From: Mobula hypostoma
Taxonomy: Eukaryota
Reading direction: 5' to 3'
Assembly (NCBI RefSeq): GCF_963921235.1
Contig: NC_086097.1
Span: 60,018,001 to 60,082,000, forward strand
Length of the DNA stretch: 64,000 bases
The position numbers and the translations under genes were made by a program. The notes under the pieces were generated by a model, which was not told where the DNA came from, did not search any database, and was given only the letters and a program-made list of their open reading frames with translations. Shown piece after piece: positions 1-64,000 of this stretch (position 1 is the stretch's first letter; every line of letters begins with the position of its first letter).

Positions 1-620
1 ACAATCTTTATCAATGATATGAATGAGGGCATCGAGTGTAATATGTTTAGGTTTTCTAATGATACAAAAATCTGTGCTAGTGAGAGCTATGAGGAGAATG
101 TTGAAGGGCGTCAAGGGATCTAGGCAGTTTGACTAGATGGGTAAGTGCATGGGAAAAGTGAATCAATGTGGTAATGTGACACTGTGCACTATCATTATAA
201 ATTGGAAGGTAAAGCATTTCTAAATGATTAGCAGATCAGAAGCTGATGGATGCTTTTGTATATTAACCACTAAGGGTTTGCATACAGCAGGAAAGATTAA
301 TATTATGTTGCATTTTATCATAAGAGGATTTGAATACAAGAATAAAGATGCCATACTGCAATCACATGGTTTGCTGGTGAGCCCACACCTGGAATATTAT
401 TCACAGGTCTGATCTCCTACCTCGGACGTAGAGATATAGAGGAATGTAAGGAAAGTTTACCATGATAATATTTGGGGTTGGAGTGTGGACTTGTCCTTTG
501 AGGAATGATTTTGAGCCAATAATTACTAGAAATTATAAGAATGAGATTTGTACTCATAGAAAATATAAGTTTCTTACCTTTTTGACGGTGTAGAGGCAGG
601 GAAGGCTTCTAGCTGAGAAG
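1..620 (+). mobile_element. Old, degenerate CR1 LINE fragment (RT C-terminal half)
   Basis: Starts with a decayed 'TIFIND...KFADDTK' coding region. ORF 224..412 has RGFEYKNKDAILQ...LVSPHLEY, matching the CR1 copy at 10808..11590. CR1 sequence resumes briefly at ~1140-1230. Confidence 0.8.
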
Positions 621-624
621 TCAG

Positions 625-1135
625 AAGTTGGGTTTATTGTCATATCCTCAAGGACATGTATGCACAGATAAGCACATCATGTATGCTACCTGCAGCATCA
701 CACACACATAACATCAGATACACAATGTTGACGAATAAAGCATAAATTATACATATTTTTTAAGAAAGAATACAATTGAAAGCAGAAACAGTCAGTTGCA
801 CTGCAAAGCAGTCAGTCCTTGCTATACCAAGACAGTGATTAGTGTTGAGTCAATAACCAGATGATTGAAGGGAAGTAACTGCTCTTGAACCTGATAGTGT
901 GGGACTTCAGGCTTCTGTATCTCCTGCCCAGAGGCTGCAAAAGATAGCATGACCCAAATGGTGAGGACCTTTGATGATGGATGTTGCCTTCTTCAGGAGC
1001 TTTATGTAGTTGCTACTGGTGATGGGAAAGAAGTGGCTATGATGAATGAGGCTGAATCCACTACTGTCTGCAGTTTCTTGTGTGTACCTGTGTTTAAATT
1101 GCTGTATGAGACCATGAAGCAGTCAGTCACGACAC
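625..1135 (-). mobile_element. Rex1/Babar-type LINE 3' fragment nested in the old CR1
   Basis: Reverse-strand similarity to the Rex1-like 3' ends at 31790-32290 and 40770-41300 (e.g. 'gggacttcaggcttctgtatctcctgcc'). Confidence 0.6.
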
Positions 1136-1229
1136 TGGCTTAGGTATCCAGATGAGGTGAGACAAAATTTCTTAACCCATCAGGTGCTGAGTCTTTGGAA
1201 TTCATTGTGTAAGAGGGCTGTGGAGATTT

Positions 1230-2470
1230 ATTTTCTTGCAGGCATTTACAGGAAAATAAAGAAATGCAATTAAATTTATGAAAAGCTAAAGGCTGATGAA
1301 CAACCAATGTGAAAAAGAAGACAAACTGTGCACATTTAAAAAAATAATATTACCGAGAACATGAGTTATAGAACCCATGAAGGTGAGTCAGTAGGTTATG
1401 GAATAAGGTTATACTTTATACTTTATTGTTGCCAAACAATTGATACTAGAACGTACAATGATCACAGTGATATTTGATTCTGCGCTTCCCGCTCCCTGGA
1501 GTATAGTTTAGAAAGTAGAGATGAGTGAAGTTATTGCTGCTAGTCCAAGAACCTGATGGTTGTAGGGTAATAATTGCTCCTCAGCTGAGAGACATGGGAC
1601 CTAAGGTTCCAATACCCCTTGTCTGATGGTAGTAGTGAAAAGAGTGGGGGTCCTTGATGATGGATATGGTTTCATGTGGCAATGCTCTTTTGTAAGTGTG
1701 CTCACTAGTGAGGAGGGTTTTGCCTGTGATGGACTGGGCTGTATCCATCACTTTCTGTAGACTTTTCCAGTCCTGGGCATTGGTATTTCCATATCAGGTC
1801 ATGATGTCGCCAGTTAGGATACTCTCAAATCTGCACCTATAGAAGAGGAGTTTTCAAAGTTTTAGATGCTGAATCTACACAAACTTCTAAGAAAGTAGAG
1901 GTGCTGTCATGCCTTCTTTATGATGACGCTTACATTCTGGTCCTCGAACAGATCCCCTTATATGATAATGCAAAGGGACTTAATGTTACTGATCCTCTCC
2001 ACCTCTGATCACCTAATGAGGACTGGCTCATGGACCTCCGGCTTCTTCTTCCTCCAATCAATTGTCAGCTCTTTGGTTTTGCTGATATTAAATGAGAGGT
2101 TGATGCTCTGGCACCATCCAATCAGAATTCTGAATCTCCCTCCCATATGCCAATTTGTCACTACCTTTGATTCGGCCAACAGTGGTGCCGTCAGCAAACT
2201 TAGATATGGTATTGGAGTTGTACTTAGCCACTTAATCAAAGAGCTGATGTGGGAAGAGCAGGGAGCTATGCACACCCTTGTGGTGTACCTGTACTGATGG
2301 CGATTGTGGAGGAGATATTGTTGCCAATCTGTACTGACTGGGCTCTGCAAGTGAGGAGATTGAGGATCCATTTGCACTGGGAGGTATTGAGACATAAGTC
2401 TGGGAGCTTAGATATTAGTTTGAAGAGGGTGTTAGAGTTAAATGCTGAACTATACTCAATGATTAGCACA
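1230..2470 (-). mobile_element. Rex1/Babar-type LINE fragment (RT and 3' end), degenerate
   Basis: ORFs 2266..2469 (YSSAFNS...LISKL...STGTPQGC) and 2009..2395 (WCQSINLSFNISKTKELTIDWRK) are Rex1-type RT motifs. Confidence 0.8.
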
Positions 2471-2689
2471 GGTCTTCAGTACTTGGACATGTATTCAATC
2501 AGGGCCAGATGTTTTCACATGCGAGATGGCTCTTTGGATGTCCTACCTGATGTCTTCTACTTTCCTGGTTCGCCAGTCCTGAACCATTCTTCGTCAAAGG
2601 AGTCCCGGCTACAAATTGTGTCCACTTCAAAGAATTTTAACATGCTGATTTCTCAGGAAATTATGAGAACATAGGTTAGTCTTTATTTA

Positions 2690-3135
2690 AGTTGTGCTTC
2701 CCAATCTAAGGCTGGATATACTTACTTTGAAGGTGTACAGTAACAGCTCATTAGACAGATACCTGAGTTTTGATGATTGTCCTGTAAGAAAACTAGAATT
2801 GCATTTCCCAAAGGTTAGAAGAGTGATGGTTGATGGCTTTGAAACATAACAGGGAGCCTGATAGGCTACTCTGAGGTTTGTTAACCCCAGCTGCAGGCTT
2901 TGAAATTTGGGGTCACCATCTCAGGATGAAGGGAATGATCATTTAGAATTGAAACAAGACAATATTTATTCCTCATAGAGTTTGAGAATATTTGAAATTG
3001 TTTAACCCAAAAGGCTCAAATGTTAGTATTCAAGACAAAGATTGAAAGGATAAAAAGAGACATGGAACTGAATTGAAAGTTCAACTGTGATCTAAGTGCT
3101 TCAAGGAGAAGACCCAAAGGGCTGAATGACATGAA
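2690..3135 (+). mobile_element. Highly degenerate CR1 3' fragment
   Basis: Decayed similarity to the CR1 ORF2 C-terminus and 3' UTR, ending 'aaagggctgaatg'. Confidence 0.5.
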
Positions 3136-3224
3136 AAGGTGCATTAATATGTTGTCTTTCTTAAACTTGGAACATCTCATTTTTTATTATTAATAGTAAT
3201 TTTGAATTGTAGCAATATCAGAAG

Positions 3225-3520
3225 TTCTGCCCACAGCAAATTCCCCCAAACACCAATGGTTTAATGATGTTGATTGAGGATTGTTATATCACCAGGGACA
3301 CTGGGATAAATCTTTTGTTTTTCTTCAGTATAGGACAATGGATTATTTTAATCCCACCATAGAGAGTTTAACAGGCCCTTACTTAATGACTTGACATTAA
3401 AAGCATCACCGCACTTTAGCACTAGAAGTGAAGTATTCCTCACTGCCGCACACAAAGGTCAGCCTATGTCATTGTGCTTAAGTCTTTGGAATGGAATTTA
3501 AACTTCTGACTTAGACATTG
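3225..3520 (-). mobile_element. Ancient Deu-domain SINE (SacSINE1/AmnSINE-like), degenerate
   Basis: Motifs recalled from the Deu-SINE reverse strand: 'cacagcaaattcccccaaacacc...gatgttgattgagg...ccagggacactggg...gtcagccta...tgtgcttaagtctttggaatgg'. Recalled, not aligned. Confidence 0.55.
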
Positions 3521-3991
3521 GGCAGTCAGCAGCCAAACCCTGCTTCTCTGTTTGGTATGTTCTTTCTGTTGTGAAAATGATTGTTGCATCATTTAAATGA
3601 GTACTCCAAACAAGATGTCCATCTTAATCCACAAAATGTGATTCAAAGACATTTTAATTATCATTGCAGCATGAAGTTTTATTTATAAGACTTCTGCCTC
3701 ACATCCATCAGCTGGAAAGCATGAATGATATTTATAAAACCCACCAATTAGGACATTACTCAAATTATTTTAACACTGATATCTATTATTATTGATAAGA
3801 TGTAATAAGTATTAGTTCCAGTAATATAGACATAATATGTAAGTAATCTTTCTAGATCTTAATCCCTTTATCAGAACGAGAATAACATCTTCTGTTCAGA
3901 TGTTGCTACTGAAAGTACATGATCTGATTACTCACCTCATTAAAGCTTGTGGGGCCTTGCTACATGATATAACTATCACTAGTCTATATTA

Positions 3992-5594
3992 TAAACCCCA
4001 TTTCCAGAAAAGTTGGGATATTTTCCAAAATGCAATAAAAACAAAAATTTGTGATATGTTAATTCACGTGAACCTTTATTTAACTGATAAAAGTACAAAG
4101 AAAAGATTTTCAATAGTTTTACTGACCAACATAATTGTATTTTGTAAATATACACAAATTTAGAATTTGATGGCTGCAACACACTCAGCAAAAGTTGGGA
4201 CAGAGTTAAAATAAGATTGAAAAGTGCACAGAATATTCAAGTAACACCGGTTTGGAAGACTCCACATTATGCAGGCTAATTGGTAGCAGGCGAGGTATCG
4301 TGACTAGGTATAAAAGTAGCGTCCATCAAAGGCTCAGTATTTGCAAGCAAGGATGGGTCGTGGCTCACCCCTTTGTGCCAAAATTCGTGAGAGAATTGTT
4401 AGTCAGTTCAAAAGGAACATTTCTCAATGCAAGATTGCAGAGAATTTAGGTCTTTCAACATCTACAGTACATGATATTGTGAAAAGATTCAGAGAATTCG
4501 GAGACATCTCAGTGCGTAAAGGGCAAGGTCGGAAACCACTGTTGAATGCCCGTGGTCTTCGAGCCCTCAGGCGGCACTGTCTAAGAAACCCTCATGCTAC
4601 TGTGACAATTATAGCCACCTGGGCTCGGGAGTACTTCAGAAAATCATCGTCACTCAACACTGACTGTTGCTGCATCTAGAAATGCAACTTGAAACTGTAT
4701 TACGTAAGGAGGAAGCCATACATCAACTCTATGAAGAAACACTGGCGAGTTCTCTGGGCCCGAGCTCATCTCAGATGGACCGAAAGACTGTGAAACCGTG
4801 TGCTGTGGTCAGATGAGTCCATATTTCAGCTAGTTTTCAGAAAAAACAGGCGTCGAGTTCTCCATGCCAAATAGGAAAACAACCATCCAGATTGTTATCA
4901 GTGAAAGGTGCAAAAGCCAGCATCTGTGATGGTATGGGGGTGCATCAGTGCCCACGGCATGGGTGAGTTGCATGTATGTGAAGGTACCATTGACTCTGAG
5001 GCATATATTAGGATTTTAGAGAGACATGTGTTGCCATCAAGGCGACGTCTCTTCCCGGGACATCCATGCTTATTTCAGCAGGACAATGCCAGACCACATT
5101 CTGCACGGGCTACAACAGCGTGGTTTTGTAGACACAGGGTGCATGTGCTTGACTGGCCTGCTGCCAGTCCAGATCTATCTCCTATTGAAAATTTATGGCG
5201 CATCATGAAGAGGAAAATCAGACAACGGAGACCACGGACTGTTGAGCAGCTGAAGTTTTATATCAAGCAAGAATGGACAAAATTTCCAATTGCAAATCTA
5301 CGACAATTAGTATCCTCAGTTCCAAAACGATTAAAAAGTGTTATTAAAAGGAAAGGTGATGGAACACAATGGTAAACATGCCACTGTCCCAACTTTTGTT
5401 GAGTGTGTTGCAGCCATCAAGTTCTAAATTTGTGTATGTTTACAAAATACAATTAAGTTGGTCAGTAAAACTATTGAAAATCTTTTCTTTGTACTTTTGT
5501 CAGTTAAATAAAGGTTCATGTGAATTAACATATCACAGATTTTTGTTTTTATTGCATTTTGGAAAATATACCACTTTTCTGGAAATGGGGTTTG
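3992..5594 (+). mobile_element. Full-length Tc1 DNA transposon (DD34E) with ~210-bp TIRs and TA target duplication
   Basis: Left end TA|taaaccccatttccagaaaagt is the reverse complement of right end acttttctggaaatggggtttg|TA. TIRs at ~3992-4203 and ~5384-5594. The internal repeat AAAAGTTGGGA occurs at both ends of the left TIR. Confidence 0.97.
4353..5375 (+). pseudogene. Tc1 transposase, 340-codon frame interrupted by several nonsense codons
   Basis: ATG 4353 to TAA 5375 in one frame. Paired-like HTH (IAENLGLSTSTVHDIVKRF), GRKP, WSDES, VMVWGCIS, FQQDNARPH and SPDLSPIENLW, with 34 residues between the second D and E. First in-frame stop at 4677-4679. Confidence 0.95.
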
Positions 5595-5599
5595 TAATT

Positions 5600-5900
5600 C
5601 ATAGAATTATTCAGCACAGAAACAGGCTGTTCAGACCATTAATTCATGTTGATCAATAAGCACCTAATTATTCTAAGCCCATTTATTCTCTCCACATTCC
5701 TCAGAAACACACCCAGATTCTACCACTCACCTGAACTAAAAGGGCAATGTACTTGGGCCAATTAACCAATCAATCCAGCAGCCTTTGGATTGTGGGAGGT
5801 AATTGGAATGCCCAGAGGAAGCCTATGCAGTCGCAGGGAGAGAATCCAAACCTCTGATGTCGCCTGTGTGGAACAAACCCATGTATCATTGTGCTACCAT
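5600..5900 (-). mobile_element. V-domain SINE (HE1-like) with CR1-like tail, degenerate
   Basis: 'ctttggattgtgggaggtaattggaatgcccagaggaagcctatgcagtcgcagggagagaa' resembles the reversed V-SINE core. A reversed CR1-type 3' end lies at 5600-5655. Confidence 0.6.
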
Positions 5901-6625
5901 GTTTGGTGAAGTCCTACATAACATTTCTGTGAGATGTGCTACAGCATTGTACGGGAGTATTGTGAAGGGGAAAAAATATTTCATGTTGTATTTAGTAATT
6001 GGAGTAACATGAAAAGTTTCCTTTCGAGAGAGATCCTGGCAATTTACAACAACGGATCATTAAATTAAACCAATTTTCAGGCAGTTTTAAAAATAAATAC
6101 CAACATTCTCAAATGATGAACGACTTGGAGACATAACACACTATCTTCGGTTTTTTGTAGGACCCCAGTGGGAATTATCGTGGTGAGGTAACATGAGCCA
6201 GTTTCTAATCTATTCATAGGGTTTAGTGAGAATCCTTGAGGTTTTGAATCGAATGAATAGGCTTTCATTTGACAGTTTCTCAGACATCATCAGTAATACC
6301 GGGTGCCACAGTGCCTCCATTTCTCGATTACTGATTCTCAAACATATTGGATGTAATAACTTAATCTGCCAAAGAATGTGGTTTATTCATGACACCTTTT
6401 AAAGATCCAGTCAGTTGCCTTATAGTCGCTGTCGTTCTAACATTTGCCTCCAGGATTTTTCTTCATCTAAAACTTGTTGCAGCACCAACCATCATCAGTC
6501 ACATGAAGGAATCCTTAAAGGGTGACAACATTAAACCAACAATCATGTCCATTGATTAATATTGCAAGGATGTTTTGTGGAACCCAAACCACTATTATCA
6601 TGAAGAAATAATTAGTACCAATTTC

Positions 6626-7120
6626 AGAATCAGAATCGGGTTTAATATCACTGGCATGTGTCATGAAATTTGTTGTTTTATAGGAGCAGTACAGTGCAAT
6701 ACATACAAAACTAATAATTACAATAAGAAATATATAGATTCAAAAATTAAATAAGTGGTGCAAGGGAGCAAAGAAATAGTGAGGTAGTGTTCATGGGTTG
6801 GTTCATTACCCATTCAGAATTCTTACAGTGGAGGGGAAAAAGCTGTTTCTAAAACATTGAGTGTGTGTAATCAGGCTTTTGCACCTCCTCCCTCATGGTA
6901 GCAATGAGAAGAGGGCATGTTCTGGGTAAATCAGGTCCTTAATGATGGATGCCGCCTTTTTGAGGCATTGCCTTTTGAAGGTCTGCTTGATGCTGGAGAG
7001 GCTAGCAGCCATGATGAAGCTGTCTGAGTTTGCAGCTTTAACTGATCCTGTGCAGTGTCCCCTCCATACCTGATGGTGACACAACCAATTAGAAAGCTCT
7101 ACATAGTACACCTGCACAAC
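6626..7120 (-). mobile_element. Rex1-type LINE 3' end with (ATTCTG)n tail
   Basis: 'cagaatcagaatc' tail on the + strand. ORF 6893..7117 has CLKKAASIIKD...HALFSLLP. Confidence 0.85.
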
Positions 7121-7987
7121 TATGCCAGAATCTACAACTTACATTTAATATACAAAGCTGTCCTAAACATCCTTAAAGCAGTGTAATTACAAAATATCAA
7201 GTATAGGATAAAAATATGATAGGGAGTAAGAAGAGGATTAGGAGTCTAAGTTACCAGAATTTAACATTGGAGATGAGTAAATGAATTGTGCTTGTGCACC
7301 TCTCCATTAGCACAGGTACATTGACAGAAATTATTAGTGAATGGCTCTTACTGATTGGAGCAGTCCCAGCAATAATGGAGATCTGAGAGTAAAACAGTGT
7401 ACTTGTAACATTCCTAGAAGGAAAGAAATACATGATTAGTCTCAATGATGGATACAAGAATTCACATTTCCAGAGCCTTATTTTGAATTATGATTGGATA
7501 AAATCAGGCTGTTATAGAGAGAATGGTGATAGCTTCCATGTTGTTAGTTTGAGATCACTGTAAAGTGTGTTGAGTTTATTATTTATATCTCTTGCAAGCT
7601 GCCAGTATTTTCTCTTAAGCTGGAGACAACCACAACGGACAATACCACTGAACAGATCAAGAGCACAATCACAAGACACTGCTGATTTTGGTTACATACA
7701 GTGCTGTATTTTTTTTTATTTATCAAACTGTTCCAATGAAGTTAATCCACGTTAATTAATTACATTCATAATTTTGAATTCAGTCTCTTGATACACTTCA
7801 TCTAACTCAACTGTTATTAAATCCTTAGACTCCTTAATTCAAGCATACTTGATGCATGCAAGTTCTTTTCTAAAATGTTAGAAGTTATAGGGAAAGGTTG
7901 GCCAGGCAAGGCCTTTGTTCCTGGAAATGTAGAAGAATCAGGGGCGACCTTACAGCAATGTTTAAAATTATGAGGGACATTGATGGG

Positions 7988-8640
7988 GTTCAAAGGTTCA
8001 ATTTAATGTCAGAGGAATGTATACAATATACATCCTAAAATGCTTTTTCTTCACAAAACATCCACAAAAACAGAGAAGTGCCCCAAAGAATGAACGACAG
8101 TTAAACATGAGAACCCCAAAGTACCCCCCAGCTCCCCTCTCCTGCAAGCAAGTGACGGCGAGCAACAATCCCTTTTCTCCCACCGGCAAAATGAAAAATA
8201 CACCTGCTACTGAGCACAAGCATGAGCTAAGCGATAGCAAAGACACAGAGACCTTGCAGTTACCCTAAATATTATTGCATCTCATCTGACATTCGGCAAC
8301 CCACAGGTTCTCTTTCTCCCTAATAAGGGAGAGGGAGGTGTCCACCATTTTCACAGCGAGTGGGAGACATAACAACAACCCGCTGGTTTACTATGTTAAA
8401 AAGTCTGTTTTGTCACTTTTTACGAGCTCTGTGCCCGATGATATCAAAGATCTCGAGTCTTCGGGCCCACAGCAAAAGATCTTCCAGCCTCCCCGATGAC
8501 AAATGAGTCTCCTGCCATGACACCGTCCCTCGAACCGCCCGTCTCCAGAGCCCCAAGATCTTAGGCTTCCAAACACTAGGCCACTTCTCAGGCCTACCCC
8601 TTGGCATGCTGAACAATGGCCTGTCCTGAAACCCTGAGAA
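7988..8640 (-). mobile_element. Non-coding retroposon, same family as 58670-59520
   Basis: The reverse complement matches 59075-59520 in blocks (e.g. 'cagcgggttgttgttatgtctcccactcgctgtgaaa', 'tgtatattgtatacatt..tctgacatta'). Short tandem tail (TTGAACCT). Confidence 0.7.
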
Positions 8641-9553
8641 GTGCCTATATCCGTGCTGTGTTGCTTTATAACTATATGGCAATTATACCACTATTAAATT
8701 TTTTCACATTTTTTTCTGAGGCATGTTGATTCTGTTATATATTTTCAAAATGTTCAATGACTTTGTTTTCTTTGAACTAATCTACACTTAATGCTTTCAA
8801 AGGGCTTGTTCAAGAACACTTCAGCATCTACTGAGAAGCAGCATAGCCTGTTACCATCTGTTGTATCTTAACCCCAGTTGTTCCTAGAGGCTGTATGATA
8901 AAAATATGAAGAAGGGATTTCAGTGATACTGCCTCTGACAGCTCTCCATTTGCAAAGACTGCATAGGTAAATCAACACCACCAAAAGCTGGATCTGAACT
9001 TTTTAAAAAAATATGAGTTTTGTACCATGGAATTCATTGTGGGATTTATGAAATGAGGTGACCCAAAATTGGTCTGAACTCTTTATCTTCCATCTCACTA
9101 ACTAATTGTATGATTAATATAACGTCTTCTCTCAGAGGCTCAAGACCTTGAGGAATTCTTTGCTTTAGGTAGCTAAGACCAACCATTGAATACATTCAAG
9201 GCAGAGATTGACAGATTACTTGAACTAAAAAAAAATATTTGTAGGAAAATGAAGTTGAGGTCAAGACTTGTTCAGATCTTAAGGAAAGGTGGAGTTCGGG
9301 GCTGTCTGGGTATTCTTGTTTCTGTTTATTGTGTTTGAATGTTCCAAATTATTTTGAACAGATATTTTATAAACATGATTTTTTTTGGATTCAATTATCA
9401 AAGACAATACCTGGTCCACTAATAGAAGTCATTGTTAAAGATAACCAATTTGACTTGAATTTTATTATAAAAACTTTAAAACTAATTTAAATTACTTCTG
9501 ATAAGGAGTGATGTCTGTTCACAGATGCTGCATGACCGACCTGCTGAGGTTTT

Positions 9554-11688
9554 AAAGGTTGCAAGCATTTAAAGGTTGCATGGATGAACTACAACAATTG
9601 TTCATCCCAGTTTGGCAAAAGAATAAATCAAGGAAGGTAGTGCACCCGTGGCTGACAAGAGAAATTAGGGATAGTATCAATTCCAAAGAAGTAGCATACA
9701 AATTAGCCAGAGAAAGTGGCTCACCTGAGGACTGGGAGAAATTCAGAGTTCAGCAGAGGAGGACAAAGGGCTTAATTAGGAAGGGGAAAAAAGATTATGA
9801 GAGAAAACTGGCAGAGAACATAAAAACGGACTGTAAAAGCTTTTATAGATATGTAAAAAGGAAAAGACTGATAAAGACAAATGTAGGTCCTCTGCAGACA
9901 GAAACAGGTGAATTGATTATGGGGAGCAAGGACATGGCAGACCAATTGAATAATTACTTTGGTTCTGTCTTCACTAAGGAGGACATAAATAATCTTCCAG
10001 AAATAGTAAGGGACAGAGGGTCCAGTGAGATGGAGGAACTGAGTGAAATACATGTTAGTAGGGAAGTGGTGTTGGGTAAATTGAAGGGATTGAAGGCAGA
10101 TAAATCCCCAGGGCCAGATGGTCTGCATCCTAGAGTGCTTAAGGAAGTAGCCCAAGAAATAGTGGATGCATTAGTGATAATTTTTCAAAACTCATTAGAT
10201 TCTGGACTAGTTCCTGAGGATTGGAGGGTGGCTAATGTAACCCCACTTTTTAAAAAAGGAGGGAGAGAGAAACCGGGGAATTATAGACCGGTTAGCCTAA
10301 CGTCGGTGGTGGGGAAACTGCTGGAGTCAGTTATCAAGGATGTGATAACAGCACATTTGGAAAGCGGTGAAATGATCGGACAAAGTCAGCATGGATTTGT
10401 GAAAGGAAAATCATGTCTGACGAATCTCATAGAATTTTTTGAGGATGTAACTAGTAGAGTGGATAGGGAGAACCAGTGGATGTGGTATATTTGGATTTTC
10501 AAAAGGCTTTTGACAAGGTCCCACACAGGAGATTAGTGTGCAAACTTAAAGCACACGGTATTGGGGGTAAGGTATTGGTGTGGGTGGAGAATTGGTTAGC
10601 AGACAGGAAGCAAAGAGTGGGAATAAAGGGGACCTTTTCAGAATGGCAGGCGGTGACTAGTGGGGTACCGCAAGGCTCAGTGCTGGGACCCCAGTTGTTT
10701 ACAATATATATTAATGACTTGGATGAGGGAATTAAATGCAGCATCTCCAAGTTTGCGGATGACACGAAGCTGGGTGGCAGTGTTAGCAGTGAGGAGGATG
10801 CTAAGAGATGCAGGGTGACTTGGATAGGTTGGGTGAGTGGGCAAACTCATGGCAGATGCAATTTAATGTGGATAAATGTGAAGTTATCCACTTTGGTGGC
10901 AAAAATAGGAAAACAGATTATTATCTGAATGGTGGCCGATTAGGAAAAGGGGAGATGCAACGAGACCTGGGTGTCATTATGCACCAGTCATTGAAAGTGG
11001 GCATGCAGGTACAGCAGGCGGTGAAAAAGGCGAATGGTATGCTGGCATTTATAGCGAAAGGATTCGAGTACAGGAGCAGGGAGGTACTACTGCAGTTGTA
11101 CAAGGCCTTGGTGAGACCACACCTGGAGTATTGTGTGCAGTTTTGGTCCCCTAATCTGAGGAAAGACATCTTTGCCATAGAGGGAGTACAAAGAAGGTTC
11201 ACCAGATTGATTCCTGGGATGGCAGGACTTTCATATGAAGAAAGACTGGATGAACTGGGCTTGTACTCGTTGGAATTTAGAAGATTGAGGGGGGATCTGA
11301 TTGAAACGTATAAGATCCTAAAGGGATTGGACAGGCTAGATGCAGGAAGATTGTTCCCGATGTTGGGGAAGTCCAGAACGAGGGGTCACAGTTTGAGGAT
11401 AGAGGGGAAGCCTTTTAGGACCGAGATTAGGAAAAACTTCTTCACACAGAGAGTGGTGAATCTGTGGAATTCTCTGCCACAGCAAACTGTTGAGGCCAGT
11501 TCATTGGTTATGTTTAAGAGGGAGTTAGATATGGCCCTTGTGGCTACAGGGGTCAGGGGGTATGGAGGGAAGGCTGGGGCGGGGTTCTGAGTTGGATGAT
11601 CAGCCATGATCATAATAAATGGCGGTGCAGGCTCGAAGGGCCGAATGGCCTACTCCTACACCTATTTTCTATGTTTCTATGTTTCTAT
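9554..11688 (+). mobile_element. Very young 5'-truncated CR1 LINE with (TTTCTATG)3 tail, inserted into a Penelope-derived tail
   Basis: ORF2 homology throughout and an octamer tail at 11666-11689. The host motif 'ctgctgaggttt|tccagcattttt' is split by the insertion. Possible GTTTT TSD at 9549-9553 and 11689-11693. Confidence 0.95.
9559..11590 (+). pseudogene. CR1 ORF2 reverse transcriptase (lacks APE domain; two -1 frameshifts, no nonsense codons)
   Basis: ORFs 9559..10536, 10476..10928 and 10808..11590 chain together: [57 protein letters not shown]. Confidence 0.95.
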
Positions 11689-12109
11689 GTTTTCCAGCAT
11701 TTTCTATTTCTAATTCAAATTACCAACTCTGCAATGTTATTGATTTTTGTTTTAAATATTTCAGAGCAAGACTACAGCTGCATTTATCTACCCTAGGTTT
11801 ACTGTTCCAAACTGAGTCTTAATGCATCAACAATTAATGTATTACATAGTTCATATTTTGCTTTTAGTAATTAGGCTAAATAATAGTTGACCTGTCAATG
11901 ATAATTTCACCCAATTTATGTAAAGAAAGAAGTCCACTTTTTCGGAGACATCTCAAAACCAATTAATTTGGAAACCACCACAGTATTCCATAGTTTCTAT
12001 TATCTATGGAGTATTGTGGTAACTGCCAGATTAATAACAAGAAAAATTAATGTCCCAGAATGAACTTTTGGCCTCCCACATATGTCACAAAAGCTGCATA
12101 TTAGAGGCA

Positions 12110-12745
12110 GAGAGAAGTACAACACAGAAAAAGGCCCTTCACTCTGTCTAGTCCATGCTGAAATGTAGTTCCTCCTTGTCCCATCAACCAGAAATTGGAC
12201 TGCAGCCCCCCATACTTCCCCCATCCATGTACTTATCCAAACTTCTGTTAAATGTTATAATCAAACCTGCATCTATCACTTCCACTGGCACTCTCACACC
12301 AACTTCTGAGTGGAAAGGTTTCCCTTAAATATTTTACCTTTCACCCTAACCTATGAACTCTAGTTTGAGTCTCACCCAATCTCAGTGGAAAAAGCCTGCT
12401 TATATTAACCCTATCTATACTCCTCATAATTTTGCATTCAACTCTAAATATTCCCACATTTTCTTATACTCCAGGGAATCCTACTCATTCAACCTTTCAT
12501 TATAACTCACATCCTCAAATTCTAGCAACATCCTTCTAAACTTTCTCTGTACTCTTTCAATCTTATTAATATCTTTCCTGTAGCCAGGTAACCAGAACTT
12601 TATTCAATAGTCCAAATCTGTCCTCACCAATGTCTTATACAAATTCAACGTGACATCCCAGCTCCTATATTTGATACTTTGATTTATGAAGGTCAATGTG
12701 CAAAAGCTCTCTTTACGACCCTAACTACCTGTGACACCACTTTCT
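12110..12745 (-). mobile_element. Older CR1 3' fragment
   Basis: Reversed CR1 3' UTR ('aacacagaaaaaggcccttc') and decayed ORF2 C-terminus. Confidence 0.75.
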
Positions 12746-12814
12746 AGCAATAATGGATTTGCATTCTTCCATATTATTCGGTATTCCTCCATATTCCTTT
12801 ATAGCAGTGGCTCC

Positions 12815-13789
12815 TGTGACGAGAATACACATAAATTAAGATGTTTGCTGGCCTGGGCTAGCATCAGTGGCATCAGCAGTTGGTCTGCCACCTGTCCTCA
12901 GGGGAGGGAGAGATAAGGAACAATGAAGCAGCATTTGGAGATGTTAATGAAGGAGCCATCAGTCTGGGTATCGTCTAGAGCGGCTCCCCCTTTGAACCCT
13001 GAACTGTTTGAAGTGATGGACAGGCGATCTGGAGATGTGTAATGAAGGGACGGGAGAGAGAGCTGTCTAGAGCGGCTCCCCCCTTTGAACCCTGAACTGT
13101 TTGAAGTGATGGACAGGCGATACTCCAGCAGGGGGATAAAAAGGGACAGGTTCGCCAAGGCAGGACACACACGACACCCCGAGGTAATGAGACCCTGGAA
13201 GCGGTGCGCCTCTCACAAGTCGGTGGGAAGCTCTTGGACGGCTGACCGAGGGATCAGCCTTAAACGCACAGGGTGGAAAGGTACGATCAGCGGGAGCCCG
13301 GTGTGTGTCCACCCTCACTTGGGTGCCGGGTTCACTGCAGAGGATTGACTGCATCTGGAGGAGGGGTCACAGTCGGTGACCTCAGGTGACATCACAAAGG
13401 ACCCACCCGAAAGCTGCTTGTGAGCAATATCGCCGGTCTGTGAGTGGAAGCCGTTCTGAATGAACAGTCGTTCTCGTTCTCTCTCTCCCTCCCCCCACGT
13501 TGTCCATTGCCATGGCAACGATTACTGCGAACTGAACTAAATTGGACTGAACTTTGTGTCACTTCGAAATTGGTCCTTTACCCCTAGACAACGATAGAGC
13601 TTGATTGACGCTGTTATCTTAATTCTGTGCACATGTGTGTTTATCATTGCTGAACTGTTGCATTTATTATCCTTTCGATTACTGTGTTGCTTGTTTCTTT
13701 AATAAAACTTTCTTAGTTCTAGTAATCCAGACTCCAATTGAGTGATCCATTTCTGCTGGTTTGGCAACCCAGTTACGGGGTACGTAACA
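12815..13789 (+). repeat. 5' LTR (975 bp)
   Basis: TGTGACGAG...GGTACGTAACA. TATA-like GATAAAAA at ~13135 and AATAAA at 13701. Contains a ~56-bp direct repeat (12973-13028 and 13065-13121). Confidence 0.97.
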
Positions 13790-13793
13790 TAAG

Positions 13794-13812
13794 TGGGGTT
13801 CTCGTCTGCGAT
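13794..13812 (+). promoter_or_regulatory. Primer binding site, tRNA-Pro-like (imperfect)
   Basis: TGGGGTTCTCGTCTGCGAT, 4 nt after the LTR, versus the canonical tRNA-Pro PBS TGGGGGCTCGTCCGGGAT. Confidence 0.75.
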
Positions 13813-13888
13813 TTTGAACACTAAATTTGGGACGGAGTAAATTGATTTGGTCAAAATTCCCGAAAGAAAGAAAAGACAAACAGCAGAA

Positions 13889-15612
13889 ATGGAGGCTGAG
13901 GAATTTATAAAGGCGCCGACCTTGGAGGCATTAGAGGATGCCAGGAAATTGGAATTGGTAGCTGTGGCCATACGGTTGAATCTTGCTAAGGGGAAGTCGA
14001 CAATGAGGAGAGAGGAGTTACAAAGAGCTATCGTAGAGCACTATGTATCTAAAGGTGTGTTTCCCCAAGGCGAGCTGGAGGTGGTGTCTATTGAAAACCT
14101 TCTGGAGATGCGGTAGAGGTGCAGCTTGAAAAACTGAGACTCGAGCACGAGTTCCGGGTACGACAGTTGGAGCGAGAAGAGAAGGAGAGAGAGAGGTAGA
14201 AAGGCAAGAGAGAGAGAGAGAGACAGTTGGAGAGAGAAGAGAAAGAGAGAGACAGACAGCTGGAGAGAGAAGAGAAAGAGAGAGAGAGACAGTTGCAGCG
14301 AGAGGAGAAACAGAGGGAAAGGGAATTCGAATTGGAGAAGTTAAGGTTAAGGGCAGAGCAGGGGCTCGTGTCGAACCAAGGTGGAGGGTTCCGGGCGACC
14401 CAGGAGGTTAGGCTGGTTCCCCCATTTGACGATACCGACGTGGATCGGTACTTTCTCCACTTCGAAAAAGTGGCTATAAGTCAGGACTGGCCGAGGGATA
14501 AACGGGTTGTTTTACTTCAGAGTGTACTGAAAGGGAAAGCCCAAGAAGCTTACTCCGCTTCGTCCGCGGAAGATGCCCAGAGGCATGAGGTGGTGAAAGA
14601 GGCCATCCTCAGGATTTATGAGTTGGTCCCGGAGGCATACCGGCAGAGGTTCCGGAATGCGAGGAAGCAGTGGGACCACACGTATTTGGAGTTTGCCCGT
14701 GAGATGCAGACATATTGTGAGCATTGGTGCGCCTCGAAGGGGGTAGAGGGGGATTATGACAGACTGCTGCAGCTGATCCTGATTGAGCAGTTTAAAGGTT
14801 GTGTCCCTGAAGGTATGAGACCCTACCTCGATGAGAAAGAGGCAGCCACATTAGCCGCAACTGCTAAGTCAGCGGATGAGTATGCGTTGACACATAAAAT
14901 GAAGTTTGCCCCGAGTAAAGGCTACCAGAAGGGTAGTCAGGACGGCGGGGAGAGTCCGCCGGAAAAGTCAGAAAGTAAGCCGGGGACTAGTGAGAAGGAT
15001 AAGGTAGACCGGGAGCAGTCTGATAGGAAGTCTCCCGGGGTCGTCTGTTATAATTGCGGGAAAGTCGGACACTTTGCATCCAGGTGCTTTGCCCCAAAGA
15101 AGGAGACGGGAAAAGGGAAGACAGCAATTTTGATTGGCTGTATCGAGCTGTTAAGCGAACCGCTAGGGAAGGATAGGTCTGCCAAAGTTCAGGAAGGGCA
15201 CGAGAGGTTTATCTCGGCCAGATTGGTGTCAGTGAAGGAGGGGTTAAAACCAGTTCCAGTGCGGATCTGGAGAGACACGGGAGCGTGTCAGTCACTAATA
15301 CTGAAGAGTGTATTAGAGTTTAGCTCAGAGACCCGGACTGGGGAGGTAGAGGTCAAAGGTGTTGGGGAAGGGACAGAGTCAGTCCCTTTGCACCAGATAC
15401 ACTTACAAAGCAACCTGGTCTCTGGACTAGTCACGATCGGGGTGAGGTCCGAATTACCGATGAAGGGCGTGGAAGTCTTGCTCGGTAATGACGTCGCCGG
15501 AGGAATCGTGTTCCCAGCAGTGAGATTGACAGGTCAGCCTGCCAGCATTGAGGCCCCGCCCATGGACTCACAGGTTCATCATGGGGCTGCGGTAGTGAAT
15601 TTAGCTATTTAG
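13889..15612 (+). pseudogene. Gag (coiled coil, SCAN-like capsid, CCHC knuckle) plus aspartic protease
   Basis: MEAEEFIKAPTLE start; frameshift near 14095; TAG at 14197 in the GA-rich tract. ORF 14227..15612 contains LVPPFDDTDVDRYFLHFE, PEAYRQRFR...LILIEQF (SCAN-like), CYNCGKVGHFASRC and IWRDTGACQSLI. Confidence 0.9.
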
Positions 15613-15630
15613 CTGCGGTGGTAAATTTAG

Positions 15631-16886
15631 TTGAATGAGACGTGGGTAGAAAATGAAAAGAGGGAGTGTAGTGAGACAAGAGGTAGTGAGGGAGCTGGGA
15701 CAGACATAGCAGTAGCCAGGAAAGAATTTGTGCAGATGCGGGAGCGAGACGAGGGGCTGATGGTTTCGGCAGAGACAGCTCTCTCTGACACAGACTTGAC
15801 AAGGGAACTAGTAGGCTATTGTGCGGAGGAGGAAGTGATAAGGAAGAAAGGGAAATCAAGTACAGTACCCGCAGATGAGGAATGGGGGGTGGTGCAAAAG
15901 AGTTATGAGGATGAGATTTTTAACCTGGCCCACAAGGTACCTCCCGGTGGACATTTTGCGGTGCTGGAGGAAACAGTTGGTGGAATCATGAAAGAGGTTT
16001 ACTGGCTGCCCAGGGGGGAGGATGTTATTGATTATGGCCGACGCAAACTGAGACAGTCACAGGCTTTTGATATGCTAACAAACCTAGTCGGGGTTAGTGT
16101 GGACATCAATGAAGCTAGGGTCCCCCCGATAAGAGGGAAAAACCATTTTGAAAAGATTAGTATGGTATCGATCAGATGGGAGAAGGCTATTGTTTTGGCC
16201 AGGTCTACTGATAAGGTCTCTCCCTTAATCCCCGAACAAAGTGGCTCTTTAGGAGAAGTAATTAAACGACTCGCACCCGTGTGTTTGATTGTCCCGAGGC
16301 GATGCAAAGAACTGGGACGTTGGGTGATGTCTGTTACAATAGGCCAGCCTAGTAAACAACATCCATATATAATGAGTAATTCAGTGACTAAAGGGCTGAT
16401 GAACACAGAGGTGTGTATTGGCAATTTAATACAGCTGTCTGAAGCCAGCTTGATAGTGAACCTTGAAAAAAATGAGTTCGGCCACGCGAAGGTCACTTAC
16501 CTGGGAATTGTGGTGACAGAGGGGCAGCTGGCAGCAATGCAAGCTACAGTGCAGGCTATCGCTGACCTCCCAACCCCGACAGACAAGAGGGCCCTCAGAA
16601 GGCTCTTGGAGATGGTGGGGTACCGTAGGAAGTTTTGCAATAACTCTGCGGTCACTACCCCTCCCCCTCCTGCTAAGCCCTTGCGAGAGAAAACTAAGTC
16701 AGAATGGGATGACCCTTGTTATTGTGGTCCGGGACAAAACCAAATGAGAGGTTACATTGATCGCAATTCATCAGTATTTTTGGCCACTATGAAGTTTGCT
16801 GAGTTGGAGCCTGGTCTAAGGGATTATTAATAACACATATAAAAGGGATGGAAAATGTGATTACTGACTGTCTGTCAAGGTGCTGA
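15631..16886 (+). pseudogene. Compressed pol remnant: integrase Zn-finger part, RT fragments, RNase H fragments
   Basis: EIFNLAHKVPPGGHF...VYW (IN N-terminus); PSKQHPY; GLMNTEVCIGNL (position of YxDD); VNLEKNEFGHAKVTYLG; LRRLLEMVGYRRKFCNN; YIDRNSSVFL; and, frameshifted at 16821-16886, HIKGMENVITDCLSR (RNase H end). Confidence 0.8.
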
Positions 16887-16991
16887 CAACTTCAAATTCT
16901 CTGTATTAGCCAAATAGCTGATAAAGATGTATATTTGTGTGTATCAAATAATGTACTCATGTTTGTAATTTTTACCCCGGTAAAAATCCTT

Positions 16992-17003
16992 AAAGGGGGG
17001 AAG
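16992..17003 (+). promoter_or_regulatory. Polypurine tract
   Basis: AAAGGGGGGAAG immediately before the 3' LTR. Confidence 0.9.
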
Positions 17004-17885
17004 TGTGACGAGAATACACATAAATTAAGATGTTTGCTGGCCTGGGCTAGCATCAGTGGCATCAGCAGTTGGTCTGCCACCTGTCCTCAGGGGAGGGAGA
17101 GATAAGGAACAATGAAGCAGCATTTGGAGATGTTAATGAAGGAGCCATCAGTCTGGGTATTGTCTAGAGCGGCTCCCCCTTTGAACCCTGAACTGTTTGA
17201 AGTGATGGACGGGCGATACCCCAGCCGGGGGATAAAAAGGGACAGGTTCGCTAAGGCAGGACACACACGACACCCCGAGGTAACGAAACTCTGGAAGCGG
17301 TGCGCCTCTCACAAGTCAGTGGGAAGCTCTTGGACGGCTGACCGGGGGATCAGCCTTAAACGCACAGGGTGGAAAGGTACGATCAGCGGGAGCCCGGTGT
17401 GTGTCCACCCTCACTTGGGTGCCAGGTTCACTGCAGAGGATCGACTGCATCTGGAGGAGGGGTCACAGTCGGTGACCTTAGGTGACATCACAAAGGACCC
17501 ACCCGAAAGCTGCTTATGAGCAATATCGCCGGTCTGTGAGTGGAAGCCGTTCTGAATGAACAACCGTTCTCGTTCTCTCTCTCCCTTCCCCCACGTTGTC
17601 CATCTCCATGGCAACGATTACTGCGAACTGAACTAAATTGGACTGAACTTTGTGTCACTTTGAAATTGGTCCTTTACCCCTAGACAATGATAGAGCTTGA
17701 TTGATGCTGTTATCTTAATTCTGTGCACATGTGTGTTTATCATTGCTGAACTGTTGCATTTATTATCCTTTCGATTACTGTGTTGCTTGTTTCTTTAATA
17801 AAACTTTCTTAGTTCTAGTAATCCAGACTCCAACTGAGTGATCCATTTCTGCTGGTTTGGCAACCCAGTTACGGGGTACGTAACA
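17004..17885 (+). repeat. 3' LTR (882 bp)
   Basis: Same termini as the 5' LTR. Roughly two dozen substitutions by eye, and it lacks the ~92-bp internal unit. Confidence 0.97.
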
Positions 17886-18519
17886 CTCCCAACCTGGGAT
17901 ACTCAGAACCCTTGGTTAAAGACCTAAAAAGGTTGGCAATCCCTGTTCTATAGTAAGACTGTATTGCTGGTTTAATTTGCTTAAACATAATTTTATTCCA
18001 TCTGTCCCTTTCGGGAAAGACAGTAGGTTTGTTGAATGAAGTAGGTATGGGACACAGGTAACTTTGGGAAAAACTATAAGAAATGTGCCAGGCCTCTTGA
18101 TATAAAGAAAAACTAGAAGGTAACCTAGTTTTAAAAAGCCTGAAGCATTTCCACGTTCTACTAAGTAGAAGGTGCACCCTATGTTATGAATGATCCTTTT
18201 CAGAATGTCTTAAATCACAGAATAAAAACTCTGCAAACCCCTTCAACTTTTAAGATTATCATGAAGTCAGAAGATTGTTCGACCCATCAGACTTTTCAAA
18301 ATGATAAATAGGACATGACTCTATTCAAGATTGTTTATACCTTTTGAGTATTTATGAATGAAGTATTTGAATTTCTAAGCATTTTTAAAGTCTTTGATAA
18401 TCAGAGACCAAATTTAGATGTTTTATGAGATAATTAGTCTTTCTCTAAGTAAATTATCCTTTTAAATAAAATGTAACTTTATTTCTCATCTACTTTATTG
18501 TCAGGTTAATCACTTTATC

Positions 18520-18856
18520 TTTTTCTTTTTAAATCTTTCTATCAATTTTTCAAAATTATAAACTCAATAATAAAGTTGGTACAAAGAGATTGGAAAATGT
18601 TCATCAGCATATATAAAATGAATTTTAAGAAACATAGAAATAAAAGACTTCCAAACTCATAATGAGATTAAACATTAACAAAGAAATAAAAAAAATAAAA
18701 ATAAACTCCAAAAGAAAAAGAGAAAAAAAAACCCAAAAAGGCAAATTAGGGCTAGACCAACAACTTGTATCAGACATGATCCATAATGTTGCTATCTCCA
18801 CTCCTCTCATCATATAATTTTAGAAAAAAGATTCAGAAAGGTCAGATTACATCATA
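18520..18856 (-). mobile_element. L1/Tx1-type LINE 3' UTR fragment
   Basis: Reverse strand reads ATGATGTAA-tctgacctttctgaatc...gagaggagtggag, matching both the ORF2 end at 37507-37535 (-) and the UTR at 39681-39745 (+). Confidence 0.7.
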
Positions 18857-19899
18857 ATCACTTTATCATATGTGTTTATGGACAATCTACTGAAGAACCT
18901 GAATAAATGATATAATTGAAATTGTAAGATAAATTGTCGGCATTAGGAATGATAGAACGTAGGAATTACTAATGACCTTGAGACCTCCCAATTGGGTAAT
19001 TAGTTGGGATTCATAGATCTGAATTCATGACAGGAATAATATGGTCTGGATTTTGCTGATAAATGGTAATCCCCTATGGAATCCAATTGTGTAGCTGATA
19101 ATCTCCCAAATATAGTCTGAGAATCTGCTTTAGAATCTTTTACCTGGACAGAACTGTGAATCCTTTGATTTTAGTAAGATTGAGAGGAGGAGAAAGAAAA
19201 GACTAAAATAAGATTTCTTTTAAATTGTGTGCTACTTGTTCAGCTCTTCTAACATCTCTTTAATTCCCTTTAGCTGCTATTATTTATTGGATGAATACGT
19301 TTTATGTAACCCAGGTTAATTAAACCCAAAAGATGTAATGTTGGAAAGCTCCACCTGCAGAGGGATGTAAATAAGGTTACCAAATTAAAAGAGAGAGAAC
19401 TTGAAAATAATAGCTACGCAAGAATGAGGCATGGCTGACACAGACATGGACAAGTGACAGAAACACAGCAAACTATAGAAACTACTAAAGATGAAAAAAA
19501 TGTTAAGAGTGGAGTTAGTACTTCTGGAAGTATATGTTTTCTATTCACTGCCTCCTTCTGATATCTAGAGCTTCTGATGGCTCACTAGCACCTAGTGTAG
19601 TATTATGTAATTTGATTTTCTCATAAATAGTGCGGCGACCAGTCACACCGGTCAGACAAGCACTACACAGGTGTTACATTTAATTTTATTATTTTTTCAC
19701 GTTGGTAGTTTTTAAATATTTCAGTATTTATAAACAATGAAAATTGAAAATGTAAGCTTTGATTGTCTGCAAAATTGAGGGCAGGAATCAGCTGACTGTC
19801 AAGTTTTTTGTCTTTGGTATCTGGACTCTCTCTCATAAAGATAATCTTTATTTGGTATCATTTGTATAGATAAAGCAAATCCTGTAAATTATTGCATAG

Positions 19900-20350
19900 T
19901 TGTCAACACAAATCAGTACAAGCAAACCAGTCTCTGCACTGTTGACTCCACCTACACTTCCTGCTGCCTTGGCAAAGCAGCTAATATAAACAAGAAACCT
20001 TCCTACCGCAGTCATTCACACTTCTCCCCTCTGCTGTCCAGCAGAAGATTTAAAAGCCTAAGAGCACAAAGCACCAAAGTCAAGGACAGATTCTATCGGT
20101 CTGTTAACAGACGCTTGACTGGACCTCTCAAACATTAAGCAGAACTCTTGAGCTCTTGATCTCCCAATTTACATTGTCATGGTCCTTTCAGTTTATTTGC
20201 TAATCTGCACTTTCACTGTAACTGCAACACTATTATGCATTCCATTTTCTTTTAACTACTTGTCTGTAATTATGTTTGGTTTGTTCAGTCTGGATGACAT
20301 GCAAAACAAAAGCTTTTCACAGTATCTCAGGGTATTTGATAATAATAAGC
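19900..20350 (+). mobile_element. Old Rex1-type 3' fragment
   Basis: Decayed 'CLGKAANI.K..S...HS.FSPL.S.RRFKSL' coding region plus Rex1-like 3' UTR. Confidence 0.6.
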
Positions 20351-22697
20351 AAATGATAATCCAATGGTAATAATAGTAGTATTCAGTGCTCAGTTAACCA
20401 GTCTGAAATTTCCAGATTCTGTTGAGTTTTGTTCATTGCATATCAATGGTTAATTGCCAATTACAATTAAGGTCCTCTCCAGGTTACAGAAGATTTTTGT
20501 TCCGGAGAACTATTCACAACCTGAACAATTTGTGAGTTGCTATATGAGGAAAACAGTGTGTGGGAGGGGGGTCACAGAAACAGCTGTGATGGGAGAGGAA
20601 GTAGTGGCAGGAAGTGCAGCCATCAGCTGACCTCACTGACTCAGTGAGTGAGTGAACCTGCTCAGCACTCCCACCTCGACTTGTCTTGGTTGTTTCAGAC
20701 TGGGGTTTGGGGGTATAGTCGGATAGAAGAGAGAATGATTGGGCTAGGTGCTGTCCTTGATTATGTCAACTGTTTTCCTGAGGCAGAGATTGTTTATTAT
20801 TGTGAAGCAGCCTTAATCTGCAGTTATGGGTGCTGAGCCAGTCGTGCAAATAAGAACCAGACTTCAGATAGTTCAAATATACTGTAATTACATGCAGTAA
20901 TTTGTTTTAAAATTACAAAGGTGGTTGTATGAATAAATAGCACTCTCTGTGATGGGAGCAGGATACCAGCTCACAGCTTTAAAAATGACTTGACTATGAA
21001 ATATTCATTGGCCAACCATACAAACAATAGAGCTTTGCCAGGCATAAGGTACCTCTGACAGAGATATTTTGCACCACAGTGACAGAGTTCAAGAACGCCA
21101 CTTAACATATGATCAGAGAGATATTTGCTGTCAATTGAAATTTGGGGCATTTGTGTAATCAGAGATCCATTCTTCAATATAGTATATATTGAATATTTAG
21201 AAGTAGCCTTGATATTTTTTAAGTTGAGTGCTCCCATTGTAAATATGTAATTCTACAGAACTATATACTTACACCAAAAGTTTTTCCAGTAAGCAATGTA
21301 ATTGGAACAATTGAAACTGTTACTTTTGCAAATGAAGGTATACAACCCCAATGCACTTAGAGTTCAGGGAGATTTTTCTAGGAGCTTCTTCCACCAGATT
21401 TCCCTCCCAATGTCTGCATGTACTGATTAAAGACTCATTACATCTGCAGCTTCAATCTCCACGTCACTCATTCAAAGTCGCCTCAGAAGTGTTTACATTT
21501 CCTTCTGCTTTTTCATTTCATCACTTCAAAGCTGGTTCCATCAAGCATAGTTATACTTACTTTTATTAATGTCTGAGTCACTGTTCAGTACAAATAATTC
21601 ATCAAACATGTTACTTATTTCTGTCTCCTTTTGACTTATCTCAAGATGGCATTGTGTTTACTGCTCACTCATAGCAAGTTTTTGTTTTGGTTACCAGCTG
21701 TCTTAGTCTAACATAAAGGAGTGAGGATTTCTCCTTTGCTGAATACAGTGCATACACAAGCTCTGCTTTCAATGACTTCAATAGAGTAGATCTGAGCTTT
21801 AATCTCCTGTAGAATTTGTCACATAAACAGCCTTATGGTGATTGGGATCCAGCAGAGCTACCAACTAAATGCAAATAATGATATACAGAATACAGCTCCC
21901 TCATTAATGACCAGACAAGGTCATTGTCTCTTCTCCCCTTCTCTTTTTTTTAAAATGTTTACTCACTAGAATGTTTGGAAAATGCTTTGGTGGTTATTCT
22001 GTGCCTTGAGCATGGAGAGTAATTGGATGCCATGAATTAAGCTTTTTGGATTCTGGACACATGTAACATGACCCAGTTCAAATTAGCATAGTTATATTGT
22101 TGAACCCTGCATCCATTTCCTGTCAATCATCTGTTGATAGGTACTGGCAATATTAGTATTCCTGTCTAGTTGTTAAGCACCGTATGTCATAATCAGTGCA
22201 ATTGCACCCCCACCACAGATTCCTGTTAGTTAATCAAAATCGCAACAAATTTTTAATATTCCTCTATACTTCCAACTGAATTTTTCTTACAGCTTTCTAA
22301 TGCTTTGTCATATTTTTATGTTAACTTATCCATTACAAATAACCAATTTCACATTTTTAACCATGAGTAACACGCTTCTGGCACTGTAATCAGACCTTCA
22401 GTTTTGTATGTTGCAGTTCCTCTGTCCAAACGGAAAAAAATGTAAATGAAACATCTCCTGCTGCAAGTAGATTCCACTGAATCCATTGCTTCTGGGAAAT
22501 GGACACTAATCCAATTTGAATGACATGTCTGTGTACATGTAAAGTATGACTCTCGGCGATGGTGGTCCTGAATTACTTTTCCTTTGGAGCATGCTGGGAC
22601 ATAAAGTGCTGAATCTGTATTATACTAAGTTTGGAGAATAGCAAAGGTGGCAAACAATTTACAGTAAAGTGTGAATCCAGATATTCCATTTAGGTTA

Positions 22698-24957
22698 GAA
22701 ACACAGAGAACCTACAGCACAATACAAGCCCTTCGGCCCACAAAGCTGTGCCAAACATGTCCCTACCATAGAACTACTTAGGCATTACCCATAGTCCTCT
22801 ATTTTTCTAAGCTCCATGTAGCCATCCAAGAGTCTCTTAAAAGACCCTATCATTTCCGCCTCCACCACCGCCGCCGGCAGCCCATTCCATGCAGTCACCA
22901 TTCTCTGCGTATAAAACCTACCCCTGACATCTCCCCTGTACCTACTTCCAAGCACCCTAAAACTGTGCCATCTCATGCTTGCCATTTCAGCCCTGGGAAA
23001 AAGCCTCTGACTATCCACACGATCAATGCCTCTCATTATCTTGTACACCTCTATCAGGTCACCTCTCATCTTCCACCACCCCAGGGAGAAAAAGCCGAGT
23101 TCACTCAACCTATTCTCATAAGGCATGCTCCACAATCCAGGCAACATCCTTGTAAATCTCCTCTGCACCCTTTCTATGATTTCCACATCCTTCCTATAGT
23201 GAGGAGACCAGAATTGAGCACAGTACTGCAAGTGCGGTCTGACCAGGGTCCTATATAGCTGCAACATTACTTCCCGGCATTTAAACTCAATTGCATGACC
23301 TATGAAGGCCAATGCACCGTATGCCTTCTTAACCACAGAGTCAATATGAGTAGTCCCTTTGAGTGTCCTATGGATTCCGACCTCAAGATCCCTCTGATCC
23401 TCCACACTGCCAAAAGTGTTACCATTAATACTATATTCTGCCATCATATTTGACCTACCAGAATGAACCACCTCACACTTATCTGGGTTGAACTCCATCT
23501 GCCACTTCTAAGCCCAGTTTTGCATCCTATCAATGTCCCGCTGTAACCTCTGACAGCCCTCCACACTATCCACGACACTACCAACCTTTGTGTCATCAGC
23601 AAATTTACTAACCCATCCCTCCACTTCCTCATCCAGGTCATTTATAAAAATCACAAAAAGTAGGGGTCCCAGAACCAATCCCTGAGGCACACCACTGGTC
23701 ACCGACACCCATGCATAATGTGATCCGTCTACAACTACACTTTGCCTTCTGTGGGCAAGCCAGTTCTGGATTCACAAAGCAATGTCCCCTTGGATCCCAT
23801 GCCTCCCTACTTTCTCAATAAGCCTTGCATGGGGTACATTATCAAATGCCTTGCTGAGATCTATATACACTACATCTATAGCTTTACCTTCATCAATGTG
23901 TTTCGTCACATCCTCAAAAAATTTAATCAGGCTCGTGAGGCACAACCTGCCTTTGACAAAGCCATGCTGACTATTTCTAATCATATCATGCCTCTCCAAA
24001 TGTTCATAAATCCTGCCTCTGAGTATCGTCTCCATCAACTTATCAACCGCTGAAGTAAGACTCACTGGCCTATAATTTCCTGGGCTATCCCTACTCCCTT
24101 GCTTGAATAAAGGAACAACAATTTCAATCCTCCAGAACCTCTCCCGTCCTGATTGATGATGCAAATATCATTGCTAGAGGCTCAGCAAAATCCTCCCTCG
24201 CTTCCAACAGCAACCGGGGTACATCCCGTCCAGTCCCATGACTTATCCAACTTGATGCTTTCCAAAAGCTCCAGCACATCCTTTACCTTAATATCTACAT
24301 GCTCAAGCTTTTCAGTCTGCTGCAAGTCATCCTTACAATTGCCAAGGTCCTTTTCCATAGTGAGTACTGAAGCATAGTATTCATTAAGTACCTCTGCTAT
24401 TTCCTCCAGTTCCATACACACTTTTTGACTCTCACACTTGATTGGTCCTATTCTCTCACATCTTATCCTCTTGCTCTTCATATACTTGTAGAATGCCTTG
24501 GGGTTTTCCTTAATCCTGTCTGCCAAGGCCTTCTCACTGCCCCTTCTAGCTCTCCTAATTTCTTTCGTAAGCTCCTTCCTGCTAACATTATAATATTCTC
24601 GATTTCTATCATTACCTATTTTTTTTGAATCTTTCATAACTCTTTTCTTCATGACTAGATTTACAACAGCCTTTGTACACCACAGATCCTGTACCCTACC
24701 ATCCTTTCCATGTCTCATTGGAACGTACCTATTCAGAACCACATGCAAATATCCCCTGAACATTTGCCACATTTCTTCGGTACATTTCCCTGTGAACATC
24801 TGTTTCCAATTTATGCTTCCAAGTTCCTGCCTGATAGCCTCATATTTCCCCTTACTCCAATTAAACATTTCCCTAACTTGTCTGTTCCTATCCCTCTCGA
24901 ATTCTATGGTAAAGGAGATAGAATTGTGATCACTATCTCCAAAATGCTCTCCCACTG
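22698..24957 (-). mobile_element. 5'-truncated CR1 LINE (end of APE through RT), frameshifted
   Basis: ORFs 22785..23498, 23508..23708, 23772..24164 and part of 24182..25201 ([32 protein letters not shown]). Same subfamily as 28265-29605 and 44420-46945. Confidence 0.95.
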
Positions 24958-25221
24958 AAAGAACTGAGGTTATGAAATGCTTTGTGTCTTGACTTAGAGC
25001 ATAAAAGGTCTTTACTTGCAGAGGTTTGTGAATAGTAGGCAGGGGTTGACTAGTAGTAGACTGTATCCTTACAAAATCTTCACATGGCCTGGTTCTCGGC
25101 TTTGATTTTTTAGGTGTCTCAGTCGATGAAAAGGAGCAACAGACCTGATGCACACAGTAGTTCTCAAGGATTACAAACCTTCCCAAGGTCCAAAGTTCCA
25201 TAGTTCCATGGACAATATTCC

Positions 25222-26630
25222 CTGATAATGCTCCCCAACTCTTCCTCTGCTACATTGATGACTGTATAAGAGCTACTTCATACACCAATGCTGAGCTCAT
25301 CAATATCATCAACTTTGCCTCCAACTTCCACTCTGCCCTTCCATTCAATGGTCCATCTCTGACACCCCCTCCCATTTCTCAATCTCTCTGTTTCCATCTC
25401 AGGAGACAGATTGTCAATCAAAATCTTTTATAAACCTACTGATTCCCATGGTTATCTTGACTATACCTCTTCCCACCCTATCTCCAATAAAATAGCTATT
25501 CCCTTGTCTCAGTTCTTGCGCAATCGCCGTGTCTGTTCCCAGGACATGGCTTTCTGTTCCCGGACATCAGAGATGTCCTCGTTGAAAGAATGGGGTTTCT
25601 CTCCCTCCAATATTGATGATACCCTTACCCGCATCTCCTCCATTTCCTGAACAACCACACTTACCTTACCTTCCCGCTGCCTTAACAGTGATAGAGTTCC
25701 TCCTGTCCTTACCAATCACTCCATGAGCCTTTGTAATCAACACATCATCCTCTGCAACTTCCGCTGTCACCAAAACGACCCTACTAAACATATCTTTACC
25801 TCTCCACTCCTCCGTCCACTTTCCTCAGAGATCTCTCCCTCTGTGATTCCTTTGTCCATGTGCTCCTGCCCACTAATCTCCCTCCTGATACTTACCCCTG
25901 CAAGTGGCCCAAGTGCTACACCTGCCCATACACTTCCTCTATCGCCTCCATTCAGGACTCCCAAACAGACCTTCCAGGTGAAGAAAAACTTCAGCTGCAA
26001 ATCTTCTAGGGCTACCTATTGTGTCTGGTGCTCCCAATGCGGCCTCCTCTACATTGGTGAGATCCATCATAAACAGTGGAGCACTTTGTCGAACACCTCC
26101 GCTCCATCTACCATAAAGTGGAGCTTCCCGATGGCCAAACATTTTAATTTCCATTTCCATTCCCATTCCAGCATTTTGGTCCATGGTCTCCTCTTGTGCC
26201 AATATGAGGCCACCCTCAGGATAGAGGAACAACACCTTATATTCCATCTGAGTAGCCTCCAACCTGATAGCATAAATATTGATTGCTCCACCCAATCTCC
26301 TCTTCCTCTGTTCCTCACTCCGACAGTTTACCTCTTTTCATTTGCCTATCACTTCCCCCCTAGTCCCCTCCTCATTCCCTTTCTCCTATGGTCCACTCTC
26401 CTCTCCTATCAGATTCCTTCTTCTCCAGCCTTTGACCTTTCTCACACACCTGGTTTCACCTATCACAGTCTAGTTATACTTCCCCTGCCCCCACCTTTTT
26501 ATTCTGGTGCCTTCCCCTTTCCTTCTCAGTCCTGATGAAGGGTCTCTGTCCAAAGTGTCGATAGTTTATTTACATTACTGTAGATTCTGCCTGACCTTCT
26601 GAGTTCCTCCAGCATTTTGTGTGTGTTGCT
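25222..26630 (+). mobile_element. Penelope-like element, 5'-truncated: RT C-terminus, GIY-YIG endonuclease and pseudo-LTR tail
   Basis: LFLCYIDDCI (YIDD at 25251-25262); IFYKPTDSHGYLDYTSSHP; FSCKSSRATYCVWCSQCGLLYIGE (GIY-YIG-like); EEQHLIFHLSSLQPDSINID; pyrimidine-rich 3' region; decayed hammerhead CAGTC-CTGATGA at 26527-26538. Confidence 0.92.
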
Positions 26631-27879
26631 CCCAATATTTGCTTCACTTTGGAGGGCACAAAATGTAAGTATCAAAATGTTGAAAAGTTTCAGGGAAAAC
26701 TGCTTGCCATCGTAAACTCTGAAAAGATGAATGCCTCAAGCCATACCATGTGAAGTCTTTTCAGGGACATAGTCTATTACTAATCAACCCATGTCCACCA
26801 TTCACAAACCTCTGAAGAAGATATAAGACCTTATATCTTCAGAGTCAAGGTGCAAGTTGCTTCACAGCCTGAATGGAGTGCTTAGATTCACATTTTGCTG
26901 TAAATTGTTTGCCACCTTTGCTACTCTCCAAACTTTAACAGATTCAGCACCTGTCAGCAACTGATACATACTTGTATGAGTCAGAATGCCTAATAATGCT
27001 GGCAATACAATATTGTTGTCTCACCGTTAATGAACATGGTATCAGACTTTCTTTGCCAACCTTGAGATGCATTGAGATAATTACAGATAATGGCTTCCTG
27101 CAGACTGAAACATTCAAAATGTCTATAGTAACAAAGTTCAGGAATAACATAACATTCTGACATTTTTCATAATTAAGTTTTTTTTTTAAGATGGAGTGCA
27201 AAGAGAAACAATTATTCACTTGTGAATAAGAATAATAAATAACTTTTTACAAACTATTAACTTCTGTATCAGTCATGTGTAATGTACATCACAGAGTTTA
27301 TAAATATGAATCAGAAGCTATCAAGGTTTTGGAGCCACCTGAGCACAGGGAGCATTGAGCCAGTGGAGCTGGAAGCAATCATCTGCTGCTTGGGCTGTGT
27401 TGCCTTGGCTGGTCTGAACCAAGAGTTTTCACGGGGAAATGATAGGGGTTTTGGGTGGTGTCCAATTGGAAAGGTGACTTTTCAGGCAAAAGTTAATGTG
27501 CTACTGAGGCATACTTAAGCAAGGGCTAGAAGATCCAACTTATGAAATGGCTGTCTCTAGGATGAACAATAGGAGTCACTTATCAAAAATAAAACTTATT
27601 TCTCCACACTGATCACTGGCTGTGATTTTAATGCTGATGCACATTACTGGAAGGTGATCAGGTAAATTTCTGATATGGTGCAAACCAATCCAAAAATGGT
27701 CATTATAACTTTTCACTCTGGTTAATGTCATTTTCAGACATATCATTTCTTAGCCTGTAACTATTGTGGCTAATTTGCAGAAAGGAAGATTCCATAATTA
27801 GTACTATGATTATAAATAGAAGAAAAACTTCTTTTAATGATGCTCATTGAAGAATTAGTATCAGTTTGGACATCTGAGA

Positions 27880-28080
27880 TAATTCCACTGTGCTTCACCT
27901 AATAAGTGCAAGGAGATCTAAGAGTACCTGACACAGCAGACAGGTATTTCACAGCATCTCATCTGAAAGAGGGACCTCTGGCTGTGAGGCTCCTGTCTGA
28001 ACTGTCAGCCAAAACTATTGAGCTTCAAACATAATATAGCATTTGAATCCTAATTGTTTTGGCTTGAAGGCAAAATTCAA
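27880..28080 (-). mobile_element. Very old Deu-domain SINE remnant
   Basis: 'gcagacagg...catctcatctgaaagagggacctc...tgtcagcc' resembles the Deu domain recalled for 3225-3520. Confidence 0.35.
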
Positions 28081-28264
28081 ACCAATAAATAAAATATCAT
28101 CTAGTGCTAATAAATAGATAAACAAATATATTCAAGAACGTAACTATTGGAAATTCCCTGAAATAGTAGCACAGGATTCCAATCATAGTGCCTTCCAAAA
28201 GATGCAATGAGCTAAGCAGAATGCACAGTCCCTCTGACCTCAAGCTCGAGGTAAAAGTTGTAAA

Positions 28265-29605
28265 CGTAGAAAACCTACTGCATAATACAGGCCCTTCGGC
28301 CCACAATGCTGTGCCAAACATGTACTTACTTTAGAAATTACCTTGGGTTACCCATAGCCCTCTATTCTTCTAAGCTCCATGTACCTATCCAGGAGTCTCT
28401 TAAAAGACCCTATCATATCCACCTTCACCACCGTCGCTGGCAACCCATTCCACGCACTCACCACTCTCTGCGTAAAAGAACTAATCCCTGACATCTCCTC
28501 ATATCCTACTTCCAAGCACCTTAAAACTGTGCCCTCTCATGTTAGCTATTTCATCCCTGAGAAAAAGCCTCTGACTGTCCACATGATCAATGCCTATCAT
28601 CTTATACCCCTCTATCAGGTCACCTCTTATCCTCCACTGTCCAAGGAGAAAAGACCAAGTTCACTCAACTGATTCTCTTAAGGCATTCTCCCCGATCCAG
28701 GCAACATCCTTGTAAATCTCCTCTGTGCCCTTTCTATAGTTTCCACATCCTTCCTGTAGTGAGATGACTGAACCGAACACAGTACTCCAAGTGGGGTCTG
28801 ACCAGGGTCCGATATAACTGTAACATTACCTCCTGGCTCAAACTCAATCCCACAGTTAATGAAGGCCAATGCACTGTATGTCTTCTTAACTGCAGAGTCA
28901 ACCTGCACAGCAGCTTTGAGTGTACTATGGACTCGGACCCCAAGATCCCTCTGATCCTCCACACTGCCAAAAGTGTTACCATTAATACTATATTCTGCCA
29001 TTATACTTGACCTACCAAAATGAACCACCTCACACTTATCTGGGTTGAACTCCATCTGCCACTTCTCCACCCAGTTTTGCATCCTATCAATGTCCCACTA
29101 TAACCTTTGACAGCCCTCCACACTATCCGCAACACCCCCAAGCTTTGTGTCATCAGCAACTTTTCTATCTCATCCCTTCACTTCCTCATCCAGGTCATTT
29201 ATAAAAATCACGAAAAGAGGTCCCAGAACAGATCCCGGAGGCACACCATTGGTCACCGACCTCCATGCAGAATATAACCCATCTACAACCACTCTTTTTC
29301 TTCTGTGGGCGAGCAAATTTGGGATCCACACAGCAAAGTCCCCTTGGATCCCATGCCTCCTTAATAAGCCTTACATGGGGTACCTTATCAAATGCCTTGC
29401 TGAAATGCATATACACTGCATCTACTGCTCTACCTTCATCAACCTGTTTAGTCACATTCTCAAAAAATTCAATCAGGCTCATAAGGCACGATCTGCCTTT
29501 ACAAAGCCATGCAGACTATTCATAATCATATTATGCCTCTCCAAATGTTCATAAATCCTGCCTCTCAGGATCTTTCCCATCAACGTACATACCACTGAAG
29601 TAAGT
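28265..29605 (-). mobile_element. 5'-truncated CR1 LINE
   Basis: ORFs 28678..29082 and 29195..29482 are near-identical in motif content to 22698-24957. Confidence 0.95.
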
Positions 29606-29649
29606 TTTAATGATGGTGTAAGAACATGGCATGGTTAGGTTCATCATAT

Positions 29650-30030
29650 TCAGACAGGGTGGTGGGGTGGAGATATGTCTCTACTTAAGGAGGTCTAAGG
29701 CAGTCTTTCCTTCCACTAACCTGCAGATCCCCCTTAGGCAAAGTGTAGCACCTGCATAGCCTCCCAGCCGGGTCATGCAAAGCCATTGGAGCAGTTGGTG
29801 GATAGTTGTCTGAGGAGCTAGTACACATCATAAGTCCTGGTTATGTGGCCACTGATGCCATGCAGACAGTCTCTGAAGAGTATTGATTAAGACTGGGGTC
29901 ACCTGTCCTGTTAAGACACTGCCCAGAAGACAATGGCAATCCACTTCTGTAGAAAAATTTGCCAGGAACAACCATGGTCATGAGATCATGATCGCCTACA
30001 TCATACGAAATGGCACATAATGAGTGATGA
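29650..30030 (+). mobile_element. RTE-clade-derived short non-autonomous element
   Basis: 3' part 'cagaagacaatggcaatccacttctgtagaaaaatttgccaggaacaaccatggtc' resembles RTE/BovB-type 3' ends; short TGA-repeat tail. Recalled similarity. Confidence 0.55.
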
Positions 30031-30269
30031 ACAAAACCAATCCAAGGGTCTCTGCGATATTGTGGCAATGCAATAATCTGGCTAACAGTATTCAAATTGT
30101 GTGCTCTGAAAGGAGGTAGGTCTTAAAGACAGTGGTACATTCAAGGACTTAGGAGAAATAAACAGCAATGTTGGATAATGGCTACACCATTGGATTAATA
30201 ATTGAATTAATAATATGGAAAATATGAGCAAATGACAAATCAGAAGACATTTGAAATCACCAAGATTAG

Positions 30270-30362
30270 CAGAAGGGTTTTAGCCTAAAATATCGACTGT
30301 ACTCTTTTCCATTGTTGCTCAGATCTGTTGCTCAGATTTCCAGCATCTGCAGATTTTCTCGG
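30270..30362 (+). mobile_element. Degenerate short Penelope tail
   Basis: 'gaagggttttagcctaaaatatcgactgtactcttttccat...agatttccagcatctgcagattttctc' is homologous to 57124-57245. Confidence 0.75.
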
Positions 30363-31789
30363 TTGAGATGTTAGAAACTGCGTTTCCTTGAACATACTGG
30401 ATTGTTCAAAAATTAATTTATTAATGCCTTTTAGAGAGGAAAACATGTCATCTTTACACATTCTGGCTTGAAGGTGCTACAGACCCAAATATAATCATAC
30501 ATAAATAACATTTTATTTGATTGCCTCAGTAGCATATTTACACGGTAATTAAGTATGATTAATAAATGGTCAGTCTTCCCCCGAAGCTCTCTGCCCAACA
30601 ATAAAAGCTAATAAATTGTAAAGAAAAATGTTGTGTGCAATTTGGAAATGAGATGATCCAGACAATCTTGGATGGATAAATGACAATCTTGAGCAAGGGA
30701 AAATCCTGGAGGAAGTTTGCCTCAACGTTGCAGTGTGGTATGCAAAGGAAAACTACAAGTACGTATTTGATTTGTAAACTCCTAAGATTAGTTGCAAATA
30801 ACTATGGTTACATAAACCATATATTTTAATATAATTTTGAATAATCTAAAATTATGGCTCATGCTCAGGATGTGTCACATAGAAACAGATCATGACCTGT
30901 CTATTCAGTTCTTCCATTGTACTCCATCAAGTTACAATCGTTCTTTGAATTTGTTTTAACATTTATGTTATTTTCTAGTATTTGGTTTGACATCAACATA
31001 AGATTTACATGTGAACAGCATCAACTTAGTGTGCTGTATTAGATTTTGTTAAATATTGGATGAATGTCTGGAAGGGCAAAATGACAATTTAGCTCTTTCT
31101 GATCTTGCAGCATGTGGGGTCTGTTAATGACTGTAGAATATTAGATGATAGTGGCAGGATTCTTAGCTGGATTCTTTCTTAGTCTCAGCCACTATTAAAA
31201 TGCAGATGTTCATCAATGGTTTGTTAGCTGGTTTGATGGATTCATTTTGGCTTTGGGTTTATTGCTTCTATGTAAGCACTAATGTAATTTTGTAAGTCCA
31301 AAGGAATGTTGTGTGCTACGAGCTGACAGGGAGTGACCATTACAACATCTAATTGGTTTATGATGACTGTGCCAGTGGACACAAGATGTGTTAAAAAAAA
31401 CAGGTAGTGTTGAGACAAAAGATCAAAGAGTCAGTCTGTCTTTGGATCTCACTGCATTGTGAAGCTTGAGAAGATACTGAGCTGCCTCTCCTGGCTTCTT
31501 TGGATTTCAACCAAGGGATGAAAATCATGATCTGTGTTGAGGACCCAGGGCTGGATTCATAAGCGAGTCAGAATTTGGAGCACCCCTGACAATAGGAACA
31601 ATCCAGTGGTGACTTAGAGTTGTGAACCCCACAATTTATGTACCTTGTTGAAATCTTGGTGGAAATCTTTGCAACTTGTTGTGTAGTATTTTGTGTGGTT
31701 TATTTGCGCTTTCTATTCTACGATATTAACATTAGGCTTAAATTACCTTGCTATGCGTGTACACGTATTACCACATCTTGCAAATTTCT

Positions 31790-32288
31790 ACAGATGTATT
31801 GTAGTATTGTAGAGAGCATTCCATCTGACTGCATCACCATCTGGTATGGAGGGACCACCAGGAAGGATCTAAATAAGTTGCAGAAAGTTGTAAACACAAT
31901 CAGTTCCATAATGGGCAGCAGCTCGCCAGCCTCCAGGACATCTTCAAGAAGTGATGCCTTAAAAAAAAAGCGGCATCCATTATTAAGTACCCCCATTACC
32001 TAGAGCATGCCCTGTTCTCATTTCTACCATCAGGGAGCAGGTACAGGAACCTGAAGACACACACTCAGTGACTCAGAAACAGCTTCTGCACCTCTGCCGT
32101 CAGATTCTGGTTGGACATTATACCCATGAACACTGCCTCACTACTTTTTCTGCACTACTTATTTAATTAAATTATATATATCTCTCACGGTAATTCACCA
32201 TTTTCATTATTAGGTATTGCAACATACTGCTGCTACATAACAACAATTTTCATGGCATGTGCCGCTGATACTAAACCTGATTCTGATT
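31790..32288 (+). mobile_element. Rex1-type LINE 3' end with (ATTCTG)n tail
   Basis: VESIPSDCITIWYGG...LQKVVN in ORF 31638..32003; tail 'aaacctgattctgattc'. Confidence 0.9.
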
Positions 32289-33189
32289 CCTGGACACTCA
32301 AATTGTTGGGTCTGATTAATCCAGCCCATTACACTCAGATGTTGTAATTTAATGTTAGTATTGCCATCAGGAACATTTTAAGCCTGGATACAGATCTGTG
32401 CCTGTAGGCTTTTAATTAGTTTGTCATCCTTGAGACACAGTACAAAGGTGATATTAAAGACCAGCCCCATATATTTCTTTCTAAGTGTAATGATCAGAAG
32501 AGATTTTTATCTGTGTTGTGGACTTTAGTGATCAAAACATCAATAACTGCTCAGCCAGCCTGAAGAATTCCTTTAATTACTTAAAGACGTTCAGAAGGCA
32601 GCTATGATGTTGAACTGGCTTTGAACCAGAAGTGACTGTCATCATGAGTACCATTTTTAACTAAAATCAGGTTGTAACATCAGTGATCAATATTGCTTGC
32701 GTTGAAATCCCGTCAGTAGTTGTCTATCAGTTTTATTACGAGCCATTCAATCATTGATTTTTGGGAAATCCAGGTACAGAGAGAGGTTTATTTTAACTAT
32801 CATTAGAAGATTAAAGTACACAAGTCAAAGGAAAGGAAAATTGCACAGAGTATAATTCACCATAGAGCTATTTCACTCTAGTAATGAAAGACATTTGCTC
32901 TACTAGTCCAGAAGTATGGATATTTAAACTTCATGCTATAATATTGAATTAATAAAAACAAGTTGGAGCTAATTTAGTTTTCATTATTAAATTAACATAT
33001 TCAGGTATTTGACATAGGGTTCAGAATGGCACTGCTGTTGCTGGGTGAATCCCGTGAAGATGGAAATTCACAAACCATAACTTCCCCCAGAGTGGGGATA
33101 ATTTCATGGAAAAATAAACAACTCTGCCTTCAGACTTAAAGATTTTGGCCTTGTCTTTTATTCATTAGGGTAAAATTTTACATATTACA

Positions 33190-33617
33190 TGTCAATGTGA
33201 TCAGATATAGCCCAACTGCAGAGAGAGAGAGACTCTGAAGCAGGCAATAGTTCACAGACTTTAATGCAAAAAAGTTAGAGGGAAAGGAAAACAATAAACT
33301 CTAGGCCAAACAAGGCTGTTGATTAAAGCTCTCAAATGGAAAATGAAGCCAACACTGTGGCTGAAAGGAATAACTAAACATAAAACGAATATCGCTAGTC
33401 TTCAAAGTGAGTTGACTCGACAGTCCAATTTCTCAGGCAAGACTGAATGCAAACAGACAGCGAAATGTTGCTGTACTTTGCTCAAGTCTCAACAACCACT
33501 AATTTCAAAAAGAATGGAGTTAAATACCATCACAATTAAATAATGATTAGCTGACATGTGCACATTCACGTGCACAATTGCTGTACCTGCTGGCCTACTG
33601 AAACCATGGTTGTGACA
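33190..33617 (-). repeat. Probable 3' LTR of a chromovirus-type Gypsy element
   Basis: TGTCA...TGACA termini, a purine-rich tract adjacent on the minus strand (33622-33632), directly downstream of the chromodomain coding region. Confidence 0.65.
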
Positions 33618-33659
33618 GGGCCTCGCTCCCTAGGTGCAGCCTCTGAAGCGCCACAGACC

Positions 33660-34250
33660 TGTGTCTACTGGAAGTCTTAGATGAAGAACTTGTCCAAGAT
33701 GTCCTTCGCTGGGATCTAAGTATGTTCTTCTGGACCCTACCCTTTCCAGTCCACAAGGTATTGGACCTTACCACATACCTGGTGAGATGCTAGGAGGTGC
33801 CACACTGTATAGACAAGGGAACCATCTACCAGGCAGGGAGGAGGGGGAGGTGGGTTGCCTGGGGCCAGGAGAGAGGTAGTAACTAGCTTGAGCTGGGAAA
33901 CATGGAATACTGGGTAGATCTTCAGTGATGTTGATAGACGCAATCTATGCGACACCTTGTTGACCGACTTTTCCACTACAAACAGTCCCACTTTGTGCAG
34001 TGACAACTCAGCTCTCGAATTTTGGAGAAGATCCCTTGATGCCAACAAATCCTCACCTGGCTTGAATGGCCTTACCTGTCAACGGAGCTGATCAGCCTGC
34101 CAGGAATGCTGTTTCTGGGCATGCAGCAGACAAGCCCTGGCTCATCTCCAAGTGCGCTTGTAGCACTAGATCAGCTGTTTAGTGGCAGGAACACATATAT
34201 TAATCACCTAATCAGGGAAGAGTGGAGGCTGGAATCCCATCTGGCATTCA
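33660..34250 (-). pseudogene. Chromovirus integrase C-terminus (GPY/F region) and chromodomain, degenerate
   Basis: GFQPPLFP...; ORF 33737..34048 has IYPVFHVSQLK...PPPP...VQYLVDWKG followed by *GPEEHT. Confidence 0.9.
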
Positions 34251-34936
34251 TAAGGAGACAAATAGCTGTCTCTGAAAGCACTCCAAGAGTGGGGACCAGC
34301 ACGCCAGTCTACCTGTCTGGGTCCAGCTCAAGCTCCATTCCACGAATCTCCTCCTGTGTCAGCTAAGGTTGTGGACCGGTATGGGATTCCAGCCAAATAT
34401 ATGGATCTTCTTGAGGTCTTCAGTGGAAGGAAGGCTACCGCCCTGCCCCTACACTGGCCATAGGACTGTGCCATAGACCTTCTACCTGGCACTAGTCCTC
34501 CCCAGGGTCAGCTCTTTGCCCTCTCTCATCTTGAAATGGTGATCATGGAAGAACACATCAAGGAGGCATTGACCATGGGACTTATCCATCCAACAACCTT
34601 GCCAGCAGGAGCAGGCTTTTTTATGAGCAAGAAAGATGGCAAGCTCCATCCCTGCTTTAATTATCAGCCCCTGAACAACATCACTGTGAAGAACCACTAC
34701 CCCTTCCCCTGATGGTGTCTGCATTTGAATATCTCCAGAGAGCAGCCATGTTTTCCAAACTGATCTGAGCAATGCTTACAATCTGGTTCGCATGAGAGAA
34801 GAGGATGTGTGGAAGATAGCTTCCACACATGATGCCTTTTGATCTGGCCAACGCCCCCGCTGTATTCCAGGTATTGATTAACAACGTGCTCCGGGACATG
34901 TTGAACCAGCTTGTGCATTTAGACAGCCTCCTTATC

Positions 34937-35032
34937 CAGTCCTACTGAAGGGAATTGGCCCGAAATATTAACAGTACTCTTTTCCATAGATGCTGCCTGG
35001 CCTGCTGAGTTCCTCCACCATTTTATGTGAGA
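34937..35032 (+). mobile_element. 96-bp Penelope-tail insert with 8-bp TSD
   Basis: TCCTTATC at 34929-34936 and 35033-35040. The insert begins CAGTCCTACTGAAGGGAATTGGCCCGAAA. Confidence 0.85.
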
Positions 35033-35330
35033 TCCTTATCTATTCCTTTTCTCATCAGGAACATGTTCAGCATGTCCAGAGAGTACTCAGAAAATAACCT
35101 GTATACCAAGCCCAAAAAATGTGAGTTCCATAAAGACCAGATGTCATTTTTGGGCTATGTACTTACCCCATCCAGTGTTTAAATGGACCCTAATAAAGTT
35201 CAGGCAGTTACAGAGTGGCCCAAACAATCTACAGTCAAACAGGTATGATGCTTCATGGGGTTTGTGAACTTTTATTGCCACTTCATCCGGAATTTCGGCT
35301 CTATCGTGGCTCCCATAAAGGCACTCACTA

Positions 35331-35382
35331 GGAACATAGAACATAGAACAGTACAGCACAGTCCCACAATGTTGTGCTGACC
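35331..35382 (-). mobile_element. Tiny CR1-type 3' tail insertion inside the Gypsy RT
   Basis: gaacatagaacatagaacagtacagcacag...cccacaatgttgtgctgacc is a reversed CR1 3' end with (TTCTATG)n. Confidence 0.7.
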
Positions 35383-36249
35383 ATCAGGATTCCATTGGAC
35401 AGATGATCGTGACCAAGCATTTTCGAAGTTAATGTGACTTTTCAACACTGCCCCAGAGCTGCAACACACAGACCCATCACAGCCATTCATTGTCAGGGTG
35501 GGTGCATCCGATGTTGGCATTGGAGGTGAACTCTCTCAACGCTCTTCTGCATATAAATGGTTGCACCCTTATGCCTTTCTTTCTCATCGCTTGACTCCAG
35601 CCGAGGAACTATGATGTTGGAAACTGGGAACTTATGGCTGTCAAGGAGGCCCTGGAGGAATGATGACACTGGCTGGAGGGGGCAGACCATCCTTTCTTGG
35701 TCTGGGCAGATCATAAGAACCTCTCCTACATTCAGGATGCAAAGAGACTCAACTCTTGTCAAGCCTGGTGGGCTCTCTTCTTCACATGATTTAATTTCAT
35801 CCTCACCTATTGTCCGGGCAGCAAGAATACAAAGGATGACGCTCTCTCCCAGCAATCAATCTATGGGTTATGTTGGGATAACCAAGGGAGACCAAGTACC
35901 AGTGGCAGTTCAGGTGAATCAACCCGATATAAAGAGAGATCTTCTTGATGGTTGCCTTCGAGTACAAGTGGGATGGGTTGAGTGCAAAGGTGGATCTGGT
36001 CAGAGCCCAGAGGTCAACCATCCAGTGCCTTTATATTGATTTTTTCCTCTTAATTTCTGAGTCGTAACTGCCCATCTTTGAGATAGAGAGATATCCATGA
36101 GATTTTGGGCAGGGGAGGCTTTGATGATTGGGTTTGATGTTTCTTTCTGAATGACTTTCATCTTCTTTCTTTGTTTCGTGGCTACCTGGAGAAGACAAAT
36201 TTCAGAGCTGTACATGTGTACATGCTTTGATAATAAATAAACTTTTGAA

Positions 36250-36760
36250 GACAGAGAACGGGGTTGAGAGGGATAATAAGTCAGCCATGATGGAATGACG
36301 GAGCAGATTTGATGGGCCCAATGACCTAATTCTGCTCCTATAACTTAAGTTCTTAAGGAATAAATGTGTAGACTATTTTCTAAATCGGAGTTGATTCAGA
36401 AAGCAAAGGTGCAAAGGGATTTTGGAGTTCTCGTTCAGGATTTCCTATTGTTTAACTTACAAGTTGAGTCAGTAACAAGGAAGGCATATGTAATGTTAGC
36501 ATTCTTTTCCAGAGGACTAGAACATAAAAGCAAGGATGCAATACTGAGGCTTTATAAAGCATTGGACAGTTTGCTTTAGAGAATTGTGACAGTTTTGGTC
36601 CCCATATCTAAGAAAGGATGCTCTGGTGTGCGAGGTCATCCAGAGGAGGTTTATGTGAATGACCCTGAGAATGACAGGGTTAACATATGAGGATTATTTG
36701 ATGCTCTAGGCCTCTACTCTCTGCAATTTAGAAGAATGAAGTTGGATCTCATTGAAATCT
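36250..36760 (+). mobile_element. CR1 fragments (a 3' UTR followed by an older ORF2 C-terminal piece)
   Basis: ORF 36364..36579 has VQRDFGVLVQ...SRGLEHKSKDAILRLYKAL. Confidence 0.75.
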
Positions 36761-36764
36761 GGTG

Positions 36765-37140
36765 GGAGGAGAAGATGGCGGCGTGACACAGCTTGCAGCG
36801 GCCACTCCGGTGAATGATATCTGTTATCTGTCAAGTAGGGTGCCGTGCACAATCCTGATTTGATGGAGACAGACGTGAAAGCATGAAGGAACATCTGATG
36901 AAACTTCTGAAATGCCTGTTTCGCTGCCACTGCTGCTGTATGATCCAGAATCTCCGGAGGGGAAGGCCCCGAGTCCTCAGCTTTGCTTGTTGCTCGGTGG
37001 CCGGGGCAGGGTTGAAGCGCTCAGCAGAGATGGTGCTTGGTGCCGGAGGGCTGGTCGGAGGCTCGAAGTTTTCGGACAGACTGAGAGTCGACTGCGGTCG
37101 GGTGCTTCCAATGCATTGGCAAGTTTGCGGCACTTCCATC
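36765..37140 (+). mobile_element. GC/CpG-rich 5' end of an unidentified retroposon
   Basis: Starts 'ggagaagatggcggcg', a typical LINE 5' motif. CpG-rich and interrupts CR1 sequence. Confidence 0.5.
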
Positions 37141-37506
37141 TGCGTGAGATGGAGCTATGGGACTTGAGACTTGAGTATGTTTAAAATGAAGGATGGATGA
37201 ATTGAAAAGTTTAGATGGATATAGTCCAAATGCAGGCAAAAGGGTTTAGATCAGGAAGGCATTTTGATCAGCATTGACGTTGAGGCCAAAGAACATACTT
37301 CTGTGCTCTAACAATTCTATGAATCTTTGACATAATAGGAGTAAAAAATACCAAAATTGAAACATTAACAATAATGGATTTCTGACTCAATGACTCAGGC
37401 AACATCCATGGCAAGAGAAATGGGATTGGAATTTCAGTTTGATGATTTCCCATCAGAATGGGAAATGTAGAAAGCAGAAAATATTAAGTTACATGGAAAG
37501 GTGGAA

Positions 37507-39685
37507 GGATTTAAAAAGGTCAAACTACATCATATGGAAATGTTGAATAAGTGGTCTCCAAGTTTCTTCAAATTTAATCGAAGGGTCAGAGATGCCACTT
37601 CTAATTTTCTCTAAATTTAAACAAGATATAGTTTGAGAAAACCATTGAAATGTAGTAGGGGGATTGACCTCTTTCCAGTTCAATAAGATAAATTTTCGAG
37701 CCATTTATGTTAAAAAAAAAAGCAATCATCCGACAGGCTGGAGGGGATAAGTAACCATCTTCCATCAGTGGTAACCCAAAAATTGCAGTAACAGGGTGCG
37801 GTTGTAAATTAATATGCAAAACAGTAGAAATAATATCAAAAATATCTTTCCAATATTTATGCAAGAAAAGACAAGACCAAAACATATGAGTCAACGAAGC
37901 AACTTTAGAATGGCATCTACCACAAATTGAGCTTATATGTGAATAGAAACAAGTTAATTTGTCTTTAGACATATGTGCCCTATGCACCACCTTAAATTGT
38001 ATCAATGTACGTTTAGCACATAAAGAGGACATGTCAACTAATTGAAAATTATTTTCCCATTTTTCTATAGGCAAATGAAGTTGGAGTTCTCTTTCCCATT
38101 CGATCTTAATTTTATCAGATAGACCTGAATTTATTTTCATAATCAAATCATAAATGAATGCTATTAAACCCTTCTGAAAAGGATTTAAACTTTGAAATTT
38201 TCCATAATATCAATTGGATATGAGGTTGGAAATGTGGGTAAATTAATATTTTAGAAGTTTCTAATTTGTAAATATCTGAAAACATGAGATCTAGACAAAT
38301 TATATTTATTAGATAACTGTTCAAAAGACGTGGAACAGTAATCTAAAAATAAATCACTAAAGCTTAATATACCCTTCATTCTCCATACCGAAAAAGCTTG
38401 ATCTATAATAGAAGGTTGAAAGAAAAAAAAGACATAATAGGGCTTGATAAAATAAATTGGGTCAAGCCAAAAAATTTACAAAATTGAAACCATATTCGTA
38501 TTGTATGTTTAATTATTAGATTAATCATTTGTTTATTTAGTTTAGAAATAACAAATGGTAAAGAAGTCCTGAAAATGGAAGTCAAAGAAAACCCTTGTAT
38601 GGATTTACATTCCAGGTTTACTCATTGTGGGCGTAAAGTTATATCCAAATCTTGTGTCCAAAATATTAACTATCCGATATTAATTGCCCAATAGTAAAAT
38701 CTAAAATCTGGTAAAGCCAAACCACTGTCCTTTTCAGACTTCTGTAAATACTTTTTACTTAATCTAGGATTTTTGTTCTGCCATATATATATATGAAGAG
38801 ATTTTAGAATCTAAAGTATCAAAAAGAATTTAGAAATAAAAATTGGTAATGCTTGAAACAAATACAAAAATTTTGGTATGAGAATCATCTTAACAGCGTT
38901 AATTTGACCAAGCATTAATAGAAACAATGGGGACCATTTAATAAAAATTTGATTAATTTGATCAATTAAAGGTAAAAAAAAATTATGCTTAAATAAATCC
39001 TTATGTTTCTTAGTAATTTTAACACGCAGATAAGTAAAATAATCATTAACCAGTCAGAATGGTGAACATCTCTAAATTGGAACCTGCATATTTAAAGGGA
39101 AGAGTTCACTCTTATTAAGGTTCAATTTATAGCCCGAAAAATTACTAAACTTATCAAGCAAGGATAGTAGTGCTGGAATAGATCTTTTGGGGTTAGAAAT
39201 ACATAGTAATAAATCATCAGCGTATAGTGATAACTTAGGTGTTTCATTCCCACGGGTGATACCAAATATATTAGTTGATTCATGAATAGCAATGGCCAAA
39301 GGTTCTAAAGCAATATCAAATAGCAATGGACTAAGAGGACAACCTTGCCTGGTACTGCAAAACAACTGAAAAAAAAAGGGAGACCTTTGATTATTGGTAA
39401 ATACCGACGCCGAAGGGGTAAGGTATATTAATTTAATCCAAGATATGAATGTCAGACTAAAATTAAAATTTTCAAGCACACTAAATAAATATGTTCATTC
39501 AACCCTGTCAAACGCTTTCTCAGCATCTAGTGAAATGACACATTCTGGAGTTCTAGATGAAAGAGTATAAACAATATTCATTAATCTCCTAATATTAAAA
39601 AAAATAATGATTTTTAATAAATCCCATCTGATCAACAGAAACAATTTGAGGCAATATTTTTTCCAATCTGGTCACTAATATTTTT
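37507..39685 (-). mobile_element. L1/Tx1-type LINE ORF2 (RT to C-terminal CCHC), degenerate
   Basis: SLDAEKAFDRVE, TRQGCPLSPLLFDIALEPLA, SLYADDLL, SGYKLNLNKSE, CGRCHSKVASLTHMFWSC; stop at 37525-37527. Confidence 0.95.
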
Positions 39686-39920
39686 GAATCCTTTTTTTAA
39701 AAACTTAAAATACATGGATAGAGGAGTGGAGTTAACGACATTAATGATAGTATCCAATGTAATATGTTAGCCTGTCTTTTTTCTATAGTTCTGTTTTTAG
39801 TTTAGGTTAATATCGCTTAGTTAATTAATAGTTTTTTTTTCTTTTCTAATTTGTTTTTTTTCATATTTTTTTCTCATTTATCCCTCTACCATGTTTAATT
39901 ATATTTAGAGTTTGGGAAAC
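39681..39920 (+). mobile_element. 3' UTR of the same L1-type element in opposite orientation
   Basis: Homologous to the reverse strand of 18520-18856 ('gaatcctttttt...agaggagtggag.ta.c.acatta'). Confidence 0.7.
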
Positions 39921-39924
39921 TTCA

Positions 39925-40540
39925 AATTTGTCTAATTGCTCAAAAGTAAACTGGATTACCTGCAGCTGCATTTGAACCAGTGGGAGATAAAGGACTGTTG
40001 CACACTTGGCCTGGAAGAAAAGTGGCTTCAAGAAACCATTCCAGGCTTGGCCATTGAGCTGGAAGGCATAATGTCCTTTCCAGCTGACAGGAATGCTGCA
40101 ACATCTGGTAAGACCCTTGGGGGAGGTCTGTGTCTACATCAATAAGAATACCCCAGTAGTAATGGTCCTCTGCTCACCACAGGTGGTGCTTTTAATGGTG
40201 AAGTGAAGGCCCTTCTACTTACTGAGGGAGTTCACTGCCAATGTGATTATTGCTATTCCTATTCCCCCGTGCTAATGCTGAGGAAGAGCTGCAGGAGCTT
40301 TATGGTGCAATCTGTAACTTCAAAGCCACTCACCCTGCTGGTGTCTACATTGGTGCTGGGGACTTCAGTTGTGCCAATTTAAAAAACAGTCCTGCAAAGT
40401 CTTACCAGCATGTCAACTTCACAACCAAAGAGACTACATTAGATCTGGTTTATATCAATGACAGTAGAACCTACAAGGCTACCCTCCTGCCCTCTCTTCA
40501 GATACTTAGACCACATATCCATTTTGCTAATCCTTGCATA
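39925..40540 (+). mobile_element. Old Rex1-type APE endonuclease fragment
   Basis: ADRNAATSGKTLGGGLC; HPAGVYIGAGDFSCANLK...TLDLVY; DHISILL. Confidence 0.8.
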
Positions 40541-40768
40541 CAAGGTTGAAAGAGTAGAGAGAAATTTTACAGGAATGTTGGTAGGTCTGGAGGACTTGAG
40601 TTATAAGGAAAGATTAAAGAGGTTAGGACTTTATTCCTTGAATTGTAGAAGAGGTATACAGAAAAATGAAAGGTATATATAGAATAAATGCAACCAAGGT
40701 TTTTCCACTGACATTGGATGGGATGACAACTAAGGGTCATGGGTTAAGGGTAAAAAGTGAAAAGTTTA
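40540..40768 (+). mobile_element. CR1 ORF2 C-terminal fragment
   Basis: ERVERNFTGMLVGLEDLSYKERLKRLGLYSL. Confidence 0.8.
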
Positions 40769-41300
40769 AAAACTCAAAAACTTCCATAGTTGTACCATGG
40801 AGAGTATTCTGACAGGCTGCATCACTGTCTGGTATGGAGGGGCTACTGCACAGGACCAAAAGAAGCTGTAAGAGGTTGTAAATCTAGTGAACTCCGTCTT
40901 GGGTACTAATCTACAAAGTGCCCAGGACATCTTTAGGGAGTGGTGTCTCAGAAAGGCAGCAGCCATTATTAAGGACCTCCAGCACACAGGGCATACACTT
41001 TTCTCACTGTTACCGTCAAGTAGGAGGTACAGAAGCCTGAAGGCATGCACAGTGTTTCAGGAAGAGCTTCTTCCCCTCTGCCATTCCATTCCTAAATGGA
41101 CATTGAATCTTTGGACACTACCTCACTTTTTAAAAAAATAAAAACATACAGTATTTCTATTTTTAATTTTTTTAATCTATTCAATATAATTGATTTACTT
41201 GTTTTTTTTTCTCTGCTAGATTATGTATTGCATTGAACTGCTGCTGCTAAGTTAAGAAATTTCACATCACATGCTAGTGATAAACCTAATTCTGATTCTG
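40769..41300 (+). mobile_element. Younger Rex1-type 3' end with (ATTCTG)n tail
   Basis: WCLRKAAAIIKDLQHTGHTLFSLLPSSRRYRSL; tail 'aaacctaattctgattctg'. Confidence 0.9.
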
Positions 41301-42385
41301 GTGTTCATCAAGTTCAGCTCGGCTTTTAACATGATCATCGCTCAGAGGCATAAGGGTAAACTCTCCTCACTGGGTCTCAATACCTTGGATCTTGGACTTC
41401 CTGATGGAAAGACCCCAGTTGGCAGCAACACCTCAAGCTCCATCATGCTAAGCAATGGTGCCCCCCCCCCACCCCCAGCAGGGTTGTGTGCTCAATCTGC
41501 TGCTGTTTACACTGCTGATTCACAACTGCATCGACAAATTCAGTTCAAATCCCATATTTTCAAGTTTGCTAAAACAGTGGTAGGTCTCATCAGCAACAAT
41601 GATGAGTCAGCATACAGAGAGAAAGTAGAGAAGATTGCTGAATGGTGTGAGAACAACAACTTGACTCTCAAAGTGGACAAGACAAAAGAGATAATTGTGG
41701 ACTTCAGGAAGGCACAAAGTTCCTTAGTGAGCACATAATGGATGATCTAACCTGGACCCACAATGCCTCCTCACTAGTCAAGAAGGCACAGCAGCATCCA
41801 CACTTTGAGGAGATTGAGGTGTGCAAGACTCCCTGCCCCATTCTAACAACTTTCTACACAAACACCATTAAGAGAGTCCCGTTTGCCTGCATAATTCTGT
41901 GGTAAGGAAGCTGCAAGGCTTTGGACCTCAAGACCCTACAGAGGACGATATAAACCGCTGAGAGGATCACCAGGATCTCCCTCCTCACCATTTATGACAT
42001 TTACCAGGAAGGTTGCAGATGAAGGGCCCAAAGCATTGTTAAGCATCCTTGCCACAATTCCCACAATCACTCTGCTCTCTGACCAACTACCATCAGGAAC
42101 CGAGGCATCAGGACCAGGACTGTCAGACTGGATAACAACTTCTTCGCTCAGGCTGTGAGACTAATGAATACCCTGCCATCACTAAAGTCTTGTCACTAGG
42201 AGAGTAAGCTGCTTACAGTATGATTTACTATTTACTGTTTATGTGCATTGTGCTTTACTACATGAATTTTGAATTATATTTTACTAACCTATTTATAGTA
42301 CAATATTTTGCTTTATGTGCTGTGTGTGCACCGTGGACTGGAGGAAAGTTGTTTTGTTTGGTTGTATATATCCAATGTCAATAAA
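41301..42385 (+). mobile_element. Old Rex1-type RT and 3' end
   Basis: FSSAFNMII; KFAKTVVGLISNNDESAYRE...WCENNNLTLKVDKTKEIIVDFRK. Confidence 0.85.
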
Positions 42386-44419
42386 CATGACATGTTAAAT
42401 TGATTATTCCTGTTTCTTTTCATAGTGCCTACTTCAGGATCATTGCTGAAAATGAACTGACATAAGGGAAAGTTTTGACAGTGCACAGGCAAACAGAATA
42501 AGAGGGTTTGCTTATAGTCTAACAAATAATCCATAAGAAGGTTCCCATGTGAAAGGCAAGTTCATTAAAGAATTCATAATTAGATCTGAAATGTGAAGTA
42601 TCAGCTGTTATTCTCATATTTTCACAACACTGCATTCTAACAATTGCTGGCTGATCGAATAAAAATGGGTTTCCACTGGACAACAAGTATTTTCAAAAGT
42701 GCTGCTTCCTCAATTTTTTTTTTTTTTGTTTGTGATAGACTGGTTGATGCTGACCAGAAATATAATTTCAGACTGCTTGTGTCATGTAGGAATTTGGAGA
42801 AAGAAATATTGAACTTTTATTGAACATAATGCGTTTAATTGTGAAATAGTGCTGAAGTTTGCAGTAATTCAACTAAACTATAAATGTTTTGTTGATGATC
42901 TTCATTAGCACTCAGTGTCTGAGGCTTCATGCTTAAGTGTCCAACAATAATCAGTCAGCATTGATGGATTCTAGTTGCCCTGATACTGTTTCTCCATGAT
43001 CGCAATGTCCTTGTGAAACCTTTTGCCGTACTTGCCAACCGTGCCAAGATTTGAAGGGAAGAAGTCTACATTGGAATACAAAGAATGAATATTTAGTGAC
43101 AGATTGCACTGAGGTTAAGGTGTTAAAAAAGGAATATGGCCTGCTTCGTTGGGGCATTGAATATAAAAAAAAAGTTGAGAGGTTATTTTGCAGCTGTTTA
43201 GAACTGTAGTTGGGCCAGAGACTCAGCCCTCAGACTCCTTCACTAATCCACTCACACAATGGTTCAGTAATATTTCACTGGATGCCTTTGAGTAGATTTG
43301 AAAGCATTTGTGCAGCAGGTTAGCTATGTGGCACAGATTGCCATGTTGGAGTAGAGTAACACATTGCTGCATAGAGCAAATAGAACCAAATTTCAGTGAC
43401 AGGATTCTTGGCACTAATCCTTTAATCCATGATAACAGGGGAACAACTAATTGTATACTTCAAGGTAATGATATGGGCACTTATCCAGATGGATCATGAT
43501 GCTGGCATAAGCATTGTTTCCACTTAATTAATGAGAACATTGTGGACAGTAGAGATGAGACACACAATAACAAGATTTTTCCTCTTCCATTTGCCTGATA
43601 GATAACAGCCTACCAATAACTGCTTCATCACACAAGAACTTTAAATTGGACCAGAATTAATAACATTAAACATCAAAATGTTGCAAATTGTGTAGAAGAT
43701 CGGACTTATTGAGATGAAACAGTGGTGTTAAAACACACCAAAATGCTGCAAGAACTCGACTGGTCTGGCAGCATCATTGGAGGGAAATAAAAGCAGTGTG
43801 AAAACAATTTATTACATTAAATCTCAATGAAATAAAGGAAATAGAACAACTTCCTTTGGTTCAACCAAGACTGAGATTTTCTCTTCCCTGGACAATGAAG
43901 ATCCAATATGCAGACCTGTCTAATAGAACAAAGAAGCTATGATCTTAATTGTGTTTGCAGTTTCCATTACTCTTCTGTAGTTTCGTATCATCTTATATTC
44001 ATGTCGGATGTACTAGAACATGAATTTAATGCTGAAGGTAGTAGAGAAGTCAGTCAACATTTGCAGAGAGGGAAACTATGTTAATATGGTACCTTAATGG
44101 CCAATTGTTGGTTTCATCTTGAGAATTCAAAATTGGGACAGAGTTCTGTCTGAAAAACCTTGGGTATATTATATTTGCTCTCAAATGTTTTGTGTCCTAT
44201 ATGAAATACAAGTATATAATTTCGCTTCTCTTACTTGTAGCTACTTTTACTTCATGATGAAATACTTGTTCGTGGCAATATTGTGAAGCATTAGCCACTA
44301 TTGTTGCTGTACAGACATTCACAGCATGGTACTGTGATGGCCTGTCCTAGGGCTCTTCATGAATTGAATTGACTTTATTACTTACATCCTTCAAATACAT
44401 GAGGTCAATAGCTTTTGTG

Positions 44420-46945
44420 ATCATACCCAATAGCAACAGTGATATCGAGGAGCAGATAGGAAAACAGATCCTGGAAAGGTGCACTAATAACAGCGTTGTC
44501 GTGATGGGAGATATTAATTTCCCCAATATTGATTGGCGTCTCCCTAGAGCAAGGAGTTTAGATGGGGTGGAGTTTGTTAGGTGTGTTCAGAAAGGTTTCT
44601 TGACACAATATGTAGATAAGCCTACAAGAGGAGAGGCTGTACTTGCTTTGGTATTGGGAAATGAACCTGGTCAGATGTCAGATCTCTCAGTGGGAGAGCA
44701 TTTTGGAGATAGTGATCATAATTCTAACTCCTTTACAATAGCATTGAAGAGAGATCCGAACAGACAAGTTAGAAAAGTGTTTAATTGCAGTAAGGGGAAT
44801 TAAGAGGCTATCTGGAAGGAAATTGGAAACAGATGTTCAGGGAAAAGTGCAGAAGAAATGTGGCAAATGTTCGGGGGATACTTATGTGGAGTTCTGCACA
44901 GGTATATTCCAATGAGACAGGGAAGTTATGATAGGGTACAAGAACTGTGGTGTACAAAGGCTGTAATAAATCTAGTCAAGAGAAAAAAGCTTACAACAAA
45001 TTCAGAGAGCTAGGTAATGTTAGAAATCTAGAAGATTATAAGGCTTGTAGGAAGGAATTTAAGAAGGAAATTAGGAGAGCCAGAAGGGGCCATGAGAGGG
45101 CCTTGGCAGGCAGGATTAAAAGAAAACCCCAAGGCATTCTTCAAGTATGTGAAGAGCAAGAGGATAAGACATGAAAGAATAAGTCCTATTAAGTGTGAAA
45201 GTGGGAAAGTATGTATGGAACCGGAGGAAATAGCAGAGGTACTTAATGAATACTTTACTTCAGTATTCACTATGGAAAAGGATCTTGATCTTAGTGATCA
45301 TAGTGATGACTTGCAGCGGACTGAAAAGCTTGAGCATGTAGATATTAAGAAAGAGGATGTGCTGGAGCTTTTGGAAAGCATCAAGTTGGATAAGTTGCGG
45401 GACCAGATGAGATGTACCCCAGGCTACTGTGGGAGGTGAGGGAGGAGATTGCTGAGCCTCTGGCGATGATCTTTACATCATCAATGGAGACGGGAGATGT
45501 TCCAGAGGATTGGAGGGTTGCAGATGTTTTCCTTTATTCAAGAAAGGGAGTAGGGATTGTCCAGGAAATTATAGACCAGTGAGTCTTACCTCAGTGGTTG
45601 GTAAGTTGATAGAGAAGATCCTGAGGGGCAAGATTCATGAACATTTGGAAAGGTATAATATGATTAGGAATAGTCAGCATGTCTTTGTCAAGGGCAGGTC
45701 GTGCCTTACAAGCCTGATTGAATTTTTTGAGGATGTGACTAAACACATTGATGAAGGAAGAGCAGTAGATGTGGTGTATATGGATTTCAGCAAGGCATTT
45801 GATAAAGTACCCCATGCAAGGTTTATTGAGAAAGTAAGGAGGCATGGGATCCAAGGGGACATCGCTTTGTGGATCCAGAACTGGCTTGTTCACAGAAGGC
45901 AAAGAGTGGTTGTAGATGGGTCATATTCTGCGTGGAGGTCAATCACCAGTGGAGTGTCTCAGGGATCTGTTCTGCCACCCTTACTCTACGTGATTTTTAT
46001 ACATGACCTGGATGAGGAAATGGAGAGATGGGTTACTAAGTTTGCTGATGACACAAAGGTTGGAGGTGTTGTGGATAGTGCAGAGGGCTGTCAGAGATTA
46101 CAGCGGGACATTGATAAAATGCAAAACTGGGCTGAGAAGTGGCAGATGGAGTTCAGCCCAGATAAGTGTGAAGTGGTTCATTTTGGTAGGTCAAATAGGA
46201 TGGCAGAATATAGTATTAGTGGTAAGACTCTTGGCAGTGTGGAGGATCTGAGGGATCTTGGGATCCGAGTCCATAGGATGCTCAAAGTAGTTGCGCAAGT
46301 TGACTCTGTGGTTAAGAAGGCGTACGGTGTATTGGTCTTCATCAATTGTGGAATTGAATTTAGGAGCTGAGAGGTAATGTTGCAGCTATATAAGGACCGT
46401 GGTCAGAACCCCCCTTGGAGTACTGTGCTCAGTTCCGGTCGCCTCACTACAGGAAAGATGTGCAAGCCATAGAAAGGGTGCAGAGGAGATTTACAGGGAT
46501 GTTGCCTGGATTAGGGAGCATGCCTTATGAGAATAGGTTGAGTGAACTCGGCCTTTTCTCCTTGGAGCGACAGAGGATGAGAGGTGACCTGATAAAGATG
46601 TATAAGATGAGAGGCATTGATCATGTGGATAGTCAGAGCCTCTTCCCCAGGGCTGAAATGATTGCCACAAGAAGACACAGGTTTAAGGTGCTGGGGAGTA
46701 GGCATAGAGGAGATGTTAGGGGTAAGTTTTTTTACTCAGAGTGGTGACTGCTTGGAATGGGTTGCCAGCAACGGTGGGAGAGGTCGATATGATAGGGTCT
46801 TTTAAGAGACATTTGGATAGGTACCTGGAGCTTAGAAAAATGGAGAGCTATAGGCAAGCCTAGTAATTTCCAAGGTAGGTACATGTTCAGCACAACTTTG
46901 TGGGCCGAAAGACCTGTGTCGTGCTGTAAGTTTTCTATGTTTCAA
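44420..46945 (+). mobile_element. 5'-truncated CR1 LINE (APE C-terminus through RT), frameshifted
   Basis: VVMGDINFPNIDW, GDSDHN, GNYRPVSLTS, DFSKAFDKV, KFADDTK; tail 'ttttctatgtttc'. Confidence 0.95.
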
Positions 46946-46959
46946 TGAGTAAAAATCTT

Positions 46960-49582
46960 TATGTTACTTCTAAATGTGCAATTATATTAATTTATAATAA
47001 ATATTATGTACAACAGCTTAGTCAGTATAACATAGAACTACAATTATATCGGCATAAATTAACCAGTCTGATGGCCTGGTGGAAGTAGCTGTCTCGTGTC
47101 TGTTTGTCCTGTCTTTTATGCTGTGGTACCATTTCCCGGATAGTAACAGCTGGAACAGTTTGTGGTTAGGGTGACTTGGGTCTCCAATGATCCTTCGGGC
47201 ACTTTTTACACACTTGTCTTTGTAAATGTCCTGAATAGTGGGAAGTTCACACCTACAGATGCGCTGGGCTGTCTGCACCACTCTCTGCAGAATCCTGTGA
47301 TTGAAAGAAGTACAGTTCCCATACCAGGCAGTGATGCAGCTGATCAGGATGCTCTCAATCATGCCCCTCAGAAAGTTCTTAGAATTTGGGGGGGCCATAC
47401 AAACTTCTTCAACTGTCTGAGGTGAAAGAGGCCCAGTTGTGCCTTTTTCACCACACAGCTGGTATGTACAGACCACATGAGATCCTCATTGATGTTTATA
47501 CTGAGGAACTTAAAGGTGTTCACCCTGCCAACCCCAGTTCCATTGATGTCTATAGGGGTTAGCTTGTTTCCCTTCCTCCGTAGTCCACAACCAGCTCCTT
47601 TGTCGTTGTGACGTTGAGGGAGAGGTTGTTTTCTTGGCACCACTGCGTCAGAGTGATGATTTCCTCTCTGTAGGCTGCCTCATTATTGTTTGAGATTAGG
47701 CCAATCAATGTGGTGTCATCAGCAAATTTAATTAGTGGATTGGAGCTGTGGGTGGCGACACAGATATGGTTATACAGAGAGTAAAGGAGGGGGCTTAGTA
47801 CACAGCCTTGAGGGGCACCCGTATTGAGTGTCAGAGGGGCAGAGGTGAGGGAGCCCACACTTACCGCCTGCCAGTAAGCTGACAGGAAGTCCAGGATCCA
47901 GCTACACAAGGCCGGGTGAAGGCCGAAGTCTCTGAGCTTCTTGTCCCGCCTGGAGGGAATTGTGGTGTTGAATGCTGAACTGTAGTCCAAGAACAGCATT
48001 CTCCTGAAGTATCCCTCTTCTCCAGATGTCCAAGGATGGTGTGTAAAGCTGTGGCTATTGCGTCGTCTGTCGATCGGTTGTGTCGGTATGTGAATTGTAG
48101 AAGTTCTAATGTGGGTGACAGCATGCTGCAGATTTAGTCCTTGACTAGCCTCTCATAGCATTTGCTTATTATTGAGGTGAGAGCAACAGGACACCAGTCA
48201 TTCAGACATGTTATCTTGGTTTATTTAGGTACAGGGACAATTGTGGATGTTTTGAAGCAGGAGGGCACTCTAGTCTGGGAGAGGAAGAGATTTTAAAATG
48301 TCTGTAAACACATTTGCCAGTTGTGCTGCACACACCCTGAGTACTTGCCCTGGGATGCCATCTAGTTCTGCGGTCTTGTGACTGTCCACCCATTGGAAAC
48401 ACCTGTGTACTTCGGTCCCAGAGAAGGCTAAGCTGCTGGTCGCATCATCTGCACATCTCCTCAGGGGCTCAGTATTGAAGACATTGAATTGAGCATAAAA
48501 AAGATTTAGCTTGTCTGGGAGAGAGGCATCAATGTTGGAAACTCCACTGCATTTAGCTTTGCAGTCTGCGATGGTGTGTAGACCGTGCCATAAGCTGCGT
48601 GTGTTGTTGGTGGAAAGTTGAGTCTGAATCTGGTCTCTATTGTTGTTTCACAGCCTTGATGACTTTGCACAGATCATAGCTACATTTCTTGAGCTCTTGC
48701 TGGTTACCAGCAACATAAGCTCTGTCTTTTGCAGTAAGTGCTGTGGTCGAGTGTGCTCATCTGGATGTGTTGACAAAACTTCGGAGAGACTTTAGTTAGT
48801 GACGCTCTATTAAAGTCAACAGCAAGGATGAAGGCAGCCTCCGGGTGTGCAGACTCCAGTGTGCTGATGGTCTTGCACAGTTCCTTGAGAGCCAGGTCAG
48901 TATCAGCCTGTGGTAGAATATACACAGCTGTGAACTCCCTAGGCAGCCAGAACGGTCTACACAGCAGCACCAGCAGATCCAGGGAACAATAGGATTTGAG
49001 GGCATGCACATTCCGGGGGTCGCACCAAGCCTTATTGACCATGAAGCATACCCCACCTCCTTTACTCCTCCCAGAGAGATTTTTTGACCTGTCCGGGCGA
49101 GGCAGGGAGAACCCAGAGTGCTCGATGGAGTGATCTGGTATCTCCTCCATCAGCCAGGTTCCATGAAGCAAAAAAATGTGACATTCCTTTGTCTCCCACT
49201 GGTAGGAGATTCTGGCTCTTAGTTTGTACAGTCTGTCGTCCAGGGACTGAATGCTGGCCAGGAGTATGCTAGGGAGAGGCAGCCGATTAGCACGCCATCT
49301 CAACCTCACAAGGATGCCGGCCCTTCTCCCTCACCTCTGACGCTGCTTTTGAGGTAGCAGTGGTGTAGAAGGTGAGTCTCCCATTGAACACACAAGCAGG
49401 GATTCCCACTGTAGAAAAGGCAGCATGTAGTGGGTAAATGCCATCTTCCCGATATTCAGGAGAGCCAGTCTATCGTATCTGATGTGACTATCAGCTACTT
49501 GAACAAGAAATGCGAAGGAAATTGCAGAAGTTAAAAGTATTCTGTAAAGTTGGAATGGAGCTCGCAACACAGTCGCCCTCTT
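46960..49582 (-). mobile_element. Near full-length Rex1/Babar LINE (5' UTR, APE, RT) with an internal deletion
   Basis: 5' 'aagagggcgactgtg'; LPSILLASIQSLDDRL...SGRSKGGGVC...CRPFWLPREF (APE); LQFTYRHNRSTDDAI, LFLDYSSAFNT, GAPQGCVLSPLLYSLY, KFADDTT. Confidence 0.93.
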
Positions 49583-51149
49583 TAGACTGCCCTACTGCTT
49601 GCCAAGATCTGCCCGAGGGTTGACCCTTGTGAGGTAGTCAGGCAACCTAATAGCCCTGCAGCTCATGATGTAATACTGGATGTGTGATTTGTGTCCAGAG
49701 CTTCCTAACATATGCCCATTAAAATTAACGTCCAATTTTGGATCTAAAATTTTCAGCATTCACTCAAGCTTGTGATACAAGTTACAAATTCTATCACATG
49801 AATCCCGAAAGTATTCTTCCTTGCCTGACAGTAAATTGTTTCACTCTGTTTCTCTATCTACATCATTAACTTGCCTTCAATCCCATGTGGATAACTTTTG
49901 TACACTAATTTTTTTATGTAGTGCCTTATCAATATTCTTCTGAAATAGCAGGACACTTGGAGAAGTGACAAGATCAAACAAAGTCAATATAAATTTATGC
50001 AAGAGAAATCATGTTTGACAAATCTGCTGAATTTTTTTGGCGGTAACTGGTTGGAGGTTTATCAGACTTTAATCCCTTCCGTTTCCCAAACTCCATTTCC
50101 CTACTAGCATTAATAATATTTGGTTTGTCTCTCTCACTATATTCTATGTTCAGCAACATTGCTGGGAGATTGAGCCCTTCTTGGTGGAGAAAAACTGAAA
50201 CATGTATATGTCTGATGTTCCTTTGTTCCCTATTATAATCGTCCCTGTTTATAACAGCAAAGAGCCTACACTATCTCTCACTAACCTTTTACCCATCAGA
50301 TACAGTAAATTTGATTCTTGAGAATGCAGATTGGAAAACATATTAGTGCTCAGCTCCATTGTTCCGATTTTATGGCCTCCTGAAGGATACGGTGAATATA
50401 ACTCTTCAGAATACAGGTAACCCTATCACCAGTATGGCCATCACTGGGGCAGATGTTGCATCGACGCCTGAAATCGGGAAGTGTACTTCGTGCCAATTAA
50501 AGATCTGACCAAGATTAAAGCAGAAGGGAAAACAAATCAATGTTCTTCTGCGTGCCAGTAAAGATCGCGCACCTGAGCCCATCCTGTCCGCATACATTTG
50601 ACCCATCTCCCTCTCTTCTTGCTACTACCATCCAGCGGGAGGAGCAGTTATTGCCCTGGGGCTATCAGGCTCCTGGACATGCTTCATTCTTCTCAACACT
50701 CAACCATCTCTGTAGCCTGCGGACTCACTCTGCAGCTTATGTTCTGTATTATTTGTTTTCTTTTTTCCTCTCTGCTCTATTTGTCCTCTTTGTACATTGG
50801 GTGTTTGTTGTTCTTTGTTATCTGTGGCTTTTTGTGGATTCTATTGTGTTTCTTTGCTTTGTGGGTGCTTGCAAGAAGATAAATCTCAAGGTTGTAAATA
50901 ACATCATACTTTGATAATAAATTTAAACCTTGAAGTTTGATGTACGGGTATATATCTATACAGTCAGTTTTATGCTCTTTTGAAACTTGTCTTATGACCT
51001 ACTTTCCCTTTCTTTTCCAGTCCCTTTGTATTACAATATTAGTTTGCTACATTTTCTTGTTGTATAATATTATTTCTCTTTGGATCTAATATTAACCCTA
51101 ATTTCTATTGTGAGCAATGGTTAAACCATATTTTCAGTTTTTTTGGAGA

Positions 51150-51275
51150 CATGAGACTACACATGTTGGAATCTAAAGCAATGATCAGTCTGCTGGGGGA
51201 ACTCAACTGGCCAAGTAGCATCTGTGGGAGGAAAGGAACTGTTGACGTTTCACATCAAAACATCAACAGCAGTCC
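51150..51275 (-). mobile_element. Degenerate Penelope tail
   Basis: Reverse strand 'gaaacgtcaacagttcctttcctcccacagatgctact...gagttcccccagcag'. Confidence 0.7.
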
Positions 51276-52219
51276 TTTTATCTTCTTGTCTTAGGTACTG
51301 ACATATACCAGAACCAGTAGCTGTTCATCACCTCCCTTCAGATTACTGTTCAGTTCCTCCTTGACCTGAGCACTACAATTTAATCTCTCTATAGTTTCTT
51401 TAATGAGAAAGAAAGGCAGACATACCCATCTATTCTAACTACCACTCATCTGCTGTCTCTGTCTCCATAGTCAACTCCATCATTGGTACTAGCATCTGTA
51501 GTATCCAAGATATCTTCAAGGAGTGGTGCCTCAGAAAAGTGGATTCCAACATAAGATCATAAGACGTAGGAGCAGAATTAGGCCATTTGGCCCATCGAGT
51601 CTGCTCTGCCATTCATTCATGGCTGATCCTTTTTCCCCTTCCTCAGTCCCACTCACCAGCCTTCTCCCTGTAACCTTTGATGCCATGTCCAATCAAGAAA
51701 CCATCAAGTTCTGCCTTAAATACACCTAACAACCTAGCCTCCACAGCTGCCTGTGGTAATAAATTCTACAAATTCACCACCCTCTGACTAAAGAAATTCT
51801 CCGCATCTCTGTTTTAAATGTATGCCCCTTTATCCTGAAGCTGTGCCCTCTTGTCCTAGACTCCCCCACCATGGGAAACATCTACTTTGTCTAGGCCTTT
51901 CAACATTCCAAAAGTTTCAATGAGATGCCCCCTCCTCATCTTTTTAAATTCCAGTGAGTACAGACCCAGAGCTATCAAATGTTCCTTGTATGATATCCCT
52001 TTCATTCCCAGAATCATCCTTGTGAACCTCCTCTGAATCCTCTCCAATCCAAGCTCACCTTTTCATAGATGAGCTCTAAACTGTTCACAATACTCAAGGT
52101 AAAGCCTCATGTGTACCTTATAAAACCTCAGCATCATATCCCTGCATTCTACACCTCTTGAAATAAATTCTAACATTTCATATGCTTTCCTCACTACTAA
52201 CTCTACCTGCAAGTTAACT

Positions 52220-52305
52220 GACGAAGGGTTCCAGCCCGAAACGTCGACTGATCTTTTCCACGGATGCTGCTCGACCTGCGGAGTTCCTCCAGCGTGTTGA
52301 GAGTG
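52220..52305 (+). mobile_element. 86-bp young Penelope-tail insert with TAACT TSD, inside CR1
   Basis: TAACT at 52215-52219 and 52306-52310. CpG-rich insert (CT)GACGAAGGGTTCCAGCCCGAAACGTCGACTG... Confidence 0.88.
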
Positions 52306-54206
52306 TAACTTTTTGGTGTTCTGCACAAGGACTCTCAAATCCCTTTGCATCTCAGATTTTTTCAATTTTCTGCCCGTTTAGAAAATAGTCTGCACCTTTA
52401 TTTCTACTACCAAACCACATGACCATGCATTTTTTCAACATTGTAGTTCATTTGCCACTATCTTGCCAATTCTCCATATCTGTATGTCCTTCTGCAGCCT
52501 ACCTGTTTCCTCAGCACAATCTGCCCCTCCACCAATCTTTGTATCATCTGCAAACTTGGAAACAAAGCCATCTATTCCATCATCTAAATCACTGATAGAG
52601 ACCATAAAAAGCAGTCTCAACAGTGACCCCTGCAGAACACCACTATCCAACCAGAAAATGATCCTTTTATTCCCACTCGCTGCCTCCCACCAGTCAGTCA
52701 ATACTCTAACCACGCCAGTAACTTTTCTGTAATGTCATGGGCTCTTAACTTGGTAAGCAGCCTCATGAGTGGCACCTTGTCAGAAGCCTTCTGAAAGTCC
52801 AAATATGCAACATCCATTACATTCCCTTTATCGATCCTATCTGTAATTTCCTCAAAAAATTCCAGAAGTTTCTTCAGGCAAGATTTTCCCTTAAGGAAAC
52901 CTTACTGACGTTGTCCTATCTTGTTCTGTGTCACCAAGTGCTCCATAATCGCATCCTTATCAATTGACTCCAATATCTTCCCAACCCCTGAGATCAGGCT
53001 AATTGGACTATAATTTGCTTTCTGCTGCTTCCTCCTTTCTTAAAGAGTGGAATGGCAATTGCAATATTCCAATCCTCTGGCACCATGCCAGTGTCTAATG
53101 ATTTTTGAACGATCATTACTAATGCCTCACAGTCTCTACCTCTATCTCTTTTAGAATCCCAGACTGCAGTCCATCCTGGGTCTTGCAGCATTTTAGCTCC
53201 TACTTCCTTGTAATAGTAACTGCACTCACTTCTCTTCCCTCACACCCTTCAACATCTGGCACACTGCTTATGTCTTCCGCAGAGAAGACAAATGCAAAAT
53301 ACTCATTGAGTTCATCTGCCATCTCCTTGGCCCCATTACTATTTCTCTGGCCTCAGTTTCTTATGGTCCTATATCCACTGCAATCTCACTTTTTTTTTTC
53401 ATACTTGAAAAAGCTTTTACTATCCACTTTGATGTTGTTTGCTAGCTTGCTTTCATATTTCATCTTTCCCTCCTAATGATTCTTCAGGAAGGTTTTAAAA
53501 GCTTCCCTATCCTCTCTGGAGGGTTTTAAAAATTTCCCCAGTCTTCCATCTTTCCACTATTATTTGCTTTGTTGTGTGCCCTCTCCTTTGCTTATGCATT
53601 AGCTTTGACTTTACTTGTCAGCCGCAGTTGTACTCATTTTTCATAGAAACTCATACCATTGCTATTCTGCTGTCATCCCTGCGAGCATTTCCTTCTAATT
53701 TTCTTTGGCCAACTCCACTCTCAAACCACTGAAACACTGCTACATCAGACTTTACTTTCTCCCTATCAAATTTAAAGTTGAACTCAATCATATTGTGATC
53801 ACTGCCTCCTAAGGATTCTTTTAGCATAAGCTCCCTAATCACCTCCAGTTCATTACATAACACCCAAACAACTATAACTGATGCCCTAGTAGGCTCAATG
53901 ACAAACTGCTCCAGAAATCCATCTCATAGGCATTCAACAAACTCACTCTTGAGATCCATTTCCAACCTGATTTTCCCCAATCGATCTGTATGTTGAAATT
54001 CCCCACGATTATCATAACATTGCCCTTTTGACACCCCTTTTCTATTTCCCATTGCAATCTATGGTCCACATCCCAGCTACAGTTGGGTGGCCTGTATATG
54101 ACTGCCATCAGGGTCATTTTACCCATGCAGCTTCTTTACTCAACCCACATGGATTCACCAACTTCCAATCTTATGCCACATCTTACTGATTTGATGACAT
54201 TCTTCA

Positions 54207-54677
54207 AATCAGTGCAGGTTAATTCCTGGGATGTCCGGACTGTCTTACGCAGAGAGGTTAGAGAGACTGGGCTTGTACACGCTGGAATTAAGGAGATTGA
54301 GGGGAATCTGATTGAGACATATAAGATTATTAAGGGATTGGACAAGATAGAGGCAGGAAATATGTTCCAGATGCTGGGGGAGTCCAGTACCAGAGGGCAT
54401 GGTTTAATAATAAAGGGTAGGTCATTTAGGACAGAGTTGAGGAGGAACTTCTTCTCCCAGAGAGTTGTGGAGGTGTGGAACGCACTGCCTCAGAAGGCAG
54501 TGGAGGCCAATTCTCTGGATGCTTTCAAGGAGCTAGATAAGTATCTTATGGATAGGGGAATCAAGGGTTATGGGGACAAGGCAGGAACCGGGTATTGATA
54601 GTAGATGATCAGCCATGATCTCAGAATGGCGGTGCAGGCTCGACAGGCCGAATGGTCTACTTCTGCACCTATTGTCT
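54207..54677 (+). mobile_element. Young CR1 3' fragment inserted antisense into the older CR1, with 8-bp TSD
   Basis: ATTCTTCA at 54199-54206 and 54678-54685; GNLIETYKIIKGLDK...FFSQRVVEVWNALP; tail 'tattgtctatt'. Confidence 0.92.
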
Positions 54678-56929
54678 ATTCTTCACCAGGATAGCCATCT
54701 GACACCACCCACCCCCCCCCCCCACCCTGCCACCTACCTTCCTATCCCTCCAATACAATGTGTAACCTTGGACATTCAACTCCCAACTACAACTATCCTT
54801 CAGCCACAACATCATACCCGACAATCTGTAATAGTATGACAAGATCATCCACCTTGTTTCTTATACTCCATGCACTGAGATATAACACTTTGAGTGCCGC
54901 ATTTGCTACCCTTTTAGATTCTGCATTCCTAATGCACTGATACTCAACCTGCTGACTGCAATTATGTCCTATCATCTGCCTACCCTTCCTGACAGTCTGA
55001 CTCCATGCTATCTTTGCCTTTTTACCATCTGTCCTATCTTAAGTCCCTTCACTCCAGATCTCAACCCGCTGTCAAATTAGTTTAAACCCTCCCCAACAGC
55101 TCTAACAAACCTGCCCGCAAGAATATTGGTTCTTCTCGGGTCAGAAGCAACACCTCACTTTTGAACAGGTCACATCTCCCCCCAAAGAGATCCCAATAAT
55201 CCAGGAACCTGAAGCCCTACACTCTGCATCAGCTTCTCAGCCAAGCATTAATTGGCCAAATCATCCTGTTTCTACCCTCACTGGTCATGGCACAGGCTGC
55301 AATCTGGAAATTACTGCCCACGAGGTCCTGCTTCTCAGCTTTCTACATAGCTCTCTAAACTCTCTTTACAGGACCTCTGATTTTTCTTCCTATGTCATTG
55401 GTACCAATATGTACCAAGACATCTGGCTGCTCTCCCTCCCTCTCCAAAATGTTGTGGATATGATCTGAGACGTCCCTGACCCTGGCATCTGGGAGGCAAC
55501 ATACCATTTCAGTGTTCTGTTCATGTCCACAGATCTCCTGTCTGTTTCTCTGACTATTGACTCCCCTATCACTACCACTTATCTTTCCCTTCTGCACCAC
55601 AGACCCATGCTCAGTGCCAGTCACCCAGTCTCTGTGGTATTCCTCTGGGACATCTTCTCCCACAACAGCATTCAAAATGGTATACTTATTATTGGGGGAA
55701 TGGCCACAGGGATCCTCTGTGCCAACTGCTTATTCACATTTCTATTTCTCCTGACAGTCATCCATCTACTCTTCTCCTGTAACTTTATGCTGACTACTTC
55801 CCTGTAACTCTGATTATCTCATTTTACTGTACAAGCTGAAGGTCGTCCAGCTGCTGCTCCACATCCCTAACACAGTCTTCAAGGAGCTGCAGCCGGATGC
55901 ACTTCATGCAGATGTATTTCCTTGGGAGACCCTGGGTCCAGCATCCGGCATGAAGAACACACAACAGCCATGTACTACACCAGGAAAAAAAAAGGGAAAC
56001 CTTAACATAAGCTTACCCAGAACCAATATCTCTTTTGAACCAAAGCCTCCTTTGTGCCCAAGTTTGAGACTCCTATTCTCCTCACTGGCCCACTCCCAAC
56101 AATGTCCATCCTGCTCGTCCCTTCTATACTTTTCTAGGAGATAGGCGACGCTTCTTTAAATGTTTTGAACTGTGATGTCAAAACTGGACCTCCCTCTTTG
56201 TCTCTTGGTAATGTCTGAGAATATACCTCCCCGCACTACTCTACTTGTTCTGGATATCTAACCTTTCGAATTTCTGCAACTATCTGCATCTTCTGTAGAT
56301 CTAGTGACTCCCTTCTTTACCTTAAATTTCTGTGATTGGAATTCCATTCTATTATACACATGCATGAAAACTATTAGATGGAGAGAGATCACCTGATGAC
56401 TTCTCTTCACTCCATTACCTTGAGGTATTGAAAATAATTACAATATCCCGAGAAGTAGCTTTCCTTGTTCAGGGTAACTTAAGCGAATGGGTGCAACTTA
56501 TTTAGTTTCTCACTGGACAGGTTCCAGTGGCAGCAGGTGAACCACAAAGTGCATTTTTAAAGACTTTTGATTAATAACATTTCATTCCCAGCTGCACTAT
56601 TGTGCTACTGCCTTCAAATTAGTTACTATTATTTTTAACATTTTCATTGGAGAACAGACACCTGGAAAATTGCCCTGTGCAGCAGCTACACTGAGTGTGA
56701 AAGAGAGTGCTGAACATGCTTCACACCGGAGGGCCCCTGAAGCAAGGTCAGAATGATTGGAACATTGCATCTGATTTGGTCTATCCTGCTAAATATTTCT
56801 AGTATTTTCTGTTTTTAATTACAATTACTCTAGCTCTCTCTGGATTTAGTTTGATGGATTAGAGCCAATTAATATTGGTCATTAAATATCCAAACTGAGG
56901 TCCTTATTTCATCTATTTCCTCTGGGTTT

Positions 56930-57250
56930 CCCACCCCCCCCCCCACCCTTGTCTTTCTCCCTGGGCCTCCTGTCCCATGATCCTCTCATATCCCTTTTGC
57001 CAATCACCAGTCCAGCTCTTGGCTCCATCCCTCCCCCGCCTGTCTTCTCCTATCATTTTGGATCTCCCCCTCCCCCTCCAACTTTCAAATCCCTTACTCA
57101 CTCTTCCTTCAGTTAGTCCTGACGAAGGGTCTCGGCCTGAAACGTCGACTGTACCTCTTCCTAGAGATGCTGCCTGGCCTGCTGCGTTCACCAGCAACTT
57201 TGATGTGTGTTGCTTGAATTTCCAGCGTCTGCAGAATTCCTGTTGTTTCC
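56930..57250 (+). mobile_element. Young Penelope 3' pseudo-LTR fragment
   Basis: Pyrimidine-rich region plus tail homologous to 26330-26630, with CpGs retained. Confidence 0.9.
57114..57151 (+). ncRNA. Minimal type I hammerhead ribozyme motif
   Basis: TAGTC-CTGACGA-AGGGTCTCGGCCT-GAAA-CGTC^GACTG: CUGANGA and GAAA boxes, stem II, stem I (TAGTC/GACTG), palindromic ACGT stem III and a GUC cleavage triplet. Confidence 0.8.
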
Positions 57251-57719
57251 CTTTCCAGTCTGAGGACATATTACTGTATGTACCCTCAGCCTTTATTTTC
57301 TGATACTTTTACATTGAAAATCTGTATATTTGTGATCAAAAGAAAAGTTGCAAGGTGTAGAAAGGTATTTAAATGTAAATCGCTATCTGTGGATGACAAC
57401 AGAATTTCAAATAGCTGATCAGCCAACAGAGAAAAAAAATCACTCTGAATCTTTTAAGGTGTCAGGGGAAAATTCAGTTATTGTAGTGATGAAAACAGAG
57501 TAACATGCATTATTCAGTGGCCTACATTTTTTTTCTGTCTTTCAAGTGATTCACGTACATCATTAGTTCCTTACATTGTTGAATGATATGTGATTTCAGA
57601 GTCACTTATACTTTTTGGCTATTTTTTGTTGCATGTCCAAATCATTATTCTGTACCTTTAAGCAAAACAAAAAAAATGAAACATTTGATGGCTGCTAATA
57701 TATTAGGATGTCCAACTTG

Positions 57720-57965
57720 CTATTAGTGGTTATTAATAGTACTGACCATAAAACTATCAGACTGTCTTTAAAACACATCTGGCTTTCTTGTGTAATCTAA
57801 AGAAGAAAAGCTGCTATCCTGAAATAATTTGTATTTATTTCCAAATCCTTGGCAATGTGGCTGAGTCTTAATCACGCTCTAATTTGCCTTAGCAAACAAC
57901 TTGGTTCAATTGCAATTAGGAATGGGTAGCAAGTTACACTCATGCCCCAGAAATGAATTAATAAA
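57720..57965 (+). mobile_element. Very old SINE remnant
   Basis: 'gaccataaaactatcagactgtctttaaaacacatctgg...gcaatgtggctgagtcttaa...gcaattaggaatggg...aatgaattaataaa' resembles a common shark SINE 3' half. Recalled, not aligned. Confidence 0.45.
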
Positions 57966-58221
57966 CTATTAGTGAAGGCATAAAAGGCTGCCAAAGTCAT
58001 GGAGGTAGGGCTTACAGGTTGATATAAAGGTTCAATCAAAACCAAATGATATGCCACTGTTCACATGGCTTAGCTCTGCTTGAGCCAGCCACCGAGTATA
58101 GCTACAGTGAGTGACAATCTACTGAGTGACAACACTAACACTGAGTGCCAGTTGAGAGGAAGTTCAACTGACAAGAAAGTACATTGACAGTGTAAGGGAA
58201 GTTAACAGACTCAGAAAAAGT

Positions 58222-58475
58222 CTATAAGACCGTAGAATAGAGGCAGAATTAGGCTATTTGGCCCATCGAGTCTGCACCACCATTTCTTCATGGTTGATCC
58301 ATTTTCCTCTCAGCTGCAATCTCCTGCTTTCCCCCAGTATTCTTTCATGCCCTAACCAATCAAGAATCTACAAACCTCAGCCTTAAATATACATAAAGAC
58401 TTGGCCTCCACAGCGGCCTGTGGCAACAAATTCCATAGATTCACCACTCCTTATCTAAAGAAATTCCTCTTCATG
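58222..58475 (-). mobile_element. CR1 3' end fragment
   Basis: Homologous to 51548-51800. Confidence 0.9.
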
Positions 58476-58669
58476 AAGTCATTAGATATACAAACACAAG
58501 AACATGCATTAGATATGAATTAGAGATGAATTACCCTTGAGAAAAATCATTAGATAGTGACCGTATATGTTCAAAGACCTGATAAAATGGATACATTTGC
58601 CAATGGCTGGCTTTAGGATTGGTGAAAAGGACTGGGAGAAATACAAAGCAAAGATATTTAAGGCAGGGT

Positions 58670-59520
58670 TTAGGAGCTTAGGAGGACGATGGCTCCTAAC
58701 AGCGACTCCTTTGCTTGCATCTTCGGAAACAGCTCTATTTCCATCTTTAATATCTCTATTTTTCCCTTTAACCCTGACCTGGAATTACACGCCGACTTTG
58801 GTTCTTTGCGGAGATGGGACCCGCTCTCTGGGTTTCACGACTGACCACTATTCGATATGCCAGGGACACAGCCTAGAAGACTAGTGTACCTTCTGGGTTC
58901 TGGGATTTCATGGCTTTGGAGCGCAGGCAGACTTGAGGTCGGTGCCACTGCAGAAAACTAGTGTGTCGTGGGAGACGGAAGATCAAAAGCAGCAAAAACA
59001 GCAAGCTGGCTGCGTGCCCAGAGACTCACATTCTTTGGGCACAGAGCTTGGAAGAAGCAACACAACAGCCTTTCAACACCATAAATCAGCGAGTTGTTTT
59101 GTTATGCCTCCCCTCTCACTGTGAAATGAGGACACTTCTTTCCCCTTATGAGAGACAGAGACACAGAGACACAGAGACACAGAGACACAGAGACACAGAG
59201 ACACAGAGAGACGTCAAATTACCAGGTTAACAAGTAGACTTTAGGGTACTGCAGGCCTGTGTCTCTACTGATGCTTTGCTGCATGCTTGAGTGCTCAGGG
59301 GGGAGGTGTCATTGTTTTTTTTTTACAGGTGGATGGGTATTGTTGCTTTGCTGCTGCTTGTGCATGGGAGGGGGCAGTTGGGGTGGGTTTTGTGGTTCTA
59401 ACATTTAACTATCATTTATTCTTTGGGGCATTCCTCTGTTTTTGTGGATGATTGTGAAGAGAAATAATTTCAATATGTATATTGTATACATTTCTCTGAC
59501 ATTAGAAGTACCTATTGAAA
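58670..59520 (+). mobile_element. ~850-bp non-coding retroposon with Rex1-like termini
   Basis: Begins 'ggaggacgatggc'. Its 3' half is homologous to 7988-8640 (-). No coding homology seen. Confidence 0.65.
59150..59212. repeat. (AGAGACAC)n octamer microsatellite, about 6 perfect units
   Basis: Directly visible tandem array. Confidence 0.97.
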
Positions 59521-59866
59521 GAGAAAATCATGGTTCCTGAAGCACTCATGCTGCAGTGTGGGGAAGCCCACAATGGCAGTTGCATAGAGCTGGACAACAG
59601 ATTAGAGGTGGTGGTATAGTGGTGGTGAGTGGAGGTTAGTCGGTTTGAAATTATATACTCAGCTGTCTCAAAGGCTGTGCAGAGTGCAGGGGGCAAGAGA
59701 AATGATAACTTAGGATCATATTTAGACTTACTACTTTAGAAAAGGTGTTGAAGCTCTGGCCTTGTAGTGATCTTGAATGATGTGTTTTTTAAAAAAGTAG
59801 GGAAAACAGTGAAACAACTAGGTTCACTGCATATGCCAGTGATGTTAAACCTAACTCTGATTCTGA

Positions 59867-60720
59867 AAATACATAATTACTGAAATTTTAAAGAAGAAAG
59901 CTGGCTCGTAGTGAGAGTTATGAAGAGGTTGTGGTTTAGACAAAGACGCAAGTGGTTCCCAAAGGCGGCCTACTATTGTGAGCATTAAGAACAGGAGAGA
60001 AAACCATGAAATTTGGAGTAAATATGGGAGAAAAAAAAAAATCAAGATGAAAAGAAACAAAGTGAAGTTAGATTTACGAGGATCACCTCTTTTAAAATAT
60101 ATTTGCAACATCAATGTAGCTTAGCAGCTGCACAGAAGTAAAATGTCCCTAGGTACCTACCAGCAGTTTAAATAGTTAGAATTATCAGGTAATTTGATAT
60201 TGTGGTGGGTGTCAGCAAAGATAGCTGTATAGTGGAGATTATTCTGACTGGTTGCATTATAGAGTAGTATGGAGGATCCAATGGGACTGCAGAGGGAAGA
60301 GTTGGAACAAGTGCTGACAAGTGATAGGTGCATCCAGAGGTGAAGGGGTGATAGGCAGACTGAGGAAGGGAGGGAGAGTGGAAATAACAACAGAGACTGA
60401 GAGGTGATAGGTGGAGGCAACAAGGAACTGATGATAATGGAATCTGATAGGAAACGAAGATTGAGCATGGAACCAAATAGAGTCTGGGTGGGTAGTTGGT
60501 GAGAACCCACGTTTCTTTTCGGTTTATTTTATCTTGATTTCTTTATCTCCCATATTTACTCCAAATGTCTTGGTTTTCTCTCCTGTGCTTAATGCTCCCA
60601 AAAGTAGGCCTTCTTTGGGCACCATTTATGTCTTTGTCTAAACCACAATCATTATTCATCTCTTCATAACTCTCACTATGAGCCAGTTCTCTTCTTTAAA
60701 ATTTCCATAATTAAGTATTT
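59867..60720. repeat. Imperfect inverted repeat A (59867-60058) / A' (60511-60720)
   Basis: For example 'gctggctcgtagtgagagttatgaagag' versus 'ctcttcataactctcactatgagccagt'. Confidence 0.9.
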
Positions 60721-61310
60721 TGTAGATTCAGTCAGCTCTATTACAGGCATAATCTCTCCACCAATGAGAACATCTTCAGGAGCTGGTGCCTCAAGAAAGT
60801 GGTGTCCATCATTAAGCACACTCACCAGATGTGACACATCCCCCTTCCTGTATTATAATTAGAGAGGGGATATAGGAGACTGAAGAACCACATTTAATAG
60901 TTCAGGAACAGCTTCTTCCCTCCACCATCACATTTCTGAAAAGTCCTTCCCTGGGTTCCCACCTACTACCTACCCTCCCAGACTCTCTTATTTGGTTCCA
61001 TGCTCAATCTTCCTTTCAGATTCCATCATCTTCAGCTCAATGTTGCCTCCACCTATCACCTCTCAGTCTCTGTTGCAAATTCAACTCTCCCTTCCTCAGT
61101 CTGCCTATCATCCCTCCATATCTGGATGCACCTATCACTTGTCATCTTTCTCCAACTCTTCTACCTTTCAGTCCAAATGAAAGGTCATGACCCAAAATAT
61201 CATTTGCCCACTTCCCTCCACAGAAGCTGCCTGACCCACTGAGTTCTTCTGGCACTTGTTTTTGTTTTGATCCATGTTGCAACATCTGCATTCCATTGTG
61301 TCTCTCTTGC
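60283..61310. repeat. Inverted pair of old Penelope-tail segments B' (60283-60510, -) and B (60952-61165, +), B continuing into a decayed hammerhead tail
   Basis: ORFs 60168..60476 (-) and 60992..61180 (+) both start MVPCSIF and share LPQSAYHP..SGCTYHLS. Confidence 0.88.
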
Positions 61311-61924
61311 TTGAAATCAATTGGATTGTCAATGAAATATGAGGAATCCATCGGCAATGGAACATTACAGGAGGAAGTCACAGAAATTAAGAAATACAAA
61401 GTCATGAAGGAATTAGTAAACAAGAGAACAAGTGCTAAACTGAAGCTTTGCCTAACCAGGAGTAGGATTAATTGAATGAGCCAATAGAGGTTTGTAAGCT
61501 TGACTTCAATGAAGTAAATTGCCAGTTTTCTTCCTGTAACCCTCTAGTGTGTTATCTAAATAACTTTGAGCTTGCACAGTGAGTCTAAACTTCCATGTAA
61601 AACACACTCCTAACTAAATAGATTAAATTATGGTCCACCTTTAGGAGGAAGCATTGTTCTAGTGATATCTCGTTCTTGACAAAACTCTGTCGAACCAAAT
61701 TTCCAGAATTTACTCAGGATCTCCTTAGGAGCCAATGTGCTAATAATTAACTACAAGCTCCTTCAAAGAACTTTGTTTGAAAATGAAGAATGGGAAAATA
61801 CAAATAGTGAGTGTGCTTTGAAGTTCCAGTATCTAAAAAGATAGTCTTGAAATCCAGTCTGCTTGTTGGATATACATGGAAGGTACAATAATAGTCTTGT
61901 TATAAGCACTCTTTGTGATTTTAT

Positions 61925-63260
61925 CAATTCACAGCACAAGAGCTTGTAAGAAATGTACTGGTGTAATCATGGGTGATTTTAATCTCATTAAAGATTGGAC
62001 AAAACAAATTTACCATAATAGCCTTGAGGATAAGTTCATTGAGAATATTTGGGATGTACTGAAAGGAATATGATGAAGAACCGGCCAGAATGCTGGCTGT
62101 TTTTGTTCTGCACGTACACAATGTAATAAGATTAGTTAAAGCTTTCAGAATAAATTAGTAATCAGAGCATTTTAGAACCTCTAATTCAGTTTGAAGTTGA
62201 GAACCTTGGGCTTGAAACTGGTAAACCAGTTTAAATAGAGACTATTACATAGGTAGAAGAATGGACATAGTTATAGTGGATTAGGAAAATCAATTAAACA
62301 GTAAGATAGTAGCTCAGTAGTGGTAGACTTTCAAGGCGATAGCCTCTACCAAAGGGATACAATATGTTGTGACTGACTAAGATATTCAGGATGGCATTAT
62401 TTTGAAAGGAAATGCAAAGAGTAGCAGGAGTTTGGTGGAATGGGACATTTTTAGTAACCTACATAGTTTGGACAAAGTTTAAATAAGAATAGTAAATGAA
62501 AGCAAATAACATAAAAACAGGCAGTAGGAACTTTCAGATATGTAGAAACGGAAGAGTAGTAAACTACACATTGGTCACTTTGAGGATGAGACTAAAGAAC
62601 TAGTAATAGAAATAGAGGAAGTAGCTACTTTGGATTGATTTTCAGAGTACAGGACAGTAAAACCATCCAAATAATGATTAATACATTTAGGGAAGATTTC
62701 GGAAGATGGTTGTTTTACAGAGAGGGAGGTAAAAATGGAGCATTATAGGCTATGTAGAAGGGAAGGTTTAGATTGATCATGAAGTATGCTTATATGGGTT
62801 TGTACAACATCATGGGCTGAAGGGTTTGTACTGTGCTATAGTGTTCAATATTCTATATTCATTACTAAAGAAAATGCAGTGGGCAAATTAGAACCAAAAG
62901 CTGCAAATCCCTCTGGACCTGATGGCCTTCTAACAGCTGAAGAGAAATGGCTGCAAGAGGTAGAGGATATTTGGTTGCAATCTGGTGAATTCTCTAGGTT
63001 TTGGATAGATATTAATCTGCATGGAAAATAAAGGACTGGCGTGCAGTTAAGAAAGGAAACGGAATGTTGGCCATTATTGCAACACTGTTTGGAGTGTAAA
63101 AGTAAAAATATTTTGAAGCAACTTCACTGGGCAGTGGTGAGATCACACATTATATATTGCAGACAGTTTTGATCTACATATTTAAGCACTCATGGTGCTG
63201 CACTGCATTGGAGGCAGCACTGAAAACATTCACTATGTTGATTCACAGGAAGAAGGGGCT
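61925..63260 (+). mobile_element. Highly degenerate CR1 ORF2 with a nested CR1 3' piece (~62690-62855)
   Basis: 'gtaatcatgggtgattttaat' (VIMGDFN), 'cctctggacctgatggcctt' (GPDG), 'gtggtgagatcacacatta' (VRPHL). Confidence 0.7.
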
Positions 63261-64000
63261 GATGCCTGGATCACCTACCCTTAACTTTCAATGCCAATAT
63301 ATAAACACTATGATTAAACAGTAGCACTCTTGGTAACAATGAAAAACAACAATTATGTCTAATTTCGTTTATACTTTTTGCCACCTCTTTAAGTGAACTG
63401 CTGTCTGATCTAGGTTGTGAAGCTGTCTGATCAGCAGCATGCAATTTTTGACAATGGCTATTGACACTAATCTCCCCTTCCCTTCCGGCTATGTGGCACC
63501 ACCAACTCCAGCTAATTGCATTGTGTCAAACATTATTAATCCACCACCTAATAAAATCACTGGATAAACCTGTCATCTTACTTGTTGAAACACATTGGAG
63601 CACGTGCTTTGTGTTTGCCTGAAATATAAGATCATGTGCTCCAGATTTCAAATGCTACATGTAGATTAACATGTGCACCATGAAAATAATTATTCTGATT
63701 ACATTCAGTGTCCTGTGAGTAGTTCTTTACGTGTGGGCAAGCATGATGTTACATTCTCTTGCAGGACACTTTTCATATTACATTACAACCTGCGGAATTA
63801 CGTTACTAATTACTCTGTCTATATCCTTTCATAAAATATACATCTTGTAGATTTGTATTACCACCAGGCTTCCTGATCAATAAGCATAAAAAGATCTAAT
63901 ATAATATGGAAATACCTTTTTTCATATATTTCCATTGGATAACTAAATGATAATAGATGGGTTTCATTGCTTCAGATCTTCACCTCAAATAAATTTCATT

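Follow-up and report, generated by a model that had tools for sequence, protein, structure and literature searches.

Does the hammerhead motif at positions 57114-57151 of the analysed Mobula hypostoma DNA (contig NC_086097.1, 60,018,001 to 60,082,000; this 64,000-nucleotide stretch is termed the window, and all positions refer to it) still act on host RNA, or is it a remnant of the retroelement that brought it there? A preliminary description had regarded it as an intact minimal hammerhead ribozyme in a young Penelope pseudo-LTR that might equip a host transcript with a cleavage site. Based on the analyses reported below, we favor, with a probability of about 0.85, a minimal hammerhead in a lone 5'-truncated piece of a Penelope-like element, likely copied by the reverse transcriptase (RT) of the element from RNA that was intact across the cut site, and likely inactive now.

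Anatomy and identity of the hammerhead motif

The boxes, the stem I arms, CGTC, C57146 and the ACGT palindrome were each confirmed in the sequence where the preliminary description had placed them (see Table 1). All 11 core positions, the palindrome and 5/5 stem I pairs are preserved at 57114-57151, and stem II has 4/4 pairs if G·U is counted as a pair. The CUGANGA and GAAA boxes are present and followed by NUH; stems I and II can pair in type I topology, the corresponding fold being predicted only without the upstream sequence. A minimal descriptor (core boxes, paired 15.2/16.2, UH, stem II of at least 3 bp, stem I of at least 4 bp) matched solely at 57119 on both strands of the window and gave 0 matches in 150 first-order Markov windows; a looser CTGANGA-gap-GAAA pattern had 20 matches (7.1 expected), overlaps being counted and most matches stemless. 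The Rfam hammerhead covariance models gave no match in the window at gathering score and none over 56700-57400 at E<=10, as is expected for a motif without stem III. Judged by its sequence and the published descriptor, the motif can be classified beyond chance as a minimal type I hammerhead of the kind found in Penelope-like elements, in line with the anatomy proposed earlier; the attribute "intact" is appropriate for all 11 core bases, but not for the closing pair of stem II, which is G57127·U57138 instead of G-C.

Table 1. Positions of the motif, of the insertion that contains it and of two related copies in the window.
Feature	Position	Strand	Evidence or remark
Stem I 5' arm, TAGTC	57114-57118	+	Sequence; 5/5 pairs with 57147-57151, one of them U·G
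Catalytic box C3-A9, CTGACGA (CUGACGA)	57119-57125	+	Sequence
Extra A between positions 9 and 10.1	57126	+	Sequence; alternative partner U57138
Stem II, 4 bp including two G·U, loop of 4 bases; closing pair G10.1·U11.1	57127-57138	+	Folding energy, contig alleles
Box G12 A13 A14 A15.1, GAAA	57139-57142	+	Sequence
ACGT (ACGU) palindrome replacing stem III	57142-57145	+	Sequence; pairing would need two copies
CGTC	57143-57146	+	Sequence
C17, predicted cleavage 3' of this base	57146	+	Hammerhead numbering
Stem I 3' arm, GACTG	57147-57151	+	Sequence
Solo 5'-truncated terminal-repeat fragment of a very high-copy Penelope-like element, ~337 bases	56913 to ~57248	+	Contig depth, empty site
Pyrimidine-rich upstream part of the terminal repeat	56913-57113	+	Last 14 bases predicted to pair over CUGACGA and the stem II 5' arm
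Tail beyond the cut site, ending at the common 3' end of the family	57152-57248	+	Contig loose ends
Older decayed Penelope-like 3' end: C-terminal part of RT, CX4CxxC linker, GIY-YIG, pyrimidine tract, broken hammerhead (26527), tail	25230-26630	+	Protein relatives, DNA match
Second core-intact copy, ~90 bases, in a LINE relic	52218-52311 (3' end approximate)	+	4.9 kb upstream of 57114

Penelope-like elements of metazoans carry minimal hammerheads (min-HHRs) in their terminal repeats (Cervera and De la Pena 2014, PMC4209133), with reported examples in Xena, Poseidon and Neptune elements from fishes, coelacanth and Xenopus; the accessible text of that paper does not mention cartilaginous fish among the hosts. 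The motif at 57114 shares with them both core boxes, the missing stem III, the palindromic 15.2-16.2, the extra base between 9 and 10.1 (typical, though outside the published descriptor), the short stem I and the occurrence mostly as single dispersed copies left by truncated elements. It deviates in that G10.1·U11.1 takes the place of the highly conserved G-C pair, and in its stem II of just 4 bp with two wobbles (PMC4209133). A literature search for Penelope hammerheads of rays or sharks found nothing specific, most subscription papers being outside its coverage.

Penelope-like origin of the family

No coding relic was found beside 57114, and the copy at 56913-57248 is without a coding part; the family is tied to Penelope-like elements through its older relative at 26527, which is located behind an RT/GIY-YIG frame. 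The homologous motif and tail at 26519-26630 match 57104-57214 (DNA, E 6e-9) and follow ~240 bases 3' of a decayed frame that has a CX4CxxC linker and an LLYIGE motif; the linker, CKWPKCYTC near 25900, has its counterpart in the relatives P0003, P0045 and P0085. A word-indexed search with the frameshifted frame yielded no relative among 210 candidates, whereas the HMMER search succeeded, with 221 relatives of frame 25981-26292 at E<=0.001 (best named relatives: stingrays and a skate). Twelve relatives were scanned: three long ones contain RVT_1 and GIY-YIG, four a weak GIY-YIG alone, and the others are host gene models with an embedded piece or gave no family. The relatives align back to 25222-26502 of the window (+ strand), and via P0045, P0085 and P0071 an RT followed by a C-terminal GIY-YIG in one frame was recognized at 25230-26290. 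The Penelope-like origin suggested by the preliminary description is thus supported by the relic preceding the homologous motif. Neptune or Nematis elements are distinguished by a CX2-5CxxC linker that joins RT to endonuclease (PMC8557442), so that the family would, by its linker sequence, be of the Neptune/Nematis type.

For the subfamily to which the 57114 copy belongs (U11.1, see below), the direct link is limited to the read-through tail of P0003, matched weakly (E 0.001, 450-base search), and the low-complexity upstream part aligned to the older 26527 copy no better than shuffled sequence did (score 87, shuffle maximum 94). Pieces of Penelope-like elements also occur in predicted gene models of rays: a stingray RECQL5 isoform model (P0165) ends in the antisense translation of element tail and ribozyme (57112-57247, - strand), and P0017, P0035 and P0138 include pieces of Penelope endonuclease.

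Limits and age of the insertion

Four public contig sets were aligned to 56450-57750 (X2, 75,337; X5, 129,715; X9, 22,886; X18, 10,593 contigs). The depth was ~7 in the flanks (X2, single-copy level) versus summed millions over 56934-57241; although summed depth does not equal copy number, the family is plainly enormous. Contig 26 of organism C (932 bases) represents the empty site, as it covers 56672-56912 and 57250-57724 with 4 letters between, while contigs 17 and 24 of organism B enter the element from each flank by 49 and 29 bases, the 29 bases at the right junction being slightly below the 31-base bridging rule. The insertion therefore extends from 56913 to ~57248 and is older than the split of A and B and younger than their split from C. 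The flanks differ from the window by 21/1012 substitutions in organism B (~2%) and 30/839 in organism C (~3.6%). The insertion is thus fairly young, as had been proposed; of the term "pseudo-LTR", the Penelope-like terminal repeat could be retained, but the copy is a solo truncated fragment and no member of a pair flanking a gene. Its ends are accurate to a few bases, a clear target-site duplication was not seen, and at least two substitutions are private to it (57009 and 57038; the family allele reaches 97-99% in X2). X18 (a run guessed to be RNA) had depth in 11/30 bins, all of them repeats, and a search for RNA data sets containing 55600-58600 listed none; both results are uninformative on expression.

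Loose contig ends pile at 57248 in X2, X5 and X18, so that the family 3' end is situated 102 bases beyond C17. By analogy with PAc, the Poseidon element of Anolis carolinensis (Frangieh et al. 2024, PMC11167929), this end is likely the start of reverse transcription: in PAc the hammerhead is likewise positioned near the repeat end, the inserted DNA likewise spans the uncut site, RT starts internally on uncut RNA, and genomic copies end 85-92 bases beyond the cut site (values subtracted from published figures). The two systems differ in the CX4CxxC linker (Neptune/Nematis type) of the family studied here and in the ACG without a frame that the 57114 copy has where the in-ribozyme start codon might lie. 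Reverse transcription of the 57114 copy would have begun ~100 bases 3' of the cut site and covered ~337 bases before it stopped.

The stem II closing pair and the U11.1 subfamily

With T at 57138, the closing pair of stem II in the family register is G57127·U57138. The G10.1-C11.1 pair, although highly conserved and typical of min-HHRs, is outside the published descriptor and so not defining (PMC4209133). The C allele at 57138 amounts to 36% of the summed depth in X2, 41% in X5, 83% in X9 and 26% in X18, these shares being biased to contigs at least 82% like the 57114 copy. Together with 57164 and 57202, this position constitutes a set of three linked subfamily-diagnostic sites, at which the window alleles prevail in organisms A and B but are outnumbered in C; the G·U pair is therefore not private decay, and once the A/B lineage had separated from C, a young U11.1 subfamily expanded in it. 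In organism C the long tail to 57248 is nearly missing (depth 1,612 versus 128,647 in X2). G10.1·U11.1 would be expected to lower hammerhead activity; a measured cleavage rate for this pair was not found in the literature. The stem II hairpin is predicted at -2.5 kcal/mol with U11.1 versus -5.1 kcal/mol with the family C allele.

Conservation among the copies in the window

Family copies were located at 26527, 30262, 34938, 52218, 57114 and 61165 (+ strand) and at 51260 (- strand); the prevalence of the + strand (6/7) concerns small numbers. The alignment of these seven copies left out nhmmer matches at 4773-4668 (4773 is within a Tc1-like transposase) and four below threshold. The five stem II variants on which the preliminary description had based its claim of a structured RNA do exist, all on the + strand (57127, 52226, 34950, 26540, 30275). 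However, three of the four comparison copies quoted there carry 2-4 changes in the 11 core positions, as do five of the six other window copies altogether, the sole core-intact one being 52218; the stem II variation of such core-broken copies is therefore no evidence of a working structure. Compared with the leave-one-out majority, core identity was 52/66 versus 209/286 or 153/189 in the 3' flank (Fisher p 0.44 and 0.72), and the stem II arms had 34/48. Covariation among the seven window sequences was at shuffle level (351/500 shuffles reach it). In consequence, the window copies do not speak for conservation as a structured RNA, there being neither an excess of the core over the flank nor covariation above shuffles. 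Loop 2 was indeed more variable than the flank, as had been noted (7/24, p 2e-5), which may reflect a CpG and mixed subfamilies.

The 52218 copy starts at the catalytic box, contains G10.1-C11.1 and ACGU, is without an adjacent stem I 5' arm and may be bordered by a TAAC duplication. A Gypsy-like RT relic harbors a short copy at 34937-35030, which is flanked by an 8-base target-site duplication, TCCTTATC, and has its 5' end at the first base of stem I. Loose contig ends accumulate in all four runs at 57115-57117 and at 57152-57154 (24 of 1477 loose-end positions listed); that older subfamilies diverge right at the stem I ends hints at selection on the motif in master elements. The tail block is conserved about equally to the motif, and some of these loose ends are true 5' truncations. 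A depth bump at 56758-56845 (~550 in X2 versus 7), with joints to 57115/57116, suggests an old relic of a related tail that is present in all three organisms; this second relic was rejected, its local alignment over 56735-56850 not being significant (12-129 of 300 shuffles reach its score).

Predicted folding and cleavage competence

According to energy models, which ignore tertiary contacts, Mg2+ and proteins, the 57114 monomer folds best as a rod that pairs GACG (catalytic box) with CGUC (cut site); the predicted share of open core decreases from 1e-3 in isolation to 6e-6 with the whole element. Adding at least 14 upstream bases is predicted to occlude the box by pairing with the pyrimidine tract, leaving stems I and II at <=5%, and in three read-through contexts they are predicted at <=2%. 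A specific "anti-ribozyme" switch was considered and rejected: shuffled upstream tracts suppress equally in 11, 22 and 48 of 200 cases (30, 60 and 120 bases), although ordinary host DNA placed upstream is mostly non-suppressing (5/57 below 0.1). In the models, the upstream suppression is thus largely compositional rather than a designed switch. The double hammerhead was predicted at -12.7 versus -23.2 kcal/mol for two monomers, i.e. ~10 worse, and the heterodimer with the 52218 copy at -13.4 versus -22.5 kcal/mol.

Published experiments point in a similar direction. A minimal motif on its own did not cleave, and dimers did so to a small extent (PMC4209133); one of nine Xenopus dimers cleaved (10.64898/2026.07.22.740005); the PAc hammerhead is protein-dependent, insertion in vitro does not require it, and RNA-seq revealed no ends at its cut site (PMC11167929). 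A review considers cleavage of such minimal motifs as dimers likely (PMC6765202). Active master elements would cleave poorly, and only with a second copy and/or an element protein, and in read-through host RNA the 57114 copy would fold into other hairpins. On these models the copy is probably a passive relic rather than an RNA switch of the host. Against this reading, the core bases, the palindrome and the stem I pairs of the copy are all preserved, stems I and II are predicted at 50-90% for an RNA start at 57110-57115, and with tens of thousands of family contigs, including those of the run guessed to be RNA (X18), trans partners could be plentiful.

Host exons and other elements in the window

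Self-match and known frames served to mask about 42% of the window as repetitive sequence. Among the 201 non-repeat frames of at least 50 aa no host exon was detected, a scan by which short exons would be missed; the confident Pfam matches were transposon-type domains, the others weak. The candidate exon 19845-20135, the one weak match to a vertebrate domain (Pfam NDNF, E 1e-4, below the cut-off), was dismissed, as no relatives were found. The window also contains a Tc1/mariner-like transposon at 3983-5605 (223-base inverted repeats, 94.6% alike; split HTH / DDE_3 transposase) and a young LTR-type element at 12815-17885, whose repeats, 97-99% alike, surround SCAN, zinc-knuckle gag-like and pol-like frames.

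Contig junctions at the predicted cut site and the 5' motif edge

Among the 12 of 98 contig junctions listed, three exit the element at 57145 or 57146 and re-enter it within 57102-57112 after 2-5 additional letters; under a uniform expectation three such junctions have a probability of 1e-4 for 57145/57146 and ~0.03 for any two-site window, figures that are post hoc and refer to pre-selected junctions. The two junctions of highest depth among the same 12 lead from 57188 and 57225 back to 57115 with a single extra G (depth 118 and 310.5, X5). A pile of 5' ends at 57147 was absent from the 24 of 1477 loose-end positions listed. Both kinds of junction are possible traces of cleavage, of capping or of short tandem retrozyme-like arrays.

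Taken further, the junctions could be fossils of a capped element RNA that starts at ~A57115, whose hammerhead would fold only at a true 5' end and, with protein help, cut off a 32-base capped leader. We consider this unlikely. Positions 57113-57119 fit an initiator consensus with A57115 as +1, stems I and II are predicted to form only for an RNA start at this edge, and three of the six older window copies begin within the equivalents of ~57112-57120 (30262 judged by eye). As for the parts of this proposal, an untemplated G before 57115 might be a copied cap, and units ending at C17 might stem from RT jumping onto ribozyme-cut 3' ends; each of the two is a weak lead. Against a capped start, the first base after the 8-base duplication of the 34938 copy is C, not G. 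Rival causes of the same pattern are a 3' splice site at this edge, stalling at the base of the hairpin, or a nested insertion; the splice site is favored by the tract of 82% pyrimidines that precedes CAG and TAG beside the stem I 5' edge (57090-57116) and by the intron of Drosophila Penelope, which ends at helix I (PMC4209133). A second acceptor-like TAG/GAG before ATG is found directly past the ribozyme (57152-57166). A literature search on capping or transcription starts at this edge of the motif found nothing specific, most subscription papers being outside its coverage.

Alternative explanations

The locus might instead be a unit of a non-autonomous tandem retrozyme and not a truncated Penelope end. 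Retrozymes derive from Penelope terminal repeats and are reported from one chondrichthyan (10.64898/2026.07.22.740005); those of the animal non-LTR type (PMC7229834) carry, as here, a type I hammerhead in a short non-coding repeat akin to Penelope terminal repeats, and the junctions of organism B from 57225 to 57115 and from 57188 to 57115 are head-to-tail. The 57114 copy, however, is single, with unique DNA on both sides and no head-to-tail neighbor; unlike the non-LTR retrozymes it is not tandem and has the minimal instead of the canonical motif, it lacks a real stem III, and it includes 200 bases of the upstream terminal repeat. The empty-site contig rules out a retrozyme at this locus, and at this locus only, which leaves the proposal highly improbable. 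Just as improbable is a host transcript of the + strand in which cleavage at the 57114 site is brought about by ACGU pairing with another copy, for example 52218 within one pre-mRNA or an RNA of the family acting in trans. Indeed, the cores at 57114 and 52218 are both intact, on the + strand, 4.9 kb apart and provided with ACGU, and a strand-swapped dimer of the two can be drawn; but its half with a proper stem I would cut at 52245 instead of 57146 and bears the G·U pair, the other half is without an adjacent stem I arm (GUUAA versus GACUG), the heterodimer is predicted to be less stable than the monomers, the upstream tract suppresses the fold in the models, and no host exon was among the 201 scanned frames. 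The competence in a host transcript that the preliminary description had envisaged is doubtful in view of G10.1·U11.1, the predicted upstream pairing, the unfavorable predicted dimer and the missing host exon.

Somewhat more plausible than the foregoing proposals, albeit still improbable, is that the U11.1 subfamily remained functional by a register shift: A57126 would pair with U57138, restoring the canonical spacing with a 3-bp stem II, and master elements would cleave with protein help. The sequence permits the A-U closure, U predominates in organisms A and B, where it has spread since their separation from C, and hammerheads with a one-pair stem II can be active, though that pair is G-C (PMC544870). 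The shifted register is, however, predicted to be 1.4-2.5 kcal/mol worse than the G·U register, the change from CCCG to CCTG would be expected from CpG decay, and the expansion is no sign of activity, since cleavage of PAc is dispensable for insertion in vitro (PMC11167929).

Implications

An inactive hammerhead in a lone truncated piece is thus the preferred explanation. As one of very many dispersed copies with a published motif, the 57114 locus is of little weight itself; the kind of motif was already known, and only the dating by the empty site and the U11.1 subfamily are new. That U11.1 is the majority form of its lineage fits the view that Penelope elements amplify without need of efficient cleavage. 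If the reading of a capped start at the motif edge were true, the junctions would be genomic evidence for in vivo cleavage by Penelope hammerheads. The copy number of the family in this genome makes the in vivo role of Penelope hammerheads testable by counts of junctions at the cut site and at the 5' edge.
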